In this document: piece by piece, positions 1 through 64,000 of the stretch
Position numbering within the stretch: the stretch's first letter is position 1
How the letters are laid out: each line of letters begins with the position of its first letter
Virus record (IMG/VR): IMGVR_UViG_3300048927_000250
Coordinates: 124,001-188,000 of that record
DNA length: 64,000 nt
Strand: one strand, 5' to 3'
Program-made: the position numbers and the translations under genes
The notes under the pieces: generated by a model
Database searches by the model: none
What the model saw: the letters and a program-made list of their open reading frames with translations, nothing else
What the model was told of the DNA's origin: nothing

Positions 1-1308
1 CGGTAAGCCACGCATCGCCGATGGAATCAGCGCGTAGAGTACCGGTAAAAGGTAGAACTGGCTCAGCGGTTCCCAGTCGTAGGACTTGTCCCACAACTTG
101 ATGACCGAGGCCGGGTCTACGGTATTGTTATCAAACATCTGCCAGACCATGGCTTCCAGTAAAGACAGGTTCGTGGTGTCACGGTCGTAGAAGGCCTTAC
201 TGAGGATGTAGTAACCATCCGCCATCACCGCTGGGATATCCCGTGAACCGTCAGTGTTAGGTTCTGGTGGTGGCGGTAAGCCACGTTCCGCCCAACTCTG
301 TCCTTCCGTGATGTCCCCTGCCCGCGCATTCGGTGGGTAGACCACATCGTACAGACCGGAATAACGAATCCCGCCGTAATACGGGTTACGGTGGAACAGC
401 CGGGTTGACAGCAACTTGATTTGTTTGTCTGCACGTTTCAAGGTACGGGGACGCAAATCCACGATGGCATCAAAGAGGGTTACCGGTAAGCGTTGACGGT
501 CATCCATCACCGTAGGTTTGTTCAACCCTCGGGTAAAGACTTCCGTTACCTTATCCCCAAAGCAGGTATCGACGAAGGTGGTCAGGAACGGGTCGTATAC
601 CCGGTCAAAGCCCGGGACCAACAACGTACTGAATTCCCGGTCGATATACTGGTTCAGGTATTCCTGCGGCAGGGCCTCACGCATCTCGAGTAACTGAACG
701 TACTGTTCGTGGGCTTCGGTGGTAATCAGCGGGTTAATGCCGGTATCCAGGAAGTCACGGACGAAGTAGTATTCACGCACCGTCTTCTCAATCAGGTCCT
801 GATGGTCCTCAGGGGTCAGGTACTGTTTGAGGGTGTACTCGATAGAGTAGGTGGTCTGGGTGAAGATGGTTTTCTGTTCCACCGGGGAAATCACGATGAA
901 CAGACCAGGACGCCCGTCACCCAGGTCAGCGATAAACATGTCACCTGGGTTCGGAATCACCCCTGGGTACATGTTCGCTCGACCCCGGGCTTCGAACTCC
1001 GTTGCCTCGACGTTATAGGTCGGGTTAACCGGAATCGGGTCAGTAACCTTCAGTTCCAAATCGTTGATACGTTTGTACTGTTGGTTGATGGCTAAACGGC
1101 TGTCTTGCTGTGCCGCTGTCTCGCCGTCGCCCCCTAATACCTGGGAGAACCAAGTAACCACCCAACGACGGCCCTCAATGGCCGTCAGCAGCGTTTTCAG
1201 CGGAATAACCTGCGTATCTACCGGGACGCCTTTATAGGGCGTAGGATTGAGCACAGGCTGTTCTGGCTTAGGGATGGGCACGGACTCATCAACATCGAAT
1301 AAGGACAT
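1..1308 (-). CDS. Virion structural (tail/baseplate-associated) protein, partial; runs off the left edge of the window
   Basis: ATG at 1306-1308 (MSLFDVDESVPIPKPEQP...). Frame read by eye at both ends, no stop seen; ends ...SQFYLLPVLYALIPSAMRGLP at position 1. Absent from the ORF track, presumably because its stop lies outside the window. Position fits a phiKZ gp101-like gene. Confidence 0.7.
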   Translation of the reverse strand, partial: MSLFDVDESVPIPKPEQPVLNPTPYKGVPVDTQVIPLKTLLTAIEGRRWVVTWFSQVLGGDGETAAQQDSRLAINQQYKRINDLELKVTDPIPVNPTYNVEATEFEARGRANMYPGVIPNPGDMFIADLGDGRPGLFIVISPVEQKTIFTQTTYSIEYTLKQYLTPEDHQDLIEKTVREYYFVRDFLDTGINPLITTEAHEQYVQLLEMREALPQEYLNQYIDREFSTLLVPGFDRVYDPFLTTFVDTCFGDKVTEVFTRGLNKPTVMDDRQRLPVTLFDAIVDLRPRTLKRADKQIKLLSTRLFHRNPYYGGIRYSGLYDVVYPPNARAGDITEGQSWAERGLPPPPEPNTDGSRDIPAVMADGYYILSKAFYDRDTTNLSLLEAMVWQMFDNNTVDPASVIKLWDKSYDWEPLSQFYLLPVLYALIPSAMRGLP

Positions 1309-1320
1309 GGTAAAACCCCA

Positions 1321-2853
1321 TTAAGTAAGATTGGCAACGATAACCATGTTCATCACCGTAGGCCACACGACCCGGGGACCGAACAGTTTCGCATCCGTTT
1401 GTTTCAGGTACTGAATACAGCGCCACCATTCATCGTCAGGAATCCAGATGTTCTTGAGCGACTTCGGCAGTAACCCCTGATTGTACATCTCGGGTTCCAG
1501 TACCGTGAAGATAAGGTTCGCCCACTCCGGGTTAGACCGTAAGGTATCGGTCGCCTCTTTGGTGAGGAACGCCAACTGGGTGTACAGGTTAATGCGCAGG
1601 TGATGGACGTCCGTGAGTTTCAACGGCACCGTGCTACGGACCACCAGGTTCTCATCGACGTACAACCGACTGGAATCCAGAGGGCGGTCCCCGATATAGA
1701 GGACGATGTTGACCACGGACTGGGTACGCTTGGTGAGCCCCTTATGGTCTTTGGTCATAATCCCCAACAGTTTCTCATTCCAGGTGAACCCCGGGATGTT
1801 CTTCAAGTCGAGGACCATCGTCGGGTCGTCTTTCACCTGAATCATGAACTGCACCAGGTTCGTCAAGTCATGTCCGATTTGGGTCGGCCAGAACTCATCG
1901 AAGAACGGGATAATCATCCCACCGCGAGAGTTGTGGTTCTTAAACCCGGCGGCTTCCATCAACTGATGGTAACGGGACATGGACTTACTCGCCGCTCCCC
2001 AGATTTCACCCGGGTCGTAGATGACGTTGTCGGGACGAAACTTCTTCGGCACCAACTGGTTGTGAATCACCAACGGGTAACCGAGCACCAGTTCAATCGG
2101 GCGCTCCCACTGAAACTTAAAGGTAAAGGAAACCTCGTAAGTGTGGGTGTCTTGTTTCTTCTCTTCTACCGGCACCTGGGAGAAATCGAAATAGCCCAGG
2201 ATATCGAGTTCGTTCTCTTTGAACGCCCATTCCGGTTGGGTCCCGGCTTGCGTAGTCAGGACGGTGTTCGGCTGAATGGCGTGAGCCTGTAACCAGTCCG
2301 GGAGCGTTGTTCCCTCGGGAGCCACCGCCTCTTTCATTTTGTGGAACTGCTCCAGGAACAACAGAATCAGTTTCGGTACCACAAACTTGTAACTGGACTG
2401 GAATGACCCGTCTTTCCAGGCGAGCCCCAACTTACGGCGCATTCCGGTCTGCCAGTCTTTCGCCTTGTTGAGGTCCACCACACGGTAGCGGAATGACAAC
2501 GTGGTTTCGACGTGCTCATACACCGGTTGCAACCAGACAGGGAGCTTGGGGTCTTTCCAGATGGTTTTCTTGTCGTCGTACACAAAGGGGATATTGAACA
2601 AATACTCGTCCTTTATCTCCTCTTCTACCGTTACCTGCACTTTGTCGTAGATGGACATCTTGGCAGGTTCGGTATTACGATTGTTGGTCAGGAGGGTTCG
2701 ATAGGTAGGAATCCCATCGTTCTGTCCGGCGTATTCAATGAAGGTGTCTTCCGGGATACCGGTCGAATTGATAATACTCCGGATAATGTTCATGTTCGTC
2801 GGACGCGTCACCGACTCGTACACATCCGGAATTCCATAGTTCAGCTGTGGCAT
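1321..2853 (-). CDS. Virion structural protein (phiKZ gp99/100-like)
   Basis: 510 aa ORF, co-oriented within the structural block; assignment by synteny. Confidence 0.6.
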   Translation of the reverse strand: MPQLNYGIPDVYESVTRPTNMNIIRSIINSTGIPEDTFIEYAGQNDGIPTYRTLLTNNRNTEPAKMSIYDKVQVTVEEEIKDEYLFNIPFVYDDKKTIWKDPKLPVWLQPVYEHVETTLSFRYRVVDLNKAKDWQTGMRRKLGLAWKDGSFQSSYKFVVPKLILLFLEQFHKMKEAVAPEGTTLPDWLQAHAIQPNTVLTTQAGTQPEWAFKENELDILGYFDFSQVPVEEKKQDTHTYEVSFTFKFQWERPIELVLGYPLVIHNQLVPKKFRPDNVIYDPGEIWGAASKSMSRYHQLMEAAGFKNHNSRGGMIIPFFDEFWPTQIGHDLTNLVQFMIQVKDDPTMVLDLKNIPGFTWNEKLLGIMTKDHKGLTKRTQSVVNIVLYIGDRPLDSSRLYVDENLVVRSTVPLKLTDVHHLRINLYTQLAFLTKEATDTLRSNPEWANLIFTVLEPEMYNQGLLPKSLKNIWIPDDEWWRCIQYLKQTDAKLFGPRVVWPTVMNMVIVANLT

Positions 2854-2897
2854 GGTGCACGCGCTCCTCTAAGCAGTCTCATAGAAAGCAGCATAAA

Positions 2898-2929
2898 GCC
2901 CTCTCCTGCCAAAAAGCAGGAGAGGGGGC
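2898..2929 (-). terminator. Intrinsic terminator
   Basis: Stem CCCTCTCCTGC/GCAGGAGAGGG followed on the - strand by TTTATGC. Confidence 0.7.
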
Positions 2930-2933
2930 AGTA

Positions 2934-4376
2934 TTACTCGGCTAAGCCAACGTAGTCGCCGTTAAGCGGCAGGAAGGTCGGTTCTACATCAATGGTCACG
3001 TCGTTCAGGCCCAGCATCTGGAGCGCCGTACGTACCGCGACAGTGACGCTTTCACCCACCACTTCACCAGCCACGTTAAAGGTGTTGCTCATGGCGTGGA
3101 AGCTTGGGGATTTCAGTTCACGTTGAATGAACGTCACCAGGCCCTGTTCTACTGCTGCGACACGGTTGGTGCCACGCAGCACAACGCGCAGTGCACTGGT
3201 ACCTTTCACATTGAAGTAGAAGGCATCACTTGCGCTTGCGGCGGCTGTGGTGTTTGATTTTTCTGCGAGTGGCGCGGTTTGGGCCAGCTTTGCGAGCTCG
3301 GAGCGAATCGACAAAGGCTTTCCCGCTGGAGGAATCTCCACCTCCGGGGCATTCGGACCACCCACCGCACGTTTACCCGCTACCGACGCCAACCAGATAC
3401 GCCATGAACCACCGTTACCGGCCAGAGGGAATTTGACCCATTCCAGTTTACCGTTCAGGTAATGGAGTGCGCCTTCCATGTGGACCACGTCTTTTGGCAG
3501 GTAGGTACCTTCAAACGGGTCGCGTTTCGGGTCGATGATGATACCACGGAAACGAACGTCGTACGCGCGCGCTGCTTCTTCGCGGTCACGGTCGTAGTTG
3601 AAGTCTTCCGGTTTGATAGCGGCAGGACTCAGTGCTACCGGTGCAGGTGTTCCCTGAGGGTCACCCAGTTGGGTTTCACGGGTCAGAGCGTTAGACGCGC
3701 TGTCTGCTTCACCGTAGGCTGCCAGGATTTCAGCAATCTTCGGAGCCGGGTGTTCAACGACCTGGTCAAGCTGAGGAATCTGGAAGCCTGGGAAGGTCAG
3801 ACTGAACATGGTCTGAATATCCGCGGCCGTTAACATGCGCACACCTGGGTTCTGACCTTTGGCGTCCTGGACCGGCGCAACCTGAAGCATTTCCCACTTC
3901 TCAGCCGCAGCATTGATGCGAGCAATCGCGTTGTACACGTTAGTGGCACGAGCAATGTGACCACGTTCCAGCGGCAGGCTGAAAATCAGACCATCCGCAG
4001 AATCACGCAGTTGGAACACCGCCGACTGGGAATCACCCACGGCCACGAACTTCAGTTGCGCGTCACCTTCACCTACTACGGTGTCGTTCAGTTCAGCCAA
4101 CAGGAGAGCGTGCGGGTCAGTGACCTCCTCCAGCTGTACGTCGCTTAACAGTGCAGCTTCGTTCAGTGCATCGGTCAGCATCTCAAGGATAGCTGCATCA
4201 GGGGTTGACTTCAGGAAATCTTTAGCGCGGACAGTAATGCCATGTCCGGCGTCACCCAGACGGAAAGACGGAAGAGCGGTAACCAGTTGCTCACGTGTCA
4301 CTTCGTCAAAGAGTTGGAGCTCTGGGCTGTCAATCAACTCGCCCTGACTGTTAAATACCGTAAAGATAATTTTCAT
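2934..4376 (-). CDS. Hypothetical protein in the virion block (~480 aa)
   Basis: Long ORF; start moved to ATG at 4376 (MKIIF) because the track's upstream extension crosses a terminator. Confidence 0.65.
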   Translation of the reverse strand: MKIIFTVFNSQGELIDSPELQLFDEVTREQLVTALPSFRLGDAGHGITVRAKDFLKSTPDAAILEMLTDALNEAALLSDVQLEEVTDPHALLLAELNDTVVGEGDAQLKFVAVGDSQSAVFQLRDSADGLIFSLPLERGHIARATNVYNAIARINAAAEKWEMLQVAPVQDAKGQNPGVRMLTAADIQTMFSLTFPGFQIPQLDQVVEHPAPKIAEILAAYGEADSASNALTRETQLGDPQGTPAPVALSPAAIKPEDFNYDRDREEAARAYDVRFRGIIIDPKRDPFEGTYLPKDVVHMEGALHYLNGKLEWVKFPLAGNGGSWRIWLASVAGKRAVGGPNAPEVEIPPAGKPLSIRSELAKLAQTAPLAEKSNTTAAASASDAFYFNVKGTSALRVVLRGTNRVAAVEQGLVTFIQRELKSPSFHAMSNTFNVAGEVVGESVTVAVRTALQMLGLNDVTIDVEPTFLPLNGDYVGLAE

Positions 4377-4440
4377 TCTTAATGTTCCATTTAGAAAGGA
4401 AAGGAATGGTAGGTTGTTCAAACCATTTCCTGGTGGTGTA

Positions 4441-4480
4441 AAAAAAGAAAATAAAACAAGGGGGCCGAAGCCCCCTTGTT
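4441..4480 (-). terminator. Intrinsic terminator (UUCG-type loop)
   Basis: AACAAGGGGG-CCGAAG-CCCCCTTGTT with a long U tract on the - strand. Confidence 0.85.
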
Positions 4481-4501
4481 CAAGCACTTACCGCAGACGA
4501 A

Positions 4502-5866
4502 TTAAGCTTCGTACTGAGACAGCGCTTTAGAGCCAGCGGCCATTGCAGCACGGAACACAGCGCAGCTGTGAGCAGTGAATGCAGTGTACGGCTCTTTGGT
4601 CCAGGTGACGTAGGAAGAACCGTACTGAACGGCCAGACGGGTGCAAGACTGGTTTTCCTGGTTGACTTTATCTTCGTCAACCTTACGGCTACCAATTTTG
4701 TCCGCTGCTTTGCGCACGTTCTCGCCAGCTTTTTCCATGTCCTTCAGGCCTTTGCCTTCGGTGTAACGCTTCATGGTTTCGCAACCACGGATAACTTCTT
4801 CCGCGATGTCGACAACCTGTGCAGGCGTCAGCACGTCCAGGCTGGCTTCTTCTGGGTCTTTCTGGTCTTTCTTCGTGTCCGCCATGAACACGGTAGAAGA
4901 TTGCAGACGACGCGCGAAGTCACGGCTGTCACCGTCAACGCTACCAGACCAGGTAGAGCAGAAGATGGTTTTACCGCCCAGGATTGGGTCAGATTCAGTC
5001 AGCTTGGTGTCTTTGCTGCTGAAACGGCTGTCAGAAGAAGACTTGTCAGCGTCAGCATCTTTAGACATGTTCTTAAACATGGTGTGGATGTGACCGTTCA
5101 GTTTCTTCAGACCGTCTTTCGCGTCTTCCGGGTCAAAGCTGTTCAGGCTGTCCGCCAGCTTCTCACCGATTTTCGCTACTTCCGGGCAATACTTGGTTGC
5201 CAGGGAGTTCAACGCGCCGTTGATGTCGCGCAGACCAGAAACCAGCTCAGCGCCGTTCTTAACCGGTTTGTCAGCGTAAGAAATCAGACGAGCAACAGAG
5301 CCGCTCACTTCGAATTTCTTCTCTTTAGAGTGCTTACCGGTCATGCCGCCAGCACGCTTTTTCAGGTCTTCGGCAGAACGCTTCAGCGCAGACAGACGAG
5401 AAGTCATTTTACGCCAGAAGGATTTCAGACGCTCGATGATTTTCTTAATCATGCGCTTGATGGTTTCGATGATGTTGCGAACAACTTCACGGAAGCCTTC
5501 AGTTGACACTTTAGAACCGATGTAGCTCTCAACCGCAGGCATCACGGTTTCAGCGCTTTCATCAGAACCGGCAGTCGCCAGGTCAGCAACCTGTTCAGCC
5601 AGAGCAACTTCACCTTCAGTTGCGCCGTCTTCTTTCTGGTTGATACCCTGCTCGATGTAATCGGCAGTTTCTTCGGTTTTGTCAGCCACGTCTTGCAGAC
5701 GGTAGACTTCGTCGAGCTCAGCGTCGGCCGCAGCCAAATCATTCGCTTGCTCTTCGACAATCAGTTCTGCTTCTTCGTTGCTGACTTCCGGCCAGCCCTC
5801 ATTAGAAACCTGAGAACCATAACCACGCAGACCACTTGAAATACGACCCATTTGGGTAATCTCCAT
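4502..5866 (-). CDS. Internal head (ejection) protein, phiKZ gp93-97 / SPN3US gp53-54 paralog family
   Basis: Acidic N-terminal propeptide with (S/A)xE sites (VSNE, AVE, VSTE), then the amphipathic basic helix IIETIKRMIKKIIERLKSFW. Confidence 0.8.
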   Translation of the reverse strand: MEITQMGRISSGLRGYGSQVSNEGWPEVSNEEAELIVEEQANDLAAADAELDEVYRLQDVADKTEETADYIEQGINQKEDGATEGEVALAEQVADLATAGSDESAETVMPAVESYIGSKVSTEGFREVVRNIIETIKRMIKKIIERLKSFWRKMTSRLSALKRSAEDLKKRAGGMTGKHSKEKKFEVSGSVARLISYADKPVKNGAELVSGLRDINGALNSLATKYCPEVAKIGEKLADSLNSFDPEDAKDGLKKLNGHIHTMFKNMSKDADADKSSSDSRFSSKDTKLTESDPILGGKTIFCSTWSGSVDGDSRDFARRLQSSTVFMADTKKDQKDPEEASLDVLTPAQVVDIAEEVIRGCETMKRYTEGKGLKDMEKAGENVRKAADKIGSRKVDEDKVNQENQSCTRLAVQYGSSYVTWTKEPYTAFTAHSCAVFRAAMAAGSKALSQYEA

Positions 5867-5942
5867 TACAAATTGAGAAAGGTAGGGAAAACGTTTTCCC
5901 TACCATTTAACCAGAATCCTCGAACGCATGAGCGCTATAGGA

Positions 5943-7319
5943 TTAGTACGCGCTCAGAGAACGGTTGCAGTAGTTCAGCGTGTTTTTACCAACGCTCATG
6001 AACACACCGCTCAGTTTCGCAGACGGCTCGTCAATCAGCAGACGCGCAGCTGGGATGATGCGACGGATGTCAGACAGAATCGCAGACATGCCTTCTTTTG
6101 CATCACCGTCGTTGGCTTCACGCTCAACGTGGTCGCCAGCCTGGTCAAGGTTCTTGTGCGCTTCTTCGCTCTTAGCGAATTTACGCTTGTAACCTTCGAT
6201 GATGTCAGCCATCTTGATGACTGCATCGCAGATGCTGATAATCTGCTGGGTGGTCGCGGTATCAACGCTGACAGAAGAATCATCAACGTCTTTCGCCAGT
6301 ACGCCGGTCACAGTCGTTTTACGACGGGCCAGGGCATCGGCAGCGCCTTTGATTTTGTCTGCTGCGCCAGTAGCGCCAGCGCCTGCCGGTGCGAAGCACA
6401 CGAAGATAGCCTGGTTACCCGGCATCTGCTCGGTACGACGCAGAGTCAGACCTTCGCCGATTTCACCGAAGCCAGTAGCTTTCGCATCCGGAACGTCTTT
6501 GCTGAACAGCTGAGTATCAGGGTTCAGGTCAGCCGCCGCTTTCACCAGGTTGTCACCCAGAGAAGACAGAGACGCTTCGTCGCTGAACTTAGCAGCTTCG
6601 ATAGCTTTCAGGATGTTGTCCGCAACTTCGATGGACTTAGGCTGTACGGTTTCGAACAGCTTACCAGCGGTGTCAGCAGCAGTGTTCAGCGCAGTGGCCA
6701 GACCCTGTGCACCCGGGAACTTACCGTCGAGGCCCAGCACTTTGTTCGCTGCGACAACTTCGATTTTCTTCTCTTTAGCCACAGACGTGGTTTTCTGAGC
6801 GCGTTCACGGATAGACTGTGCGTTGGATTTCAGACGCGGAGCCGCAGCCCAGGTCTTTTCCCACCAGGTTTTCAACTTGGCGCGCATTTTCTTGAACCAG
6901 GCTTTCAGCTTCTGCCACCAGTTTTTGATGGTAGCTTTCAGGCCTTCAACCGCTACGCGAGTAGACTGCGCAGAACGGCCAGAGTCAGAGAACGATTCAA
7001 CCGATACAGACATCGCATCTTCGATACCGTGTACGCGGTTCAGGATGTTAAGCAGACGAGCAGACTCAACGGAGATACCACCGTTTTCCTGGGCTTCTTC
7101 CAGGATTTCGATGACTTCCGGATAAGTCTCAGTCATTGCTTCAGTCAGCATTTCGCCTTCCGGCTCAACTTCGTTCAGCTGTGCTTCGACTTCATCCATT
7201 TCTTCCAGGGCAGTACGGGTGTCCAGTTCAATCTGGGCAGCCTGTGCCTGTTCCTGGTCGATGGAGCCACCGTAGTTTTCAACAGACGGTGCGCCAAGTG
7301 TGCGAGCTAATCTTCCCAT
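5943..7319 (-). CDS. Internal head (ejection) protein, paralog of 4502..5866
   Basis: Acidic propeptide with SVE/AVE sites, then GLKATIKNWWQKLKAWFKKM; similar length and C-terminus to its neighbour. Confidence 0.8.
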   Translation of the reverse strand: MGRLARTLGAPSVENYGGSIDQEQAQAAQIELDTRTALEEMDEVEAQLNEVEPEGEMLTEAMTETYPEVIEILEEAQENGGISVESARLLNILNRVHGIEDAMSVSVESFSDSGRSAQSTRVAVEGLKATIKNWWQKLKAWFKKMRAKLKTWWEKTWAAAPRLKSNAQSIRERAQKTTSVAKEKKIEVVAANKVLGLDGKFPGAQGLATALNTAADTAGKLFETVQPKSIEVADNILKAIEAAKFSDEASLSSLGDNLVKAAADLNPDTQLFSKDVPDAKATGFGEIGEGLTLRRTEQMPGNQAIFVCFAPAGAGATGAADKIKGAADALARRKTTVTGVLAKDVDDSSVSVDTATTQQIISICDAVIKMADIIEGYKRKFAKSEEAHKNLDQAGDHVEREANDGDAKEGMSAILSDIRRIIPAARLLIDEPSAKLSGVFMSVGKNTLNYCNRSLSAY

Positions 7320-7346
7320 TTTTCAAATAACCTCTTGCAAGAGTGT

Positions 7347-7874
7347 TTAGTTTACGGCTTTTGCATCACCGTCGAATTGGCCGAAGATGATATTCAAAGT
7401 ACATACCATGTCGGTAAAGCCATCCGGGTGCTTCAGCCAGTGCCACATATAATCCTCTACGGGTACGTGTAACAGACTGATAAGCTTCGGGGTGTGTCGA
7501 CCGGGACGGAACTTACTCGCGCCATCAGAACGCTCATAACGAATACATTCCCAGCGACTGGTAAGCGCCATCGGGCGACGACCGGTACTGATGTACTGCA
7601 AGGTATCTTCGAGCAGAGCCCGCATATGGATAGTCATGCGCGGGTTCTTCTCATTGGCTTCCAGCCAGTCACGCAAATAACCGAACAGGTCTAACGCACG
7701 ATTGATAATCTTGCGGCGGAACTGCCAGGTGTTGCACTCGCTGGAAATGGACAGGCGCACTTTGTGGTACGCCTCCACGACAAGGGCGTCCGCTTCGATA
7801 CCAGATTTAATCCCGTCGTATAACGGGGACTGGAAACCGCAGGGGGACACCTGGTACGAAACTAACATGGCCAT
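7347..7874 (-). CDS. Head-associated protein (phiKZ gp91-like)
   Basis: 175 aa; SD AAGGAG upstream; synteny. Confidence 0.6.
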   Translation of the reverse strand: MAMLVSYQVSPCGFQSPLYDGIKSGIEADALVVEAYHKVRLSISSECNTWQFRRKIINRALDLFGYLRDWLEANEKNPRMTIHMRALLEDTLQYISTGRRPMALTSRWECIRYERSDGASKFRPGRHTPKLISLLHVPVEDYMWHWLKHPDGFTDMVCTLNIIFGQFDGDAKAVN

Positions 7875-7884
7875 CGTTTACTCC

Positions 7885-8793
7885 TTAACTGGCGACGCCG
7901 TATTCTTTCTCCAGACGCACAACCTCGTAGTTAAGGTTACGCAGGCGCTCTTCGGTGACTTTAATCACCTTATCACTGGCCGCATCGCTGTTCCCTTCAC
8001 GGGCAGCACGCAGCTGGGCCAAACGCAGTTCCAGACACGCACGTTCATCACGCGCTTCCTGAAGGACTGCCGCCTGGTGTTCTACCCAACGGGAGCCGAA
8101 GAACCAGATGATGTCAGAAATAACCGGAACGAAGCCCAGACCCAGTGGGTCGAGTTTGCGTGCACCGGTTACCGACTCCACTGCTTCTACTTTACTCTCG
8201 TCGAACACGATGTCCGGAACGCTGTCAATCTTCGCCAGAATCTTTGGCATCGGTTCAGCGAACAGCTTAATCAGACGCGCAAAGGACACGGCGTTTTCTT
8301 CCAGCCACTTCACTTCACCCGCTTTGAACGCCGGAGTCGAGTCAATGCCTTTGAACGCCGCCGGGGTTTCTTTGCTGTAAGTATAGTGGAGCACGCGACG
8401 GGAATAACGAGAGACGAAGCCAATCAGGGAAATCACACGCAGCAAGGTCGCCTTCTGATAGGTCAGACCCAACTTCGCGGCAGAGCCCTTGAAGTGGTTC
8501 TCAATCGCTTTCTCGAGGTACGGGAAGCCTTCCGTCAGAGAAGACAGTACCAGCGTGGTCGTTTCCACGTAGTTGGTACGTGAGCCGGTTTCCTGGCGGA
8601 AGCGGTCGTTGAAACGTTTCACCTCGGTGGTGTGGAACGCAGACGGCCCCTGGTAACCTGCGAACTGTACGGCATCTTTGTACGGTTGCAGGGCGTCGTT
8701 GATTAACGACTCCTTGGTGTTCTCCAAGGTTTCCATGATGCGCCCTTTGTCCAACGTCGGGGTGAGGAACGCAAAGAAGTTCTTGATACTCAT
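7885..8793 (-). CDS. Virion head / inner-body protein (phiKZ gp90-like)
   Basis: 302 aa with a C-terminal coiled coil; SD GGAG; synteny. Confidence 0.65.
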   Translation of the reverse strand: MSIKNFFAFLTPTLDKGRIMETLENTKESLINDALQPYKDAVQFAGYQGPSAFHTTEVKRFNDRFRQETGSRTNYVETTTLVLSSLTEGFPYLEKAIENHFKGSAAKLGLTYQKATLLRVISLIGFVSRYSRRVLHYTYSKETPAAFKGIDSTPAFKAGEVKWLEENAVSFARLIKLFAEPMPKILAKIDSVPDIVFDESKVEAVESVTGARKLDPLGLGFVPVISDIIWFFGSRWVEHQAAVLQEARDERACLELRLAQLRAAREGNSDAASDKVIKVTEERLRNLNYEVVRLEKEYGVAS

Positions 8794-8805
8794 CGGGGGT
8801 CTCCG

Positions 8806-9912
8806 TTAGAAAGTCGGGGCGGAGCGCTGTTGCAGCATTTCCGCGAATTTCAGCAATTCCTGACCGTTACCACCCTTGTTCGCATTCTTCATCTGAGATA
8901 CGGACAGCTTGGTCGAGTGCTCGATGCCGCGGTAGAAGATTTCCACCTGCTCGTACGCCTGGTCCACCACGTACAGGACCAGCATCCCTGAGTTGTCAAA
9001 GATACGCTGGCGGTCTTTGAACTTGCTCAGCTTGATGGTCAGGGAGCGTTCGATTTCGAGCTGCGTCTCATCGGAGATAATCACGATGTTGGACGCGGAG
9101 GCCACAGACGGTTTACCGGTCAGCCAACCTGTCAGCGCGTTACGACGTTGGTCGCGAATCGCTTTCATGTACAACCCGGTTGGGTCGTTCAGTTGGGCCT
9201 TACGGTGCTGGTCGAGCAAGTCCGCACAACCCAGGAGGTCCTGGAAGAAGCGCAGCTTATCCGCCTTAACAGCATAATAACGGTCTTTCAGGTCGCGGTT
9301 CTGCGCACCGGCGGTCAGGATGTCCGCGATGGAAGAGCCCACGGCTGGGATGGTGTTCAGACGCACGGAGACTTGCGTAGAGACGCTTTCACCGTTAGCG
9401 GTCAGTTCCACATCCAGAATTTTACCTACAGCGAGGTTGGTGTTCTCACGCAGCTGCGCCAGGTTCTCACGGGAGAACTTCGCACCCACAGTGTTGGTTT
9501 CCGGCGCATCGTTACCTTTGCGGCGATACCCTTCAACGGCCACCTGACGCACGGTTGGTAAACCGAACTTCATTTGCTCGTTGGAGACCATGCGGGCCAC
9601 CGTGTCAGCCAGTCCGTTAACGGGGTCACGTTTCGGGTTGAACTGCTCCAGACGAGAACCCACGGTCACGTTGTTCAGGGTGGCAGACAAACCCACAGCA
9701 GACAGATACAGGCTGGCAAACATGCTCAGTGCCGACTGCATGATGTCAGGAGTGTAAGGCTGATTCCACAGAGCAGTTTCAACCAGAGTAATCGGTTCCA
9801 CACGCGTAGTGGCCGTGTACCCAATGAGGTTATCGGTTTTCGCTGCGCGCACAAAGTTTGGAAGGCCGTTGGCCAATTCCAATAGTGTGAGTGGGTTAAA
9901 TGTTAATGACAT
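8806..9912 (-). CDS. Virion head / inner-body protein (phiKZ gp89-like)
   Basis: 368 aa; internal VSNE/VAVE protease-type sites; divergent from the two + strand tail genes as in phiKZ. Confidence 0.65.
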   Translation of the reverse strand: MSLTFNPLTLLELANGLPNFVRAAKTDNLIGYTATTRVEPITLVETALWNQPYTPDIMQSALSMFASLYLSAVGLSATLNNVTVGSRLEQFNPKRDPVNGLADTVARMVSNEQMKFGLPTVRQVAVEGYRRKGNDAPETNTVGAKFSRENLAQLRENTNLAVGKILDVELTANGESVSTQVSVRLNTIPAVGSSIADILTAGAQNRDLKDRYYAVKADKLRFFQDLLGCADLLDQHRKAQLNDPTGLYMKAIRDQRRNALTGWLTGKPSVASASNIVIISDETQLEIERSLTIKLSKFKDRQRIFDNSGMLVLYVVDQAYEQVEIFYRGIEHSTKLSVSQMKNANKGGNGQELLKFAEMLQQRSAPTF

Positions 9913-9940
9913 GGCTTTACCCTTATCAAGAGGTTACAAT

Positions 9941-11107
9941 ATGGCATCGAGAAATGACCAGATTCGCGAGAGTCTGGAAATCTTGCATCGGTCCAACGGC
10001 TTAGGGGGATTGAGCGCACAAGCGTTCGAGATGCTGTATGGCATCAACTACCGTGCCACGGGGGTTATCCTCCCCGCGAACACCGACCAGGTCGGGTTGA
10101 CGTTCTTTACGAAAACCGACATGAACTTGCAGGAAGAGAACATTACACAAGATAGAAGCTTAAGTCCCATGATTTCACGGGAAGCGTTGACGTACCCCCG
10201 TGCTATCCGAGCGTATCTTGACCCTTGGGGTGCCGCAAACAGCGGTTACGATACCCCGTTAGTTAACCCACGTCAGGCTTTCATTGCACCGTTAACCAAC
10301 CTATTGACCTCCGTTTCCGGTTGGCCAGACCCGGTGATGGGGACGCACGTTTCCCGGGAAGGTATCCTCGGTGAGCAGTGGGGGATGGCAGATGGCATCT
10401 ACGAGTACAATGGGCAATGGGACATGTCCGCCACCTTCAACAACGTCGAAGGGAACTTGTTGGTGTCCATGTTCAACAACTGGGTACGTTACGAGGATGG
10501 CGTGTACACGGGACGACTGATGCCGTATCCGTGGAACAACTTCATGTCCCGTATCGACTACGTTACCCGGTGCTATCGTCTGATACTCGACCCCGGTCGT
10601 CAGTTCGTTCAGAACATCATGGCCTGTGGTTACGGTTTCCCTACCACGGTACCTTGGGGTGGGATTGCTGACTTCGACTCCTCGGACAACTTCGCGACGG
10701 CCAACAATAAGATAACGATTCAGTTCCGTTGTTTTGGCGCGATGTACGACGACCCAATTCTGTATTTCGAGTTCAACCAGACGGTGGCGAAGTTCAACCC
10801 GGACTTGCAGATTGCCAACGCCGGGCGGTTGTACCAGGAAGACATCAAATTGAAAAGCGCGGACTATTATCGTGTCACCGCTGAACAACGCGATTACCTG
10901 GTCGGCTATTGCTACCCACTGATTCACCCGTTCACCCAGGAACTGTGCTGGTTCATCGAGAAAGCGGTGTACAACCAAATCATGAACTATTACGGTGCTG
11001 GCCGTGTGGCAGCGCAGGACTTTAATGCGATTCAGCAGGATACCGCAGATGTGGCCGGTGGCTACATGGCGAACACGCTGGAATCCGCCGATGACACCGG
11101 CTTATAA
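9941..11107 (+). CDS. Virion tail/baseplate protein (phiKZ gp88-like)
   Basis: Start moved to ATG 9941 (SD AGAGG), which avoids overlap with the divergent gene; synteny. Confidence 0.65.
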   Translation: MASRNDQIRESLEILHRSNGLGGLSAQAFEMLYGINYRATGVILPANTDQVGLTFFTKTDMNLQEENITQDRSLSPMISREALTYPRAIRAYLDPWGAANSGYDTPLVNPRQAFIAPLTNLLTSVSGWPDPVMGTHVSREGILGEQWGMADGIYEYNGQWDMSATFNNVEGNLLVSMFNNWVRYEDGVYTGRLMPYPWNNFMSRIDYVTRCYRLILDPGRQFVQNIMACGYGFPTTVPWGGIADFDSSDNFATANNKITIQFRCFGAMYDDPILYFEFNQTVAKFNPDLQIANAGRLYQEDIKLKSADYYRVTAEQRDYLVGYCYPLIHPFTQELCWFIEKAVYNQIMNYYGAGRVAAQDFNAIQQDTADVAGGYMANTLESADDTGL

Positions 11108-11124
11108 TTGAAAAGGTAACCAAG

Positions 11125-14070
11125 ATGTCAGACTTCGATTTAACCACACTGATGGAGCAAGCCGTGCGTAACCCGGCGGGTCTCCAGACCGTGGCCATCG
11201 ACTACGTCCAATGGCGACTCGACGGACTCACGGTACCGGACCCGTTGTCCCCCATGGTGCAAATCATGGAGGTCGGCTCAACCCAAACTGCTATCGCCAT
11301 TAACCAGGCCCTGGCCCTGGACCGTCGTCGTTATGGGTTACTGGCCACCACCTGGGAAGACCTGTACGCGGTCATGACTGACCGTGACTTCCTCAACCGG
11401 TTCTCCAAACCGGCGGGGATGCCGTTGTCCATCTGGGTAGAACGCGACACGGTACTTTCCTTGATGGCGTCAGTAGGGAACGGGTCGAAGAAATTGACCA
11501 TTCCACGCTACACGGAGTTCACGGTCTCCAACCAGTACACCTTTACCTTACTTTACCCGATTGAGATTCGCCAACTGCAACACGGTGCTATTCAGATTGG
11601 GTACAACTCGGATAAGCTGACGCCACTGCAAACGCTGACGGACAACGTGATTCCGTGGTGGAGTTCCAGGGACGATGAAGGGGTGAACCGTATTCGCCTT
11701 GACGTTAACCTGCTCCAGTTAAAACGGGTGTACCAGTTGTTCTCCCCGATGGGCGGTTCAGCCAACTCCTTCGTCATGACGTTTGAAGACAGCTACTTCT
11801 CTGCCCGCGTGTTCCGTAAAATCAACAACGGTTGGGTGGAGATGAAGACCACCCACAGTGAGCAGATTCACGACCCGCAGACCGCCACGGCGTTCCTGGA
11901 GGTAGATGAAGGCGCATTGCGTGTCACCATTCCACCTATCTACCTGACCAACGGGTTGATTCCGGGTGACATTCGTGTGGACGTCTACACCACCAAAGGA
12001 ACCCTGGAGGTGCCGTTGAGTCAGTTGGACTCGGCTGCATACAGCTGGGAATTCGGCGAAGACCTTGACGACCCGTCACAAGCGGCGTTCTGGAAAGGCT
12101 TACCGGACCTCAGCATGGCCGTGTTCTCCGAGGGTATCATCTCAGGCGGTACACCGGGCCTCACCTTTGAAGAAGCACGTGACCTGGTGATTTCTCGTGG
12201 TAGCAGCATTGATACGCCTATCACTCCGCCGCAGGTACGTGCGAACCTGGAACTTCAGGGCTTCAACGTCTTACTGGGTCGGGATGACTTGACGGACCGT
12301 GTGTACTACGCAACGCGGGGTGTACCGAACAACCCGAACAGCGAATTCACCACGTCTATCTCGTCAGGGATTGTCCCCATCAGCATTTCGATGGAGAACC
12401 TGGCGCGGTTACCGGGCTGTTACGACAACGGTGACCGGGTTACCATGACACCGAAGACGTTGATGCGTATTGAGAGCGGGCGGTTACAGGTTGTGAAAGC
12501 AGCTGAGTACCCGAACAGCGGTGCAGCGACCACGGAAACGTTGGTGGCGGCCGTGAACAACACGGAGTACGTGTATTCGCCGTTCCACTACGTACTGGAT
12601 GCCAGCAACAGCAACTTCGCGTTACGGGCGTATTACCTCGAGAACCCGAAGATGACGTTACGTGAGTTCCTGGCCGAAAACCAGTCAACGCTTCTCAGTG
12701 TCTCTACCCAGACCTTCGCCATTGAACGCACCACGTACGGTTACCGGATTGTGATTAACTGCAAACCGTCAACCGGCTATGATGCAATCAAGCAAGAAGA
12801 CGTGCACCTGCACCTCGGGTATTACCCACGCGGAGAAACGGAACTGGCCTATCTGACCGGAACCGTGTTGGGGATTATCGACGGCGTCTGGACCTGGGAG
12901 TTCCAACTCCACACCAACTACGATGTGGACGCGAACGACGACCTGGTGTTGACCAACTTCCTGCAATACGACACCACACCGCGTAACCTGACCATTGGGT
13001 TAGAGACTCGTTTCTTCCTGGTGAACTCGGTGACCAATTACCGGGTACTGAACCTGGAAGGCTCGGATGTGGATGCGTACGTTCCGGCGTTCCTGTTACC
13101 GAGCGGGGTTGACTGGGTGGGCGTGCAGTTAGAAGCCATGACCTTCCAGTTGGGTACGGCACTGACGGATTTCTGGCGTGGCTGCCGTCCGGTTGCCGGG
13201 AGTCAACAGTACCAGCTCTACACCCAAGACGTGCTGAAGTACTACGCGTCGGATGTGTACGAGATGGACCCGAGCACCAAACGGCCGAAGTATACCATCG
13301 TCAACGGTGAGATGGTGTACACCAAGTTGCACTCGAAAGGGGACCCGGTACTGGATGCCGTGGGTAACCAGGAAATTGAGTACTATGCCGGGCAGGTGAA
13401 GGTTGATGACAACGGGGAACCGATAGTCGTCTCAGAGCGTCCTACGCTGCGTCTGATGGACCTGTTCGTTATGGACGGGGCTTACTACTTCACAGACCAG
13501 AAAGAGGCGCTGGCTGACGCACAGTACCTTCCAGCGCGTATTGCCGATACGTACGTAGCAACCATCGAGCAAATCGCAGGGCGTGGCCTGGAAAGTACCT
13601 GGTATTACTACTATCCGAAGACCACCATCGGGCAGATTAACGTGTTGACGGATTCTTCACGCTCTCTGATGATGAACTCTCGGGTGAACGGTGTCTGTAC
13701 GCTGAAGCTGTCAGAGTTGGGCTACAACAACGAGGAATACCAGAAGTCAGTGAGCAGGGTGATTACGGACATCATCAATGCACACCTGAAACTGGAAACG
13801 GTGTCGAAGATGGATATCATGGCCGACATCAAGGAGAAGACCGACAGCGACCTGATTGGGTGCGAGTTGTACTTGTACTCGAATGGGGTTGAAGTTGAAA
13901 CCATCTCCGCCGGTGATGAAGCCGTTCGCTTCTCGCTGAACCGTGTTCTGTACCTGCGTGATGACGGTAAGCTTGGCGTGAAGGAAGACATGACCTTTAC
14001 TCCGAAACCGCACATCACCAAGTCGGATTCGTTGTACAGCACCAGTGTCAACAAACTGACGCAAGTCTAA
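11125..14070 (+). CDS. Large virion tail/baseplate protein (phiKZ gp87-like)
   Basis: 981 aa, beta-rich; SD AAAGG; synteny. Confidence 0.65.
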   Translation: MSDFDLTTLMEQAVRNPAGLQTVAIDYVQWRLDGLTVPDPLSPMVQIMEVGSTQTAIAINQALALDRRRYGLLATTWEDLYAVMTDRDFLNRFSKPAGMPLSIWVERDTVLSLMASVGNGSKKLTIPRYTEFTVSNQYTFTLLYPIEIRQLQHGAIQIGYNSDKLTPLQTLTDNVIPWWSSRDDEGVNRIRLDVNLLQLKRVYQLFSPMGGSANSFVMTFEDSYFSARVFRKINNGWVEMKTTHSEQIHDPQTATAFLEVDEGALRVTIPPIYLTNGLIPGDIRVDVYTTKGTLEVPLSQLDSAAYSWEFGEDLDDPSQAAFWKGLPDLSMAVFSEGIISGGTPGLTFEEARDLVISRGSSIDTPITPPQVRANLELQGFNVLLGRDDLTDRVYYATRGVPNNPNSEFTTSISSGIVPISISMENLARLPGCYDNGDRVTMTPKTLMRIESGRLQVVKAAEYPNSGAATTETLVAAVNNTEYVYSPFHYVLDASNSNFALRAYYLENPKMTLREFLAENQSTLLSVSTQTFAIERTTYGYRIVINCKPSTGYDAIKQEDVHLHLGYYPRGETELAYLTGTVLGIIDGVWTWEFQLHTNYDVDANDDLVLTNFLQYDTTPRNLTIGLETRFFLVNSVTNYRVLNLEGSDVDAYVPAFLLPSGVDWVGVQLEAMTFQLGTALTDFWRGCRPVAGSQQYQLYTQDVLKYYASDVYEMDPSTKRPKYTIVNGEMVYTKLHSKGDPVLDAVGNQEIEYYAGQVKVDDNGEPIVVSERPTLRLMDLFVMDGAYYFTDQKEALADAQYLPARIADTYVATIEQIAGRGLESTWYYYYPKTTIGQINVLTDSSRSLMMNSRVNGVCTLKLSELGYNNEEYQKSVSRVITDIINAHLKLETVSKMDIMADIKEKTDSDLIGCELYLYSNGVEVETISAGDEAVRFSLNRVLYLRDDGKLGVKEDMTFTPKPHITKSDSLYSTSVNKLTQV

Positions 14071-14082
14071 ACGGCATAAAGG

Positions 14083-14108
14083 CCCTGGTACCCTTCGGGG
14101 TACCAGGG
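14083..14108. terminator. Bidirectional terminator between convergent genes
   Basis: CCCTGGTACCC-TTCG-GGGTACCAGGG. Confidence 0.85.
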
Positions 14109-14114
14109 TTCCTT

Positions 14115-15485
14115 TTATTTCTTCATTCTGCTTTCGAGGTACTTCTTCTCTTCCGCAGTGACGTTCTTCAGGATATCAGACGCATCCATGTTCGCTTTCG
14201 CTGCTTCGCGTTGCGCCACATCGAATTCAAACGCCAGACACGCTGACACCTTATCCGCGAACTGACGCATCAGATGCAGTAACCAGCCCGACAGCAACAC
14301 ACAGGTGTTGAAGATTTGCTGGAACTCGCCCAGAGCACGGATGATGTCCTGAAGCAGCGTGAAGTCCGACATGCGACTTTCGTGGAAGGTGTTGCGAATC
14401 TGCTCGGTGTCCTTCAGCATCTTCTCCGCATACTTCGAAATTTCTTCCTGCGTTTTGATGATGCCTTCTGGAATCGACAGCATGTTGCGGCTGTGACCCG
14501 GACCACCCACGATACGGGCAATACCTTCTTGCAGTTTACGGATAGACTTCGAATCAGTCGCGATACTTTGCTTCTGGTCGTTCTTCTCCGCCAACTTGGC
14601 ACGGAAGTCCTTCAGACCGTTCACGATGTCTGCTGGTTCACTTCCCGCCACCTTAACCTGGTTCTTCGCCAACATGCGCTTGAGGCCCGGGAAGGAACGG
14701 TCAATCGCCGTGTCTTCCTGAATACGCTCCAGACGCAGTTTCACCTGGCCCGCACCCACGGTACCTTTCTCACGCAGATAACCTGAACAGGTTTCTTCGC
14801 CCACCTTGTAGCTTTCGCTCAAGACTTTCGCGTAGTTGTTCAGGTCACCCAGCATCCCAAAGATATCCGCGGATAACCCGTTCGGATTCAGCAGGTCACG
14901 CGTTAACCCGGTGTAGTGCTCGAGCAACCCATCGGTTAAGCGCTTGTACTGTTCCGCACTGGTCAGGACCTTTTCCACTTCCTGGTCACCGACTTTGCTG
15001 CGGATGTTATCCGACCCTTTGGCAGAAGCAGACCCGCCCGTGGAACTGCCCATCAAGGCACCCGCGTCGTCTTTCCCTTTCCCAAAGAAGCCCAGCACCC
15101 ATTTAATCAACTTGTACAGGAACGCTGCGCCAGCCACCAGGACTGCTGCAATGATACCTGCACGTTTGCCGTCGATGTCTTCAATAGCAACCTGCATGTT
15201 GGTGCGAGACCGACGCTGCGTGTAGCTTTGAACCGGGTACAGTTCATTCAGGGGACCGGCGAACGATTCAACGGCCGCCATAGTATCGCGGTTCACCCCG
15301 CGCGCTTTGACATCGGCACTCATGCGCTCGAGTTCGCTAATCAGCGGCTCGGCGTTGTTGCGCTGGACTTCATACTCAGAATAAATCTGGTTGATTTCCA
15401 TCACCATGGTGCGTAGGTCTTTACCGTCAGCGGCGATGAAGTTGAAAATCTCCTTCACCGGCTTGACGACTTGTTCGTTATCCAT
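14115..15485 (-). CDS. Internal head protein with a hydrophobic segment (phiKZ gp86-like)
   Basis: AVE/AIE sites followed by GIIAAVLVAGAAFLYKLIKWVLGFF; SD GGAGG. Confidence 0.65.
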   Translation of the reverse strand: MDNEQVVKPVKEIFNFIAADGKDLRTMVMEINQIYSEYEVQRNNAEPLISELERMSADVKARGVNRDTMAAVESFAGPLNELYPVQSYTQRRSRTNMQVAIEDIDGKRAGIIAAVLVAGAAFLYKLIKWVLGFFGKGKDDAGALMGSSTGGSASAKGSDNIRSKVGDQEVEKVLTSAEQYKRLTDGLLEHYTGLTRDLLNPNGLSADIFGMLGDLNNYAKVLSESYKVGEETCSGYLREKGTVGAGQVKLRLERIQEDTAIDRSFPGLKRMLAKNQVKVAGSEPADIVNGLKDFRAKLAEKNDQKQSIATDSKSIRKLQEGIARIVGGPGHSRNMLSIPEGIIKTQEEISKYAEKMLKDTEQIRNTFHESRMSDFTLLQDIIRALGEFQQIFNTCVLLSGWLLHLMRQFADKVSACLAFEFDVAQREAAKANMDASDILKNVTAEEKKYLESRMKK

Positions 15486-16520
15486 CTATTCCTCCAGCGT
15501 GGAATCCAACAGATTAACCACCTCGTCCACGGCACCCTGATGGGTGTCATCAACCTGTCCCAGATGGAAGAACAGGTATTCCCACTGGACGGTCAGGGTG
15601 GTGGTTAACAGATTGAGGAGTGTGCGCACGGCGTTCAACAGTAAGTAACTGTGGCTGTGCAGTGCAATCATCGGGTTGTACAGTTCGTGGAGCAGACCGT
15701 CGATACGGTTCCGACGAGACCCGCTGACTTCCCGCAGACTGTAGATGCAACGCAGGCGGTTGTCCGCCTCAAGGATACGGGCACGTAACGTGTACGGCAG
15801 TAACTTACGCAGTTGCTCTAACAGCTGAAAGTTCCCTTGTGCCAGGGTCCAGGTTAAGGTCTCACGAGGAGTTTCCATTATCCGGTCCGTGACCTTCGGG
15901 GTAGCCAGGTCTAACAGTTTCGCCAACCGCACTGGGAGGTCCGTCTCTTTACAGTTCAACGCTCTGATGAGGTCAGTGCTGACCCCAATGGCTTCGTACT
16001 GACGGTAGACGTCATCCAGTCGGGCGTTCAGGTCACCGGGCGGTTCCCACAGGGGGAAGGTGCTGGCGTCCAACAACAGTTGGATTTTATCCAGCAATCC
16101 GCTCAGGTCACTCGGGAACGCCGGGAACGACGCGACCACGTCGCGCACGCTCAAGGTTTGCGCGCAAAGCCCTTCGGCGTAAGGGGTGCGGAGACCATTC
16201 AACCGTTTAATCGCCTCACTCAGGGAATGAGGGTAGATATGGTTGACCGGATATTCAATTCGCAAGTAACTGATAATCCGGCTTAACGTGGATGTCAGGT
16301 TTAAATGGTCGGTGGCAACGCTCGCTACCTGGTAGAACGCTTCGACTACTTCCGTAACCCCGGTCAGATGGTTAAGAAGGGTATCGTCCTCCTTTTCCGT
16401 GACCGACAGCGCAGGTAAAGGGTGGTAGGCACTCAACGTTGCCAGTTTGTTGCGTAGCGCCGGAGCAATTTCCGGCTTACGGGCGTATAACGCCGCGAGA
16501 CTCTGCTCCATGGTGTTCAA
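15486..16520 (-). CDS. Hypothetical helical protein
   Basis: 344 aa Leu-rich ORF filling the operon gap. Confidence 0.6.
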   Translation of the reverse strand: MNTMEQSLAALYARKPEIAPALRNKLATLSAYHPLPALSVTEKEDDTLLNHLTGVTEVVEAFYQVASVATDHLNLTSTLSRIISYLRIEYPVNHIYPHSLSEAIKRLNGLRTPYAEGLCAQTLSVRDVVASFPAFPSDLSGLLDKIQLLLDASTFPLWEPPGDLNARLDDVYRQYEAIGVSTDLIRALNCKETDLPVRLAKLLDLATPKVTDRIMETPRETLTWTLAQGNFQLLEQLRKLLPYTLRARILEADNRLRCIYSLREVSGSRRNRIDGLLHELYNPMIALHSHSYLLLNAVRTLLNLLTTTLTVQWEYLFFHLGQVDDTHQGAVDEVVNLLDSTLEE

Positions 16521-16531
16521 CTCCCGAGAGC

Positions 16532-16978
16532 TTAGGTATGGCTCTCTTGCACTTTAAAGGCCTCTTCCACCTTCTCTCCCAGCGCACAGGCCGCAGACAG
16601 AATGGTTTCACGGGTCTGGTCATCCACTGCATAGCCGCTTAACAGGTCAGCAATCGGACACGCTTTAGAAACGTGCGCCGCCAAGCCGCCGTAATCGGTG
16701 AAGAAGACGTTCTTGTAACGCAGCTCCCACAGGCCACGGGTAATGTCCGTCACCGTGGTGGTTTCCAGCAGGAAGCGTTCGTTAAACTCAGACACGAACT
16801 GCGCCACGTCAGCAAAGTAATGTTTGACGTAGTACAGCTCGGGGTTCTCCTGACGACTGGAAGGTAGCGGCAGGCTGTACGCCAATGCAACACCGAGGGC
16901 CAGGGAGATTTTCTTTTTGTCATTGCCGAGAGACATGACCAGGGGTTCCACCATCCCCGCAACAAGCGCACGATTCAT
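16532..16978 (-). CDS. Small virion protein (phiKZ gp85-like)
   Basis: 148 aa; SD GGAG; synteny. Confidence 0.55.
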   Translation of the reverse strand: MNRALVAGMVEPLVMSLGNDKKKISLALGVALAYSLPLPSSRQENPELYYVKHYFADVAQFVSEFNERFLLETTTVTDITRGLWELRYKNVFFTDYGGLAAHVSKACPIADLLSGYAVDDQTRETILSAACALGEKVEEAFKVQESHT

Positions 16979-16992
16979 CGTTCTACTCCGAA

Positions 16993-18288
16993 TTAACTGA
17001 GAACACGCAGCTGAGCAGCCGCAGTGAAGAGGTCGTTGTTCATCAACGCCTCGAGGTTCTGTAGCTCCTCACGCTTTGCCTTCTGGCCGCGTGTTGCAGG
17101 AGACACTAACAGGTAAATCTTTTCCAGCACCGTTTCCCGGTCCTTCAGGTCAGCAATCAGACCGTCAATGACTTTGACGTCTGTGGTCAGCTGAATGGCG
17201 CGTGGTTTCGGTAACGCTGGGTGCTTCATCTGCGAGATTAAATCCCGTTTGATGCGCGTCAGGCGTTCACGCGGTTTGTCGTACTCACGCTCATGCGGGG
17301 AGACCAACAGCACCATGATGGACATGTACATCAACAGGAAGTTGAAGCTCATGACTGCCACGGTGGCCATCAGGATGTACCCCACCACCTTCACCAACTC
17401 CATCACGAAGTAGGTCAAAGTGTTGCGATAGGAGTTCGGGTCAACCTGGTTCATGATTTTGAACAGGCCGCTGGCCAATGCACGACCGGCACCCATACGG
17501 GAGGCGAATTGGTCGGACAAAGATTCCCAGCTACGGTTGTCATAAAGACTGGTACCGAACTCAGAGCGGGATTGGTTCACCACTTCGGTCAAGAGCACCA
17601 GTTGCATGGTTTTCTCGTCGGTGGTGTTCAGCAGCTCTTCGTTCTTGGTCACGTCAACGCCAGTTTTCTCTTTGAGTTCACTGAACAGTTTCACCCGGTG
17701 CTGTTTCTCAGTCACGCCCAGGGCGGAGCGAGCGAAATGGGTCAGGACGAAGCATGTCGTGTCTACCTGGCCAAGGTAGGTGAAGTACGACATCAGGTGC
17801 CCGATTTCATGCAGCACAACAGCGGCAATCTCTTCCGCTTCAAACGTGCCGGAAGAAATACAACCCGTGGTGATGTAAACTTTGTTCACCAGTTTAGAGA
17901 AAAAGCCCGAGACCTTGGCGTTTTCCAAATCAACCGTACCTTCAACCCCTTCACCACCCCAACGGATTTGCGCCATCCCGTCTGTGCGTTCTGCAAAGTA
18001 CTGACGCCAGCGGTTGACCAGGGGATGGTTGACATCAATCTGTGGTGCCACCACGTAAGCATTAGGTTTGGGGTAGTTCTCTAACTCGAACTCCACAAAC
18101 AGGTTCATGTGAACTTTAAAGATATCCTGAAGACGTTTCTTCTGAAGGAAAACCTTCTTCGTTTTTTTGAATTCGTTAATCATGTCTTCAAACGCGAGTG
18201 TCAGTTCTCGGAAGACTTTGGGGTTCTCCTGAGGATTCACCGCTTCGACACTGACAATCGGGAGCGGCGCAATAGGGGCGATTAACAT
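16993..18288 (-). CDS. Virion protein with a zinc-metallopeptidase motif and membrane segment (phiKZ gp83/84-like)
   Basis: AAVVLHEIGH (HExxH), downstream ESLSDQFASRMG, long hydrophobic stretch, N-terminal VSVE site. Confidence 0.7.
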   Translation of the reverse strand: MLIAPIAPLPIVSVEAVNPQENPKVFRELTLAFEDMINEFKKTKKVFLQKKRLQDIFKVHMNLFVEFELENYPKPNAYVVAPQIDVNHPLVNRWRQYFAERTDGMAQIRWGGEGVEGTVDLENAKVSGFFSKLVNKVYITTGCISSGTFEAEEIAAVVLHEIGHLMSYFTYLGQVDTTCFVLTHFARSALGVTEKQHRVKLFSELKEKTGVDVTKNEELLNTTDEKTMQLVLLTEVVNQSRSEFGTSLYDNRSWESLSDQFASRMGAGRALASGLFKIMNQVDPNSYRNTLTYFVMELVKVVGYILMATVAVMSFNFLLMYMSIMVLLVSPHEREYDKPRERLTRIKRDLISQMKHPALPKPRAIQLTTDVKVIDGLIADLKDRETVLEKIYLLVSPATRGQKAKREELQNLEALMNNDLFTAAAQLRVLS

Positions 18289-18426
18289 GGTTCCGTGGCC
18301 TCGTCAATAAGAGATATACAGGGTTGAGTACACAGAATAGGCTCTGTCGTATAGAGGTGGTAATAAAAAACGTCAGGGTACCTTGTTATAGAGACTTAGA
18401 AAATACGTTGGAAAGGAATAACCTCC

Positions 18427-20184
18427 ATGACCGAAGTAGCGAAACCTAAATTATTAGGGCGTGAGTTTAAGCACGCCACGAAGGTGAATTCCAAATTCAA
18501 TGACCACGATGAGGCCATCTTCGTAAAAGAAATCGAACACTGGGACAACGGTGTGCGTATCCCGAAAATTCGAATGATTAAAAACTTCGAGCGCACCTTC
18601 TACGTCACCCGTGATAAGTTCCGGACCCACAAAGAGAAACGGAGTTGGGAAGACAAAGACAAGCTGCGCGAATACCGCTGTACCGAACGCGAGATGCCAC
18701 TGGCCATCGTTAAAGCGTTAGGGTACGGCAGACCTTCCAGTATTAAGCAATTGAACCGCAGTCCCTATCTGTACGGTACGGACATCAACTCCACCACCAT
18801 TATCAAACGGGAATATGACCGTAAGTGGGGCGAGTACAAATCGGACTATCTGACCGCACACCTCGATATCGAACGTGACGTGACCTTCGGTACCGAAGCG
18901 ATTCAGATGATTTCCATCTCGTGTGGCAACGAAGTGTTCCAGGTTATTACTGAACACTACATGGCGGGTGACACCGAATTCCTGGACAAGGTACGCAAGT
19001 GTTACGATGCTGAAATCCCACCTATCTTCGAAGAACTGGCTGCCGCCCGTGACGAAGACGGGAAACCGAAGTTCTTTAAAGGGAAAGTCCACGAACCGTT
19101 CAACATTATCCTGAAGACGGCGAAGACAGAAGCGGAAGCGGTTATCCTGGCGTTCGACTATCTGCACGAGAAGAAACCGGATATCCTGTCCATCTGGAAC
19201 TTACCGTACGACTTAGAGAAGATGTGCATTGCGCTTAAGCGTGAGAACATCGAACCTGAGGATGTGTTCTGTGACCCGAAGATTCCAAAAGAATACCGTT
19301 ACTTCCGTTTCCAGGAAGGGTCCGCACGTATCCTCGATGCGAACGGCGAAGGGGCTAACAAAGAACCGCAAGACCGTTGGCACCGTGTAAACTGTCCGTC
19401 CCACTTCTTCTGGGCAGACCAGATGTGTGTCCGCCGTGCTATCCGTAAGCACTTGCCGAAAGAAGGTGGTTACGGATTGGGTGCCGTGCTGATGCGTGTG
19501 TTCGGTTTCGGTAAGCTCAAAGGTGACGCCGGTAAGAACCGTTCAACCGGTATCGACTGGCACCGTCAAATGCAACGTAACGAAAAGGTCTTCTACTGCG
19601 TCTACAACATGTTCGATAACATCGGTGCACAGTTGTTGGATGAGTATACCCTGGACTTACGTAACACCTTCCCCGCGCAGTGCGGTTGGTCAGACATGTC
19701 CAACTACGGTTCGCAGGGTAAGAAGTTGTATGACGACCAGTACTTCAAACTACTGGAAAGAGAGAACACCGTTATCTGCGGTATCTCTGACCAGATGCAG
19801 AATGAAATGGACGACTTGCTGGTTACGCTTGAAGGTTGGATTTGTACCCTGTCTTCTCACCTCATTGACCGCGGGATGGGTAACAAGGTCATCAAGGAAT
19901 TCCCGGATATCCTGACCAAGGTTATCAAATGGGTGCTGGACATTGACGTGAAGTCTTCCTACCCGTCCACCGGTGTGTGGATGAACCTGGAACAGCAGAC
20001 TATCATCCGTCAGATGTGCAAAATCCTGGGGATTACGATGGAAGAGCAACGTCGCCTTGGTATTAACTTACCGGCAGGGGCTGTAAACGCCGTAAACATT
20101 ATGACAACTATCTGCAACGCGCCGAGCCAGGAAACCATGCTGCATCGCTTTGCTAAAGCTCGGGGTATCACACTGGAATACTAA
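18427..20184 (+). CDS. Split family-B DNA polymerase, exonuclease + motif A subunit (phiKZ gp82-like)
   Basis: ExoI LDIERD, ExoII WNLPYD, ExoIII YNMFD, polymerase motif A DIDVKSSYPS. Confidence 0.85.
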   Translation: MTEVAKPKLLGREFKHATKVNSKFNDHDEAIFVKEIEHWDNGVRIPKIRMIKNFERTFYVTRDKFRTHKEKRSWEDKDKLREYRCTEREMPLAIVKALGYGRPSSIKQLNRSPYLYGTDINSTTIIKREYDRKWGEYKSDYLTAHLDIERDVTFGTEAIQMISISCGNEVFQVITEHYMAGDTEFLDKVRKCYDAEIPPIFEELAAARDEDGKPKFFKGKVHEPFNIILKTAKTEAEAVILAFDYLHEKKPDILSIWNLPYDLEKMCIALKRENIEPEDVFCDPKIPKEYRYFRFQEGSARILDANGEGANKEPQDRWHRVNCPSHFFWADQMCVRRAIRKHLPKEGGYGLGAVLMRVFGFGKLKGDAGKNRSTGIDWHRQMQRNEKVFYCVYNMFDNIGAQLLDEYTLDLRNTFPAQCGWSDMSNYGSQGKKLYDDQYFKLLERENTVICGISDQMQNEMDDLLVTLEGWICTLSSHLIDRGMGNKVIKEFPDILTKVIKWVLDIDVKSSYPSTGVWMNLEQQTIIRQMCKILGITMEEQRRLGINLPAGAVNAVNIMTTICNAPSQETMLHRFAKARGITLEY

Positions 20185-20190
20185 GGAGTC

Positions 20191-20718
20191 GTGATGGGGT
20201 CGTTAATCCAACGCGCTTTACAGCAGAGTAACGGGGACGTGGTGATTCAGACCATTCGTGAACGCTCGGACCCGGTACTGCGCCACTACCTCCAACCCAT
20301 TATGAAACTGTACCAACAGCTGGACTACGAGATGTCAGCGTTCCACGAGCAGGCCTTTGGCGTGTCCGGTGAAAGCTACCAGTTCAGTGAAGGAGAACTC
20401 TTCGACGAGTTAGACCAGGGGAACATCCTGCTGGTCATTCATGACTTGTCGGGTGCTCTTGGGTTGGCACAGGTGAAGGTGGAAGAGGAAGGGACACGGA
20501 CGAAAGAGTTGGTCATCCGTTACCTGGTGGTTGGTGAAGAGCAACGCGGGAAAGGTTACGGTACTCACCTGTTAAACAAGGTGATGACCATTGCCGAAGA
20601 AGAAAAGGTAGACCACATCACACTCGGGGTCTACGTGCAGAACGAAGGAGCCATGCGTTTGTACAGCAAATTCGGGATGCGTCCGTACTACCAGGCGTTG
20701 GTACGCAAAAATAAATAA
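20191..20718 (+). CDS. GNAT-family acetyltransferase
   Basis: Motif A LVVGEEQRGKGYGTHLL; motif B LGVYVQNEGAMRLYSKFG. Confidence 0.9.
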   Translation: MMGSLIQRALQQSNGDVVIQTIRERSDPVLRHYLQPIMKLYQQLDYEMSAFHEQAFGVSGESYQFSEGELFDELDQGNILLVIHDLSGALGLAQVKVEEEGTRTKELVIRYLVVGEEQRGKGYGTHLLNKVMTIAEEEKVDHITLGVYVQNEGAMRLYSKFGMRPYYQALVRKNK

Positions 20719-20756
20719 CAGGTACCCTGCTTCCCCAAAAGGGAAGCAGGGCCTGT
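20719..20756. terminator. Terminator between convergent genes
   Basis: CCCTGCTTCCC/GGGAAGCAGGG stem. Confidence 0.75.
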
Positions 20757-20762
20757 ATGCGC

Positions 20763-21425
20763 TTACTCGCTGATGCGGGTAATGTAACCAATCAGACGCT
20801 CGCGGGCCGCAGTGGTGCGGCAGACGCTGGCAGACTGTTGCAGGTTGTAGTACTGCAATGCGTTCTTGCGCCCTTTCGGGTCAGCGAAGGTCAGCACGCA
20901 GTCGATGGCGAAACGAATCGCATTGATACGTTTGTCGGACAGGTTCAGGTGAGAGAAACCACGGAAGATGGCTTCGGCACCAAACACGCGATTCGGGTTC
21001 TCACGAACCAGACCCATCAGACGACCCATTACCACCACGAAGTCTTCGTCGCTTTCCAGGTTAAAGGTGGTGAGCACCAGATTAACCAGGGATTCTTGCA
21101 ACGATTTCAGTGAGCTCACGGTTTGGCGGTTCGCAGGGTTGGCGTCTTTGACGTACTTATCCCACTGAAGAACCAGAGACTTCGCCAGACCAGAGACTTC
21201 GTCGTACTGGGTGAACGCAGAGTTTGCATCGGCAACCGGACGCTGAGTTTCAACCGCTGCGCCAACAGACGCCTCTGTGGTTTCAACCGCCACTTCGGCT
21301 GCTACCTGAGTGTCATGGACGGTTTGTTCGCCGTCTTGCTGCTGTTGGGTTTCCGCCACCTGGTTAGACAGGTCGCTGGAGGTGCGCAGGAGGTCCTGCA
21401 CCTTATCGGCATTGTTCTTTGACAT
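20763..21425 (-). CDS. Hypothetical (probably virion) protein
   Basis: Start moved to ATG 21425 (MSKNN, SD AAAGGA); low-complexity N-terminus with AVE sites. Confidence 0.6.
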   Translation of the reverse strand: MSKNNADKVQDLLRTSSDLSNQVAETQQQQDGEQTVHDTQVAAEVAVETTEASVGAAVETQRPVADANSAFTQYDEVSGLAKSLVLQWDKYVKDANPANRQTVSSLKSLQESLVNLVLTTFNLESDEDFVVVMGRLMGLVRENPNRVFGAEAIFRGFSHLNLSDKRINAIRFAIDCVLTFADPKGRKNALQYYNLQQSASVCRTTAARERLIGYITRISE

Positions 21426-21474
21426 GGAAACTATCCTTTCAAATGAATGGGAGTGGTACATAACAAGGTTGGGG

Positions 21475-22875
21475 TCAGCGCATGGCTTTCCAGTCCATCT
21501 TCTCGACCTTCAGTGCCACACCGTGCATACGTGACATCATGATGTACATCAGACGGTTACCGATTTCCGTGGCAACCGCAGGGAGAGATTGTTCACGGTT
21601 ACGGAAGTTCTCACCCATGCAGTGGATGCAGAAGTTACCTTCAGTCGCTGCGCAGTACATTGGGCTACGCAACAGTACACGTTTACCAATGAACTCTTTC
21701 TCGTTGTCCACGGTAATGAGTACGTCTTTCGACGGACCCTGAGCGTACGTGCCGTGATACGACTGGATGTTGTCGTTGTCCAGCGTACGGAAGCGTCCCA
21801 GTTTGGTCTTACAGTCTTCCATGGAGATAACGGTTGACATGAAGAAGCGCTGGAACACTTTTGCCAGTTCACCACCGAGGGCGGTCATGGCACCACGGTT
21901 GTACGAGCCGTCAATCAGGCTGTTAGCCATCTGTGGGAGTTTGGTGATATCCCACTGCTCAGAAAGCGAGCGTTCAATGACGGTGATTTTAGAGCGGTCT
22001 GTGAAGTCGTACTCGATACCGTGCATCAGGAACTGTTTGGCACGCACAACGTCAAAGGTCTTACCCGGTTGCAAGAACCCTTTGTCGGGGTCGTTCGCCT
22101 GGAACTCTTTGTCCGCGTCAATCAACGTCTTCATGATTTTCGCAATGGTCGCCGGGTTTTGTAAGTCGTCGATGTATTTCTCGAGCAACTCTTTACGCAG
22201 CTTACGAATCTCAGGGGACACGGTGATGGTGAACGGGGTTGCGGCCGGAACGCCTAATGGGAGCCAGCCCGTAGTGGAATAGGCCGCATGGTAATAGCGC
22301 TCATCCAGTTCATCCACGTAAATGGCTTTCGGGTCACGAGGCTTCCCTTCTTCCGGCAAGGATTGGGTCAGCTCCGCGATAATCATCTCAACCTTTTTCA
22401 GGCTGAACTTCCCTTCCTGATACGGGATACGGTCACCGAACGAATACACCAGAACCACCATGTTCAGTAAGAGGTTACCGTAACAGGTGTGCTTTATCGG
22501 TTCCAGGACGTTCGGGATGGCGCGCTTCGGTAAGAAGATGTGCTCCAGGAAGCGGAAGAAACTCTCACGCTTCTGCATCCGTGGCGTAAGCTCTTCCAGC
22601 TCCACCCAGACGTTCTCTTCCGGGTCAGCGTACACAACCTTCCCGTTATCGTTAAAGAGCTGGTACGGGTACTTCTCGAACGCATAGCGGTCGGGTTCAT
22701 CGGTGAAGCGGTAAGGGAGCATCTCCTTCTCTTCCACCGGTAAGGCACTGTAACGAACCAGCTCCCCTTCCGGCTTCGGTAGCAGACGCACAATCCCGAA
22801 ACACTCGATAATCCATTCCTTGTAAAGGTACGCACCCCCGTTAAGGGCGCGCAGGAAGTATTCCAACTTATTCAT
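21475..22875 (-). CDS. Virion RNA polymerase beta' middle subunit (phiKZ gp80-like)
   Basis: Bridge-helix-like SYNRGAMTALGG; zinc ligands DCKT and RSPMYC...CIHCMG. Confidence 0.85.
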   Translation of the reverse strand: MNKLEYFLRALNGGAYLYKEWIIECFGIVRLLPKPEGELVRYSALPVEEKEMLPYRFTDEPDRYAFEKYPYQLFNDNGKVVYADPEENVWVELEELTPRMQKRESFFRFLEHIFLPKRAIPNVLEPIKHTCYGNLLLNMVVLVYSFGDRIPYQEGKFSLKKVEMIIAELTQSLPEEGKPRDPKAIYVDELDERYYHAAYSTTGWLPLGVPAATPFTITVSPEIRKLRKELLEKYIDDLQNPATIAKIMKTLIDADKEFQANDPDKGFLQPGKTFDVVRAKQFLMHGIEYDFTDRSKITVIERSLSEQWDITKLPQMANSLIDGSYNRGAMTALGGELAKVFQRFFMSTVISMEDCKTKLGRFRTLDNDNIQSYHGTYAQGPSKDVLITVDNEKEFIGKRVLLRSPMYCAATEGNFCIHCMGENFRNREQSLPAVATEIGNRLMYIMMSRMHGVALKVEKMDWKAMR

Positions 22876-23710
22876 GGTTATCCCCTACTTCCGGTAAGGC
22901 CCGCAGCGCACGACCTACCTGAATGGCTTTGTTCGGGTCACCAAAGATAACGTTCAGGGTTTCCCCGGCTTTGGTCTCAAACGCTTCCCCGGTCAGGTTG
23001 GCAAATAACCCGATGGTCTTCAACATCTTGGCGGCTTTCTGCGCATCCAGGGTGGTGATTTCACGGTAGAAGTAATCGACGTAATGGTCAAACGTCAACC
23101 CCAGTTGTCCGCCGTGCTGGAAGTACCGGACCATCCCGGTGGTTTCGTACAGTGCCATACCGGCTTTCACACGGGCACGGTGTGCCGGGTCATCGGTACT
23201 GTCTTCTTCCATCAGGTAGTCTCGTCGGTCGGCGACAAGTTCTCGGATTCGCTTAATGAGTGACGTGGAGACTTCCTGCACCAGTTCACAAAAGCTCTCT
23301 GTGGCAACGTCGGATGAGATGGAGTTGACGATTTCGCCCATAGCGAGCTTAGGTCCCATGGCATCGTTAAGAATGGTGCGAAACTCTTCCAGGTTATCGT
23401 GATGCTCGAGCTTGTACAATGCATCGCAGATGGCATACAGCAGTGGTAAGGCTCCGTAGTATTCAAAGTCATCATTCAGGTACACTCCGAACTCTTCGAT
23501 ACGTTCACACAGGTTGTTAACCAACCAGCTGTAGAACCCGTTCACGTTGTCCGCGGTAGTATTATTTTCTACCGTTGACGCTAATGTATTGAGTAACATA
23601 TCCGTGGTAACGGGGTCAATCTCACGAATCAACTTAGCGGCGTCTTTATATAGGGTCGCCTGTTCCGGACCGAGTGCCCGGAAAATATAATCGAGATAGT
23701 CGTCAATCAT
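22868..23710 (-). CDS. Conserved hypothetical protein (phiKZ gp79-like)
   Basis: 280 aa; SD GGAG; overlaps the start of the vRNAP subunit gene. Confidence 0.6.
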   Translation of the reverse strand: MIDDYLDYIFRALGPEQATLYKDAAKLIREIDPVTTDMLLNTLASTVENNTTADNVNGFYSWLVNNLCERIEEFGVYLNDDFEYYGALPLLYAICDALYKLEHHDNLEEFRTILNDAMGPKLAMGEIVNSISSDVATESFCELVQEVSTSLIKRIRELVADRRDYLMEEDSTDDPAHRARVKAGMALYETTGMVRYFQHGGQLGLTFDHYVDYFYREITTLDAQKAAKMLKTIGLFANLTGEAFETKAGETLNVIFGDPNKAIQVGRALRALPEVGDNHE

Positions 23711-23807
23711 TGGTATCTCCCGCTTGGCGGTTATTTTTTCACATATATCAGACTTAAGATGTTAAATTCTACGTCACCCATCCACTTATCCAAAAAGGAA
23801 GTGCGCC

Positions 23808-24338
23808 ATGCCTGTTTCAAAGAACAACCGTAAAACCAAAAAGGTCAAAAAACAAAAAGGTTACCGCCCGGTTCGTACACTTCCGGGGTACAAGCTGGTT
23901 AAAGAAACCTGCCAGAAGATTGATGACATCTTGTTCGAGACTGCAAAGCTCGCCAAGATTGTGGGTGTGATGGAAGACCAGTTCTCTCCGGAACACAAGA
24001 TTGAATCGCAAGCGCACCTGCGGGCGATTATTGAAGTGCTGGCTCCGGGTAAAGCCATTGATGCACAGGGCGTGGAAGTGGAATACGCCGCCTTCCCACT
24101 GCGTGTCTCTGCGCTGGAAAAAGAAGCGGATAAGATTGCTGCGCGTGCGCACGCAGACGACCTGGAGTTCGTCCCGATTCTGAACATGGCTGAAAATTAC
24201 CTGTCCACCCTGATTACGGGTACCGGTGAAGCCATTTCTCAACTGGCCATTCTCGTTGACACTTACGCACCACGTGAAGACGGCGTGAGCGAAGTGCTGG
24301 AAAAGCAAAAGGAAGAAACTGATGTCCAACCTGCCTGA
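23808..24338 (+). CDS. Hypothetical protein with a Lys-rich N-terminus
   Basis: 176 aa; SD AAGGA. Confidence 0.65.
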   Translation: MPVSKNNRKTKKVKKQKGYRPVRTLPGYKLVKETCQKIDDILFETAKLAKIVGVMEDQFSPEHKIESQAHLRAIIEVLAPGKAIDAQGVEVEYAAFPLRVSALEKEADKIAARAHADDLEFVPILNMAENYLSTLITGTGEAISQLAILVDTYAPREDGVSEVLEKQKEETDVQPA

Positions 24339-26145
24339 AGATACCCCGCCACTCCCGGCGGGTCTACGTCCGTTACCCGATACCGCATTTAAAGACGATG
24401 ATGCGGTCGTCGAAGTCGTCAGCCAGCAGCCGGAGATTGCTCAGGTGGCTGCTGAACCTGCTCCCCAGCAAACTGAACCTGTTGCTGATGCCCAACCCGT
24501 TCCTGAAGCGGTAACTGAAGCAACGGCGACTGCCACTGACCTACCGAAAGACGCCACCGTGTCTGACGATGATGCGCCAGTGGAACAGGCCCCAGAAGTG
24601 AGCGAAGTCGGGTTCTTCTTTGATGACGACAAAGTGGAAGGGAAAGTTGACCTTTCTCGTTCGCCATTAAAGGATGCGTCGAATAAGGCTAACTTCTCAG
24701 CGAACCTGTCTCTGCTGCGCACCACTCTGGAGGATTACTACCTCCGCGGTGAGAGCATGGGCGACATGGCGGGACTGGATGATTACAACTGGTTCCTGGC
24801 CATGCGTGATGCTATCGACTCGTCTCTCTCCGGTAAAGGTCTGACTGAAGCTGTGGTGCGTGACCAAGCGCACTGGGTGAACGAAATCGCCACCGGGAAG
24901 AAAGGGCGTGAACTTCGTCTGCGTAAGACCCTGTTCAAACGTCCTGAAGGTCAGAAGAACGGTCAGGCGTTGGTGGGCAGTCGTGCTACTGAAGCGTTCG
25001 TTACCGGTACAGGTATCGGTCACCCGGTTCAGGTTCCTCTGTGGCGCACCGGTATCTGGGTGACCATGCGTACCCCGTCTATCGGTTACCTGGCCGAGAT
25101 TGACCGTGCGCTGGCGTTTGCCCGTCCTGAGCTCGGCATGGACACGTCTGGGATGTTGAACTCCAACGAAGCGTTGCTGTTCGAAGAAATCCTGGTTGAT
25201 GCTGCACTGCGTCTGGTAACGTCTACCAGCTACCCGATTGCCTCTTCGCCGCTGGAACTGAAAGAAGTCATCAGTGCCCACGACAAAGACCAGTTAATCT
25301 GGGGGATGGCTGTGGCGGCGTGGCCGGATGGTACTGACATTGCGATTCCGTGTACTGACGGTGAATGTCGTCACACTGACCGCGTCTTTGCTTCTCTGCT
25401 GCGTATGTCCTGGGTGGATGAAGGTCGTCTCACCACGGCACAACGTACCCACATGGACCGCGCGGGTACCGGTCGTGTAACGGATGAAGACCTGGAGAAA
25501 TACCAGGCTGACTTCCTGACGCACGAGAACGAGTACTTCGAGTACAAGAGTCGTCGCTTCAACTTCTTCGTTTCCACGCTGGCAGAATACTTCGCAAACG
25601 GTCGTCAATGGATTAACTCCGTGAACCGTGCGCTGGTTGAAGCCATGGGTGAAGACCTGGAAGGGAATGACCAGAAGCGTGCTGCGCTAATCAACAGCCT
25701 GATTAGTTCAGAGCAACTCTGTCGTTACGGTCACTACATCCGTAACATCGAAATACCGAACCCGGAAGATGAAGACTCCCCTGACACCATCGACGGGGAA
25801 GATGAGATTCGCGATATCCTGAAACTGCTGTCCGCAGAACCGGCTACCGTGAACGAACTGTTGCGTGCGGTGGATAGCTATATCCAGAACAGCATGGTTT
25901 CCCTCATCGCCTCCATCAACGTGCCGTGCTCGGCGTGTGGTAAACTTCACCTGAACCGTGGAGGTGAAGCACGACTGATTCTGCCGTTCAATGCTGCACT
26001 GGGTTTTTTTACCCTTGCGCAACGCAAGATGGTTCACGCGGGGATTCAGCCGCTGACCGACCTTTCGACGTTAGGCATCCGGAATTTTGTACAACAGGTC
26101 TCGGCGAACGCGTCTATGGCGTCCTCGAGTCTGCCGGTAGCTTAA
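24322..26145 (+). CDS. Conserved zinc-binding protein (phiKZ gp77-like); putative tail/baseplate-hub assembly chaperone
   Basis: 607 aa; CxxxxCxH and CxxC pairs; slippery GGGTTTTTTT near the 3' end. Confidence 0.65.
   Translation: MSNLPEDTPPLPAGLRPLPDTAFKDDDAVVEVVSQQPEIAQVAAEPAPQQTEPVADAQPVPEAVTEATATATDLPKDATVSDDDAPVEQAPEVSEVGFFFDDDKVEGKVDLSRSPLKDASNKANFSANLSLLRTTLEDYYLRGESMGDMAGLDDYNWFLAMRDAIDSSLSGKGLTEAVVRDQAHWVNEIATGKKGRELRLRKTLFKRPEGQKNGQALVGSRATEAFVTGTGIGHPVQVPLWRTGIWVTMRTPSIGYLAEIDRALAFARPELGMDTSGMLNSNEALLFEEILVDAALRLVTSTSYPIASSPLELKEVISAHDKDQLIWGMAVAAWPDGTDIAIPCTDGECRHTDRVFASLLRMSWVDEGRLTTAQRTHMDRAGTGRVTDEDLEKYQADFLTHENEYFEYKSRRFNFFVSTLAEYFANGRQWINSVNRALVEAMGEDLEGNDQKRAALINSLISSEQLCRYGHYIRNIEIPNPEDEDSPDTIDGEDEIRDILKLLSAEPATVNELLRAVDSYIQNSMVSLIASINVPCSACGKLHLNRGGEARLILPFNAALGFFTLAQRKMVHAGIQPLTDLSTLGIRNFVQQVSANASMASSSLPVA
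26001..26033 (+). other. Candidate -1 programmed ribosomal frameshift site
   Basis: GGGTTTTTTT followed by hairpin CTTGCG-CAA-CGCAAG; the -1 frame is open from 25968 to 26489. Confidence 0.7.
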
Positions 26146-26489
26146 CGGAGTTTCAGGCCAAGTTAGCGCTGCGACGGGCGTACGACCTGGACCACCGTAT
26201 CTACACCCCCGAATACGCCGCCAAACATCCGTACGCTCCCATGGAGATGCATAAGACGGAGATGGCGGCTAACCGAGGCATGTACGAGGCGTTAGTGGAA
26301 AAGTTCCGTGTCTACCGCATGAAGGACCTCTACGGGTATAACTACTCCGAGTTCCTTCTGTTACCGAATGACACGGCCCAGATGTTAATCCGGGATGCCA
26401 TCAAAGCGTCTGCTGCGGAAAACAAGCAAGACGCTGCTGCGGCGCAACTGGCTGATGAGTTGCGTAAGTTAGAAGGGAATAAGCAATAG
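26010..26489 (+). CDS. phiKZ gp76-like ORF, probably the -1 frameshift extension of the upstream gene
   Basis: Frame open well upstream of the first ATG (26241), which has no SD; ends immediately before a terminator. Confidence 0.6.
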   Translation, partial: YPCATQDGSRGDSAADRPFDVRHPEFCTTGLGERVYGVLESAGSLTEFQAKLALRRAYDLDHRIYTPEYAAKHPYAPMEMHKTEMAANRGMYEALVEKFRVYRMKDLYGYNYSEFLLLPNDTAQMLIRDAIKASAAENKQDAAAAQLADELRKLEGNKQ

Positions 26490-26527
26490 CCTTACCGTAC
26501 CTTCGGGTACGGTAAGGTTCTTTTATG
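26490..26527 (+). terminator. Intrinsic terminator
   Basis: CCTTACCGTACC-TTCG-GGTACGGTAAGG followed by TTCTTTTATG. Confidence 0.9.
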
Positions 26528-26573
26528 CGACTTCTTATAGCACTGGCAAAGTTAAGGTGAGGGAGCCTCTATA

Positions 26574-27206
26574 ATGGAAGCTAATCTGATGGGGTCGAGA
26601 AAGAAATCAAACGTCGTCGTGGACATTGACTTCGCAAACGCTGTAGTGGGCGACAAAACCCTGAGCAGTAAGATAGGTGGGTATAACTTCGTCCGGAAGG
26701 CCGGGACCGGTACCGCAAACGGCGATGATGGCGTTGTGGATGACCCAACGTACGGGAAGTGTTACCGTTTTAATGGCGTGACGTATTTTGAGGACGCAAT
26801 ATTACGTCCAGGTATCTGGAATAAAGAGTATCGCATCACCATCAGCTTCCAGAGTTTGTCCTCTCGGGCAGAGGCGGTATTCGGTACCGGGGATTATAAC
26901 CCTTCTCCTCAAGTAGGGTCGTCACTTAGCATTAACAACTACGCCAGCCAATGGATACAGTACTTCATGTGCAGTGGGGCTTACCAGAGGGTGCTATTAG
27001 ACGGTGCACGTCCAGCTGTCATGGAAACTCTGGTAATCACCCGGCGTTCAACGGGGATAACCATCGAGAGTACTCGAACGGGGCAAAAGAACACCTACCC
27101 AGACTTTAATACAGGTGGTGAAACCTTCTGGCGTATTGGCGTGGCTCAGAACCCGGCATACTGCTTCACGGGACTGTTAAAGTCGTTGAAGATTGAGTTG
27201 CTCTAG
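26574..27206 (+). CDS. Putative virion protein, ConA/LamG-like beta-sandwich, paralog 1
   Basis: Shares DxDFAxAxVGxK, GANGDxGVVxDPTYGKCYxFxG and FTGxLKSL with the next gene. Confidence 0.6.
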   Translation: MEANLMGSRKKSNVVVDIDFANAVVGDKTLSSKIGGYNFVRKAGTGTANGDDGVVDDPTYGKCYRFNGVTYFEDAILRPGIWNKEYRITISFQSLSSRAEAVFGTGDYNPSPQVGSSLSINNYASQWIQYFMCSGAYQRVLLDGARPAVMETLVITRRSTGITIESTRTGQKNTYPDFNTGGETFWRIGVAQNPAYCFTGLLKSLKIELL

Positions 27207-27217
27207 GGGAGTCAAAG

Positions 27218-27859
27218 ATGCTTGAATCTAACTTGTTCGGCGGGAAACACAAAAAAGTATTGTTGGACATCAACTTTGCTGATGCGGCCGTGGGCAGTAA
27301 AGTTATCACCGACTCTGGTCCCCTGGGGATACCGCTCACGCGTGCTGTCGTTGCAGGTGGTGCGAATGGAGACGGCGTAGTCAACGACCCCACGTATGGG
27401 AAGTGCTACTACTTCGATGGGTACGCGTATTTTCAGAACCTGTCACCGGTGTTGAATTTGGCGGACAGTAACTACGAGTTGACAATAGAGTTAGCGTTGG
27501 TGGGTAGTGGATTCATGTGCACGTTCGCTACGGGTGACTACCCGGCTGCCAACAACATCAAGAAAGGACTGGAGTTACTGCACAACCAACTCAGTCAGCC
27601 TATTCAGGTCTTCCAGACCACGGACGCGGGAGCGTTTCAACGCACTTACGGTTATGGTAGTGCCAATAACCAAATGTTGAAGCTCACGGTAAAAGAGGAC
27701 AGTACGAACATTACCGTCTCCAACAATCAAAACAGTAACCAGGCTGTTGCTGCCAGATTCCGGACTGGGGGTGATTCGTACCTGATGTTGGGGACGTCTC
27801 ACGGACTGGCTAACCGTTTCACGGGATACTTGAAGTCTCTACGGGTTGTCAAACTGTAA
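27218..27859 (+). CDS. Putative virion protein, ConA/LamG-like beta-sandwich, paralog 2
   Basis: Tandem paralog of 26574..27206; SD GGAG. Confidence 0.6.
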   Translation: MLESNLFGGKHKKVLLDINFADAAVGSKVITDSGPLGIPLTRAVVAGGANGDGVVNDPTYGKCYYFDGYAYFQNLSPVLNLADSNYELTIELALVGSGFMCTFATGDYPAANNIKKGLELLHNQLSQPIQVFQTTDAGAFQRTYGYGSANNQMLKLTVKEDSTNITVSNNQNSNQAVAARFRTGGDSYLMLGTSHGLANRFTGYLKSLRVVKL

Positions 27860-27865
27860 CGAAAC

Positions 27866-27900
27866 AAAAAAAAAGAAAGAGGGGCGAAAGCCCCTCTTTT
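27866..27900. terminator. Bidirectional terminator
   Basis: AAAGAGGGGC-GAAA-GCCCCTCTTT flanked by A and T tracts. Confidence 0.9.
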
Positions 27901-28363
27901 ATTCTCCATCCACCTCGTAAGGGTGGTGGACATCAATCTCTAAGTCAGTGGGGCCTAGAATGCGCTGTATCATCGGATAAACCTCCCAATGTTTCAGCCA
28001 CCCATTTCCACACCCGGGCATCGTCATCGCGATATCGAAGAGCCCACGCTGGTCATACGTGTCTCTGAGCTTAATCAGTCCCTGTTCAACCCACTCCATC
28101 TTAGACGGGGCTTTCCAGTCTACTTTAGTGGGGAACAACAGGATGATTTTTCCGTCGGGCATCCGCTCGCTGTACAACATGCCAATCTTGAACATCCCGG
28201 CGCGGCACCACTTACGGTACTTTTCGTAGAGGGCAGGATAGTTATCACGGCAATCCTTCGCAATCCCCGCACCCATCGCCCCAACGCAGTTCACCGTTAT
28301 CATGATGCACTCTTTATCAGTGTCCCAGATGTTCTGGTTCTTGAGCTTCCTGATGATTGCCAC
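27899..28363 (-). CDS. Macrodomain ADP-ribose hydrolase, DarG/TARG1-like
   Basis: VNCVGAMGAGIA, LFPTKVDWKAPS and IAMTMPGCGNG motifs. Confidence 0.9.
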   Translation of the reverse strand: MAIIRKLKNQNIWDTDKECIMITVNCVGAMGAGIAKDCRDNYPALYEKYRKWCRAGMFKIGMLYSERMPDGKIILLFPTKVDWKAPSKMEWVEQGLIKLRDTYDQRGLFDIAMTMPGCGNGWLKHWEVYPMIQRILGPTDLEIDVHHPYEVDGE

Positions 28364-28688
28364 TTTCTGATTTCTCCTTTATTTTTTCTACTAATCGCGT
28401 AATGGCATCGCCGCATTGGAAGATGACGTTGGTAAGATGACTGTGGTGCCCCAGTTTGTGGTGAATGGCTGTAACAAAATAGGGAAATTGTTCTTCGGTC
28501 GGGAACCAGCCGACGAACTGGTTCCACCCGATTCGAGCGACGTTGTCCTGGAGTAAATGTACTGCCACCATTGACTCAACGAGGTACCCCACTGTAATGA
28601 AATTGGAACCGGGTGAGACCTCATTCACTGAGACGAGATGTAACCCTTTCTCCTGACATTGGTAGTTATCAAAAACTTTAGGTTCCAT
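28317..28688 (-). CDS. Hypothetical protein
   Basis: 123 aa; SD AGGAG. Confidence 0.6.
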   Translation of the reverse strand: MEPKVFDNYQCQEKGLHLVSVNEVSPGSNFITVGYLVESMVAVHLLQDNVARIGWNQFVGWFPTEEQFPYFVTAIHHKLGHHSHLTNVIFQCGDAITRLVEKIKEKSESGNHQEAQEPEHLGH

Positions 28689-28703
28689 GAGCTGTCTCCT
28701 ACG

Positions 28704-28739
28704 AAAGAAAAAATAAGTAGGGGCAAAACGCCCCTACTT
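28704..28739 (-). terminator. Intrinsic terminator
   Basis: AAGTAGGGGC/GCCCCTACTT stem with a U tract on the - strand. Confidence 0.8.
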
Positions 28740-28849
28740 TCGGTTAAATTTCCCACCACGTATCGTTGGCTTTCGTGATGGTATCGGACCCCGACAAATG
28801 TGCTTTGTAATCTCTACGCATACAGAGTGGAGTCCAAGTAAAAAATAAC

Positions 28850-29368
28850 TCAAGGGCGGCGGGTGATGTTGAGCATGATGAAATAAATCAGGAGTGCCAT
28901 GATTTTACGGTTCACCTCAGCAGCCACACGCAGCTCTTTGTTCGCCTCCCGAATCCGGTCGTTGACATCTTTAAAGCATTTGTCGACGTAGAAGAAATCG
29001 GGCTGGTAGAGATACTGGAACTTCTCACACAGGACCAGGTCACCTTGGCGGGTTGCCAACACGACTTTGCGTTCTTCCAGGTTACAGCGGATAGCGAGCC
29101 AGGGGGCGTGGGTAGTCAGGTAACTGACCGCTGCAAAATCAAAGGTGCAACGTGTATCCGTATCCCCGGTATCGCGATAGACCAGTTTCAGTATCTGGTG
29201 AGCAATCTGACCACGACGGTTGGTGTCGTAAGTGTTAGCCAGGTCGTTCACCAGACAAGTTAATTGATAGCCCCGCTTACGGAAACGGAGATGACAGAAC
29301 AGTGCGTACAGTGGGTAGAGCAGAATCCCAAAGAACCGCCAGATGAAGTAGTTAGTGTTCGCAGACAA
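28850..29368 (-). CDS. Hypothetical membrane-associated protein
   Basis: Hydrophobic N- and C-terminal segments; SD AAGGAG before a TTG start. Confidence 0.6.
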   Translation of the reverse strand: MSANTNYFIWRFFGILLYPLYALFCHLRFRKRGYQLTCLVNDLANTYDTNRRGQIAHQILKLVYRDTGDTDTRCTFDFAAVSYLTTHAPWLAIRCNLEERKVVLATRQGDLVLCEKFQYLYQPDFFYVDKCFKDVNDRIREANKELRVAAEVNRKIMALLIYFIMLNITRRP

Positions 29369-29402
29369 AAGAAAAACTCCTTATCCCGTGGAGGGAATAG
29401 AA

Positions 29403-29428
29403 GCCACCAGAGGTTTCCCCCTGGTGGC
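29403..29428 (-). terminator. Terminator hairpin after the helicase gene
   Basis: GCCACCAG/CTGGTGGC stem immediately after the TAG stop. Confidence 0.7.
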
Positions 29429-29432
29429 CACG

Positions 29433-30953
29433 CTAGATTAAACGTCCCAGCCGCGCCTGACGCGTTCGCTTGATGCGACTTTTAAACAACGTCTGCCGTC
29501 GTTTACCGTACGTGACCTGTTTGGGAATATCCTCACAGATGTACGCATGGTACTCGACTTGAACGTTGGGTCGCTTCGGCAGCTCACGTAGACGACCGAG
29601 GCACTGTACGTTTTGGTTCGGGGAGTCTGACGACACGGTGTTGTGCACCTGCGTCAGGTCTGGGATATCAACCGCTGTACCGGCCTTGATGACCGTTGAG
29701 AAGATGATGTCCGATTCTTCCAGGACCGTATAGTCGTCACCGGCATTAAACGAGTTAATGATTAAGTCCGGTAGCTTTCTACGGAAGTACTCCAGAAGGT
29801 GTTGGCCCATTTCGACCAGCCCGGTGAAGATAAGCAACTTGGTCCCTTCTTCCTTCTCCAGTACCCACTTGTCCAGTGCGTAGTTGTAGACGGCGTCCAG
29901 ATACCGTTGCATCATCTCCGGGTGACGCATGATAACCTTCTCGTACTCGTTGTGCGAGTACACCGACTGTTTGTTGAAGTTCTCAAACAGTCGAGGGTCT
30001 TTCACGTTGTAGAACACTTCCACCATGTCTGCGTAAACGCGCAGTTCCGCGGCTTCCTTACGGATGCGGTGCGGGAGCATGGTTTCGTACACGCGCTTGA
30101 TGAACTCGTCACGTGGGAACAATGTACCAGTCAGGTACACGGTCATTGGCATGTGAGTGTACAAGTCAGCGATGTAGTTCGCGTGATACTCCTGGTGGGT
30201 TTCATCGGTACCGCGTAACCCAATCCCCAGAAACTCGTAGAGCTCCCAAGGTGGGACATCTTCCGCTCCGGTTCCGGCATCTGCGCCAGACTCGTAGTTG
30301 TTGATGTAGGTACGAATCGCCCCGTTAGAGATAAAGATGGCTTTGACGCCGTCTAACCCCTTCTTCTTTTTCTCCCGAATCAATTGGTACAACCGTGCCG
30401 CACCACAGCAGCTGCGAATCTCGTCGGGCGTAAGTGAGAGGTGTTTATGAAACGCCTCCAACCATCGCCCTTCGTAACCGCCTTTGGTCTGCACGGCAAA
30501 GCGCTGACCGAAACGAGCGGCGATAAAGAGAAACATCAGTGTCTTACCGCCGCCTGGCTGAGTGGTGATACAGGTTTGTCGGTCCCCACGAAACGCGAAG
30601 TCAATAACGGGCACCTGGTTATCCCAGGGCACCCATTCCCCCATGTCCAGTTCCACGCGGGCTCCGGCTACCGGTTCATGGTAGCGAAAGTCCAACGAGG
30701 TGTCCTGAATCCCGTGCTTCTTGAGATGGTCGTGAAACAACTCCCATTCGTTACGGTGGAGGTGGTACCGCCCGTGCTTTGGCGACTTAGCCGCGTACAC
30801 ACAGTGCGGTTCCATGTAGAACTTACCGCGTTTCTTCGTCAGCTTCTTTTCAATCAACCCCGTGAGCCATTCGCGCAATGCCACACGCATCCTGGGACCC
30901 ACGGGATTAACCGTATAGAAGTGGCTGTAGAACTCCAGTACGCCCTCAACCAT
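29433..30953 (-). CDS. SF2 DExH helicase (phiKZ gp75 / UvsW-like)
   Basis: Walker A QPGGGKT, motif II DETH, motif III LTGT, motif VI QCLGRLR. Confidence 0.9.
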   Translation of the reverse strand: MVEGVLEFYSHFYTVNPVGPRMRVALREWLTGLIEKKLTKKRGKFYMEPHCVYAAKSPKHGRYHLHRNEWELFHDHLKKHGIQDTSLDFRYHEPVAGARVELDMGEWVPWDNQVPVIDFAFRGDRQTCITTQPGGGKTLMFLFIAARFGQRFAVQTKGGYEGRWLEAFHKHLSLTPDEIRSCCGAARLYQLIREKKKKGLDGVKAIFISNGAIRTYINNYESGADAGTGAEDVPPWELYEFLGIGLRGTDETHQEYHANYIADLYTHMPMTVYLTGTLFPRDEFIKRVYETMLPHRIRKEAAELRVYADMVEVFYNVKDPRLFENFNKQSVYSHNEYEKVIMRHPEMMQRYLDAVYNYALDKWVLEKEEGTKLLIFTGLVEMGQHLLEYFRRKLPDLIINSFNAGDDYTVLEESDIIFSTVIKAGTAVDIPDLTQVHNTVSSDSPNQNVQCLGRLRELPKRPNVQVEYHAYICEDIPKQVTYGKRRQTLFKSRIKRTRQARLGRLI

Positions 30954-30962
30954 TTAGTCTCC

Positions 30963-32951
30963 CTAGACCACTTTCACCCCTTTCGTCTGCCAGTACTGAT
31001 TCCACTTCTTGATGTTCAAGAACAGTGGGTCAAATGAATGGTTAGGACGAATGCGGTGAATGTAAGATTTCGGGTCAGCTATCATCTCGAACTGTCGTTC
31101 GTACGCCGCTTTCGCAGACAAACTACGACCGCTCATGATGCGGGTTTGTGGTGCAAAGTGAATCCCGGTCCCGAGCTTCGGCAGACGGAAGTCGCCGTTT
31201 TTCGGGTCACGACCCATCATGCAGTACAACACCAGTTCCACAATACCCAAGTTGACCGAGAACTTACGGTTGGTCATGTCACACACCAGTCGAATTGCAC
31301 CGGCCAAGTTCACGGGGTCGGTCAGGTCACGGCGGAGTAACTCTTTACCGATGTCCGACGACATGAAGATGACCGATTTCAACTCTTCCATTTGCTCCAG
31401 GGTTGAACCACGGCGTTCCGGGAAGCGCAGGATGATTTCTGCGTTGTCCCAGTTCATCAGGTCAACCTCAATATATTTGCCGACGGTTTGGAAACCAAAG
31501 TCGCGCATATATTGGAGGAACTCTTTGGTCAGGAATGGGCGGTAGGAGCCACGGCTGACAGGGACGATGTCCATTTTCTGGTTCTTATCCCCGTTATCAA
31601 TAACGAGAACAATTTCCTTAATCGTGGAGATACGGGACAAGTCACCGTCTTTCAGTTCGTTAAAGATGGAGATATCTGCCAGACGGAAGATGTCACTCAC
31701 ATCGAAACGGACTTTAACGTGCTTGCCCCAAAGGTCCCTGGAAAGCGTTATCTCCTTATCGTCACCGAGGTTGGAGATGTACTTCAGTTCGTGGTCATGA
31801 ATCACGTACGATTCTGACTCCGCAGAGACCAGGTGGTGTTTGGTGGAAATAACGTCCTGTGATACGGCTTCGTTCTGGGTAACCGTCAGGGCGAAACCAG
31901 GGTTGGTGTCGTCCTGTACCCGCGACGCATTCTCACAAAGACAATACTTACACACCACACCGTCTTCTGGATGCTGGCACTTCGACGGTGTACGCATTCG
32001 AATCACGGTACCCACTAAGTGGTTATCGTAACCTTTCCCGCGCACCATCTTCAAATCGCCATCCCGGTCAAAGTAATACTTGCCCGGTAAGACGTGTTCC
32101 AGGTCATCCTTCGTGACTTTCCACGGGATGGTTTCTTTCGACCCACAGTCTTGCTGGTCAACGCCGTGTACGACGTAGGTTATCAGCTGAAGTTCGCGGT
32201 TATAGTACTCAGTACGTTTAACCGGTTCACTCGTGGCTAACTGGGCTTGTGCAGCAGAGCAACGGTCCATTGCGGAGAAGGACAGTCGTTTCAGGTGTTC
32301 CGAGAACCCAACCGGAATCGGGTTAACGAAGATACGCTGGTTAATCTCGCTACGGAAGCCCACCTTGTCGACCACCTGTAACAGCTGACCGGTTTTGGTC
32401 ATCGAGTTACGGTGTGGAATGGCCAGGTTATTGTGGTTCAGGCTCGGGTCATGGGAGAGGATATACACGAACTCTTTATAGCCGTTCGAGATATCGCGTT
32501 TCCCGGTTATCGGCCGTTCACGAATCTCCTTCAATTGTGGATGGCGGTGAATCTCCAGGAAGTCGAGGGCGTCGAGTGTGGTTTGGAACTCTTCGCCATC
32601 GGTTGCAATCGCATTGTGCAGCGCTTGCGTTATCCCGGCGTTGATTTTGTAAACGTTCTGGCGGTCTTCCAGCGGATACTCCGCATAGACCTGTTCAGCA
32701 GCACGTTGGTGCAGCTTGTTCTCCAGACCTTTACTCAACGGTTCACCGTAGACGTGGTTCTTAATGCAGAGCGGTATCGACGGGTACTGACGATGATACT
32801 CCCAGAAATACCAACTGATTAAGGTTTGTGGGAAGTCAGCAATGATTTCCCCGTCGGCAAAGATTAGGGCGATAGGCTCGAGGTCATCGAGCCGTGCCCA
32901 TATTTGTCGCTCACTCCAATGCAGAATATCATCGGCGTAGAAAGTGCGCAT
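30963..32951 (-). CDS. Non-virion RNA polymerase beta' C-terminal subunit (phiKZ gp74-like)
   Basis: VGFRSEI, DCGS, RTPSKC...VCKYC zinc site, trigger-loop-like ISTKH. Confidence 0.9.
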   Translation of the reverse strand: MRTFYADDILHWSERQIWARLDDLEPIALIFADGEIIADFPQTLISWYFWEYHRQYPSIPLCIKNHVYGEPLSKGLENKLHQRAAEQVYAEYPLEDRQNVYKINAGITQALHNAIATDGEEFQTTLDALDFLEIHRHPQLKEIRERPITGKRDISNGYKEFVYILSHDPSLNHNNLAIPHRNSMTKTGQLLQVVDKVGFRSEINQRIFVNPIPVGFSEHLKRLSFSAMDRCSAAQAQLATSEPVKRTEYYNRELQLITYVVHGVDQQDCGSKETIPWKVTKDDLEHVLPGKYYFDRDGDLKMVRGKGYDNHLVGTVIRMRTPSKCQHPEDGVVCKYCLCENASRVQDDTNPGFALTVTQNEAVSQDVISTKHHLVSAESESYVIHDHELKYISNLGDDKEITLSRDLWGKHVKVRFDVSDIFRLADISIFNELKDGDLSRISTIKEIVLVIDNGDKNQKMDIVPVSRGSYRPFLTKEFLQYMRDFGFQTVGKYIEVDLMNWDNAEIILRFPERRGSTLEQMEELKSVIFMSSDIGKELLRRDLTDPVNLAGAIRLVCDMTNRKFSVNLGIVELVLYCMMGRDPKNGDFRLPKLGTGIHFAPQTRIMSGRSLSAKAAYERQFEMIADPKSYIHRIRPNHSFDPLFLNIKKWNQYWQTKGVKVV

Positions 32952-32953
32952 TC

Positions 32954-34492
32954 TTACTCCTCTTCATCGGAATAGTCGTCGTCGCTGTCGTCTTCGGAGT
33001 CGTCGTCTTCACTGGACTCTTCTTCCGTTTCAACCACGCTATCCTCAGGAACGATGTCGTCTTCTTCCTCTTCAGCTTCTTCTTCCGGGTCAATGGGTAC
33101 TGCCACCGGTTGAGCCACATCAGGCGGAATCCCTAAACGGTCCACGTCGAAGTACGCAAACTGAGCGCCTGCGCAATACATCGTGTTGTTCAGGTAACTC
33201 AATGCCAGGGAATTCCCGACCGGAATCTCTTCACGGTCCACAACACGCTCAATGTCAGTTGGGCGGTCTGTGTTCATGATGTTACTGAAGATTTGATACA
33301 AGGCTTTCGGGTTGTTCGGACGGTCTACCTGGTCGGCCATATACTCGCCACCCAGAATACCTGCCTGGTTACGTACCTCGGCCTCACCCATCAGACGGAT
33401 TGCCTGATAACGCCACGGGAGTGCATGGCGGTCTTTCTGCGACATCTTCGCCGGAACCCCATGAACCTGGCGACGCGGTGCATCGACGGCGGACCAGTCG
33501 TGACCCGTTTTCTCCAGGACAATCATGTAGTTAGCACCGATACGAATCTTGCTGCGTGTACGACGGAGGTCACCCTTCTCGTTGTAGAACGTTACCGGAC
33601 CGTAATCTGACGGGAACCGGTCTTCGATGTCACCTACGCCTTCCACCCCGATGTTCTGAGTGTGGGACGGTAAGTAAATGTACATCATGTCTTCAACGAC
33701 CGAGTTCACATGACGCTTCACGCGGCGAATGTCGTTACCCATCCCGTTGAACTCAATCAACTTATCGTAGAACGGTTTGGACAACACTTCGTAGAACGAC
33801 ATCAGCAGTTTGTACGCTTCCCGATAGCCATCGTCAGAACTGTCACGTTTAATCATTTCACGGACGCGTTCTTCCATGCGCATACACTGGAAGTTGTAAT
33901 ACTGCTCGAACACTTTCGGCGGGTTCATACGGTTGATGGAGACAACTGGAGCAGACAACACTTCAGCTACCACGCCGTATTGGTCCATCGGCATTTGTTC
34001 GCGCTTCAGCACTTTACAAATAACCCCTTTGTCACCCCAGCACCCGGTTGCTTTGAACCCGATGGTTGGTACGACGTCGTAGGTGTATTTGATGACGATA
34101 CGGCAGGTGTTCAGCTGCTGGCCGTTGTAGTTAGGGACCAGCTTCAGGCGACCCAGTCCTGGCATCTCACTGGTGGCACCCGCAGAGTCACGAATCAGAC
34201 GCGAGAACTTCTTAGAGAACTTCGGCGTCTTGTTGACCTTACGGTTGTCACGGATGATTTTATCGTAGGCGTCCAGGATACGCTTGTGATACTGACGACG
34301 GGCGTTATCGAAACGCGTTACGTCATCGGTTGGCGTCATCCCTTGTTCTTCCGGCGTCGGCTGCTGTTCCAGCGGGTCGTTTTCCGGTTTCCAGACTTCC
34401 ACGTCAATCACACGAGCATTGCGGGTGTGCGCCTCAATGTAGACGAATTCATCGAAGAAGTAATCGAGTTGCATAATATATTTAGGTGACAA
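32954..34492 (-). CDS. Non-virion RNA polymerase beta C-terminal subunit (phiKZ gp71-73-like), 3' part
   Basis: GFKATGCWGDKGVI, NRMN and RLMGEAEVR beta motifs; in frame with the upstream ORF across a single TAG. Confidence 0.85.
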   Translation of the reverse strand: MSPKYIMQLDYFFDEFVYIEAHTRNARVIDVEVWKPENDPLEQQPTPEEQGMTPTDDVTRFDNARRQYHKRILDAYDKIIRDNRKVNKTPKFSKKFSRLIRDSAGATSEMPGLGRLKLVPNYNGQQLNTCRIVIKYTYDVVPTIGFKATGCWGDKGVICKVLKREQMPMDQYGVVAEVLSAPVVSINRMNPPKVFEQYYNFQCMRMEERVREMIKRDSSDDGYREAYKLLMSFYEVLSKPFYDKLIEFNGMGNDIRRVKRHVNSVVEDMMYIYLPSHTQNIGVEGVGDIEDRFPSDYGPVTFYNEKGDLRRTRSKIRIGANYMIVLEKTGHDWSAVDAPRRQVHGVPAKMSQKDRHALPWRYQAIRLMGEAEVRNQAGILGGEYMADQVDRPNNPKALYQIFSNIMNTDRPTDIERVVDREEIPVGNSLALSYLNNTMYCAGAQFAYFDVDRLGIPPDVAQPVAVPIDPEEEAEEEEDDIVPEDSVVETEEESSEDDDSEDDSDDDYSDEEE

Positions 34493-35251
34493 CTACAACC
34501 CACCCAGGATATCGTCGTGCTTACGCATTGCCAACAACAAACCGTCTTGTCGAATCCTGTCACCCGGTTCCGGGATAAGTTTCTGACGGTCTATCGTACC
34601 GTTCACGTTCAACAGGTAGTGGTCTTTCGGTACGTTAATTGCCACGGTACCAAAGCCACGAGATTTTGCTCGTTCGCACCATTCGTCCATGACCACAAAT
34701 CCGTCTTCAGTAGTATACGGATGGGACATGGTGGCAGTTGTCGTCAGGAGACCTGGACGCCAGATGCCGTATTCATCAATTGACGGAGATTGCGCCAGCG
34801 TTGCCCCTGCCTGGAATGCGCCACCACGGTGGGCTTGTTCCAATGCTTTGAGGTTCAGCTTCTGCTCATATCCGAAATTGTTATGATGCGAGACGTATTT
34901 GTCCACGTGCACGATATCGTATTCTTCTTTCTTACGGTTAAACACGACGTACGTGGTGCGTGGGTTTGTTGTGAAAGCGCCAAGACCTTGCCCAACATTG
35001 AACTTTTCGATTTTTTCAATGATGTCCATTGGGTCTTTGATTTTGGTCTTCCAGGTATACTTACCATACTCGCGGCCAACTCCGGTATAAAACCGGTCGC
35101 GGGTACAGCCTTCAATCACCAACGCTTGGGGTAACTGACTACCCCACATTATCAAACGCGAGGCTGACACACCGCCCATCCATGGCAGCAAGTTACACGC
35201 CAGTCCCGTTAGTTCGGTATAGAGTTGATTCTCATTGGCTAGAGTACTCAT
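34493..35251 (-). CDS. Non-virion RNA polymerase beta C-terminal subunit, 5' part (ends at an in-frame TAG)
   Basis: NLLPW..VSASRLIMWGSQLPQA and YTTEDGFVV beta motifs; SD AAGGA. Confidence 0.85.
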   Translation of the reverse strand: MSTLANENQLYTELTGLACNLLPWMGGVSASRLIMWGSQLPQALVIEGCTRDRFYTGVGREYGKYTWKTKIKDPMDIIEKIEKFNVGQGLGAFTTNPRTTYVVFNRKKEEYDIVHVDKYVSHHNNFGYEQKLNLKALEQAHRGGAFQAGATLAQSPSIDEYGIWRPGLLTTTATMSHPYTTEDGFVVMDEWCERAKSRGFGTVAINVPKDHYLLNVNGTIDRQKLIPEPGDRIRQDGLLLAMRKHDDILGGL

Positions 35252-35286
35252 TGATAATTCCTTAGTATTGGAACACTGTCACTACG

Positions 35287-35302
35287 GTAATATATACTTT
35301 AA
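35287..35302 (-). promoter_or_regulatory. phiKZ-type early (virion RNAP) promoter
   Basis: TTAAAGTATATATTAC on the - strand, containing the established TATATTAC consensus. Confidence 0.75.
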
Positions 35303-35342
35303 TTCCCGTATGGTTAAACACATCCGTTGAACAGGTGGCGTT

Positions 35343-35690
35343 ATGTCCGAAGTTAACACCCTCATGGTAAACCCGGGCTCAGCCTGGTATTACCGCCCAT
35401 CATGGTACGCGACCATTGAAGACCACATGTACCTGTTTCGCGATACCACCAACTCCGAATTAGTAACGGTAGCGGATATTGACCGCCATCGTTACGAAGC
35501 TGATTTCTACGGTTATCTGCGAGACGTACACGAAATCAAACAACCGCAATACTGGTACGTGATTCTGCGAACCAATCACATGACCTCACCGCAAGAATTT
35601 GGGGCGGATAACCAGGCAATCTACTTACCGAAAACGGCAGTGGTTGACCGGGTTATGGAGCTGTTCAAAACCGCAAAAGGAATTGGGTGA
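35343..35690 (+). CDS. LysM-like baseplate wedge protein (T4 gp53 / P2 gpX type), tentative
   Basis: YWYVILRTNHMTSP...IYLP resembles the LysM-type W..I...N....P...l.iP pattern. Confidence 0.5.
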   Translation: MSEVNTLMVNPGSAWYYRPSWYATIEDHMYLFRDTTNSELVTVADIDRHRYEADFYGYLRDVHEIKQPQYWYVILRTNHMTSPQEFGADNQAIYLPKTAVVDRVMELFKTAKGIG

Positions 35691-35717
35691 ATACTACATC
35701 CCATGTGGTCTCGGCGT

Positions 35718-35747
35718 AAAAAAGGAAGGGCGCAAGCCCTTCTTTTA
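35718..35747. terminator. Bidirectional terminator
   Basis: GAAGGGC-GCAA-GCCCTTC flanked by A and T tracts. Confidence 0.8.
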
Positions 35748-36077
35748 TTCTGCATTTCGGAGTGCGGTGTCGTAAAGTTGGTCCAGTCGTTTCTGACTGA
35801 AATGGTAACCCATCTTCTTAACCCGACAGTAAACCAGTTCCCGTAATTGACGGTCACGTTCTTCCGGCACCAGTGACTTCAACAATGCACCAAAATCATC
35901 CCCTTTCTTGGGGGACGTTGAACTCAAACGGAAATCAACAAATACCTCTTTCGAGAGTATCTGGGGAATGAGGGAGGGAACAACTTCCAGCTGACGACCA
36001 ATTTCCTTGTCCGTCATCCCTTTTGCTTTTAGAGCCATCACTTCCTTGCGTGTCAAATATAGCTCGATGGTAATCAC
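35745..36077 (-). CDS. Small HTH DNA-binding protein
   Basis: LKAKGMTDKEIGRQLEVVPSLI helix-turn-helix. Confidence 0.65.
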   Translation of the reverse strand: MITIELYLTRKEVMALKAKGMTDKEIGRQLEVVPSLIPQILSKEVFVDFRLSSTSPKKGDDFGALLKSLVPEERDRQLRELVYCRVKKMGYHFSQKRLDQLYDTALRNAE

Positions 36078-36080
36078 GGG

Positions 36081-36299
36081 TTATTCCTCTAATTGACCGT
36101 GTTGTTCAAAGTGCTGAATCTCTTCAACAGAAAGATTGAATACCGCAGAGAGGCTGTCTATGGGAACGCCATTCTCCAACCCATTACGCAAGTGCGTTTC
36201 CATGCGCAACCGGTGCATTTCTTTGGCGTCAATTTCCGCCTGCTTAATCAGGTCGTCGAGAGATTTCCTTAGCGGGCTAGGTTTGGGTGTTTTTGCCAT
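36081..36299 (-). CDS. Small HTH-like protein
   Basis: NGVPIDSLSAVFNLSVEEI; SD GAGGA. Confidence 0.6.
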   Translation of the reverse strand: MAKTPKPSPLRKSLDDLIKQAEIDAKEMHRLRMETHLRNGLENGVPIDSLSAVFNLSVEEIQHFEQHGQLEE

Positions 36300-36315
36300 C
36301 TTTTGGGTCCTCTAA

Positions 36316-36353
36316 GAAAGAAAAAAGAAAGAGGGGCCGAAGCCCCTCTTTTC
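36316..36353 (-). terminator. Intrinsic terminator
   Basis: AAAGAGGGG-CCGAAG-CCCCTCTTT with a U tract on the - strand. Confidence 0.85.
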
Positions 36354-36355
36354 TG

Positions 36356-37714
36356 TTAACGACGCCAGCCGCCGCGTCCACGGTCGCGACTGCGGTCATC
36401 ACGTACGGATTCACCCCAGTCACGGCTGATACCGGAGGAGGTGGTTTCACGTGCATCATCGCGTCCACGCCCGCGGTCATCTTCGCGGTCACGGCTATAG
36501 CGGTCGTCACGGTCACGTTCACGACCACGGCGGTCGTCGTAATCATCACGGCTGCGACCACGGTCACGACTGTAACGACTGTCGCGGTCATCGCGGTCGT
36601 CATCACGCCCACGTCCACCCCAGTTACCACCACGTCCACCACGGTCATCGTCACGTTCGTCACGACGTCCGCCACCCCAAGAGGCACGACGAGGTTCATC
36701 ACGGCTACCACGATTGTCCGTATAACGGTTTCCGCCACGGCTGTGCTGGTCACGGAGTTCACGACGTTCTTCACGTCCTTTCTCTTTGGCCAGACGGTCC
36801 TTCTCTTCCTTCAGCGTCCCTTCGTCCGCTTCCCCTTCGTTACCCGGCAGAGAGGATGGAATGTCTAAACGGTAATCGTTCAGCATTGACATCTCTTTCG
36901 TCCAGTTGGTCGGGATAATCCAGGCTTTCAGCGCCGGGTTATAGGACTCAAAGATTTTGAGCTGTGCGTTGATGTCTTTCGCCACACGGCTGTAGGCCAT
37001 CATTAACGCATGGAAGTTTGGAGCCACCGGTGAATTCGACCCGTAGTTGTAATGCAGGTCGGCTTCGTCGATACCCGGCAGGATGTGACGAATCAGCTTG
37101 AAGAAAGCTTCTTTGTCAGAGACCCGTGCCAGGTTCTTACCGTAGATGGCTTTACCGCCGGTGTACTCTTCATCCATCACGGGGAAGGACACGGAACACA
37201 GACGTGCCACTTCTTCGCCTTTCCAGGTACCGTTACGACGCACGAACAGGTTGATGAGGGCTTTCTCCTCACCGTCCATGTTCTTCAACAGAACGTCTTT
37301 GATACCTTTATAGGTGCGCTCGTCCGCATCTTCCATCAGACGCAGGAAGCCTTTCTGTTCGGTGGTAACCTGAGAATGCTGCTCGGTTTCCGCCGCCAGT
37401 TTGCTCATGGTCAGAATCAGTTCAGTCAGTGCGCCGTTCAAATGGTGTTGTGCCATCTTCACGGTACGTTCATGAATCAGAGACTTCTTACGAATCAGGT
37501 TCTCACCGAGCGGATGGAATGCCCAGAAGTTATCCCAGTCTGGGTCAGCCAGGAACTCTTCGGTTGGGACACGCAGTTGCTTCCCTTCGATGGTGAAGGG
37601 GATGTTAACCCCCTCCTGTTTCAGCGTTACGAAGCCGGTGTCGTCAACTGACAGTCCAATGGCAGTAAGGACTTGACCGTAAAACTTCGCAATAGGTTTC
37701 TTTTTATCGGACAT
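36356..37714 (-). CDS. Conserved Chimalliviridae core protein (phiKZ gp70-like) with an Arg/Asp-rich tail
   Basis: Lies between PicA and nvRNAP beta; AFHPLGEN motif; RD/RG low-complexity C-terminus. Confidence 0.7.
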   Translation of the reverse strand: MSDKKKPIAKFYGQVLTAIGLSVDDTGFVTLKQEGVNIPFTIEGKQLRVPTEEFLADPDWDNFWAFHPLGENLIRKKSLIHERTVKMAQHHLNGALTELILTMSKLAAETEQHSQVTTEQKGFLRLMEDADERTYKGIKDVLLKNMDGEEKALINLFVRRNGTWKGEEVARLCSVSFPVMDEEYTGGKAIYGKNLARVSDKEAFFKLIRHILPGIDEADLHYNYGSNSPVAPNFHALMMAYSRVAKDINAQLKIFESYNPALKAWIIPTNWTKEMSMLNDYRLDIPSSLPGNEGEADEGTLKEEKDRLAKEKGREERRELRDQHSRGGNRYTDNRGSRDEPRRASWGGGRRDERDDDRGGRGGNWGGRGRDDDRDDRDSRYSRDRGRSRDDYDDRRGRERDRDDRYSRDREDDRGRGRDDARETTSSGISRDWGESVRDDRSRDRGRGGWRR

Positions 37715-37728
37715 TTTCTACTGGTTCC

Positions 37729-39261
37729 TTATAAATCGAGCAGGAAGCGTGACGCAGACGTTTCTTCACGACGGGTGTCGCGGCTACGGCTGTTATGGTC
37801 AATCGCGGCGGTAATCAGGTCGTCCATGTCGTTCACGATGTTTTGCAGGACACTACTGTCATTTGCTTTCATCGGAGACAACAGGCCATCACAGAAGACC
37901 GGTGAGTTAAACGGTTCCATTGGACTACCGTCAACGGAGATTTTAATCAGCATGTCAGTAGTAACACGGATGTTCACGGACATGTTGAACGGCAGCTGGT
38001 TGTTACGAGACAACAGCAGACCCAGGTCGGTTTCCAGACGCAGTTCCAGCGCCTGTTCGTAACGGGAGATATCCATGTCACGAATCAGCGGCATTGCGTT
38101 GATAACGCTGCAACGAATTTGACCGTCGAGAGTTTCGTTGGTCATTTCGATGATGGCAGACGAGATGAAGTTGTTCATGACCAGAGCAGGTAAGGTCTTC
38201 GCAATCATCTCAGCGGCCATGGTCACGTTGTTCGCGCCACGCCATTCGTTGGTATCACCACGACGAACACGGTTGGTGTCGGTATGACGAGCAGAGCCGA
38301 AGCCTACCATCATTGCACGCACATCACGCGGCCAGTCAACACAGTCCTGGAATTCAGAGAATGTGATTTCGGCATTGCGTTCGTATTCGGTACGAGACAG
38401 GAAGTTACGGAACAGTTCATTACGGTGCAACTCGGTGCCACGCAACATCGCTGCTGCACGTTCGCTCGGGTTGAGGTCGTCCTGACGTTCCATTTCTTCG
38501 TCCATACGGTTATCGTCAGAATGACGGGTACCGCGTTCGTTCTGGTCAACGGTTTCCGCCGTTACACCGGTACGAATGATATCGGACAGGTAGTTCGCTG
38601 GGTTGTTGTGGATACGACGGGCTGTCTTAAAATCACCGGACAGGTTCGTACGGGAATCGTTGTACGCATCAGCGCCACCGAAACGTCCCACGGTTTGTGC
38701 TTCGGACTTCTGGAAGAAGATGTCCTGTGGACGAATCAGAGTATCATGGTTCTGCACGCCAATGAGGTTACGTTCCGTTGCACGACGGCCACGGATGATG
38801 TACTCACTGGATTCCATACGGCTACCACGACGACGGCCACGACCCGTTTCAATTTCTTCATCACGGATGGTGAACGTGTTGTTGATGTACAGCACGGTAT
38901 CCGGGTCCATCTCACCGGACAACGACAGGTCAGCTTTGTCAGTAAAGCCGGTCAGTACCTGACGGCAGGAAGACCCTGCGTAGTCTTCGGTCAGGACCAC
39001 GATGATGAACGCCAGACGTTCTTCATCCCAACCGTTGGCAATCTGGATAATGTCATTACGACCCACATCGGCACGCAGTTCCAGGATTTCACCTACAGCA
39101 CGGGCGCAGGTGGAGGCATCCAGGTTACGCCCATCATTGGTTTCACGCAGGAAGGTTTCACGTACATGGTCAGAACGACGGTTCGGGACGTAGTGACGAC
39201 CGTACTGGTCTTCTTGACCGGAAGTTACGTAGAAGGTTGCTTCAAGTACACGCGGTTCCAT
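37729..39261 (-). CDS. picA: Phage-nucleus protein import factor PicA/Imp1 (phiKZ gp69-like)
   Basis: 510 aa directly after the gp68-like gene; IANGWDEERLAF, LTGFTD and LIRPQDIF segments; assignment mainly by synteny. Confidence 0.75.
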   Translation of the reverse strand: MEPRVLEATFYVTSGQEDQYGRHYVPNRRSDHVRETFLRETNDGRNLDASTCARAVGEILELRADVGRNDIIQIANGWDEERLAFIIVVLTEDYAGSSCRQVLTGFTDKADLSLSGEMDPDTVLYINNTFTIRDEEIETGRGRRRGSRMESSEYIIRGRRATERNLIGVQNHDTLIRPQDIFFQKSEAQTVGRFGGADAYNDSRTNLSGDFKTARRIHNNPANYLSDIIRTGVTAETVDQNERGTRHSDDNRMDEEMERQDDLNPSERAAAMLRGTELHRNELFRNFLSRTEYERNAEITFSEFQDCVDWPRDVRAMMVGFGSARHTDTNRVRRGDTNEWRGANNVTMAAEMIAKTLPALVMNNFISSAIIEMTNETLDGQIRCSVINAMPLIRDMDISRYEQALELRLETDLGLLLSRNNQLPFNMSVNIRVTTDMLIKISVDGSPMEPFNSPVFCDGLLSPMKANDSSVLQNIVNDMDDLITAAIDHNSRSRDTRREETSASRFLLDL

Positions 39262-39276
39262 TTATAGGCCTCGTTA

Positions 39277-40830
39277 TTAGGAATTGAGTTTAATGTAAAA
39301 GTCTGCTAACACCTGGCGGAAATTCATCGGCACGATGTAGCAACTGTCTTCGACGCGAATCATTTCTGATTCATCGTGGATAGCATCAACAACTTGTGGT
39401 GACCAGCAGTGGTCTGAGCACGCCGCCATGATTGCTTCAATTGCAATCACCGCCGGGTTCTTAGACGTGGTGCGGTTACCTTGTTTGTTCAGCTTCACGG
39501 TACGTCGATAAGGGAGCAACTTCTCCAGCGCCGAGTTCTGGTAATCTTTGGTTTGAACACGGCCGAATTTGTTGTCCCCTAGAGAGGGGTCACGGCGTCG
39601 AGCTTCGCTTGCGCCAATCAATTCTGCGATGGTGGAGAATCCCCACTCATGACAGACGACCTGTGCAATCGACATCAGCTTGACCGTACCATCTCGGTTG
39701 ATGTATCCGTAAGAACGTGGCGTAACGACCGGCTTGGTAATTAACCCTGCCAGACGCATCTGAAACTCTTTCGGGTTGAAAGACTTCCTTGCCATGTTCA
39801 TGTTGATTTGATGACGCACCATCTCCAGGTCAATGTCCGGCTTTATCGCCAGTGCATTCGCCCTGTCGTCTTCTGTATAGAAGTCGAAGATGGCTTCTGT
39901 TACCTCCGAAACGTTAGCACGTAATGTATGGTTCTCCGCTGTGGATGTATTGTCCTCTTCGTTTTTGCCACCACGGTCTATCTCTTTATCGCGGACACGG
40001 AACCCCTGGCGTTCTTCTACGGCTTTGACACGGGTGTCAATGTAGTTGAACAAGTTCGCAATGACGTTCCCCGTCTTCTCCTGGTCATCGTCTTTGTGCG
40101 ACAGACGAATCTGGGTCAAACGGTCAACAACGCATTGACTGAACATCCAGTCTGGCATGTCCAACGTCCCAATCCCTTGCAGTAACGTACTGGTGCCGGA
40201 AATGATTCCTTTGTGCTCCAACGTTGCACTCACGAATTCTTCCAGACGCTGATAAGCATTGCTCTCAGCCAGTACCGTTTGTTCCACTAACCCCAACGCC
40301 CGTTTCTCTGGGAACGTATCGGTTATTGAGTTACGCATCCCGAGGTATTCCCCCCAGATAGGTAACATCACTTTCAGTACCACCGACAATGCTGTCAAGT
40401 CATGGTACTCAGGTTCCAGGTAGGTTTGCTCTACCCGGTGTCCGTCGTTTAGGGTGGTCGCCAACGTATCCGGGAAACGGATGTCGCTGTGCGTTTTCAC
40501 CCAATGGCACATCAGGTCAACCGGATGCAATGCCATTAATTTTTTCACCACGTCCCGTACTTCACGGAAGCGGTATGTTTGGTTAATCGTGTTATTCAAC
40601 GATTCTGCTGCTTCTTTAAACAACGCAAAGACTTCACGGGTTTCATCATCCCCCATCTTCTCACGCCATTCCCAATAATTGTTAATGTCGCGGAAAGTAT
40701 CGTTGATGTCGCCTGCCCGGATTTTCGAATAGTACCCAAGGTTGTAAACAATCTGTTCACTCCCATGCTCGATTATAACCGCTTTGGTTTCACCGAGCAG
40801 CTCAACATCAGAGCGGATTCTCATTGACAC
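39277..40830 (-). CDS. Non-virion RNAP promoter-specificity subunit (phiKZ gp68-like)
   Basis: 517 aa; QTYLEPEYHDL..LSVVLKVMLPIWGEY segment; synteny. Confidence 0.8.
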   Translation of the reverse strand: MSMRIRSDVELLGETKAVIIEHGSEQIVYNLGYYSKIRAGDINDTFRDINNYWEWREKMGDDETREVFALFKEAAESLNNTINQTYRFREVRDVVKKLMALHPVDLMCHWVKTHSDIRFPDTLATTLNDGHRVEQTYLEPEYHDLTALSVVLKVMLPIWGEYLGMRNSITDTFPEKRALGLVEQTVLAESNAYQRLEEFVSATLEHKGIISGTSTLLQGIGTLDMPDWMFSQCVVDRLTQIRLSHKDDDQEKTGNVIANLFNYIDTRVKAVEERQGFRVRDKEIDRGGKNEEDNTSTAENHTLRANVSEVTEAIFDFYTEDDRANALAIKPDIDLEMVRHQINMNMARKSFNPKEFQMRLAGLITKPVVTPRSYGYINRDGTVKLMSIAQVVCHEWGFSTIAELIGASEARRRDPSLGDNKFGRVQTKDYQNSALEKLLPYRRTVKLNKQGNRTTSKNPAVIAIEAIMAACSDHCWSPQVVDAIHDESEMIRVEDSCYIVPMNFRQVLADFYIKLNS

Positions 40831-40880
40831 TTCTCCTTAAAAAGTATAACCATTGTCAATAAAGCCAATGCTTCACTTAG

Positions 40881-40896
40881 GTAATATATACTCGAG
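40881..40896 (-). promoter_or_regulatory. phiKZ-type early promoter
   Basis: CTCGAGTATATATTAC on the - strand, upstream of the gp68-like gene. Confidence 0.75.
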
Positions 40897-40915
40897 TCTT
40901 TTTAAGATTCGGAAT

Positions 40916-40943
40916 AAACCGTCGCGGCCTTAGCCGCGACGGT
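40916..40943 (-). terminator. Intrinsic terminator
   Basis: ACCGTCGCGGC/GCCGCGACGGT stem followed by TTTATT on the - strand. Confidence 0.8.
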
Positions 40944-40984
40944 CATCGCTGTGCTGTCTTTGCTACATGCTCAGACGAAGGGAA

Positions 40985-41764
40985 TCAGAACGGGATGTCG
41001 GAATCGAAATCGCCGCCAGTGGCGCTACCACCACCAGTTTCGCCGCCCCATCCGCCGCCTGTAGCCTGCTGTTGAGGAGCTTGTTGTTGCTGGTTCTGTT
41101 GAGGTTTGCCCCAACCGCCGCCGCCCTGGCCGCCGTTCCCACCACCGTTCCGGCCGGAGAAGGCATTCTTGCGTTTGTTCTCTGAGGCAATCTTTACCTC
41201 ATCGCGGTCCATGTAACCGGCGTCAATCAGACGGAAGAACTGACGTTCGAAGATTTTCGCTTTCGCACGGGCCACCAACATGGAGGCTTCGTTGTTCGGC
41301 AGGATAGAACCGTCTTTCGCCTGGTAGACAACGTCACGACCCGGCTTGAAGTAGAACTTCACGCTTGGACGACCCTGTTGCGCCAGACCGAAGAACACAC
41401 CATCGTTGTCACGCATGATAACCAGTGACACGTCCAGCTCTTTTTTATCCAGCTTCTTACCGAACTTCCACAGCACCATGTTACCCACTTTGAAGAAATC
41501 ACGGGTACCAGAGGCAATGGCGTGGAGCTCGTCCAGAATAATCTGGAGGTTTTCCGGGTCGGTATAGAAGTCGATGCGACTGTTTTTATCATCGGTACGC
41601 AGGTTAACACCGATGTGCGGGATAGCCACTTTACCGTTTTCTTCGTAACGGAAGTCCCAGAACATGAACGGTTGTTTGTCACCGCCATTCAGGGGGTCCG
41701 CGAACAGACGCATGTTCCAGTCATCCAGTAAACGCGTCGGTCGGTTCAGCTTGTTATCAGCCAT
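40985..41764 (-). CDS. chmC: Nucleus-associated nucleic-acid-binding protein ChmC/Imp6 (phiKZ gp67-like) with an SSB-like tail
   Basis: Immediately upstream of the gp68-like gene; folded N-domain plus a G/Q-rich disordered tail ending DFDSDIPF. Confidence 0.7.
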   Translation of the reverse strand: MADNKLNRPTRLLDDWNMRLFADPLNGGDKQPFMFWDFRYEENGKVAIPHIGVNLRTDDKNSRIDFYTDPENLQIILDELHAIASGTRDFFKVGNMVLWKFGKKLDKKELDVSLVIMRDNDGVFFGLAQQGRPSVKFYFKPGRDVVYQAKDGSILPNNEASMLVARAKAKIFERQFFRLIDAGYMDRDEVKIASENKRKNAFSGRNGGGNGGQGGGGWGKPQQNQQQQAPQQQATGGGWGGETGGGSATGGDFDSDIPF

Positions 41765-41832
41765 TGTTCATTCGCCTTCTTAGGTTTTGATAAGGGGTCC
41801 ACATTAGATAAGACCCGTTCGTAAAAAATGTC

Positions 41833-42693
41833 TCACAGCAGGCGCTGGAGCTGCTTCGCCAGGAATTGGTCCTTCATTCCCTTCAAGTTATACTTGATTT
41901 TTTCCATGGTGGTAACCGGGGTCCACTTGGCCGAGGTGGCCACTTCGAGCAGTTCACGTCGGGCTTTAATTGCCCAACGATTGAAGTGAACCCCACCGTC
42001 ACCAAACACCTGGATGGTAAAGTAGTTGAAAGGAACAATCTTCATCTCTTTACCTTCCGTCAGTTTGGTGGACCACTGACTTTTGGACTTGATGGCACCG
42101 GTATGGGATTCCAGTAAACGCAACTGGTTGAACTTGGTACGGGAGAGCAGGTCAACCGGACAATGGGTAATAATCAGCGACTTGGTCTGTTCACCACGAA
42201 GTTCGCTTCCTTTATCCTGTTCGATTAACGTGTCGGCGTCTTCCATTAACACGTAGTCCAGTGTGCGTTCCATCAGGTCGGCGTACTGCTGTTGCAACGG
42301 GGTTGTTGGGACACGCAGAATCGCCATTGGGTACTTCTTGGCGAGGTCTTTGTACCCCAGGTGGTACACACGTACCCCTTTCAACTTACCGTCCAGGAAG
42401 CCGCGTATCTGTTGCAGTTCTTCCTTCATGGTGTCTGCCATCGCCTTACAGATTTGACGATAGTGGGCGTCCATTTGTGCAGGGGACGGCGGTTTAATCA
42501 TCCGTTCCCGGTCTTCGCGTTCAATGGCGTCGTAGATGTTACGCCACAGCGTACGAATGTTAATCCACAGCGTATCGTACTTCTCATACACCGCAGGTTC
42601 TTTCAATGCTTCGATGGCCATGGACGTGCCGATGGATAACGGAAGTTCACCGGTAGCACGCTTGGCCAATATGTCATACGGGTCTGCTGCCAT
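41833..42693 (-). CDS. Conserved core protein (phiKZ gp66-like), possible degenerate PIN/FEN fold
   Basis: SIGTS, WINIRTLWRN, ITHCPVDLL and LLESHTG segments; synteny. Confidence 0.6.
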   Translation of the reverse strand: MAADPYDILAKRATGELPLSIGTSMAIEALKEPAVYEKYDTLWINIRTLWRNIYDAIEREDRERMIKPPSPAQMDAHYRQICKAMADTMKEELQQIRGFLDGKLKGVRVYHLGYKDLAKKYPMAILRVPTTPLQQQYADLMERTLDYVLMEDADTLIEQDKGSELRGEQTKSLIITHCPVDLLSRTKFNQLRLLESHTGAIKSKSQWSTKLTEGKEMKIVPFNYFTIQVFGDGGVHFNRWAIKARRELLEVATSAKWTPVTTMEKIKYNLKGMKDQFLAKQLQRLL

Positions 42694-42724
42694 GTCGTCG
42701 CTCCTTTAGATAGATGGGTTAAGA

Positions 42725-42755
42725 ACTGCTACAGGGGACCCACCCCTGTAGCAGT
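42725..42755 (-). terminator. Terminator-like hairpin
   Basis: ACTGCTACAGGG/CCCTGTAGCAGT 12-bp stem. Confidence 0.7.
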
Positions 42756-42757
42756 CG

Positions 42758-43903
42758 TCAGTGCATTACGCCGCGGACCAAGTTCACCGCGTGATTGATT
42801 CGTCCAGAAGCTTCTCCGGTACTTTGCAGGTGCTCGGTCAACAACCCGACCAGGTTCTCTTCCGTGAGCGGGGTAACCGCATTGCCCACGTTCAACAACT
42901 TGAAACCGGTGTTAACCTTGTTGTCTTTTTTACCGCCCTTCTCTATCGACGTTAAGATGTAATCCTGGTACAAGTCCTGGAGTTCTTCGAGAATCGCCCG
43001 CATGGGGTCAGTGGCTCCGTGCTCCAGTCGGATAGCACTCCCTTTCGGTAAGTTCTGTCCTTCAATTAACTGGGCAATGTCCGTGACGGTAAAGTCATAG
43101 ACTGCGAGGGTCACGTACTTTTTCGCCAGCTGATTCTCAATAAACCGGAACTCGTGCTCCACTTTATTTCGGTAAGTAATGTCCAGGAACCCTTTCGCTT
43201 CTTCTTCCCCGTGCCCACAGCGGTTCGTTGAACCGATGGAGATGTGTTTCAGAAAACGCGAGAAGGTATGGACATGTCCGGAAAGGATTGCCATCGTTAC
43301 CAGTTCAGACCATTTCTCTGCATCGTGATACGCAGGGGACTGGTGTCCTTGTAACTGGTGTAACCATGCCCCGTGCATAATAGACAGGTCAGCTTTGGCC
43401 AGGCCACGCGAATGCAACAGCTCTTTCGCTTGCTGGTAAGTCTGTTCGGCTTCGGGGTGGTACTCATCAGGAATGTACAACACGTTCAGGTCGTACTCTT
43501 CCATGTAGTCCAGCGTCATGGTGGTGAAGTACTTTACATCGCAGTTCGTTTCCATGGCTTCGTTCAACCAAAGGAAATGTTTTGACTGTCCGCGGTCATG
43601 GGAGCGCGTTCCTTCCAGGATACGCAGTTTGATGTTGTACTTTGCACACACACGCAGGACGTGCGCCATGGCCATCTGCGCCGCGTAGACGTCTTCGTCT
43701 GACATGGTAAGCAAATGGTCAAAGAAGTCGCCAGGGATGAAACAGATGTCGTACACGGCGGTTTCGGGGCTATCCGGGAAATACCGGCGAACCGCAGCTA
43801 ACGTTGACAGGGATGGCGTACGATTGTGTCCGAAATGTGGGTCACTGAACACAAAGATACGCAGCCACTCAGAAATCGTCTTCAACAAAGTCGACGTCGC
43901 CAA
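42758..43903 (-). CDS. sbcD: SbcD/Mre11-like metallophosphoesterase nuclease
   Basis: SDPHFG, GDFFD, GTRSHD, HG and GHVH motifs; the true start may be slightly downstream. Confidence 0.85.
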   Translation of the reverse strand: MATSTLLKTISEWLRIFVFSDPHFGHNRTPSLSTLAAVRRYFPDSPETAVYDICFIPGDFFDHLLTMSDEDVYAAQMAMAHVLRVCAKYNIKLRILEGTRSHDRGQSKHFLWLNEAMETNCDVKYFTTMTLDYMEEYDLNVLYIPDEYHPEAEQTYQQAKELLHSRGLAKADLSIMHGAWLHQLQGHQSPAYHDAEKWSELVTMAILSGHVHTFSRFLKHISIGSTNRCGHGEEEAKGFLDITYRNKVEHEFRFIENQLAKKYVTLAVYDFTVTDIAQLIEGQNLPKGSAIRLEHGATDPMRAILEELQDLYQDYILTSIEKGGKKDNKVNTGFKLLNVGNAVTPLTEENLVGLLTEHLQSTGEASGRINHAVNLVRGVMH

Positions 43904-44465
43904 TTTCGAAATCCTCAGTCGCGTTAACTACCGTAGCCCCTTTACTGCCCGGACCGAGTATCCCCGTCTTTGGTTTCCCGTCAAGGTAACCAAAGTCTTT
44001 CAGGATTTTGTACCAGTCCAACGCCCATTGTTTCTGCTGCGCATCACTTTGGGAGAGGTTGTTGAACATCTCTTTCTGCGCACGGATACCGAATGACACC
44101 AGGCGGTTCATCTGCGCTTGCATCATACGGGTACGGGATTCGATTGAATGGGGGTTCCCTGTCTGACGCGTCTGTACCGTACCGGTAATGGGTGGCACGG
44201 TATACAGGTGATTACCGGCTTTGTCCACAATCAATACTGGGCGGCGAGCGTTCTTTGACACTTCCGCTTCCCACATACGCAGGGCAGCCACCGAGTCTTT
44301 CGAATCCAGGTCACCGGCGAGGTATGGGAGATAACGAGTACGGAAGATGTCGATGTCAAGTTTGGGTAACTCTTCCATCGTGTACTCGGTAAGGATGTAG
44401 TCAAGGAATGACGTATCCTCAGGTTCTAAGGGAGGCGTCAGTTCCACTTCTTCGGGTTCAGTCAT
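43869..44465 (-). CDS. Conserved hypothetical protein
   Basis: 198 aa, coupled to both neighbours; core-block position. Confidence 0.65.
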   Translation of the reverse strand: MTEPEEVELTPPLEPEDTSFLDYILTEYTMEELPKLDIDIFRTRYLPYLAGDLDSKDSVAALRMWEAEVSKNARRPVLIVDKAGNHLYTVPPITGTVQTRQTGNPHSIESRTRMMQAQMNRLVSFGIRAQKEMFNNLSQSDAQQKQWALDWYKILKDFGYLDGKPKTGILGPGSKGATVVNATEDFEIGDVDFVEDDF

Positions 44466-44859
44466 CGCCGTTCGTCCTCTTTATAGTTTTCACGAAGGCA
44501 CCGTTTCGGGATTGCACTTCATGGCCGACGTTAAAGTTCACACCATTGTACTTTCCCGTAATTTCTAACACGATGGTACAAATCCCGGTGGCCGTGTCTT
44601 CCTCTACTGAACAGGTGGCGTCAGCGGTTCCAAAGACACGGGTGAACAAATCCTTGTACATCTGCTCGACAGCGGCAGCCAGTTGCTCGGGTTTGTTGTT
44701 GAAGTCTTTCATCAACGTATCGAGTGCGGCCACTTTACCGAAGTAGATTTCGCTGTAACGGTTTCGGGCAAAGATAGAGGCGGCAAAGACCTCGTCACAG
44801 ATGGTCCCGATATCGGTGGCGTAGCCATTACCGTTCAGGGTAGGGAAGACAATAGACAT
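44458..44859 (-). CDS. Conserved small protein, possibly gp25-like baseplate fold
   Basis: Start moved to ATG 44859 (MSIVF, SD GAGGA); the fold guess is weak. Confidence 0.55.
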   Translation of the reverse strand: MSIVFPTLNGNGYATDIGTICDEVFAASIFARNRYSEIYFGKVAALDTLMKDFNNKPEQLAAAVEQMYKDLFTRVFGTADATCSVEEDTATGICTIVLEITGKYNGVNFNVGHEVQSRNGAFVKTIKRTNGDD

Positions 44860-44884
44860 GGGTAAATCCTCGCAGCTGAGATAC

Positions 44885-44912
44885 AAAAAAAGAAGGGGAC
44901 CGAAGTCCCCTT
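44885..44912 (-). terminator. Intrinsic terminator
   Basis: AAGGGGAC-TTCG-GTCCCCTT with a U tract on the - strand. Confidence 0.85.
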
Positions 44913-44916
44913 GCTT

Positions 44917-45552
44917 TTAGAGTTTTTCCAGGAATCGACTGGTTGGGTCGATACCATCGTCGAGTGCTGCATCCACCAACGCATGGGTTGCCAAGAGGTC
45001 AAGTTGCTGTTCAATGAACAGTTCCTCTTCACCTTCCACGGTATGGGCACCAATCTCGTACTCTGTTACCCAACGCACGGTCTCGTCTTCTTGCTCTTCC
45101 GGTCTGGCTACGCCATTCTGGATAGCTTTCCAATACGGGTCCGGTGCATTCATTGGGGTCACATCAAATACCCCAGGTTTAGCACCCCAGGCCTCAATTG
45201 ACTGCGAATGGTAGCGCGAACGTAAGCGCGGGTTAGCCAGAAGCCAGCGGCGCATGGTATCCGGTGCCATGGAGATTTCGCTGTAATCGTCCAGGTACTG
45301 AATTACGTTATCGCGATACAGACCTCGCTTCGACGTGTTTAGCGCGTGTAAGGCGCGACGCACCGATGGGTCAAAGAGTCGGGTTAACGTGTCACGTGTC
45401 CGCTCCAGATACCCAACCGCGCGGTCAGACAAGTTTCTACTGTACTCTTCAAGACGTCGATAACCTTCTTCCAGATTACGGCGGTCGGGGATACCGAATG
45501 CCGAGGCCTGAAAGACGGTGTCATCTCCGTCAACAAAGTGAAATTTTACCAC
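44917..45552 (-). CDS. Conserved core protein (phiKZ gp59/Imp3-like by position)
   Basis: 211 aa, TAGTG-coupled to nvRNAP beta'; MRRWLLANP and DPTS segments. Confidence 0.55.
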   Translation of the reverse strand: MVKFHFVDGDDTVFQASAFGIPDRRNLEEGYRRLEEYSRNLSDRAVGYLERTRDTLTRLFDPSVRRALHALNTSKRGLYRDNVIQYLDDYSEISMAPDTMRRWLLANPRLRSRYHSQSIEAWGAKPGVFDVTPMNAPDPYWKAIQNGVARPEEQEDETVRWVTEYEIGAHTVEGEEELFIEQQLDLLATHALVDAALDDGIDPTSRFLEKL

Positions 45553-46961
45553 TAGTGAGCCCGTCCATACATTAAGTTGTTAATGGTTGCTAGTACTGGC
45601 ACACCCAGCCCCATGTTGGAAGTCATGGCGTTAGGTTTGTTCAGGTCGGCCAGACCAGATTCCGGGGACAGCTTCCGTGCAACTTTCCAGTCTTCATGAG
45701 AGAGGACCGGTTTTCCGCCCAACTGGTCGCCATCGAAGTCGGCGTTCGGACTGCGCAGTACATGCACCGAGAGAGAAATCGTGTTGTCGTGGATATTACT
45801 TTTAATCTCTGTTACGTACAGCGCCTGAATGGAGCGTAAGTTCAGAGTTGGGTTTCGACCAAGAAGTATTGGTAACCCTTTATATCCCGATTCGCGTTTC
45901 AGTTCCTCGAAGATGTCGTGTAGCCCTGCATCGTATCGACTCATGGCTTGTATCAGGTAACCGCGTGCGCTGTTTGGCGTATAACCCCGGCGCAACAGTT
46001 TACTGATGAGTTGTGGCATATACACTGCAATGGCCATTGCCCACGGCAAATGTATTTCGTCGTAGTCGTGCACACCCGCCAGCGAGGTAATTACCCCACG
46101 GAATGACGGACCGTCACGCGTACCGACAACCTGCTTACGAATCCACCCTTCCTTTTGTCCGATAATCTTCTTGTCCACGAATACGCGGAAGTCAATCATC
46201 ATCTGGAGCGAACGGAACACATGGTATTCTTTTCGCGCCAACGACATGGTGTCTTCTTGTCCCACGATACTGTACAACGCGCGCGCAGCATCGACAATCG
46301 TGAACATACTTTTCACGGCGGTCTTTGCACGGGTCGACGTTTCAGTGATAATGGAACGTTTGTTTGGCAGGGGAAGATGCTTCGGGAACAACACATGGCG
46401 GTTCTCTTTGATGCACGTATAGACATCGCGGCGACGCTGCATGTTGTTCTTAAAGATTCGGGCCGCCATCAGCGTTTCCAGAATCTCATCGAAGTTATCA
46501 ATGAAATGGTTGTACCCACGGGGAATGTTTAACGCCATGAACTGCCGATAGACAATGCTGTTCGGGTCGTCAAACTTGTAGCGCGGATTACACAGCCATT
46601 CAATGGCACTGAACCCTTCTTGCGTGAACGCTTCAAGTAGCATCCCAAGCAAGTTAGGTCGGATAAAGGCTCGCACACCTTTCGGCGTTTGTAACCACAC
46701 GTCAGAATAGAATCCACGTTCCATCACTGACAGGACTTCATCTCCACAACGCTCACACACTTTAAGATGACGTCCGCGACTGTGACCACATCCACACGTT
46801 GGCATTGTGTCAATGTAATCGCAATCGTACTCCGTAACCATCAAAGCCTTTACCACGTCGATACCTTCAACACCGGCATGGTATTGGTTCAGGATTATCG
46901 GCTCGCGCGGCAATCGTTTAATGTCTTCATCGAAGTCCGGGTTGATTAGAAATATACCCAT
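45552..46961 (-). CDS. Non-virion RNA polymerase beta' N-terminal catalytic subunit (phiKZ gp55-56.1-like), uninterrupted
   Basis: Zinc ribbon CGCG...CERCG, FRGVIT, GRNPTL, catalytic NADFDGD. Confidence 0.95.
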   Translation of the reverse strand: MGIFLINPDFDEDIKRLPREPIILNQYHAGVEGIDVVKALMVTEYDCDYIDTMPTCGCGHSRGRHLKVCERCGDEVLSVMERGFYSDVWLQTPKGVRAFIRPNLLGMLLEAFTQEGFSAIEWLCNPRYKFDDPNSIVYRQFMALNIPRGYNHFIDNFDEILETLMAARIFKNNMQRRRDVYTCIKENRHVLFPKHLPLPNKRSIITETSTRAKTAVKSMFTIVDAARALYSIVGQEDTMSLARKEYHVFRSLQMMIDFRVFVDKKIIGQKEGWIRKQVVGTRDGPSFRGVITSLAGVHDYDEIHLPWAMAIAVYMPQLISKLLRRGYTPNSARGYLIQAMSRYDAGLHDIFEELKRESGYKGLPILLGRNPTLNLRSIQALYVTEIKSNIHDNTISLSVHVLRSPNADFDGDQLGGKPVLSHEDWKVARKLSPESGLADLNKPNAMTSNMGLGVPVLATINNLMYGRAH

Positions 46962-47001
46962 TTCTCTCTAACCTCTTATGGCTTTTTCGGTACGAAAAGA
47001 C

Positions 47002-47036
47002 AAAAAAGAAGGGGACGCGAAGTCCCCTCTTTTTTA
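47002..47036 (-). terminator. Terminator after chmA
   Basis: AGGGGAC-GCGAA-GTCCCCT flanked by A and T tracts. Confidence 0.85.
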
Positions 47037-47048
47037 TCGCACTACAAC

Positions 47049-49019
47049 TTAGCGACCGAAGCCGTAACCACCACGAGAGTTGAAGGTGTTACCGTTGTAG
47101 TTACCGGAACCGCCGAAACGGTTGTCGAAGTAACCACGACGAACGCTGTCTTGCAGCAGACCTTCAGTCGGGATGGTCAGGCCAGCTTTATCCACCGCCT
47201 GAGTCAGTTTGTACAGCCAGTCAGGGTTAATCTGAACCAGGTACGCATGACCAGTGATGGTGTAGCTGCCGGTAACGGAAGCGATGATTTCTTCCATTTT
47301 CGCCAGACGTGCTTCTTCGCTGATGTTGCGGTTCCAGCACGCGTCATCCCACATGGCAATCGCTTCGAGGTCGCGGTTCTTCGCCAGACCGAAGTGGGTC
47401 ATCATGAAGAAACGGTCCAGTTCACGCAGGTCACGGATACGACCTTTAGAATCGGTCCAGTGGCCCAGCAGGATGATGCGCTCTTCCAGAGCACCGAACG
47501 GAGTAGCTTCATCGAGGTAATCTTCGATGACGCCGCCGGTCAGACGGTGTGCCGCTTCCCACAGCTGGATACGAGCCTGACGGTGGTTCGGGTGCTTATC
47601 GTCAGCCGCTTCCAGGTACAGACGCTGGGTACGCGTTTGCAGGCCGGATTTTTCGATGTGCAGGAAGACGTTCAGAGAATCTTCCTGAACGACCGCTTCG
47701 TTCAGCTCAGCCCACTCAACTTCTGATGGGTCAGCTGGAATCGGCGGGTCAAACTCGACCAGCTGCTCAACTTCCAGAGCACGTGCATCACGCAGGTCAG
47801 CAGAATCGCCAACCGGGCGCAGAGATTTCACCAGGCAGTCTTCACGCATCAGAGCCGATACGGTGGACAGACCCAGCAGGTTCATCTCGGTAGTGAAGTT
47901 GTTGTTGGACGCAATCTTGGTCAGGTTCAGACCCAGTGCGTAGATGTCCAGCTCATCAACTTCACGACGACGTGCACGGCTACCGCCACGACGACGACCG
48001 CCATCTTTTGGACCCAGGTAGATGTAGTCGGTGAAACCGTCAATCTGCACCAGGTTAGAGTTACGGTTACCTTCCAGGGCGTTTACCTGACCTTTGCGGC
48101 CCGCAGGACCGGTAGTGACTTGCAGAGACAGGTCACGACGCAGTGGTTCGCCAAAGACGGTAGAGTCATCACCCGGTGCGTAAGTTACGCGACCGCTGAC
48201 TTCGTAGTTCTCTGGAATGATATCTTCCAGCTTGAACTGGTGGTCACCCTGAGTCAGCTCATCGTACATGCTGTACGCTGCGGTGTTAATCAGGTTGGTG
48301 ATAACTTCATCCACTTCACGCTCGGAGTAACCGAAGGTGACCGGAACGGTTACCGCACCGAAGAGGACAACCGGTACATCAGCACCCAGGCCAACGTTTT
48401 TCTGCACCTGATTGATGACGGAACCTTTGAAGCCTTCGGTCCACACATCGCTCGGTACCGCAGAGAACACGTAACGGCGCTGACCTTCAGTCACTTCCTG
48501 CTTAGGCAGCTGCTGGCGACCCATCATGACCGCAGTGATTGCGCCGACGAATTTCACGTCGCCGTAGGTAAAGGCCGCAGCCAGGACAACTGAGTCCAGC
48601 TGGAAACCAGTCAGATGACCCGGAACCGGAATCAGCTGCCACTTAGTTTTGCCACCCATGCTCAGACGGTTTTTGTTCGCTTCGAGGAACTTGTTACCCG
48701 CGTCGATGAATTTACCCATCTCGTCGCCGCCAGCGGCAGACTGAATCAGCGGTTGACCAGGATTGAACATGTTCAGGATATCGTTCATTGCAGTTTTCCC
48801 TTTATAGGCTTCTGTATTAGTTTCGGTTTGTGGTACATGACGAGCTGCGACAACTTCTTCTTCGTGAGGAGCTGACGCTTGGGTATTCGGTTGCTGCTGC
48901 GAGTGCTTTTTGGCACTCTGGTGTTGGCGATACTGAGCTAACGGGTTAGGCGGGTTTTGGCGTTTGCCTTCACCTTCATCCTTATTACCGTGTTCACTAT
49001 CACCAGAATTCCAACCCAT
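47049..49019 (-). CDS. chmA: Chimallin, major phage-nucleus shell protein (phiKZ gp54-like)
   Basis: 656 aa directly upstream of the nvRNAP beta' N subunit; GEPLRRD, IDGFTDYIY and LGHWTDSKGRIRDLRELD segments; disordered termini; strong SD and highly biased codons. Confidence 0.85.
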   Translation of the reverse strand: MGWNSGDSEHGNKDEGEGKRQNPPNPLAQYRQHQSAKKHSQQQPNTQASAPHEEEVVAARHVPQTETNTEAYKGKTAMNDILNMFNPGQPLIQSAAGGDEMGKFIDAGNKFLEANKNRLSMGGKTKWQLIPVPGHLTGFQLDSVVLAAAFTYGDVKFVGAITAVMMGRQQLPKQEVTEGQRRYVFSAVPSDVWTEGFKGSVINQVQKNVGLGADVPVVLFGAVTVPVTFGYSEREVDEVITNLINTAAYSMYDELTQGDHQFKLEDIIPENYEVSGRVTYAPGDDSTVFGEPLRRDLSLQVTTGPAGRKGQVNALEGNRNSNLVQIDGFTDYIYLGPKDGGRRRGGSRARRREVDELDIYALGLNLTKIASNNNFTTEMNLLGLSTVSALMREDCLVKSLRPVGDSADLRDARALEVEQLVEFDPPIPADPSEVEWAELNEAVVQEDSLNVFLHIEKSGLQTRTQRLYLEAADDKHPNHRQARIQLWEAAHRLTGGVIEDYLDEATPFGALEERIILLGHWTDSKGRIRDLRELDRFFMMTHFGLAKNRDLEAIAMWDDACWNRNISEEARLAKMEEIIASVTGSYTITGHAYLVQINPDWLYKLTQAVDKAGLTIPTEGLLQDSVRRGYFDNRFGGSGNYNGNTFNSRGGYGFGR

Positions 49020-49138
49020 TTCATTTCTCCTTAAACGTACTGTGACGTTACGGTCCTTAGAGAACCTTCTATGAATTTAGCTTTTCCGGAAAGACTAAAC
49101 GTTCGAATCAATTCCTATAAAGGACTCAATTCACTACA

Positions 49139-49156
49139 GTAATGTATGCCTGAAAA
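49139..49156 (-). promoter_or_regulatory. Early-type promoter of chmA
   Basis: TTTTCAGGCATACATTAC, one mismatch to TATATTAC. Confidence 0.6.
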
Positions 49157-49270
49157 AAGTTTCAAAAGGCACTTACTCCCGTTAATCCAGCATTGCCATT
49201 CTGGATGGCAATACTTTCTACATAAGATATATACAGTAACGTAAAAAATGATTACTGTACTGGGGGCGTC

Positions 49271-50344
49271 ATGTTTGAACTCTTTAGTCAGAAAACTCAC
49301 GGCAATTCATCACTCCACGTTTCACCCCGACACGAGTACGTTTCCTCACGCTTTGATGAAGCTTACGTTAGGTTGGCGCACTACTTCCGGAAATCGGTAA
49401 GAACGGTGGAGTCGGACAATCTGCTGTGTCAGGTCATCCACCATGCAAACGTCGTGTACACGGGTAATGATGAGCAGTACTACTACGCTGTTGCCAGTCG
49501 CGTGGAAAAGATTGCCACTGCCTTACGACTGAACACAGCTGTTCACAAAAGTGGACCGCTAGTAAAAAATCACTTCTACGGTTCGGACGTGACCGAGTAC
49601 GTTCTGGCGGTGACCCGTGGTTACCCAACGGGATTGGATGCCGGGAAGTACTGGCAGTCGTTCCAACCGTTACAGGCGGTTTCCCACCCGTACAGTGACC
49701 TCAACATGAACCCCCGTAACGGCAGCGAAACTGTTGGCGTTAAAGGTGTTGCGGTCCTGACACTTGATGTACCGTTGTTGATGCTTCAATACACCCGCTG
49801 GCGTTTGTACTGCGAGAAGTATCTGGACCAACAACCGGACATCGCCCAGTTCGTGTTCCAGTATCCGGTGGTAAACCTGATACCGTCTGACACGGACGTT
49901 TGCTACTTTAACCAGTTACGTAACGCCGCACAAGGCCGTCCCAATGTACCGCAGAAACGGCGCTATGGGTTAGGCCTGAACGACGTCACCAACTTCGTGG
50001 AGAAAGAGCAAGCCGAGTTTCTGAAAGAAGCCATCAGTAGCAATGCTTCCATCATGGACCTGGCCTTGGGTACACCGATGGTGTTCAGTGAAACCCTGTG
50101 GGACTTCTTGCAGTTACCCCCGGGCGTGTACACGAACAAGAACTCCGGGCTCTGGTTACTCGGGTACCTGCCGTATCTGGCGTATCTGGTACAACTCAGT
50201 AAGAAAGCGGGCAGCAACGATAACACCGCGGCAGCCGCGTATCTCAAGAAGAAGTACCGTTACTTCAAGAACGCCGGGTTCCTCAGTTCCTATCCGGGCA
50301 TCGAGAAAGAAATAGATGAAGAAGTGATTAACTATCTAACATGA
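49271..50344 (+). CDS. Conserved core protein (phiKZ gp52-like)
   Basis: 357 aa, divergent from chmA and convergent with the DNA polymerase gene; synteny. Confidence 0.65.
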   Translation: MFELFSQKTHGNSSLHVSPRHEYVSSRFDEAYVRLAHYFRKSVRTVESDNLLCQVIHHANVVYTGNDEQYYYAVASRVEKIATALRLNTAVHKSGPLVKNHFYGSDVTEYVLAVTRGYPTGLDAGKYWQSFQPLQAVSHPYSDLNMNPRNGSETVGVKGVAVLTLDVPLLMLQYTRWRLYCEKYLDQQPDIAQFVFQYPVVNLIPSDTDVCYFNQLRNAAQGRPNVPQKRRYGLGLNDVTNFVEKEQAEFLKEAISSNASIMDLALGTPMVFSETLWDFLQLPPGVYTNKNSGLWLLGYLPYLAYLVQLSKKAGSNDNTAAAAYLKKKYRYFKNAGFLSSYPGIEKEIDEEVINYLT

Positions 50345-52478
50345 ACGCCTCATCACGGGTGACCATGTCCATCACTAACTTCGACTGTTTCTCGTCAAAG
50401 CAATAGAACTCCAGGGATTCCAGCACGAGGTAGAACGGGCTCATGGCTTTCGCCACGATTTTACGCACGTCAATCACGGGCAGGACTTCCTTGGGGATTC
50501 CCACGGACAGGATAATGGCTTCAGGAAGAAGCATCTCTCCCACGTACGACTTCCCACGACTGGCTAACCACGCCGTCATCTCATCAGCCGCACTGCGGTT
50601 CGACCAGGTCGCTATCCACTGTTCGGTCTTACGTTTGGTATCCGGTGTGATACTGAACGACAAGGCGGAATACGGAGGCGGTTCACAGGCACCGTAGTTC
50701 GGTGCGAATACCCGTTGCCACATTTCGTAGTTAATGAAGCGAGAGTTCTCGGTTGAGTACCCTTCCTCTTCGTTCACTCGCGCGGTCTTCAGGTAGTCTG
50801 TTTCCCCACTCATCACACTTTCCATTACCGTATATTCCCAACGCGCCACCATCCGGAGTATCTTGTGGATGGACACCGGCTCGTCATTCGTGACCGAGTC
50901 GATGATGTAGTGCAGTACGCCGTCCAGGTCTTTACGGATAACCGGCGGTAAGTTCGAGGCAATCAGTTCTACGCCTTTACGTTCAAAGTCGTATTCCTTG
51001 AAGATAACCCCTTCCTGCACGGCCATGTTCGCAAAGTAGTGTTTCGCACGCGAGGTCAGGACAAACACCGGGAACAGGTATTCGTTCTTCATCGACAAGC
51101 GGAACAACTCTTTCGGGTCAGTCACCCCGATGTTCGAAACCATGGTTGCCAGGTTATGGGTCGTGGTCTGCGAAATCAGGAAGCCGAAGGTTTCCGCCAC
51201 GATGATGTTAGCGTGGTTGATGGTATCGTTACCCGAGTACCAGCGTACCCAATCCTGCACCGTGAAGATGGCGGAGTCAGTATCAGACCCGACGGTCACT
51301 TTACGGATACTGGACGGGAAGTCAGCAATCAGGAACGGGATATTGCGCGTGGTGTGGAACGCATCAATAATCCGGCGGTGGTCATGCAGGCACTGCGTAA
51401 TCTCGTAGCAGGAGCTACCGATTAACCCAAAGTTCGGGTCGTTACGCAATTCCGGGTTGTCCAGTTCTTCACGTCCCAGGATATCCGGATAGATAACCTT
51501 CACCTGGTTAATGATGTCACCGTCTACTTTCTTCAACCAGTCTTCGTGGTCCGGTACAATGCGCGAGGCACGACAAGACAACCGGTCAATCCAGGTACGC
51601 ACCAGTTCTTCGTTATACAGACGCAGGTGGTAGAAGTCCCCCATGTACATGACGGCGGCACGTTCTTCCGGTTCCATATTGCGCACAAAACGCTCAATGT
51701 TGACCAGACCCACTCGGCCACTCCAGTACGGTTCGATAGACCGCTCCACCATTTGCATGACTTCGTCAGGCGAGGGCATATGGAGACGGTGATGCTCGCA
51801 CGCGTCACGGACCATGGTAAAGTCGGTGAGGTCGAGTATCGAGGCAAAGTTATTTATCACCACCTCCGGGGAGTAGTAGTGTCGGTTACCTGCCAGGAAC
51901 CGTTCGTTATGACTGTTCGCCACGCCGTTCGCAATACGGCAACTGGAGGTCAGTATCGGGTGAGTCGGACGGTCAACCAGATGCGAGTGTTCTGAACGGT
52001 GGTTACCGGAGATGGCGTTGTTCAGAATCTTTTTGTTGTTCTGGTTGTTCTTGTGCAAAGTCGCTTTGAACGCGTCACCGCGGTTCTTGGCAATCATCTG
52101 CTTATGTTTTTCTTCGTTACGGTCAGCCAAGTTACCCTTGATGTATTTGGATAACTTCGATTCACGAATCCACGGCGGGAGAACGACCGATAACGTTGGG
52201 GCAATGTAATAGCGGTTCTTGATAACGTAGTCGAGGTACTGGGTGAACGGATACGCTTTCTTCGAGCGGTCCCCCTCCTCGTCTCGTTCCAGGACGCAGA
52301 CCAGCGGGTCCTTCATCTGACTTTGCAGTTCCTGAATCACGAACACGCGACATTCGTCCATTTCTACCCCGGTCGACTTCGACAGGTAGATGGCGGTTTG
52401 TTCCACGTACGCCCGACGAATATCCAAATCGCGGCTATATTGCTCAGCCGTGCGGTTAAACGGGTTGGTTGGTTCCAT
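50328..52478 (-). CDS. Split family-B DNA polymerase, motif B/C subunit (phiKZ gp50-like)
   Basis: Motif B QNNKKILNNAISG, motif C GSDTDS, AKHY and KGVE; start moved to ATG 52478 (MEPTNPF) downstream of a terminator. Confidence 0.85.
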   Translation of the reverse strand: MEPTNPFNRTAEQYSRDLDIRRAYVEQTAIYLSKSTGVEMDECRVFVIQELQSQMKDPLVCVLERDEEGDRSKKAYPFTQYLDYVIKNRYYIAPTLSVVLPPWIRESKLSKYIKGNLADRNEEKHKQMIAKNRGDAFKATLHKNNQNNKKILNNAISGNHRSEHSHLVDRPTHPILTSSCRIANGVANSHNERFLAGNRHYYSPEVVINNFASILDLTDFTMVRDACEHHRLHMPSPDEVMQMVERSIEPYWSGRVGLVNIERFVRNMEPEERAAVMYMGDFYHLRLYNEELVRTWIDRLSCRASRIVPDHEDWLKKVDGDIINQVKVIYPDILGREELDNPELRNDPNFGLIGSSCYEITQCLHDHRRIIDAFHTTRNIPFLIADFPSSIRKVTVGSDTDSAIFTVQDWVRWYSGNDTINHANIIVAETFGFLISQTTTHNLATMVSNIGVTDPKELFRLSMKNEYLFPVFVLTSRAKHYFANMAVQEGVIFKEYDFERKGVELIASNLPPVIRKDLDGVLHYIIDSVTNDEPVSIHKILRMVARWEYTVMESVMSGETDYLKTARVNEEEGYSTENSRFINYEMWQRVFAPNYGACEPPPYSALSFSITPDTKRKTEQWIATWSNRSAADEMTAWLASRGKSYVGEMLLPEAIILSVGIPKEVLPVIDVRKIVAKAMSPFYLVLESLEFYCFDEKQSKLVMDMVTRDEAFMLDS

Positions 52479-52527
52479 TGTACAGGTCCTGTAGTCCGAT
52501 ACTTTTGTTCTACACCATGACAGGAGA

Positions 52528-52560
52528 AAATAAAAAATAAATGGGGGACCGAAGTCCCCC
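52528..52560 (-). terminator. Intrinsic terminator
   Basis: GGGGAC-TTCG-GTCCCC with a U-rich tail on the - strand. Confidence 0.8.
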
Positions 52561-52566
52561 GCTTTA

Positions 52567-52989
52567 TTACTCGAAGTTGATGGTAAAGTCGCTGATGTCC
52601 ACTGACGAAATTGCCAGACGAAGTTCAGACAACTTCGCATCACTCAAGTTAGGGAAGTAACCCACGGCATTGCGGGTAGATTCGACCGTGATACTGTCGG
52701 CACGAATCCACGGAATCCCCACCACTAACTTCGTAGTCGGGTCACCTGCCGGGGTAACTACCAGGTACTGGTAACTGGCGTAGTCCAATGGGATTTGTCC
52801 ACGGGGGACGTTCTCATCAGCAATCACCTGACCATGTACTGCGGCGGCATCGAAGTTGAAGTACTTCGTGGTATCCGCAGACACTTGGTCGGTTACCTTA
52901 ACACGATTGAAGGGTCCACCTGCCAATGTGGAGTAACACTGGAAGGAGATGGTATCCCCAATTTTGAACTTGTCGAGAATCAGGCTCAC
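52567..52989 (-). CDS. Conserved small protein (phiKZ gp49-like)
   Basis: GTG start overlapping the upstream TGA (GTGA), SD AGGGG; VGIPWI segment. Confidence 0.6.
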   Translation of the reverse strand: MSLILDKFKIGDTISFQCYSTLAGGPFNRVKVTDQVSADTTKYFNFDAAAVHGQVIADENVPRGQIPLDYASYQYLVVTPAGDPTTKLVVGIPWIRADSITVESTRNAVGYFPNLSDAKLSELRLAISSVDISDFTINFE

Positions 52990-53369
52990 TGCAACACCCC
53001 TTTGAATCGGTAGACTATACACAGAGAAGGGCCGGTAATCGGTTCAACCTTGTAACTATAGTTCTCGCCAATCGGAAGTTTGTAATGTTCGCTGATACCG
53101 TTGACAATGCGTTTCAACACAGACACCCACACGTCGTCGTAGTTACTCCAGGCGTCATGCGGTGAACTGCCCTCCAAAAGCACGCGCATCTGCGTGGTCA
53201 CCCAACTTACGGCCATTTGGGCAGCCAACATCGGCGGCATGTCAGGGTCGTCTTTCAGGTATTCCCGGCCGACACCGTCGACCAGGTACGGAAACAGGTT
53301 ACAATCACAGAGGACCGCGTTAGGGGTTTCCGTGATGTTGATTTCCGGTACTTTTCTTTTTTTGCTCAT
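52986..53369 (-). CDS. Hypothetical protein, small-gene array member 9
   Basis: 127 aa; ATGA coupling; SD GAGGT. Confidence 0.65.
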   Translation of the reverse strand: MSKKRKVPEINITETPNAVLCDCNLFPYLVDGVGREYLKDDPDMPPMLAAQMAVSWVTTQMRVLLEGSSPHDAWSNYDDVWVSVLKRIVNGISEHYKLPIGENYSYKVEPITGPSLCIVYRFKGVLQ

Positions 53370-53740
53370 CTGCGAACGTACCTCACCACGATGGTTTGGG
53401 CTTTGAACAGAAACTTCCAGTCTGTCACCACCAGGACGTTTCGAGCGTCATCGGCTGCCACTTCATCCCACTGCTTCCGGAACATGTCAATGATACGGAC
53501 TTGCGCGTCGTAAAGGACCGTACGATACCACTCTTGTTCGCCCCGGTCGCTACTGCACCAGGTACAAGCTGTTTCCCACTCACCGCCCTGATTAGTCAGG
53601 GCTTGACGGAGCGCCCCTCCTAACCAGAGGTCGTAGTTGATGTGACAGCCCATGGGGGCCATCTCTACGACGTCATCGAGGAGCTCAAAGGCGCGCATAC
53701 ATTCAAATATTTGAACGCCGCTGCTACTTGGCTCTTTCAT
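53366..53740 (-). CDS. Hypothetical protein, array member 8
   Basis: Start ATG 53740 (MKEP), SD GAGGT. Confidence 0.65.
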   Translation of the reverse strand: MKEPSSSGVQIFECMRAFELLDDVVEMAPMGCHINYDLWLGGALRQALTNQGGEWETACTWCSSDRGEQEWYRTVLYDAQVRIIDMFRKQWDEVAADDARNVLVVTDWKFLFKAQTIVVRYVRR

Positions 53741-53747
53741 AAATACC

Positions 53748-54176
53748 TCAGCGCTCGACAGCAATACTCACGGCAATCCCTACCCCCAGTAACTCCGCCC
53801 CCTGTACTTCATAATCCATACGGCGGAAGTTGAAGTTAAAGTGGTCAAGGCTACCCAAGAGACCGGGCTCGATTACTGCACACAAATCACATATGGAATT
53901 AGCGCGTTCTTCCGAAAGGTCTTGCAGGTGGTCCATCAAGAAGATTTTCTCGTCACGGTACACATGACGAAGAACTTCCTCGACGGCATCTTGCAGGTCT
54001 TCGAACCAACCGCTGTCCGGTGCTTTCTCGTACGCCATGACAGCTTCGGTTGCCATCTTGATGGCTTCTGAAACAGTGAACTCATCCAGGTACCGGCGGA
54101 CGAACTCACGTATCTCACTGCGCGACAGATTAGTGTCAAAGGAGAACACTTCAACACGATGTAAAAATGAACTCAT
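53748..54176 (-). CDS. Hypothetical protein, array member 7
   Basis: 142 aa; SD GGAGA. Confidence 0.65.
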   Translation of the reverse strand: MSSFLHRVEVFSFDTNLSRSEIREFVRRYLDEFTVSEAIKMATEAVMAYEKAPDSGWFEDLQDAVEEVLRHVYRDEKIFLMDHLQDLSEERANSICDLCAVIEPGLLGSLDHFNFNFRRMDYEVQGAELLGVGIAVSIAVER

Positions 54177-54186
54177 ATACTCTCCG

Positions 54187-54561
54187 TTAAAACGGTTTGT
54201 CGCTTTCGTCCCACTCGAACGCCTTGACTCGAATACCCGTGCTTGTATAAGAAACGTCTACAATGGTTGCATCGGGATAATGACGTCGGATGACCGCTGT
54301 CTTGTACGACTCCCAGAGAGCCTGGGCGAATCGCTGGACATCGAGGAGTTCAACACTCCCCAAATCATCCAGACGATTACGTACAATTTGAATCTGGTAG
54401 GCGATTTCATCCAACCAGTCTCGATTAGGGTGACGATGAGCATAAAGGAATGAGGACCACGCTACCGTGTGCAAGACGCGGTAGTGTGGGGAACGTAGTA
54501 GTCGCTGATGGGTTCTATCAACCCGATACGACGATGGTAGGACTATCCGAATGGTTCTCAT
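54187..54561 (-). CDS. Hypothetical protein, array member 6
   Basis: 124 aa; ATGA coupling. Confidence 0.6.
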   Translation of the reverse strand: MRTIRIVLPSSYRVDRTHQRLLRSPHYRVLHTVAWSSFLYAHRHPNRDWLDEIAYQIQIVRNRLDDLGSVELLDVQRFAQALWESYKTAVIRRHYPDATIVDVSYTSTGIRVKAFEWDESDKPF

Positions 54562-54974
54562 CGTGGTTCAAACCTCACGACCAGAATCCCTCGGGCGAAG
54601 TCAGGGGCGACCCTGACCTCCTTGATGTCTTGTACTCGGTCCGCGTAATTGTGGGTTTTGTTCCGCAACCATTTGGCCACCTGGTGTATCTCGCGATACA
54701 CCTTCCCACGAATCTGCTCCACTTCGGATTCGGTCAGGTTATGACTGTCAATCCTCAGTTGGTCACAAATGGCTTCTTCCACGTAGTCGGCCAATTCGTA
54801 ATACAGACTCATGCGCATATGGAGCCGGTCCTCGCTTTTCGCAGTGATGAAAGAAGCGAGAACAGCGGCTTTGCAGAACGTCCGGGAGCCGATAAACGAT
54901 TTCATCGCGTACTCCCCGATATCACGGTTACGTATGGCGATGTCAATGAGTTCTATTTCTTGACGTCTAGACAT
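54558..54974 (-). CDS. Hypothetical protein, array member 5
   Basis: 138 aa; SD AGGGG. Confidence 0.65.
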   Translation of the reverse strand: MSRRQEIELIDIAIRNRDIGEYAMKSFIGSRTFCKAAVLASFITAKSEDRLHMRMSLYYELADYVEEAICDQLRIDSHNLTESEVEQIRGKVYREIHQVAKWLRNKTHNYADRVQDIKEVRVAPDFARGILVVRFEPR

Positions 54975-54985
54975 ATAACCCCTGC

Positions 54986-55357
54986 TTATTTCACACGTAA
55001 GACAATCGTATCCTTACGCCGGTTCAAGAATTCCCAACGGCTGACCAGGTGGAAACGCACTTTCCCCGTGTGTCGGTAGATAACCCCTTTTGTAAATGCC
55101 TTCGCTTCCGAAAGCATCTCTTCGGCGTCAACGCGACTCACGTCAAACATCATCAGGTCAGTCACGAAATCCATCTCCCGTTCCGTGAGACCGTACTTAT
55201 CCGAAGACAAGACCGTATCCAGGAACAGGGTGATGTGGGTTTCTAAGTTCAACTGCCCTAACAAGTCGGGAAAGCGTTCCTCTATTACACATTCGTATTT
55301 GCTGTACAACCGGTCAACGGGAATCAGAATCAATTCGTCGCGGCGGTTACGGCTCAT
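54986..55357 (-). CDS. Hypothetical protein, array member 4
   Basis: Start moved to ATG 55357 (MSRNRR), SD AAGGG. Confidence 0.65.
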   Translation of the reverse strand: MSRNRRDELILIPVDRLYSKYECVIEERFPDLLGQLNLETHITLFLDTVLSSDKYGLTEREMDFVTDLMMFDVSRVDAEEMLSEAKAFTKGVIYRHTGKVRFHLVSRWEFLNRRKDTIVLRVK

Positions 55358-55823
55358 AGGCGATACCCTTATTAATACAGTACTGCTGGGCCCGCCAATC
55401 TCCGAACATTTCCAGAATGAACACCTCACGGGAGTCATTGTAGAGTTCGTAGATTTGCCAGCGGCTGTGCAACGAGAATCGGGATGCATGGTCACGGATG
55501 CGGTCTTCAATCCGGTACATGATGTCCGACAACGTTATCGACTCCTGGTCTCGAACCGTCCCATCTCGGGTTACCCCTGGGTACGGGTAGTACCCGTCAA
55601 ACCACTTCTCTATCGCGGTGTCAACATCCCAGTTGTCAGCCTGGTATTTGACGTTGCGATGACACTCATTCCAGAGAATGTTCAGGAGGGTATCCCGGGT
55701 GTCGTCGTAAGTAAGTTTGTCGCTTTTGAATCGGCGGTCAAAGGCATCGTTTCGTTCGCGCTCATGTATAATCCAGGCATGGAGTAAATCCTGCCATTGG
55801 CTCAGGTCTATCTTAAAGCGCAT
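55347..55823 (-). CDS. Hypothetical protein, array member 3
   Basis: Start moved to ATG 55823 (MRFKID), SD GAGGAG. Confidence 0.65.
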   Translation of the reverse strand: MRFKIDLSQWQDLLHAWIIHERERNDAFDRRFKSDKLTYDDTRDTLLNILWNECHRNVKYQADNWDVDTAIEKWFDGYYPYPGVTRDGTVRDQESITLSDIMYRIEDRIRDHASRFSLHSRWQIYELYNDSREVFILEMFGDWRAQQYCINKGIAYEP

Positions 55824-55824
55824 T

Positions 55825-56280
55825 TTAGTACTCCTCACTGTCGGCGACGTAGAACCACTCGGCTGTCGGTTCCGGGTCTTCCAGGCAGTATGGGCTGATA
55901 ATGTTTAGAGGTATTAACAGTCGGTCAAATGAACGCCACAGTCGTTCGTAACCATGACGTTCAGCACCTCGGCCAGTAAAGCTGTTGGCAAAGGCCTGGA
56001 ACTCTTGCCACTGTCGTTCAGGTAAGTCGTTATCGTCACTTTCATGCGAGTCGATAAACAGCTCGTAGAAGTTGGTTTCCCACGCCATTATAAACTGCTC
56101 TTCCATTCGTTTGTCCCAACGAATTTCCAATGCGTTACGGCGGTAGAATCCTTGCATAGTTACCCAGGTTTCCAGCAAGGACTGATAGACCCATTGAAGG
56201 TCGAGGTTAATTGGAGTTCGGTCTAACGCATTCTGAAGGAAGCGTGGGACATCGAACCTATGTCCAGTAATCACGTACAT
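55825..56280 (-). CDS. Hypothetical protein, array member 2
   Basis: 151 aa; SD GGAGGT. Confidence 0.65.
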   Translation of the reverse strand: MYVITGHRFDVPRFLQNALDRTPINLDLQWVYQSLLETWVTMQGFYRRNALEIRWDKRMEEQFIMAWETNFYELFIDSHESDDNDLPERQWQEFQAFANSFTGRGAERHGYERLWRSFDRLLIPLNIISPYCLEDPEPTAEWFYVADSEEY

Positions 56281-56572
56281 CTACCTCCGTCATGCTCAAG
56301 AACCCACAGCTCAACTTCGGGTCCTTCACTGCGTGGACATACGACGGCAAATGCATGGCGCGTTTACCGTAAATGTTGCGCACTTTCTCGGCCACGAATA
56401 ACTCCCCGCCGCCGATGGCTCGATGGTCGAAGCCGTCCACAATCAGGTCGTTGTCCTTAACCAAGATGTACAGCAGGATATCCAGCAGGTTATAATTTTC
56501 CCCGTCAATGAGTTCGTAGCATACCTCTTCTATAAAACTGAGTCGCCCGTGACACTCAACGGTGAATCTCAT
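56258..56572 (-). CDS. Hypothetical protein, array member 1
   Basis: 104 aa; SD GAGG. Confidence 0.6.
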   Translation of the reverse strand: MRFTVECHGRLSFIEEVCYELIDGENYNLLDILLYILVKDNDLIVDGFDHRAIGGGELFVAEKVRNIYGKRAMHLPSYVHAVKDPKLSCGFLSMTEVDVRDYWT

Positions 56573-56714
56573 GTAACGCCTCTCGGTTCGCCATAATCAT
56601 CTCCACAACCCTCGCTGAGCGCTTTAAACTATCCGCCCTATACAAGGTTCCACATAACAGAGAAAACCGCGTAGAATTTAATACAGGCGGTTTCCTGAAT
56701 TTGTATTCATCTGG

Positions 56715-56731
56715 ATAATATATCCTTTAAA
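56715..56731 (-). promoter_or_regulatory. Early-type promoter for the small-gene array
   Basis: TTTAAAGGATATATTAT, a near match to TATATTAC with upstream TTTAA. Confidence 0.55.
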
Positions 56732-56759
56732 CTCTGTTAGTTAGGAAAGAAAATAAAAG

Positions 56760-57016
56760 AAGATATTCTGGTTACCTCACCGCTCGCGCTCGTAAGCCGA
56801 TTGTGTGGGTAACCAGGTATCTTGTCGTGCTTGTGGTCCCGTCCAGAGTCAGTCGCTGCAATAGCGCTTCGTCATCGCGGTTAACGCGAGTTCCCCGCTG
56901 GGAACTTAATGGCCGCAATTAAGCAGCTTGGGTTTTTTGGGGTACCTCTGCACGCAGGTGTTGACCAGACACCCCGCAGCTATTCCATCCAGAGAACAAC
57001 TACGTTAGCTTGCATA
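56760..57016 (-). ncRNA. Candidate structured non-coding RNA downstream of phuZ
   Basis: No ORF of 60 aa or more; six consecutive hairpins; TATG motifs at the 5' end; long 3' stem followed by a U-rich tract. Confidence 0.5.
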
Positions 57017-57053
57017 TTTGTACATATAATAGACTAAACCGCTAACGGTTCTC

Positions 57054-58022
57054 TTACGAAGAGAATTTAAAGCCGTCGTCGTTCAGACCAGCGGTATCCA
57101 GCACGTCAACGCTCTCACGTTGTTTACGGGCACGGGCCAGCGCTTCGAAGTTGTCCACGGTCTTTTGCAGGCCTGCAATCACACCCGCCAGGTCCTGGGT
57201 ATAGATGATGAAGTGCAGGTCGTTCTTTTCAGCTACGCGGCGATACCCTTCACAACCGTATTCAGACGGCAGAGATGGGTTGGCACCGTCCACTGAACCG
57301 TGCAGGCTGGCAACCGCCAGTGGGTATGGCAGCGACTTCGCATGGCTGTAGTCTGGGGTGATGTCCAGTAGCGCAACGCCTGGGCCGTTTTTCACGTTGA
57401 AGAAACGGTGTACGTCAGAGCTGTCGAGACGGTCGTGTTCGCCAGAGTACAGGTCAAGGATAGACAGCAAGCCCAGAACCATCTGTGCATCAACGTCGTT
57501 GTCCTGTGCCACAGAACCGTTATCTTCGTAGAAGACGACCGCAGTGGATTCGTTCTTCTTCGCGATACCGTTCAGGGTCTGCCAGGTATCCATGGTGTTT
57601 TTGGTGGTCTGGGAGTTTTCCGCAGAACCTACCACAAAGAACACGGTTGGTTTTTTCTGGCGCAGCAGTTCTTCAGCCAGTTTCGGTCCAATAACAGAAC
57701 CGGAACCGCCACCGCCTGAGAACACCAGAATGTTCAGGTCACCGGCAGGGTGGCTGACCAGCACGTCTGGGATGGCGCGGGCGATGGGGTGATAGTTGGT
57801 ACTGCGCTCTTTGCCAGAACCGTCGGTTGCACCCGGGATGATATAACAGTCTTCATCACGGAAGTTGGAACCGCCGATGGCGCTAAAGTTTGAACGAGAG
57901 GTATCGACGAAGTGGGCTTTCACTTCGGCCAGACCCGCGAGGTTTTTCTTCATCAGCAGGCTGACAATGTTGATACCAGTGCCGCCACAGCCATAGATGG
58001 AAACGGTGTTACGTGAGCTCAT
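57054..58022 (-). CDS. phuZ: PhuZ phage tubulin
   Basis: IYGCGGTGINI, VDTS, DGSGKER, tubulin signature SGGGGSGS, RLDSSD. Confidence 0.95.
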   Translation of the reverse strand: MSSRNTVSIYGCGGTGINIVSLLMKKNLAGLAEVKAHFVDTSRSNFSAIGGSNFRDEDCYIIPGATDGSGKERSTNYHPIARAIPDVLVSHPAGDLNILVFSGGGGSGSVIGPKLAEELLRQKKPTVFFVVGSAENSQTTKNTMDTWQTLNGIAKKNESTAVVFYEDNGSVAQDNDVDAQMVLGLLSILDLYSGEHDRLDSSDVHRFFNVKNGPGVALLDITPDYSHAKSLPYPLAVASLHGSVDGANPSLPSEYGCEGYRRVAEKNDLHFIIYTQDLAGVIAGLQKTVDNFEALARARKQRESVDVLDTAGLNDDGFKFSS

Positions 58023-58124
58023 TGTTTTGGGTCCTTAACACAAAGGTTATTCAAAAAGGTTACCAACGTTATACTTCTACACAGTTACTGTGACATACGT
58101 ACATTTTGAAACGGAGCGAGCCCA

Positions 58125-58955
58125 ATGAGCGTCATCACGAAACTCATCGCTGATGTCAAAGCGGAAATCCCCCGTCAAGTCCTGGAAATTGCTTTCCTGG
58201 GTGACATGGGCCGGGAGAACCGTTTTGCCAGCAACCTCGACTTTCAGATTCGCCAGAAGGTCATTGACGCCCGTGTCTGGGTGGACTTAAGCCTTCAAGG
58301 TGCTGAAGAAGTCAACATCCCTCTGGCGCGTTGCGAAGTTGAGCAAGACGACCAGTACAAGACCATCATACGCATCCCAAAAGAATTGACGGGCGGGCGT
58401 ATCATCACGCAGGTATTAGCGTTCAACTATACCATCAACGGCGTGACCGGTATGACCAACAACGGGTATAACAACAACTCGTTTAACATGTCCAACGAAG
58501 GAAACTCCCCGCAAATGAACTCCGCGGCAAAGATTCTTCGTTCGGCATCCCCGGCACCTATCCTGGGGTCAGCGGCTACCCGTATCGTCGGGGAGAACGT
58601 AATTCTCCTGAACGATTACATGGGGTCGGTGAAGCAGGGTAATATGACCGTGCGTGTGGGACATGACCCGGAACTGAATACCTTCAAACCAACCAGTGTA
58701 AAACAGCTGTCGAAGTTTGTCGTGTACGCAGTGAAGGCGTATATCTACACCAACAGTGTGATTACGCTGGATATGGGTCATCTGTACGGTGGTAGTGAAA
58801 TCGGCCGTATCCGTGATATCATTGACGGGTATGCGGATTGTAATGAACTGTACAACACCTACTACGATGAAGAAATGATTGCGGTCAACTTCATGAACGA
58901 TGACACGCGTCACGGGAACTTCCTGCGCACCCTCATTGGCGGTGCTGCGTCGTAA
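58125..58955 (+). CDS. Conserved Chimalliviridae protein divergent from phuZ
   Basis: 276 aa; SD GGAG; EIPRQVLEIAF and AVKAYIY segments. Confidence 0.65.
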   Translation: MSVITKLIADVKAEIPRQVLEIAFLGDMGRENRFASNLDFQIRQKVIDARVWVDLSLQGAEEVNIPLARCEVEQDDQYKTIIRIPKELTGGRIITQVLAFNYTINGVTGMTNNGYNNNSFNMSNEGNSPQMNSAAKILRSASPAPILGSAATRIVGENVILLNDYMGSVKQGNMTVRVGHDPELNTFKPTSVKQLSKFVVYAVKAYIYTNSVITLDMGHLYGGSEIGRIRDIIDGYADCNELYNTYYDEEMIAVNFMNDDTRHGNFLRTLIGGAAS

Positions 58956-58993
58956 AGAAAAAAAAAGAAGGGGCGCAATGCCCCTTCTTTTTT
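58956..58993. terminator. Bidirectional terminator
   Basis: AAGAAGGGGC-GCAAT-GCCCCTTCTT with A and T tracts. Confidence 0.9.
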
Positions 58994-59001
58994 GCTGTTT
59001 G

Positions 59002-59388
59002 CTACGAAATCCAAGACAGCGCGATAACCTGTCGCTCAAAGTCTGTTTCCGCCAGGATTTTCTCGACGTCCTCTAACCATTTCAGATAATGTCTCTTGTC
59101 AGGGTCATCATCGTCAAGGGTTGTGATGGCGGTTTGTGCAATACGACGACTTTCCTCCAGCATCTCTTTAGTGAGCCGGTGGTAAGTACACTGGTCCATT
59201 CCGTTACAGAGTCCCACCAGAGTATCGCGAATCACGTAATGTTTGCGATAATAGAACAACTGGTCTTCTTTCCCTGACCCCGTATGGTAATCCACATGAC
59301 CTTGACCGGGCTTATCGTCGTGATAGTGTCCTTCATATTCTTCGAAGAACTCCCGGTCGAAACGTTCGATGTCAATATCCAGTCCCAT
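59002..59388 (-). CDS. Phage hypothetical protein
   Basis: 128 aa; MGLD...YYRKH pattern; TAATG coupling with SD AAGGAG. Confidence 0.65.
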   Translation of the reverse strand: MGLDIDIERFDREFFEEYEGHYHDDKPGQGHVDYHTGSGKEDQLFYYRKHYVIRDTLVGLCNGMDQCTYHRLTKEMLEESRRIAQTAITTLDDDDPDKRHYLKWLEDVEKILAETDFERQVIALSWIS

Positions 59389-59780
59389 TACTGCTCCTTA
59401 CCAATCAAATTTCTGAAACTATTTACCGATATCGACCTGAAAAACTTCTTCAGTGTCTTAAATACACTCGGCACCTTGTCTGCGTACAGGGTGACCTGCA
59501 TGACATGAAAGTCGATACCTTCAGATTCAAACTGAATAGAACGCCCTAATGGTGATAGCGGCTCGTCCGCCATAGCTTCCAGAACTGCCGCCATGTGCGC
59601 TTTGATATCTTTGATGCGCGGGTGAGTCTTGTGGATAATCGCGTAGGCGTCCTTTAATTTACGGGTGTCTTCCGGGAGAATATCACGGCCGGTCAACATG
59701 ATGCAGACGGGAGAAAACTGGACGCCATCCACTTTTAATGTCGTGGCGAGTTCGTCACCCACAAATACCTTCTTACTCAT
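59388..59780 (-). CDS. Hypothetical protein
   Basis: Start probably ATG 59780 (MSKKV), SD GAGGT. Confidence 0.6.
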   Translation of the reverse strand: MSKKVFVGDELATTLKVDGVQFSPVCIMLTGRDILPEDTRKLKDAYAIIHKTHPRIKDIKAHMAAVLEAMADEPLSPLGRSIQFESEGIDFHVMQVTLYADKVPSVFKTLKKFFRSISVNSFRNLIGKEQ

Positions 59781-60330
59781 TGTTAACCTCAAACTTTTTA
59801 GTGATGTACAACTTCATGCGTTGAATAACCGCGTCGACGTACTCACGATGGATACTGGCGTCTTCCAGTCCGGCGCGGACGGAGACGACGATGTTATTGA
59901 TGAGCCAACCGTTTTCTAACGCGGTGTCGACGAACTCTACCCAGTTAACGCGACTGTTGCGCTCCAGGATAATTTGCCCGAAGATGACGTCGAACGGCAA
60001 CCCGTGCGTAGCCTTCATTTCGAAAACCAGTTTTCCAGACACCATGGGGTGTTGCTTTTCGAATGCCAGGTGTTTACGGAGAGCCAGTTGGTAGTGCATC
60101 TCCTTGTCCAGCTTCTTATCGGGGTACAGACGCGCCCAGTCCTTCGTTACGGCGTCGAACGCCACCTGGGGTACCAATGGTCCATTAGAGGAGCGCGGTT
60201 GCTTGAGTAGCGCTTCATTGATTGGATTAGGGGTACTGGTCTGGCGGCGAGCATCGCTGGTGAGGGGTGGTGCCCACTCGGTGTAGCTGGCTACTGTGCG
60301 CTGAAAGCCTTTCGGTTTATTCTTCTTCAT
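59773..60330 (-). CDS. Protein containing a stand-alone alanyl-tRNA synthetase helical-domain-like segment
   Basis: VSGKLVFEMKATHGLPFDV...ERNSRVNWVEF resembles the AlaRS pattern G..AF.LYDTYGFP.DL....E....VD...F. Confidence 0.6.
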   Translation of the reverse strand: MKKNKPKGFQRTVASYTEWAPPLTSDARRQTSTPNPINEALLKQPRSSNGPLVPQVAFDAVTKDWARLYPDKKLDKEMHYQLALRKHLAFEKQHPMVSGKLVFEMKATHGLPFDVIFGQIILERNSRVNWVEFVDTALENGWLINNIVVSVRAGLEDASIHREYVDAVIQRMKLYITKKFEVNNE

Positions 60331-60646
60331 TACCCATCACCTCCGGTTCTACTCCTTCCGGTAAATCGCACGGCTCTAAGTCAGCCGGGTTAATACCGAA
60401 GACCCGCTTGTCGAAATCGAAAGGACGGACATCTAAGTTATACTTCCTGAGGATGGTCACCGTGATGGTCCCGTCTTCCGACAGCGAGTGCAACATCACG
60501 CGTTGACCGGTCGTCTTCAGGCGGTACAATTCATCGCCGACCAGGTTATATTTCTCCGCGATGTCCTGAATAACTTGTGGTCGACCGGTAATCCATTCGT
60601 ACCAACCCTTCTTCTGTTCTTCTTCCCAAATTAGCCACTTCGCCAT
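60317..60646 (-). CDS. Phage hypothetical protein
   Basis: Start probably ATG 60646 (MAKWL), SD GGAG. Confidence 0.6.
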   Translation of the reverse strand: MAKWLIWEEEQKKGWYEWITGRPQVIQDIAEKYNLVGDELYRLKTTGQRVMLHSLSEDGTITVTILRKYNLDVRPFDFDKRVFGINPADLEPCDLPEGVEPEVMGNEEE

Positions 60647-60660
60647 TTTACTTACTCCCA

Positions 60661-60693
60661 AAATAAAAAATAGAGAAGGGACCGAAGTCCCTT
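60661..60693 (-). terminator. Intrinsic terminator
   Basis: AAGGGAC-TTCG-GTCCCTT with a U-rich tail on the - strand. Confidence 0.8.
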
Positions 60694-60701
60694 GCTCGAG
60701 G

Positions 60702-61058
60702 TTAGTGCGTGACGCGAGAGATTGTTAACCCGCCACGTTTGGATTTCGTCAGGTCGTAGTTCACCTGGGTGTACTTTTCCATCCCGGTAGCTTTAACCTG
60801 GGTCTTACCTTTCTTAGACTCCATGGTGACACTGAAGTCGAGGTGCATGGTTTCCGCCACGTTCATCAGGTAGTTCAGCGAGAACGTGTGGTAGCGCCCA
60901 TTACGGATAGCGCAGATAGCGTAATACTGGATACCGAGAGATGCGGCGATATCACGCATGGTAGCCTCTTGCGCTAACTTGTCGAGCAAGTAGCTGAGAC
61001 GAACACCGAAAAAGTTACGGGCTTCTACAAGAGCTTGATTCTTAATACGTTTTGACAT
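60702..61058 (-). CDS. XRE-family HTH protein
   Basis: TMRDIAASLGIQYYAICAIRNGRYHTFSLNYLMNVAETM. Confidence 0.8.
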   Translation of the reverse strand: MSKRIKNQALVEARNFFGVRLSYLLDKLAQEATMRDIAASLGIQYYAICAIRNGRYHTFSLNYLMNVAETMHLDFSVTMESKKGKTQVKATGMEKYTQVNYDLTKSKRGGLTISRVTH

Positions 61059-61070
61059 TAGTTCGGTCCT

Positions 61071-61559
61071 TTAAATAAGAGGTTGAACGAGGGTAGCGTT
61101 ATAGCCTTTCTCAGTAGGAAGGCGATTTTGGTCATCTGCCAGAATCAACTGGACGAGTCCGTGAGTCGGCAGACAAACTTTCTGGTTGACGGCAAAGTAG
61201 GCTTTCTCTTTGATGCTCTCTGGCGTCAAGGTGCGTAACATGCAGCGGCGAAGGCTACTGCGGTTATGGTTGTCGCTACGGCTGTCCACCACCTTGAACG
61301 TGAACGGAACGTCCAGCTCGAAGGGTGCGCCATTTACCAGTGCATCAATGAAGTCTTTCAGATAACGACTGGACTGCGATAATGCGCTGGCTCCCGTAAG
61401 GACAACTTCGGGGAGTTTGAGGGTGGTGAGGCCCACGGTGTAGATAAAGTTGTTCGCGCCGTTCTTTGGGTCACGGACTTCAATCGGAACCCAGCCTCTT
61501 TCTGCGACGGCACTGCGAACGTTAGAATAGAGCTGGTCCAGTTCCTTGCGTGTACTCAT
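61071..61559 (-). CDS. DUF4262-like protein
   Basis: GW...FIYTVGLTTLKLPEVVLTG...VQLILAD...LP...Y...QP pattern. Confidence 0.65.
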   Translation of the reverse strand: MSTRKELDQLYSNVRSAVAERGWVPIEVRDPKNGANNFIYTVGLTTLKLPEVVLTGASALSQSSRYLKDFIDALVNGAPFELDVPFTFKVVDSRSDNHNRSSLRRCMLRTLTPESIKEKAYFAVNQKVCLPTHGLVQLILADDQNRLPTEKGYNATLVQPLI

Positions 61560-61594
61560 GAAAACCTCAGTAGGGAGGGAAACCCCTCCCGACG

Positions 61595-62062
61595 TTATGC
61601 CGCGATGTTGCGGAAGATAGATTGCGCAAACCCAAACACGCGTTCCGGGTCAGTCCCGGTGGCGTTGTGTTCTTGCAGCGCCTGGCGGAAGTAGTCGCTC
61701 AGCTTACCGCTGCGACTGATGATGGGACGGTCGGAGAAGGCAAGCCATTCTTCGTCGTCAATGGAAACAACGGTTGGGGAACCCCAGACGATGGCGTCAA
61801 AGGTCAGACCATAGTTGTTCTTCAGGTCATCACGGATGACTTCAGCGTAATGGCTGATGCGATGAATTTTACCTGGGCTGTTACGGGTTAATTGAAAAAC
61901 CTCCAGACCGGCGTCGGTGAGGACAACCGCGGAGTAAGGCATGTGGCGAGCGTTGTGACTCATGCGAAGGAGAACACTGCGTTTCTCATCAGTACCAATG
62001 ACGGAGATTTCGCGCAGCTTCCCTTCTGATAGGCGAATAGTGACTGTCATTAACGAGGACAT
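61595..62062 (-). CDS. Hypothetical protein
   Basis: 155 aa; SD AAGGG. Confidence 0.6.
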   Translation of the reverse strand: MSSLMTVTIRLSEGKLREISVIGTDEKRSVLLRMSHNARHMPYSAVVLTDAGLEVFQLTRNSPGKIHRISHYAEVIRDDLKNNYGLTFDAIVWGSPTVVSIDDEEWLAFSDRPIISRSGKLSDYFRQALQEHNATGTDPERVFGFAQSIFRNIAA

Positions 62063-62508
62063 GGTTTCTTACCCTTACAGTTTGGTTGGCAGTATTTACC
62101 AAACCCTGTTATGGTTGTTAAGTTAACAGGGAAATCAGAGATAACAGGGTTAACCCGACCGCAACCTTGACATTTAGCCAGCCGAATATTGTCGGGGACA
62201 AAGACCATCAGTGGATTACTTTTAAATTCTTCACGGATGAGGCGGTCGTTGGTTATGGCGGTGGTTTCCCTACAGGTGGTGCAGTACTTGTAAATTTTGT
62301 CGCGGAACGTGAACTCCGCAATGTCGAGCTGTTCTTTACAGCACGGACATTCTTTCTCGGTGAGGACCTCCTTCACTTTGGTGACCCGAGGTTTCTTAAC
62401 GTCCTTGTTGGCAGTACCGGCTTTGATAGGGGTACTGTGAAAGAACTGGTTCGGGTCGTACTGGTTGCCGTTACGGTCTAACATTTGATATTCCTTATTA
62501 GCGGTCAA
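62050..62508 (-). CDS. Double zinc-finger protein
   Basis: CPCC...CTTC and CQGC...CQPNC; start may be ATG 62484 (SD AAGGA). Confidence 0.65.
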   Translation of the reverse strand: MTANKEYQMLDRNGNQYDPNQFFHSTPIKAGTANKDVKKPRVTKVKEVLTEKECPCCKEQLDIAEFTFRDKIYKYCTTCRETTAITNDRLIREEFKSNPLMVFVPDNIRLAKCQGCGRVNPVISDFPVNLTTITGFGKYCQPNCKGKKPCPR

Positions 62509-62532
62509 TGCCGCGATGGTAAATGGTGTTGG

Positions 62533-62925
62533 TTACAGCTTGATAACTTTGTCAACGAGCATGTAGGATGGTTCGTCGTCAAAATACCCTTCGCTACTTG
62601 CAATGCGGTAGTGTTTCCGTGCTTCACGTGACGTGGCCACTTGACCGGTTTTGCGATGGAACTCCTGCTGACGTTGTATGTTTGCCAGATAGTCGACTTG
62701 GTGTTTGTCGAGTGCCTGAATGGTTTCTTCTACATCGGAGACCGGGAGACTAAAAGCGTGTGCAATCATCTCATCGGTGAAGTTGTTCTCACGCATCTGG
62801 TGAAAGCTTTCGTACGGGGCGTATTGTAAACCAGCAACCGCCCGACTACGTTCTGAGTCGATACGGTCCGACTCCATCAGAATGTCCAAACACTCACGAC
62901 GTTCGCTTTCGAATTGTTCGCTCAT
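62533..62925 (-). CDS. HTH-like hypothetical protein, paralog B
   Basis: EMIAHAFSLPVSDVE...RKHYRI...YMLVDK; ATGA coupling. Confidence 0.65.
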   Translation of the reverse strand: MSEQFESERRECLDILMESDRIDSERSRAVAGLQYAPYESFHQMRENNFTDEMIAHAFSLPVSDVEETIQALDKHQVDYLANIQRQQEFHRKTGQVATSREARKHYRIASSEGYFDDEPSYMLVDKVIKL

Positions 62926-63383
62926 GGTAGTCTCCCGAAACCATAGTCACTTTGTGGAGGGAAGTCGGGGTACAAGCTGTACATCGACTCATCAAAAGGT
63001 TTGTCGCTAAGGACGTAATCGCCCGCCCCGGCGTAAGAGTATTCGCGCTCAACCCGGTAGAAGTGTCGGGTGTTTTCGGAATGGACTGACTTACCGTGGG
63101 TCTGTTCGAACGCCGCTGATTTCTCGTTCCACTCGCGCATTTCACCACGAAACTTCTTCATGGCAGCGAGAACATTCTCAATGTCATCGTGCGACATGGT
63201 GAATGCCTGAGAAACCATCTCGACCGTCATGTAGTTATCGAGCATCTTCTGGATTTCGTAAATCGGGTCACCTTCATACGGTGCTACTGCATTCTGATAC
63301 TCCCGGTCTATCTTTATCCATTCGTTTAATAGCTCAACATATTCCCGTCGGGTCATTTCCCAACGGCGCTGGAAGATATCCAT
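62922..63383 (-). CDS. HTH-like hypothetical protein, paralog A
   Basis: EMVSQAFTMSHDDIE...RHFYRV...YVLSDK; SD GGAGGT. Confidence 0.65.
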   Translation of the reverse strand: MDIFQRRWEMTRREYVELLNEWIKIDREYQNAVAPYEGDPIYEIQKMLDNYMTVEMVSQAFTMSHDDIENVLAAMKKFRGEMREWNEKSAAFEQTHGKSVHSENTRHFYRVEREYSYAGAGDYVLSDKPFDESMYSLYPDFPPQSDYGFGRLP

Positions 63384-63391
63384 GTTACCTC

Positions 63392-63994
63392 CTAGTGACA
63401 GTTAACGTGGTTGTACTCTTCGGCCATCAGCTGTTGAATACGTTTTTTGATGCCGTCGCTCTCAACGCCCGGTGGGTTGATGACATCGACAAACGTGATG
63501 CCGTGCTGACGCAAGAGTTCCATGATACCGGACAGCCCTTTCTCTTCCGCCCCTTCGATATCAATCTTCGCAAACGCTCCGCCGTAGATTTCACCCGGTG
63601 GAACATAGTGGTCAATTTCAATCTTCAGTTCGTTCATCGGAATGGAGTGGCGGAACTTGTGGTGGATGTTCCCGGCAAAGGCAAGGACCTGACGGAAGCC
63701 GTGTTCGTCAATCACCACTTCGGTTTCGATACATTCGCTGTTGATGGAACCGGCAGTGCGAGGGAGACGGAACTTGGTGGCGGCCTCGTACAGTTCTTTA
63801 TCGGTTTCCCCATGGTCATCAAAGGTGACAGTACGGCGAACGCGGTTGGTAACACGCATTCCTTTATCGGTAGTCGAGTTTGTCTCGGCCTGAATCATGT
63901 ACTGGGCATTACCGCGTTTACTGTTCAACATGGCTTTGGACCCGACACCCAACATGACAAACAAACATAACTCTGCTTCTTTGGCAGTACTCAT
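63392..63994 (-). CDS. CYTH / triphosphate-tunnel-like protein
   Basis: N-terminal EAE, then RVRR, TKF, ETE, KFR, EID and DIE in CYTH order. Confidence 0.6.
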   Translation of the reverse strand: MSTAKEAELCLFVMLGVGSKAMLNSKRGNAQYMIQAETNSTTDKGMRVTNRVRRTVTFDDHGETDKELYEAATKFRLPRTAGSINSECIETEVVIDEHGFRQVLAFAGNIHHKFRHSIPMNELKIEIDHYVPPGEIYGGAFAKIDIEGAEEKGLSGIMELLRQHGITFVDVINPPGVESDGIKKRIQQLMAEEYNHVNCH

Positions 63995-64000
63995 GACAAA

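Follow-up and report, generated by a model that had tools for sequence, protein, structure and literature searches.

A conserved T-run and a probable -1 frameshift in a core gene of phiKZ-like jumbo phages

The locus

The stretch of DNA analysed here (the window) comprises 64,000 nucleotides of IMG/VR virus record IMGVR_UViG_3300048927_000250, positions 124,001 to 188,000, and carries a same-strand unit that includes a core gene of phiKZ-like giant phages (Table 1). The unit consists of a small gene resembling phiKZ gp78, a 607-codon gene (here gene A) belonging to the family of phiKZ gp77, and a downstream frame, here B, which corresponds to phiKZ gp76.4; the naming of the pair in the original prediction is right in this respect (PHIKZ077 and PHIKZ076.4). 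Near its 3' end gene A reads CTG GGT TTT TTT ACC (25999-26013), and an inverted repeat follows immediately. The -1 frame has a TGA stop at 25965-25967, is then open as far as a TAG at 26487-26489, and contains no ATG, GTG or TTG before the ATG at 26241, which is not preceded by any Shine-Dalgarno-like (SD-like) motif. A slip of one base backwards on the T-run would join residues 1-563 of A to a 159-residue extension, giving a protein of 722 aa with the junction GFF|YPC, whose predicted tryptic junction peptide is LILPFNAALGFFYPCATQDGSR.

Table 1. Features of the locus, in window coordinates
Coordinates	Strand	Feature	Observations
23808..24338	+	Upstream small gene (176 aa, phiKZ gp78-like)	Overlaps the start of A by 17 nt; first gene of the same-strand unit; precedes A also in Ea277G, Moabite, FBKp24, SPLA10, PCH45, Eowyn, D6, PA7, phiKZ, SPN3US and AgentSmith; family poorly conserved, with no Pfam or PHROG match
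24322..26145	+	Gene A, zero-frame product of 607 aa; phiKZ gp77 / Goslar gp081 / RAY gp267 family, phrog_4585, core gene cg18 (cg18 table of Prichard et al. 2023)	N-terminal ~110 aa disordered, then a folded body with two conserved Cys pairs (C344/C349 and C536/C539); AlphaFold2 pLDDT 80.8, pTM 0.79; stop at 26143-26145
26004..26010	+	Slip site, in-phase heptamer T_TTT_TTT	Codons GGT TTT TTT at 26002-26010, encoding the invariant Phe-Phe 562-563
26010..26489	+	-1 frame extension (B), 159 codons plus TAG, read after the slip (T26010 is read twice)	Full -1 open frame 25968-26489; predicted fusion 24322-26010 joined to 26010-26486; phrog_12109 match from about nt 26097; all-helical model, pLDDT 84.5
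26004..26145	+	Dual-coding overlap	Zero-frame tail of A (44 codons, conserved within this clade) and start of the -1 extension
26014..26028	+	6-bp hairpin CTTGCG-CAA-CGCAAG	Present, but not a conserved stimulator
26241..26489	+	82-aa ORF called by annotation pipelines as a separate gene	Homologous 81-aa CDS annotated in Ea277G and as CF95_gp001 in PhiEaH1; most likely an artefact of the missing start, being only the C-terminal half of the extension
26488..26519	+	Intrinsic-terminator-like hairpin (14-bp stem, TTCG loop, CTTTTAT tail)	Directly after the stop of the extension; ends the gp78-like / A / B unit; a hairpin at the same place has a different stem sequence in Ea277G and PhiEaH1

The observation on which the original prediction rested is confirmed, as all of its sequence statements (the slippery run, the hairpin, the limits of the -1 frame, the ATG without SD, and the sizes of 607 and 722 aa) were reproduced. 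Taken alone, however, the single sequence is not beyond chance: the window holds 11 matches to a T7 run against 12.2 expected, and the hairpin region does not fold better than shuffled sequence (z = -0.57).

Conservation of the run and of the -1 frame

Comparison with relatives is, by contrast, far beyond chance. In 47 non-redundant relatives (20-81% amino acid identity, GC 28-62%), the first Phe codon is TTT in 47/47 (19 expected, z = 9.7), and the base before it is T in 44/47 whatever the amino acid (14.3 expected, z = 9.8). An in-phase heptamer is carried by 42/47, reading T_TTT_TTT in 33 and T_TTT_TTC in 9, while five of the 47 lack a canonical heptamer; the phase of the run is partly fixed by the invariant Phe-Phe, so that being in phase discriminates less than it seems. 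Run lengths range from T5 (one locus) to T8 and never reach 9. The site is also present in phiKZ-type PA7, SPN3US and a Bacillus jumbo phage, where it reads GTT TTT TTA.

The -1 frame stays open for 138-203 codons after the run in every locus, whereas the +1 frame usually closes within 2-15 codons. Because a -1 stop lies only 9-21 nt upstream of the run in many loci, and the stop of A lies 27-132 nt downstream, the shift must occur at or beside the run. No start codon is conserved in the -1 frame: the first ATG, GTG or TTG lies anywhere from -87 to +152 codons relative to the run, 30/47 loci have none before the conserved motif, and annotated starts in relatives fall at non-homologous positions, with called N-termini scattered over profile positions 1-55. 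The B family forms 1788 clusters in metagenome protein sets. In five of the 47 loci a -1 frame start codon does lie upstream of the run, which could allow independent initiation there. In phiKZ-type genomes about 75 conserved codons lie beyond the stop of A with no start codon.

The original prediction had named three findings that would count against it, and none of them was obtained. The slippery site and the open -1 frame are conserved family-wide. Homology of the downstream frame begins at or near the slip site and not at ATG 26241: tblastn hits with the extension start at its residue 1, a near-invariant Phe (F26) maps to nt 26085, and codon-position conservation shows the third positions of both frames conserved at 26004-26033 (0.86 and 0.80), with the least-conserved position switching from the A frame to the B frame at about 26094-26123. 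As for a T-run of different length, three independent Iapetusvirus genomes and all other relatives keep a run that still needs a -1 shift; the stretch 25963-26179 is identical in three genomes that are 95-97% identical overall.

Two details of the original prediction did not hold up. The overlapping heptamer G_GGT_TTT is rejected as the slip site, since the base before GGT is G, C, T or A even in the closest clade. The hairpin is likewise not conserved, with one pair lost without compensation in L068/L070 (L numbers denote individual relatives' loci), and more lost in Moabite and PCH45. Across the family the 60 nt downstream of the run fold no better than a control region (Mann-Whitney p = 0.68), although some lineages (L031, L032, L039) have strong hairpins with stems of 10-11 bp. 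An upstream SD-like stimulator was not found either (2/47 loci against 5/47 in the control), and a search of Rfam returned only sub-threshold chance hits, near the terminator. A family-wide stimulatory element was thus not found.

Natural in-frame fusions of A and B were sought and not seen among 29 close homologues (576-626 aa, plus two partial sequences of 352 and 365 aa), 52 IMG/VR loci, or the best 150 of the B-family clusters. Two matches of 686-687 aa in BFVD looked like possible fusions, but are more likely versions of A with a long N-terminus, since SPN3US gp39 is 656 aa and still needs the shift; the phiEaH2 copy was not located. No paper describing the frameshift was found in the literature searched.

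Protein relationships and comparison with known systems

A and B were analysed separately throughout, never as a fused protein, with structural models built from alignments of IMG/VR loci. Searches of Pfam, NCBIfam and PHROG gave no function for A, B or the upstream gene apart from PHROGs of unknown function and one lead discussed below, and profile searches by sequence against the PDB returned nothing. Foldseek comparison of both AlphaFold2 models with the PDB also found nothing (best E = 0.93 for A and 3.8 for B), and BFVD returned only uncharacterised jumbo-phage homologues.

The interpretation offered in the original prediction, that the pair is the long and short tail-assembly chaperone of nucleus-forming phages in the manner of lambda gpG/gpGT, is only partly supported. 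A conserved recoding site does join the gp77-like gene to the gp76.4-like frame, and a -1 frameshift near the end of the first ORF, inferred from the comparative evidence, would produce the long form. As in the lambda-type chaperones of long-tailed phages (reported by Levin et al. 1993 and Xu et al. 2004), the slip enters a frame that has no start codon of its own and gives a short major form and a C-terminally extended minor form, the arrangement is conserved by position rather than by sequence across very distant phages, and the products are probably non-virion proteins. Membership of the lambda G/GT kind, however, is not supported. The pair is not located between tail tube and tape measure genes; it lies in the replication, transcription and nucleus gene block, and its neighbours are gp78-like and gp79 head-protein genes, the vRNAP subunit gene, helicase, nvRNAP, chimallin and DNA polymerase. 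Gene A encodes 533-656 aa across the family rather than about 100-150 aa, no tail-chaperone Pfam family or solved structure matches A or B, and the slip site is a U-run rather than G_GGA_AAG. Tape-measure binding, tail-tube recruitment, absence from virions and late expression were not examined here; the only hint is that Churi gp256 (= phiKZ gp77) is listed as a non-structural protein already detected 15 min after infection (PMC11849849). The gene is not mentioned among Goslar virion proteins in the main text of the Goslar virion paper, nor in the PCH45 Tn-seq text.

A comparison with T4 gp26 and gp51 had been proposed in advance as a check on the chaperone reading, and it gave no similarity to gp51 but a weak, above-null link to gp26 (PF12322, NCBI name gp26 family baseplate hub assembly chaperone). 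The window protein has no hit to PF12322, and 2/45 family members do; the best, L028, scores E = 2.8e-5 and 24.3 bits against a gathering score of 24.5, covering profile positions 107-213 of 219 and ending about 10 aa before the slip site. A narrow gp26 HMM built here did not reproduce this hit, which only Pfam's broader model and hhalign supported. With hhalign, A 285-567 aligns colinearly with gp26 31-208, including both Cys pairs, with a score of 32.1 and P = 7.7e-4 over 173 columns, against null scores with mean 14.3 and maximum 21.1 for shuffled columns (n = 30) and 14.4 for the reversed profile, yet the reported probability is only 25%. Neither the sub-threshold profile hit nor this alignment settles whether A belongs to the gp26 family; no gp26 structure was compared with the model of A, and a requirement for hub assembly was not assayed. 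The gp26 C-terminus (EFFELL-stop) falls on the GFFTLA slip site of A, and one gene would give two related proteins here as in T4, but A has a ~280-aa N-terminal addition and a ~100-aa insertion, T4 encodes Phe-Phe as TTC TTT with no run and no downstream extension, and T4 makes its second product, gp26', by internal initiation and not by recoding. With this weak link to gp26, a role in tail morphogenesis remains plausible.

Other recoded genes offer partial parallels. In the P2 E/E+E' tail chaperone and the T7 capsid 10A/10B frameshifts, U-rich heptamers (T_TTT_TTG and G_GTT_TTC) are decoded by tRNA-Phe close to the end of a phage morphogenetic gene and yield a fixed small fraction of an extended protein without an elaborate stimulator; these are different protein families, the site here is a pure U heptamer, and its conservation spans a whole family of jumbo phages across Proteobacteria and Bacillus hosts. 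The slip sequences of P2 and T7 were not checked here. In dnaX (tau/gamma), a homopolymeric site near a domain boundary likewise gives two isoforms in a set ratio, by a ribosomal -1 frameshift at A_AAA_AAG in E. coli and by transcriptional slippage at an A-run in Thermus, but the dnaX shift truncates the protein whereas the one proposed here extends it, and dnaX has strong SD and hairpin stimulators, none of which are conserved here.

Interpretation of the probable recoding

We hypothesize, with moderate confidence, that gene A and the downstream 82-aa ORF are one gene recoded by programmed -1 ribosomal frameshifting. In this view most ribosomes would read A in frame and give the 607-aa protein, while a fraction would slip back one base on U_UUU_UUU as two tRNA-Phe re-pair in the -1 frame, and continue through the extension to give the 722-aa form. 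What the analysis itself demonstrates is the site, its in-phase conservation, and an open, protein-coding -1 frame without a start codon of its own across the whole phiKZ-like jumbo-phage family; that the shift is ribosomal rather than made in the mRNA, how efficient it is, and that both forms are needed in a fixed ratio are inferences. The in-phase X_XXY_YYZ pattern with a free last base (T, C or A), and runs never longer than T8, fit ribosomal slippage. U_UUU_UUU is shift-prone in E. coli, though weaker than A_AAA_AAG, and U-only heptamers shift poorly in E. coli reporters (PMC5009743). There is no direct evidence here for the trans-frame protein, as no proteomic, Ribo-seq or RNA data were examined.

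The main rival, which we consider possible but less likely, is transcriptional slippage, in which the phage's own multisubunit RNA polymerase, or another polymerase, stutters on the template A-run and adds one U to a fraction of mRNAs, giving the same 722-aa protein by standard translation. It is favoured by the homopolymeric nature of the conserved element, whose length of T6-T8 is kept even in GC-rich genomes where TTT is otherwise nearly absent, by the lack of a conserved ribosomal stimulator, and by the unusual RNA polymerases with which these phages transcribe inside the phage nucleus. Viral polymerases edit at runs as short as A6-A7. AAAAAAA and UUUUUUU are avoided in all frames in enterobacterial genes, which has been attributed partly to transcriptional slippage (PMC4066793). 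On the other hand, the runs fall short of the 9 or more typical of efficient bacterial slippage, and in 9 loci the second codon is TTC and in one TTA, which shortens the run but keeps a canonical heptamer, as a length-driven mechanism would not favour; the extra T is added on the 5' side, in phase (44/47), and never on the 3' side. Run length and phase leave the choice undecided, given the constraint that Phe-Phe places on phase and the shorter runs used by some viral polymerases.

The remaining alternatives appear very unlikely. Every public record annotates two ordinary genes, with the downstream frame translated on its own from ATG 26241, from a non-canonical start or by re-initiation after the stop of A, and the upstream -1 start codons in five loci and the absence of a demonstrated trans-frame protein would be compatible with this. 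Yet ATG 26241 lies 156 nt downstream of a near-invariant residue and after the conserved LRRAYDLD motif, coding periodicity in the -1 frame begins about 120-150 nt upstream of it, and amino acid conservation cannot explain why synonymous TTC is never used for the first Phe or why the preceding wobble base is so often T. Still less likely is a homopolymer sequencing error concealing T8 and a single 722-aa ORF, or a recently broken pseudogene: although homopolymer length errors are common in some sequencing chemistries, the window, Ea277G, PhiEaH1 and an IMG/VR contig all read T7, about 50 independently sequenced relatives with runs of T5-T8 in different phases all need exactly -1, and the zero-frame tail after the run is itself conserved.

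Function is inferred only weakly. As A carries a distant gp26-like core that ends at the slip site, the pair may act as a short and a long morphogenetic factor, with the helical extension as an added adaptor. A more speculative reading, which we regard as unlikely though not excluded, is that the pair is the jumbo-phage counterpart of gpG/gpGT built on a gp26-like scaffold, a hub or tape-measure assembly chaperone whose frameshift-added helical domain recruits the next tail component; this would also give the first mechanistic handle on what T4 gp26 does. A compatible possibility is that the shift is written into the mRNA by the phage's own RNA polymerase inside the phage nucleus.

While -1 frameshifting in phage genes is already known, its probable occurrence here concerns cg18, one of the roughly 70 core genes shared by nucleus-forming jumbo phages and one without an assigned function. 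If the recoding is real, every genome of the family encodes an unannotated protein of about 690-750 aa, and the small downstream gene, with its arbitrary start codons in public records, would be an annotation artefact. The site also offers a clean natural test case of a U-only heptamer that works without a conserved stimulator, and synonymous slip-site changes give a simple genetic handle on the function of a core gene, for which the weak link to T4 gp26 suggests baseplate hub assembly as the place to look. That the site is kept in phages of Pseudomonas, Erwinia, Salmonella, Klebsiella, Serratia, Ralstonia, Vibrio and Bacillus points to a need for both protein forms in a set ratio.

The gene pair and its surroundings

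The window comes from an Iapetusvirus-like Erwinia jumbo phage that is 95-97% identical in DNA to vB_Ea277G and PhiEaH1, and the 607-aa protein of gene A is encoded with 100% identity on an IMG/VR contig (locus L012). The sequence features named in the original prediction are present: gene A contains a T7 run close to its 3' end, the -1 frame across this run is open over a long stretch whose first ATG, GTG or TTG is the ATG at 26241, and an inverted repeat follows the run. As had been claimed, a -1 slip after Phe563 adds 159 residues, giving a protein of 722 aa. An upstream gene of 176 aa overlaps the start of A, such that the three frames form one same-strand unit, and a strong terminator-like hairpin follows the stop of the extension. 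The stem of this hairpin has a different sequence in Ea277G and PhiEaH1 (CCCACCGTAGC...GCTACGGTGGG) than in the window (CCTTACCGTACC...GGTACGGTAAGG); the structure is kept while the sequence has changed. The linear PhiEaH1 record (NC_023610 / KF623294) starts inside gene A; its gp77 homologue is therefore split across the record ends and not annotated at all, and CF95_gp001 is the truncated 81-aa tail of the extension.

Features of the gene A locus and its neighborhood (window positions)
Feature	Position	Strand	Remarks
Gene A	24322-26145		607 aa
N-terminus of A (residues 1-110)	24322-24650		Low-complexity acidic, Pro/Ala/Glu-rich; predicted disordered (pLDDT 40-55); length and sequence vary greatly among relatives
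Position 1 of the PhiEaH1 record	~24746		Falls inside gene A
Stop of the -1 frame upstream of the run	25965-7		TGA
Codons CTG GGT TTT TTT ACC in A	25999-26013
T7 run	26004-26010
Zone conserved in both frames	26004-26033		Third-position conservation 0.86 and 0.80
Zero-frame tail of A	26011-26142
Inverted repeat	26014-26028
Near-invariant Phe of the extension (F26)	26085
Start of third-position relaxation in the -1 frame	about 26094
First ATG, GTG or TTG of the -1 frame	26241		ATG
Stop of the -1 frame	26487-9		TAG
Terminator-like hairpin	26488-26519		Follows the extension's stop
First tandem paralogue	26574-27206	+	210 aa; matches phrog_6011 ("virion structural protein")
Second tandem paralogue	27218-27859	+	213 aa; matches phrog_6011 ("virion structural protein")
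A9 run	27866-27874	+	T9 on the - strand; just after the stop of the ORF 27218-27859 and before the next ORF
ORF	27899-28363	-
A9 run	58958-58966	+	T9 on the - strand

The T7 run is not more than expected by chance from this sequence alone: such runs occur 11 times in the window against 12.2 expected, and the 60 nt after the run fold no better than shuffled sequences (z = -0.57). The longest homopolymers in the window are in fact two A9 runs, although whether either lies inside a gene or acts as a slippage site was not examined. The two genes beyond the terminator are tandem paralogues on the same strand.

Conservation of the site and of the -1 frame

To evaluate the site, we collected the homologous junction from annotated phages (Moabite, FBKp24, SPLA10, PCH45, Totoro, Eowyn, D6, the phiKZ-type PA7, SPN3US, and the Bacillus phage AgentSmith), and added 52 IMG/VR loci and four metagenome contigs of the same clade. 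After removal of near-duplicates, 47 loci remained, at 20-81% amino-acid identity and with GC contents of 28-62%. Conservation of the slippery site and of an open -1 frame among relatives had been named beforehand as a point on which the prediction would stand or fall, and both are conserved. Each locus has a single T-run of 5 or more within the last 300 nt of A, and the run sits on an invariant Phe-Phe, 27-132 nt before the stop of A. The first Phe codon is TTT in 47/47 loci, whereas each gene's own TTT/TTC usage predicts 19 (z = 9.7), and the base before it is T in 44/47, whatever the amino acid (GGT, ACT, ATT, GTT, CTT, AGT, CAT, TAT, GCT), whereas third-position T frequency predicts 14.3 (z = 9.8). 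In several GC-rich genomes these are the only TTT codons in the gene. The loci are related and the statistics treat them as separate observations, so these counts are not independent trials; at this divergence, however, synonymous sites are saturated elsewhere in the gene (third-position pairwise identity is 0.3-0.45). The in-phase heptamers are T_TTT_TTT (33 loci), T_TTT_TTC (9), N_TTT_TTT (3) and other (2), and run lengths are T5 (1), T6 (8), T7 (29) and T8 (9), never 9 or more.

After the run, the -1 frame is open for 138-203 codons (median 162) in every locus, while the +1 frame usually closes within 2-15 codons. In many loci a -1 stop lies only 9-21 nt upstream of the run, which together with the stop of A confines any shift to the run and its immediate surroundings. 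The first possible start codon in the -1 frame lies from -87 to +152 codons relative to the run, 30 of 47 loci have none before the first conserved motif, and public annotations start the "gene" at non-homologous places. A profile of the extension finds 1788 clusters among 1.84 billion representative proteins; the best 150 of these are all 104-186 aa, and their called N-termini scatter over profile positions 1-55. No in-frame fusion of A with the extension was seen in the sequences examined.

Homology beginning only at the ATG at 26241 would have counted against the prediction, as stated when it was made, but the extension is conserved from its first residues: tblastn hits start at query residue 1, and both the near-invariant F26 and the conserved LRRAYDLD motif lie upstream of that ATG. 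In nine genomes of this clade and its neighbors, the least-conserved codon position is the third position of A's frame up to 26003, both frames are then conserved over a short zone starting at the run, and the third position of the -1 frame subsequently becomes the least conserved, at least 120 nt upstream of the ATG. In phiKZ-type genomes A stops 10 codons after the run, and about 75 conserved, start-less codons follow outside any overlap, so constraint from an overlapping frame cannot explain the conservation.

Two mechanisms can give the same protein, with a junction between GFF and YPC, and we favor, with moderate confidence, ribosomal -1 slippage on U_UUU_UUY. The conserved element is exactly an in-phase X_XXY_YYZ heptamer with a free last base (T, C, or, in AgentSmith, A), the extra T is always on the 5' side, and the runs are never lengthened beyond T8. 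Transcriptional slippage is less likely but remains possible for three reasons: no conserved ribosomal stimulator exists (downstream folding equals that of the control, p = 0.68, and there is no SD-like motif), U-only heptamers are weak shifters in E. coli (PMC5009743), and these phages use their own RNA polymerases. The conservation of the site and of the -1 frame is what the comparison demonstrates; as no expression data were available, the trans-frame product, its efficiency, and the level at which the shift occurs are all inferred. Three IMG/VR loci (L031, L032 and L039) carry perfect stems of 10-11 bp (ACTCAGCG...CGCTGAGT) 8 nt after their T-runs, a spacing typical of frameshift stimulators, whereas most other relatives, including the window, have nothing comparable; stimulators may therefore be lineage-specific. 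Two details of the original prediction did not hold: the hairpin formed by the inverted repeat loses a pair without compensation in the relatives L068 and L070, and more pairs in Moabite and PCH45, and the proposed heptamer G_GGT_TTT is not conserved. Independent initiation of the downstream frame is poorly supported and very unlikely, and sequencing error even more so.

Protein identity and the gp26 hypothesis

Gene A corresponds to PHIKZ077, and the downstream frame to PHIKZ076.4, which is annotated at only 80 aa. A is core gene cg18 of Prichard et al. 2023 (Goslar gp081, RAY gp267), where it is listed as hypothetical and not unique to chimallin phages. AlphaFold2 gives confident models of both parts: A has a pLDDT of 80.8 and a pTM of 0.79, with a disordered N-terminus of ~110 aa, and the extension has a pLDDT of 84.5 and is predicted to be all-helical, with a long C-terminal helix. 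Neither model has a structural neighbor in the PDB, searches of the PDB by sequence found no relative, and BFVD returns only uncharacterized jumbo-phage proteins.

The one functional lead is T4 gp26, with which, along with gp51, a comparison had been proposed from the outset. PF12322 is the only Pfam family hit by more than chance among 45 family members; the best hit (E = 2.8e-5) reaches 24.3 bits against a gathering score of 24.5, covers profile positions 107-213 of 219, and ends about 10 residues before the slip site. Profile-profile alignment by hhalign places A 285-567 colinearly on gp26 31-208, including both Cys pairs, and sets gp26's C-terminal EFFELL-stop on A's GFFTLA, with a score of 32.1 against a mean of 14.3 and a maximum of 21.1 for 30 column-shuffled nulls and 14.4 for the reversed profile. 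The link is nevertheless sub-threshold and at the level of a hypothesis, and the function is only weakly inferred. T4 itself has TTC TTT and no extension, and gp51 shows no similarity.

The interpretation offered in the original prediction is thus supported only in part: the evidence favors a -1 shift joining the gp77-like gene to the downstream frame, but an identity as a lambda-type G/GT tail chaperone is not supported. The genomic context consists of helicase, RNA polymerase subunits, chimallin, DNA polymerase and PhuZ, A is far too large, no tail-chaperone family matches, and the Churi homologue is listed as non-structural and detected at 15 min after infection (PMC11849849).

Breadth of the probably recoded gene

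A phage -1 frameshift that makes a C-terminally extended form is a familiar kind of event. Searches of a paper library for frameshifting in Chimalliviridae or phiKZ and for gp77/gp076.4, and of the core-genome paper and the 2025 Annual Review, found no description of the present one, and this instance, in this gene family and with this breadth of conservation, appears undescribed; it is of real interest to jumbo-phage and recoding specialists and is directly testable. The same gene pair and an in-phase GTT TTT TTA site occur in the 200-kb Bacillus phage vB_BspM_AgentSmith (MW749006, 9373-11525), in which the gene is annotated "putative baseplate hub assembly protein", and the gene with its inferred recoding therefore reaches beyond the Gram-negative nucleus-forming phages. 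In the Iapetus/Moabite/FBKp24/PCH45 clade, the zero-frame tail after the slip site is long (37-44 aa) and conserved (TLAQ[RH]K...PLT[DN]L.TLG), while in phiKZ-type and most other relatives it is only 9-17 aa; the short form may have gained its own C-terminal function in this clade.

What the first reader, a model, noticed from the sequence alone, without database searches (positions are those of the whole stretch)
34460..34520. Single in-frame amber codon splits the nvRNAP beta subunit
Seen: ORFs 34493..35251 and 32954..34492 are in the same frame and separated only by TAG (...KHDDILGGL*LSPKYIMQLDYFFD...). Read through, they form one 765-aa beta C-terminal subunit, with beta motifs on both sides and no intervening intron or homing-endonuclease sequence. 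TAG is a real stop elsewhere in this window, so the genome is not globally recoded. Possible explanations: site-specific readthrough or suppression gating late transcription; a real two-piece subunit restarting at TTG (GGGTGGG lies 6 nt upstream; a promoter-like TATATTATG follows); a laboratory amber mutant; or a sequencing error.
Basis: partly seen in the sequence, partly recalled or inferred. Interest (0 to 1): 0.7.

Follow-up and report, generated by a model that had tools for sequence, protein, structure and literature searches.

The report
Amber codon is an assembly artefact
The stop codon that seems to split this phage RNA polymerase gene occurs only in this one metagenome contig, inside a 28-base burst of one-sided G-to-T changes, and every other data set for the same phage reads an ordinary glutamate codon, so it is almost certainly a sequencing or assembly error.

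Summary
A TAG at window 34495..34493 (- strand) separates two same-frame ORFs of 252 and 512 aa. Together they are a full-length homologue of phiKZ nvRNAP subunit gp71-73 (PDB 7OGP_C, E 1e-84).

The TAG is not a property of the phage:
- It lies in a 28-nt cluster (34471-34498) of seven substitutions private to this record. All seven hit G on the coding strand (6 G>T, 1 G>C).
- Five of the six affected codons change the protein: V252L, E253*, E258Y, M259I, E261Q.
- Logan contigs of the probable source metagenome (X1) match the window at every other base of 5.9 kb but read G at all seven positions. That restores GAG and the peptide LGGVELSPKEMMEL.
- Two other root metagenomes with the same strain (X2, X9), three runs with related strains (X3, X4, X8) and the isolates PhiEaH1 and vB_Ea277G (98.6-98.7% identical) also read GAG.
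- The 252-aa product is on record on one contig only, the window's own.
- All 40 homologues are continuous across the site.
- The genome has no tRNA gene, and TAG ends 28 of 249 long ORFs.

The "GGGTGGG" and "TATATTATG" motifs come from the same private changes. Verdict: artefact, or at most a rare defective variant. Interest is low.

The parts
32954..35251 (-). Gene for the nvRNAP beta-like C-terminal-half subunit (homologue of phiKZ gp71-73). It has 765 codons plus a stop and is interrupted in this record by one in-frame TAG.
   Evidence: Searches give the ORFs and translation. Searches show an intact 765-aa CDS at the same place in PhiEaH1 (AGX01730.1) and vB_Ea277G (WBF04838.1). One search matches 7OGP_C (PHIKZ071) at E 1e-84, residues 19-700 against 17-696. 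One search matches phrog_3295 'RNA polymerase beta subunit' at E 1e-240. One search matches PF00562 Rpb2 domain 6.
34493..34495 (-). The in-frame TAG (codon 253). It reads GAG (Glu) in every other data set.
   Evidence: One search shows the sequence. Searches show + strand position 34495 as A in the window and C in contigs of X1, X2, X3, X4, X8 and X9. One search shows GAG in both isolates. In one search it aligns with E253 of phiKZ gp71-73. In one search the column is E in 23 and D in 6 of 41 homologues.
34471..34498 (-). Cluster of seven substitutions private to this record, all at G of the coding strand (6 G>T, 1 G>C). This is the artefact itself.
   Evidence: X1 contigs differ from the window only at 34471, 34475, 34478, 34480, 34484, 34495 and 34498 across 5.9 kb; it is the only same-type transversion burst in the genome that lies in an otherwise quiet region; the coding consequences are V252L, E253*, P256 (synonymous), E258Y, M259I, E261Q.
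34493..35251 (-). Apparent 252-aa N-terminal piece, called as a separate gene in the JGI record.
   Evidence: exactly this product is on record on one contig only, JGI 3300048927 Ga0496124_0000077 (215,418 bp), which is the window's own record.
32954..34492 (-). Apparent C-terminal piece: 512 aa from TTG, or 506 aa from the ATG at 34474 as called by JGI. It holds the Rpb2 domain-6 core with the two conserved lysines (K400 and K408 in full-length numbering).
   Evidence: One search gives the 506-aa gene call. One search shows K400 and K408 invariant in 41 homologues. Searches show they correspond to phiKZ K386 and K394.
32957..33150 (-). Acidic low-complexity C-terminal tail (about 65 residues rich in E, D and S) that extends beyond the homology with phiKZ gp71-73.
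   Evidence: One search gives the translation. One search shows the alignment with gp71-73 ending at query residue 700.

Best explanation
The amber codon is an error private to this one assembled metagenome contig (JGI 3300048927, Ga0496124_0000077), not a feature of the phage. A 28-nt stretch of the contig carries seven wrong bases, all at guanines of one strand (six read as T, one as C). This is the signature of base miscalling or of oxidised-guanine damage in a template molecule that the assembler followed. One of the seven turns GAG (Glu253) into TAG. The real phage, a close relative of Erwinia phage PhiEaH1 (Iapetusvirus), encodes one uninterrupted 765-aa homologue of phiKZ nvRNAP subunit gp71-73. 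Shown: the TAG is private to this record, every other data set has GAG, the cluster's spectrum is not an evolutionary one, and the cluster is unique in the genome. Inferred: the physical cause (miscall, damaged template or assembler path choice), because the raw reads were not available.
For: (1): contigs of X1, flagged as the possible source sample, are identical to the window over 31500-37400 apart from seven positions within 34471-34498. There they read C on the + strand where the window has A (six times) or G (once). This gives GAG and the peptide LGGVELSPKEMMEL. (2): X2 and X9, other root metagenomes with the same strain and no other differences in their listed pieces, read C at 34495 and 34498. 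X3, X4 and X8, which hold related strains, do too. (3): PhiEaH1 and vB_Ea277G annotate one 765-aa CDS with GAG. (4): the 252-aa product is found on one contig only, among 153 billion gene positions; no run was listed as holding the variant 88-mer. (5): outside codons 250-262, 20 of 21 (Ea277G) or 21 of 22 (PhiEaH1) differing codons are synonymous, on both sides of the TAG. The three differences in the patch that X1 shares with the window are synonymous. The seven private ones change five of the six codons they hit. So selection has not acted on them. (6): genome-wide, private differences are mostly transitions. This is the only burst of five same-type transversions in 30 nt that has a quiet neighbourhood (4 private SNPs in the flanking 600 nt, against at least 34 for the other clusters of four or more). 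(7) All seven changes hit G of the - strand, which holds 11 G in 28 positions. By my own arithmetic, the hypergeometric probability is 330/1,184,040, about 3e-4. (8): all 40 homologues (676-776 aa) are continuous across the site. (9): no tRNA or tmRNA gene; no second copy of the gene in the genome.
Against: Raw reads of the source sample could not be inspected, because X1 is kept only as Logan contigs. The variant's read support, base qualities and strand bias are therefore unknown. X1 is only flagged as 'may be the source'. Logan contigs of X1 break at the edge of the cluster (34465-34470). This could mean that alternative words with a count of at least 2 exist in the reads, so the variant may be present in more than one read. 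That fits a systematic error or PCR duplicates, but also a real minority genome. Only 3 of the 7 changes match the 'preceding base' pattern of Illumina sequence-specific dephasing errors described in PMC3141275, so that particular error mechanism is not shown.
Confidence: 0.82

Rival explanations
1. The haplotype is real but rare: a defective phage genome in the sampled population. It would have suffered a strand-coordinated cluster of guanine mutations in vivo (for example oxidative damage of a single-stranded stretch, fixed by replication). It would be a dead end, or be carried by co-infection with wild-type phage.
For: An assembler normally reports bases that occur in reads. Logan contigs of X1 break exactly at the cluster margin, which is compatible with a branch in the read graph. 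The all-G, one-strand spectrum also fits real lesion-induced clustered mutation.
Against: The majority sequence in X1, at word depth of about 10, is the GAG form. The haplotype is seen nowhere else. It truncates the genome's only detectable copy of this nvRNAP subunit gene and adds four amino-acid changes, so it could not be propagated alone. Seven hits in 28 nt with none in the surrounding kilobases is extreme for in vivo mutation.
Confidence: 0.14
2. The TAG is functional. Either it is a site of programmed readthrough or suppression that gates late transcription, or the subunit is really made in two pieces, with translation restarting at the adjacent TTG.
For: The stop and a possible start codon are adjacent (TAG-TTG), with a G-rich run upstream. 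Beta and beta' are naturally split elsewhere in phiKZ-type polymerases (PMC8287921).
Against: The stop is absent from the same strain in three samples, and from all related strains and isolates. All 40 homologues, phiKZ gp71-73 and AR9 are continuous here. The genome has no suppressor tRNA, indeed no tRNA gene at all. The TTG is the ordinary Leu254 codon in the close relatives. The G-run and the 'TATATTATG' are partly created by the same private substitutions. Four more unconserved amino-acid changes accompany the stop.
Confidence: 0.02
3. The TAG comes from a laboratory amber mutant, or TAG is reassigned genome-wide.
For: None beyond the presence of an in-frame TAG.
Against: The record is a contig of a root metagenome, not a laboratory stock. 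An amber mutant would carry one change, not seven. TAG terminates 28 of 249 long ORFs, and the gene has a single in-frame TAG.
Confidence: 0.01

Closest known systems
Erwinia phage PhiEaH1 AGX01730.1 and Erwinia phage vB_Ea277G WBF04838.1 (Iapetusvirus), 'RNA polymerase beta subunit'
   Same: Same gene, same length (2298 nt), same neighbours, 98.6-98.7% nucleotide identity. Outside codons 250-262 there is one amino-acid difference, I102V.
   Different: They have GAG at codon 253 and the peptide GGVELSPKEMMEL. The window's record has TAG and four further replacements within ten codons.
phiKZ nvRNAP subunit gp71-73 (PDB 7OGP/7OGR chain C; PMC8287921)
   Same: Collinear homology over about 680 residues at E 1e-84. 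The double-psi beta-barrel lysines are conserved (phiKZ K386 and K394 correspond to K400 and K408 here). Glu253 aligns with Glu253.
   Different: Sequence similarity is only moderate. The Erwinia-phage protein has an additional acidic tail of about 65 residues. phiKZ gp71-73 is one chain across the site of the apparent split.
Clustered false variants from Illumina sequencing (sequence-specific runs of consecutive miscalls, Nakamura et al. 2011, PMC3141275) and G>T/G>C artefacts of oxidised guanine (my own knowledge)
   Same: A short run of consecutive wrong bases at one place, all on one strand and of one type. It coincides with contig breaks in other assemblies of the same locus.
   Different: The platform and reads are unknown. 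Only 3 of 7 changes match the 'copy of a preceding base' pattern of dephasing errors. No long inverted repeat lies nearby.
Naturally split beta/beta' subunits of jumbo-phage RNA polymerases
   Same: The gene product is itself one half of a naturally split beta subunit.
   Different: Natural split points are conserved among relatives. This one is found in no relative.

Membership tests
phiKZ-type non-virion RNAP, beta-like C-terminal-half subunit (gp71-73 family) | End-to-end sequence homology with phiKZ gp71-73 | tested here: met
   7OGP_C at E 1e-84, query 19-700 against chain 17-696. AR9 nvRNAP 7S00_C at E 4.8e-16; phrog_3295 at E 1e-240.
phiKZ-type non-virion RNAP, beta-like C-terminal-half subunit (gp71-73 family) | RNAP beta catalytic-core domain (Rpb2 domain 6) with the two conserved DNA-contacting lysines of the double-psi beta-barrel | tested here: met
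   PF00562 at 24.6 bits, above the 23.4 cut-off. K400 and K408 are invariant in 41 homologues; they align with phiKZ K386 and K394.
phiKZ-type non-virion RNAP, beta-like C-terminal-half subunit (gp71-73 family) | Belongs to the non-virion rather than the virion polymerase set, and assembles with the other four subunits | tested here: inconclusive
   The best solved matches are both nvRNAPs. The virion paralogue and the partner subunits of this genome were not examined. One search found no second copy at its sensitivity.
Programmed stop-codon readthrough or suppression | The stop codon is conserved at the site in relatives | tested here: not met
   GAG is found in the same strain (X1, X2, X9), in related strains (X3, X4, X8) and in both isolates. 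No stop is present in any of 40 homologues.
Programmed stop-codon readthrough or suppression | A suppressor tRNA (CUA anticodon) is available from the phage | tested here: not met
   ARAGORN finds no tRNA or tmRNA gene in the 215,418-bp genome. Host tRNAs were not examined.
Naturally split gene (two-piece subunit) | The split point and an independent start are conserved in relatives | tested here: not met
   all relatives are 676-776 aa and continuous. The only short entry (P0005, 506 aa) is the window's own. The TTG is the Leu254 codon in the close relatives.
Stop-codon reassignment (TAG recoded) | In-frame TAG in many genes, and TAG not used as a terminator | tested here: not met
   TAG ends 28 of 249 ORFs of 150 aa or more; the gene has a single TAG.
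Sequencing or assembly artefact | Private to one assembly, and not reproduced by another assembly of the likely source or by samples with the same strain | tested here: met
Sequencing or assembly artefact | A substitution pattern that does not look evolutionary: clustered, one type, one strand, not filtered by selection | tested here: met
   six G>T and one G>C on one strand in 28 nt, with five of six affected codons changed, against 20 of 21 synonymous elsewhere in the gene.
Sequencing or assembly artefact | Raw reads show low quality, low support or strand bias for the variant | not testable with these tools
   X1 is held only as Logan contigs. Raw reads are served only for unrelated runs of 2026.

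The most novel reading that the evidence does not exclude
The seven-change haplotype is a real molecule from the sampled population. It would be a jumbo-phage genome carrying an in vivo, strand-coordinated burst of guanine mutations (kataegis-like, for example oxidative damage to a transiently single-stranded stretch) that knocked out an nvRNAP subunit. Such a genome would be either a dead end or maintained by complementation in co-infections.
Probability: 0.1. Interest if true: 0.3.

Novelty: not a real feature. Interest (0 to 1): 0.05.

Why it matters
It matters mainly as a caution. An in-frame amber in a jumbo-phage RNA polymerase subunit would suggest translational gating of transcription or a new split point. 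Here it is one of seven clustered wrong bases in a single metagenome contig. The JGI gene calls for this record (252 aa and 506 aa) are therefore two fragments of one 765-aa protein. Downstream catalogues that count 'split' RNAP subunits, or in-frame stops as signs of recoding, would be misled. The check used here is quick and can be reused: compare the contig with an independent assembly of the same sample and with isolates about 98% identical, then look at the spectrum and the coding effect of the private differences.

Tried and rejected
- **Runs holding the variant.** I searched public runs for the variant 88-mer, window 34441-34528. None was listed. This is weak evidence, because only 4 sampled words were available.
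- **Exact-pattern scans.** A degenerate pattern covering both the TAG and GAG forms found no matches in JGI metagenome contigs or IMG/VR. The window's own record is left out of those scans, so they gave no independent JGI assembly to compare.
- **Protein-seeded scans.** The same two collections yielded no relative.
- **Ectopic donor for a gene-conversion patch.** No 12-mer of the variant segment occurs elsewhere in the genome.
- **Inverted repeats.** I looked for repeats that could explain a sequence-specific sequencing failure and found only short, weak ones.
- **Illumina dephasing pattern.** The errors described in PMC3141275 copy a preceding base. Only 3 of the 7 changes fit, so that specific mechanism is not claimed.
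- **Suppressor tRNA.** None was found.
- **Second copy of the gene.** None was found.
- **Not run.** I ran no structure prediction, fold search or complex prediction, because the question was settled at the sequence level.

Full report
**Observation**

On the - strand of the window, TAG lies at 34495..34493. It sits between an ORF of 252 aa (34493..35251, ATG start) and an ORF of 512 aa (32954..34492, TTG start). Both are in the same frame and nothing lies between them.

**What the gene is**

I used the intact protein of a close relative (P0001) as a proxy.
- It matches chain C of the phiKZ non-virion RNA polymerase structure (7OGP, PHIKZ071 = gp71-73) collinearly. Residues 19-700 align with 17-696 at E 1e-84.
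- It matches the corresponding AR9 nvRNAP chain (7S00_C) more weakly, and cellular beta subunits over the catalytic core.
- PHROGs gives phrog_3295 'RNA polymerase beta subunit' at E 1e-240.
- Pfam gives Rpb2 domain 6, just above its cut-off, in the C-terminal piece.
- The two lysines that the phiKZ structure paper names as DNA-contacting residues of the gp71-73 double-psi beta-barrel (K386 and K394; PMC8287921) align with K400 and K408 here. Both are invariant in 41 homologues.

The assignment to the non-virion rather than the virion enzyme rests only on the best matches.

**Relatives**

The window belongs to a 215,418-bp virus record. That record is contig Ga0496124_0000077 of JGI metagenome 3300048927.

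Two isolates match the gene at 98.6-98.7% identity over all 2298 nt: Erwinia phage PhiEaH1 and Erwinia phage vB_Ea277G (Iapetusvirus). Both annotate one uninterrupted 765-aa CDS. At the position of the TAG they have GAG.

The same alignment shows that the window differs from them at 10 positions within 33 nt around the TAG. The rest of the gene differs at about 1%.

**Independent reads of the same strain**

Public runs holding this DNA were found, and their Logan contigs were laid on the window.
- **X1** is a root metagenome flagged as the possible source. Its contigs are identical to the window over 31500-37400 except at seven positions: 34471, 34475, 34478, 34480, 34484, 34495 and 34498. At six of them X1 has C on the + strand where the window has A. 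At 34471 it has C where the window has G.
- **X2 and X9** are other root metagenomes. They have no other differences in their listed pieces, so they hold the same strain. Both read C at 34495 and 34498. X2's contig continues with the relatives' sequence beyond 34481.
- **X3, X4 and X8** hold related strains, with about 2% differences. They read C at these positions too.

Translated on the coding strand, the X1 version gives LGGVELSPKEMMEL, exactly the peptide of the isolates. Of the ten differences from the isolates, three are shared with X1 (34487, 34499, 34502) and all three are synonymous. The seven private ones give V252L, E253*, P256 (synonymous), E258Y (two changes), M259I and E261Q.

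**Is the cluster more than chance?**

- I compared the whole genome with both isolates. There are 3192 positions where the window's genome differs from both, and they are mostly transitions.
- Dense patches of differences exist elsewhere, but they lie in broad mosaic regions with mixed spectra.
- The patch at genome 158,471-158,498 is the only burst of five same-type transversions within 30 nt that lies in a quiet region. It has 4 private differences in the flanking 600 nt, against at least 34 for every other cluster of four or more.
- All seven private changes hit guanines of the coding strand: six G>T and one G>C. That stretch holds 11 G in 28 positions, so the chance that seven changed positions are all G is 330/1,184,040, about 3e-4. 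This is my own arithmetic.
- Outside codons 250-262, 20 of 21 (Ea277G) or 21 of 22 (PhiEaH1) differing codons are synonymous, on both sides of the TAG. Both halves of the gene are therefore under purifying selection, while the private changes are not filtered at all.

**Is the TAG form seen anywhere else?**

- The exact 252-aa product is on record on one contig only, the window's own.
- No run was listed for the variant 88-mer, though only four sampled words were available.
- Scans of IMG/VR and JGI metagenome contigs found nothing further.
- A protein search returned 41 proteins. Forty are 676-776 aa long and run continuously across the site. The only short entry, at 506 aa, comes from the window's own contig.
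- The alignment column at residue 253 is E in 23 and D in 6 of 41 sequences, and it aligns with E253 in phiKZ.

**Tests of the interesting readings**

- ARAGORN finds no tRNA or tmRNA gene in the genome, so there is no phage-encoded suppressor.
- TAG ends 28 of 249 long ORFs, so TAG is not recoded.
- There is no detectable second copy of the gene.
- The TTG after the stop is the normal Leu254 codon of the close relatives.
- The 'GGGTGGG' run and the 'TATATTATG' box exist only because of the private G>T changes. The same strain reads GGGTGGGGTGG and GAGATGATGG. The local GC dip to 0.33 has the same cause.
- The record comes from a root metagenome, so a laboratory amber mutant is excluded.

**Most likely mechanism**

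The amber is one of seven wrong bases in a 28-nt stretch of one assembled contig. A one-strand, guanine-only pattern ending in T or C fits either of two causes. One is base miscalling, since G/T confusion is a common Illumina error. The other is oxidised guanines in a template molecule that was amplified and then followed by the assembler. Both causes rest on my own knowledge and were not tested here.

Runs of consecutive, sequence-specific miscalls that create false SNPs and break assemblies are documented (PMC3141275). Logan contigs from X1 and X2 do end at this very spot, at 34465-34470. However, only 3 of the 7 changes match the dephasing pattern described there, and no strong inverted repeat lies nearby. 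I therefore do not name the exact error process.

The contig breaks could also mean that the variant words occur more than once in the reads. That leaves room, about 0.14, for a real but rare and defective genome in the sample. A functional amber, whether by readthrough or as a two-piece subunit, is given about 0.02.

**What could not be done**

Inspecting them is the single decisive step.

**Verdict**

The gene is an ordinary, intact member of the gp71-73 family of jumbo-phage nvRNAP subunits, nearly identical to those of PhiEaH1 and vB_Ea277G. Interest is low.

Noticed in passing
window 24400-27900 (genome 148.4-151.9 kb); also genome 13-18.6 kb, 21.6-33.4 kb and 196-199 kb: These regions are much more diverged from PhiEaH1 and vB_Ea277G than the roughly 98% background, with up to 16-19 private differences per 35 nt and a mixed spectrum. 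In the window the patch covers two tandem paralogous genes, 26574..27206 and 27218..27859 (+), both matching phrog_6011 'virion structural protein'. It reaches into the 607-aa ORF 24322..26145 (phrog_4585, unknown function). This looks like mosaic exchange of structural, possibly host-range, modules.
   Followed up: partly
window 36321-36352 (- strand); similar copies at window 27869-27900 and genome 59726-59757: A 32-nt element appears as a loose-ended piece in several runs' contigs. On the - strand it is a GC-rich hairpin (GAGGGGC-TTCG-GCCCCTC) followed by a T-run. That makes it an intrinsic-terminator-like element, located between the 452-aa and 72-aa genes. Near-identical copies elsewhere explain the contig 'joint' reported in X1.
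   Followed up: partly
window 32957-33150 (- strand): The RNAP subunit ends in an acidic tail of about 65 residues rich in E, D and S. phiKZ gp71-73 has no counterpart to it. The two Erwinia isolates have it too. Its low-complexity DNA attracts unrelated contigs in the read-laying output.
   Followed up: no
whole genome G000 (215,418 bp): ARAGORN finds no tRNA or tmRNA gene in this jumbo-phage genome. The phage, or strains about 98% identical to it, is present in several root metagenomes and in metatranscriptomic libraries of a coded organism B (X4-X7), so the lineage occurs in several plant-root samples.
   Followed up: no
window 34156-34177 and 34465-34481: Logan contigs of independent runs (X1, X2, X9) break at the same places in this gene. 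This suggests locally poor coverage or a graph branch that recurs across libraries. The cause was not determined.
   Followed up: partly

Follow-up and report, generated by a model that had tools for sequence, protein, structure and literature searches.

We identified a jumbo-phage nucleic-acid-binding protein, an ortholog of ChmC/Imp6 with a core predicted to adopt a Whirly fold rather than the usual SSB fold, that ends in a flexible linker and docking tip of the type found in bacterial single-strand-binding protein (SSB). Most of its family shares this tail, which suggests that the protein is the SSB-like hub these phages otherwise seem to lack. The gene lies on the minus strand of a 64,000-nucleotide stretch of IMG/VR record IMGVR_UViG_3300048927_000250 (the window; positions 124,001 to 188,000 of the record). 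The ChmC/Imp6 family and the SSB tail are each known. What is new is their combination on a non-OB scaffold, the finding that the tail is a trait of the family, the lack of a canonical SSB match in six chimallivirus genomes, and a likeness to SSB that extends through the linker and, in two relatives, to a rare extension after the tip.

An SSB-type tail in a chimallivirus protein

The open reading frame encodes a 259-residue protein ending ...NGGGNGGQGGGGWGKPQQNQQQQAPQQQATGGGWGGETGGGSATGGDFDSDIPF, with a G/Q/P-rich linker that contains GGGWGKPQQ and the tip DFDSDIPF. The initial annotation had described the end of this protein, at 40985-41165, as a near-perfect mimic of the bacterial SSB tail, and this observation is confirmed. 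Those coordinates cover residues ~200-259 plus the stop codon, and the last 60 residues read as given there, ending GGDFDSDIPF. The SSB of the host species Erwinia amylovora ends ...NNGWGQPQQPQGGNQ...NNEPPMDFDDDIPF, and E. coli SSB ends ...QGGWGQPQQPQGGNQ...NEPPMDFDDDIPF (...QGGWGQPQQPQ...EPPMDFDDDIPF). The phage tip therefore differs at only one position, serine for aspartate at -5, from the tip DFDDDIPF of both.

The likeness goes beyond composition. Smith-Waterman alignment of the 60-residue tail to the E. coli SSB tail scores 96, compared with 57 +/- 8.7 for 2000 composition-preserving shuffles (z 4.5; 2 shuffles reached the observed score), and close relatives of the phage protein score z 6-12 (up to 11.8). 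In the phage's own 215-kb genome, this is the only one of 2728 stop-to-stop frames of at least 40 residues that ends in an acidic run plus IPF. The stop codon is followed after 41 nt by a 12-bp GC-rich hairpin and a U-tract (dG -25.1 kcal/mol, z -4.1; 0 of 200 shuffles fold as well), so the tip is the true C-terminus. A simple consensus terminator scan missed this hairpin, which folding shows.

Features of the chmC/imp6 locus, in window coordinates
Coordinates	Strand	Feature	Support
40985..41764	-	chmC/imp6 ortholog, 259 codons plus stop (PhiEaH1 CF95_gp015, annotated 'hypothetical protein')	ORF and translation; 100% identical to the PhiEaH1 product
41775..41781	-	Shine-Dalgarno-like AAGAAGG, 10 nt before the ATG	Read from the sequence
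41216..41743	-	Predicted Whirly-like domain, residues ~8-183 (two 4-stranded sheets plus helices)	AlphaFold2 model and fold matches
41156..41206	-	C-terminal helix, residues 187-203 (ENKRKNAF segment), lower confidence	DSSP on the model; E195/F202 columns nearly invariant in our alignment A1
41012..41155	-	Disordered linker, residues 204-251, G/N/Q/P-rich, contains GGGWGKPQQ, colinear with the enterobacterial SSB linker	pLDDT below 50; alignment to the E. coli SSB tail; host tail
40988..41011	-	SSB-Ct-type tip DFDSDIPF, residues 252-259	Comparison with E. coli and host SSB; family column consensus
40911..40944	-	Terminator-like hairpin plus U-tract	Folding
37729..39261	-	Imp1/PicA ortholog (510 aa)	hhalign against PhiKZ gp69, 100% probability, E 4e-46
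39277..40830	-	Counterpart of PhiKZ gp68 (non-virion RNA polymerase subunit according to 10.1101/2024.03.27.586873)	BLASTP E 2e-33 over the full length; PHROG 3209
41833..42693	-	Counterpart of PhiKZ gp66	BLASTP E 1e-36; PHROG 3229
42758..43903	-	SbcD-like nuclease subunit	PHROG 100, E 4e-54; RefSeq annotation

Orthology with ChmC/Imp6 and predicted fold

The region is 99.1% identical to Erwinia phage PhiEaH1 (Iapetusvirus). The phage encodes chimallin, PhuZ and multi-subunit RNA polymerases, and is thus a chimallin-encoding phage of the nucleus-forming type. The protein and PhiKZ gp67 both match PHROG 3284 (E 6.6e-62 and 6.1e-80, respectively), and a profile of the protein's relatives aligns to gp67 by hhalign with 99.1% probability (E 2e-18). 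In addition, the neighboring genes are homologous to those of PhiKZ and occur in the same order (SbcD-like, gp66, gp67, gp68, gp69/Imp1) within the conserved block that includes chimallin. PhiKZ gp67, PhiPA3 gp61 and Goslar gp176 are the published ChmC proteins (PMC11077065), and PhiKZ gp67 is also Imp6 (10.1101/2024.03.27.586873). Of the six basic residues mutated in the PhiPA3 Kmut and Rmut proteins (K30, K48, K59, R35, R44 and R63), our alignment A3 matches K30, R35 and K59 (as R63) with basic residues, and the other three are not matched, although basic residues lie nearby.

An AlphaFold2 model built on 15 relatives is confident for residues ~10-180 (pLDDT mostly 84-96 over residues 11-180, with one dip to 73) and disordered from residue 206 onward (pLDDT below 50). 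The best Foldseek matches are plant WHY2 (probability 0.98), PBF-2, StWhy2, Pur-alpha and trypanosome MRP1/2. Structural re-alignment with VIA-align gives Z scores of 10.4-9.2 to WHY2, StWhy2, PBF-2 and MRP1/2 over model residues 9-183. These are all Whirly or PUR-type folds and no OB fold appears among the matches. The similarity is structural only, as the sequence identity is 9-14% and there is no Pfam match to SSB (PF00436) or Whirly (PF08536) at E <= 1. Sequence searches of the PDB with the protein and with the profile from alignment A1 found only low-complexity or tail matches, among them weak hits to SSB chains that cover the tail alone, and no ChmC structure was found among the sequence or fold matches. 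The possibility that the protein is simply a canonical OB-fold SSB, which had been named in advance as an outcome that would overturn the initial reading, is therefore not borne out by the predicted fold.

The tail is a trait of the family

The initial annotation treated the tail as a peculiarity of this gene. However, it is a family-wide trait. An exhaustive phmmer search found 89 representatives and a word-based search found 15 closer relatives, to which we added 16 proteins from named phages that were retrieved by tblastn through the Whirly domain only. Of 113 family rows, 77 end [ILMVF]-P-[FWYML], and the column consensus of their last eight residues is DFDDDIPF, identical to the E. coli SSB tip. 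Proline is invariant at -2 (77 of 77), aspartate is present at -4 in 66 of 77, and isoleucine or leucine is present at -3 in 64 of 77. The terminal residue is F in 42, W in 15, M in 12 and Y in 6 of these rows. By contrast, the linkers vary freely in length and sequence, with a G/N/Q/S/P fraction that averages 0.63. The phmmer query included the tail, and the proportion of 68% may be inflated as a result. In the 16 named phages, whose retrieval did not depend on the tail, 8 tips are canonical, 3 are P-x(x)-F, 4 are acidic with an aromatic residue at or near the end, and 1 (from a Vibrio phage) has none. Thus 15 of 16 have acidic ends with a terminal aromatic or hydrophobic residue at or within two residues of the C-terminus. 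On a tree of the Whirly cores, the canonical tip occurs in both halves and in nearly every clade, and departures are scattered.

The experimentally studied proteins are among the departures, with the degenerate ends ..FDDEIPNF (PhiPA3), ..FDEDMPSF (PhiKZ), ..ELASFDW (201phi2-1) and ..VAFDGLAF (Goslar). This may be why the tail was not noticed. The ChmC paper (PMC11077065) describes the end only as an S/D/E-rich 'electronegative cluster' and never mentions SSB, no paper relevant to phages in the literature searched contains both terms, and a 2026 review does not mention SSB either. C-terminal tags would also mask the motif.

Relationship to bacterial ssb genes

The protein sits in a well-supported clade of 14 rows (SH-aLRT 98) in which most members carry GGWG(K/Q/N)..PQQ. 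Several members carry (E/Q/A)P(P)MDFD..IPF, corresponding to the last 12 residues of enterobacterial SSB. Among 80 gammaproteobacterial SSBs sampled, 74 end DFDDDIPF and 68 contain WGQPQQ. Five of these SSBs carry an extension of ~15 residues after IPF, and two ChmC relatives (P0012 and P0017) carry the same kind of extension, IPF-APIGLQYGKMSVYALA compared with IPF-AYIGLQYPSHAIHSI in a Mixta SSB (z 5.1; 0 of 5000 shuffles). These chmC genes come from three independent assemblies and lie in normal chimallivirus gene order. No HNH element that might explain the shared extension was seen in the ~250 bp downstream of the bacterial ssb variants that carry it. Convergence on a rare appendage is unlikely, and we interpret this as evidence that tails have been exchanged between ssb and chmC genes. 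However, comparison of the tail-coding region with the ssb genes of Erwinia, Pantoea, Salmonella, Serratia, Pectobacterium and E. coli at the DNA level gave only patches of 15-27 nt. There is no sign of recent transfer for this gene, and the choice between exchange and convergence rests on protein-level evidence.

No canonical SSB match in six chimallivirus genomes

The phage's own genome (99% complete) has no match to Pfam SSB, T4 gp32 or the gp2.5-like family (PF00436, PF08804 or PF10991), and PhiKZ, PhiPA3, Goslar, PCH45 and Moabite have no match to PF00436. Absence of Pfam matches does not exclude another, unrecognized SSB. None of the 241 annotated PhiEaH1 features is an SSB, although the genome encodes UvsX, an RNase H protein of 526 residues (the Rhc type; match in the phage's own genome, E 4.6e-16), SbcC and SbcD, a DnaB-like helicase, another helicase, split DNA polymerases and a DHH (RecJ-family) phosphoesterase. 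The 72-gene chimallivirus core-genome paper never mentions SSB.

Possible function

ChmC/Imp6 is essential and conserved in Chimalliviridae, and it has been linked to mRNA export, protein import and nucleus maturation, but its mechanism is unclear. PhiPA3 ChmC is a homotetramer that binds ssRNA (58 nM) and ssDNA (184 nM) and was found by proximity labelling with the recombinase UvsX. Its C-terminal 48 residues are needed for condensates and shell localization, but not for tetramerization or RNA binding (PMC11077065). PhiKZ Imp6 binds Imp1 directly (10.1101/2024.03.27.586873), and Goslar ChmC co-purifies with Rhc, the DNA polymerase subunits and RNA polymerase. The knock-down phenotype of ChmC (small, immature nuclei) resembles that of Rhc, where DNA replication fails. 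The ChmC paper does not appear to have examined DNA replication, as the term occurs only once in it, in the abstract.

In bacterial SSB the tip docks many enzymes through its Pro-Phe carboxylate end, the linker supports cooperativity and phase separation, and the acidic end competes with DNA for the binding face. Given the shared architecture of a single-stranded nucleic-acid-binding core, a disordered linker and an SSB-Ct tip, we propose that ChmC works as an SSB-like hub for single-stranded RNA and DNA at and inside the phage nucleus. We consider this the most likely role, with moderate confidence, especially given that these phages carry a full replication and recombination set but no recognizable SSB. 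The identity of the gene, the sequence of the tail and its conservation across the family are established by our analysis, the Whirly fold of the core rests on a confident structure prediction, and the biochemistry is published for homologs. The tetrameric state and nucleic-acid binding of this protein, the docking function of its tip and the identity of any partners are inferred. In this model the linker would act as a flexible tether and condensate driver, and the tip would present its Pro-Phe-COO- end to proteins with SSB-Ct-type pockets and can probably also fold back on the basic nucleic-acid-binding face, as in SSB, T4 gp32 and T7 gp2.5. Partners would be mainly phage-encoded, and possibly also host SSB-interacting proteins in clades such as this one where the tail is host-identical. 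The tail is ancestral to the family and seems to have been exchanged with bacterial ssb genes at least once. Several observations sit less easily with this model. PhiPA3 ChmC binds RNA about three times better than ssDNA, and eCLIP found phage mRNAs. The essential ChmC proteins of PhiKZ, PhiPA3 and Goslar have degenerate tips (P-x-F or none), and an exact SSB-Ct is thus not required for the core function. Additionally, the PhiPA3 GFP-ChmC pull-down reported ChmB, RNA polymerases and ribosomal proteins rather than repair enzymes, and an AlphaFold2 screen of PhiKZ Rhc against all PhiKZ proteins did not pick gp67. A complex prediction for the Imp1/PicA ortholog with full-length ChmC, made from our own alignments and without controls, returned a score of 0.00, which is no evidence for or against binding.

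The initial annotation proposed that the tail could recruit host genome-maintenance enzymes to the phage nucleus or sequester them, and this interpretation is only partly supported. Its assignment of the gene to the ChmC/Imp6 position and the close match to the enterobacterial SSB linker and tip hold, and the core is predicted to be Whirly-like rather than OB. In the host-directed reading, the four host-identical tips per tetramer would compete with host SSB for its partners (ExoI, RecQ, RecJ, PriA, chi, RNase HI, Topo III and Ung), either sequestering them at the shell, shutting down host replication and repair, or ferrying them to the nucleus. The single-residue difference from the host tip, the shared linker motif GWG(K/Q)PQQ and the presence of (E/Q)PPMDFD..IPF in clade relatives, as in the host, are consistent with this. 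SSB-Ct peptides bind many partners mainly through the last 3-4 residues and the free carboxylate, ChmC is abundant, expressed early and partly cytoplasmic in PhiPA3, and a host topoisomerase is imported in PhiKZ. However, the terminal residue is W, M or Y in 33 of 77 canonical family tips but F in 74 of 80 bacterial SSBs, the tips of Goslar (E. coli host) and of PhiKZ and PhiPA3 (Pseudomonas host) are degenerate, and no host SSB partner was reported in the PhiPA3 pull-down. The drift of the terminal residue and the degenerate tips point at least as much to phage-encoded partners, and two phage enzymes belong to families whose E. coli members (RNase HI and RecJ) bind SSB-Ct. We regard the host-directed reading as possible but unlikely on its own, although it is compatible with the hub model.

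It is also possible, though again doubtful, that the tail is only a condensate and localization module, in which the linker drives phase separation, the acidic end tempers non-specific RNA binding or docks on shell or import factors (Imp1/PicA, ChmB), and the resemblance to SSB-Ct has no partner-docking meaning. The loss of condensates and shell localization in the published deltaC mutant, which keeps the tetramer and RNA binding, the direct binding of Imp6 to Imp1, and the function of degenerate tips in the model phages are in line with this. However, a generic acidic cluster would not keep proline at -2 in 77 of 77 rows, an aliphatic residue at -3 in 72 of 77 (phenylalanine in the other 5) and an aromatic residue or methionine at the very end in 75 of 77. 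FLAG-tagged gp67 still bound Imp1, though the position of the tag is ambiguous in the text. A canonical OB-fold SSB misplaced in the ChmC position is very unlikely, since only the tail resembles SSB and the confident model of residues 10-180 matches Whirly, PUR and MRP proteins at Z 7-10. Chance resemblance is equally unlikely. G/Q/N-rich tails align easily and similarity to ssb genes at the DNA level is limited to short patches, but the tail alignment exceeds shuffled expectation, the tip is conserved position by position across the family, and it is unique in its genome.

A more far-reaching and tentative possibility is that ChmC is the missing replication and recombination SSB of nucleus-forming phages, a Whirly-fold SSB that carries, and has repeatedly exchanged with bacterial ssb genes, the SSB linker and tip. 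Through that tip it would organize the phage replisome and recombination enzymes (Rhc-DNA polymerase, DnaB-like helicase, UvsX and the RecJ-family DHH enzyme) and any imported host SSB partners inside the phage nucleus, and mRNA binding and export would be a second job of the same hub. Recognition of the C-terminus as an SSB-type tail provides an 8-residue motif, with decades of SSB biochemistry behind it, that can be used to find the partners of ChmC. It also bears on the question of which protein coats single-stranded DNA in a phage nucleus that excludes most host proteins and whose phages encode no recognizable SSB, and it shows that the SSB tail can be transplanted in nature onto a non-OB scaffold.

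Comparison with known systems

The closest relatives are the ChmC/Imp6 proteins of PhiPA3 (gp61), PhiKZ (gp67) and Goslar (gp176), which share the PHROG, the gene block, the predicted Whirly core and a disordered G/N-rich C-terminal region with an acidic end. However, here and in most of the family the end is a canonical SSB-Ct (..D-I-P-F), and in this clade the linker also copies the enterobacterial SSB linker. Bacterial SSB (PF00436) of E. coli and Erwinia shares the disordered G/Q/P linker with GWGQPQQ and the tip, DFDDDIPF in SSB; condensate formation through the linker is a property of E. coli SSB, and a tetrameric state for the phage protein is by analogy with PhiPA3 ChmC. The nucleic-acid-binding core is predicted to be a Whirly fold rather than an OB barrel, and in PhiPA3 the homolog prefers ssRNA over ssDNA, so the protein is not a member of the SSB family. 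The plant organellar Whirly proteins (WHY1-3, StWhy2, PBF-2/p24) and trypanosome MRP1/MRP2 are the best structural matches and are tetrameric single-stranded nucleic-acid binders that act in organelle genome maintenance or RNA editing. They have no detectable sequence similarity to the protein described here, which is of phage origin and carries an SSB-type tail, and literature searches for an acidic or aromatic autoregulatory C-terminus in plant Whirly proteins returned nothing. Finally, phage SSBs such as T7 gp2.5, whose acidic C-terminal tail ends in an aromatic residue, and T4 gp32, with its acidic tail, have tails that both compete with ssDNA for the binding face and recruit the phage polymerase and helicase, and these provide the working analogy for a phage-internal hub. 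Those proteins have OB-type cores and their own tail sequences, whereas this protein has a predicted Whirly core and the tail sequence of the host.

We identified a ~15-residue extension after the normally terminal IPF in five of 80 gammaproteobacterial SSBs (bacterial ssb loci L053, L075, L079, L092 and L100), for example IPF-LGHGYGICRKAIYAIS and IPF-AYIGLQYPSHAIHSI. Such an extension would bury the free carboxylate of the tip. This SSB subclass is not one known to us, and its members may be mobile-element copies. Two phage ChmC proteins, the relatives P0012 and P0017, have the same kind of extension. In the two contigs that encode them (L104 and L102, respectively), an ORF with an HNH-like CxxC...HLNKCKxC motif starts right at the chmC stop (frame +2), and an extra ~210-aa gene sits between chmC and the gp68-like gene. 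This insertion is lacking in the window and in loci L105 and L106.

Coordinates of the ChmC relatives and associated ORFs
Feature	Sequence	Position	Strand
ChmC relative P0012	L104	1234-2061	
ChmC relative P0017	L102	4001-4807	
Region of the ORF with the HNH-like motif and the extra ~210-aa gene	L102	~4805-5465	
Region of the ORF with the HNH-like motif and the extra ~210-aa gene	L104	~2060-2640	
ChmC homolog of Klebsiella phage vB_kp_MJ359	PQ182779.1	60778-61425	
ORF overlapping the tail-coding region	window	40967..41185	+
ORF overlapping the tail-coding region	window	40963..41190	-

The ORFs of 72-75 aa that overlap the tail-coding region of the window in other frames are shadows of the GC-rich, repetitive Gly/Gln codons and are not genes. 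The ChmC homolog of Klebsiella phage vB_kp_MJ359 is annotated as 'attachment protein', which looks like a mis-annotation, while elsewhere it is 'hypothetical protein'.

The record of PhiEaH1, which is near-identical to the genome of the window, encodes a DHH (RecJ-family) phosphoesterase, UvsX, a 526-aa RNase H protein (Rhc type), SbcC and a DnaB-like helicase (gp089, gp174, gp177, gp187 and gp217). However, no SSB, UvsY or gp32 equivalent is annotated in this record.

The ChmC homolog of Vibrio phage vB_VmeM-Yong XC31 is short (227 aa), with almost no G/N-rich linker and no acidic tip (it ends ..SGSSTGW), and it sits on a long branch. The ChmC proteins of the model phages PhiPA3 (gp61), PhiKZ (gp67), 201phi2-1 (gp123) and Goslar (gp176) also have atypical tips, with either one residue inserted between Pro and Phe or no Pro-Phe at all. 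The PhiKZ-like clade forms one supported group of departures on the tree.
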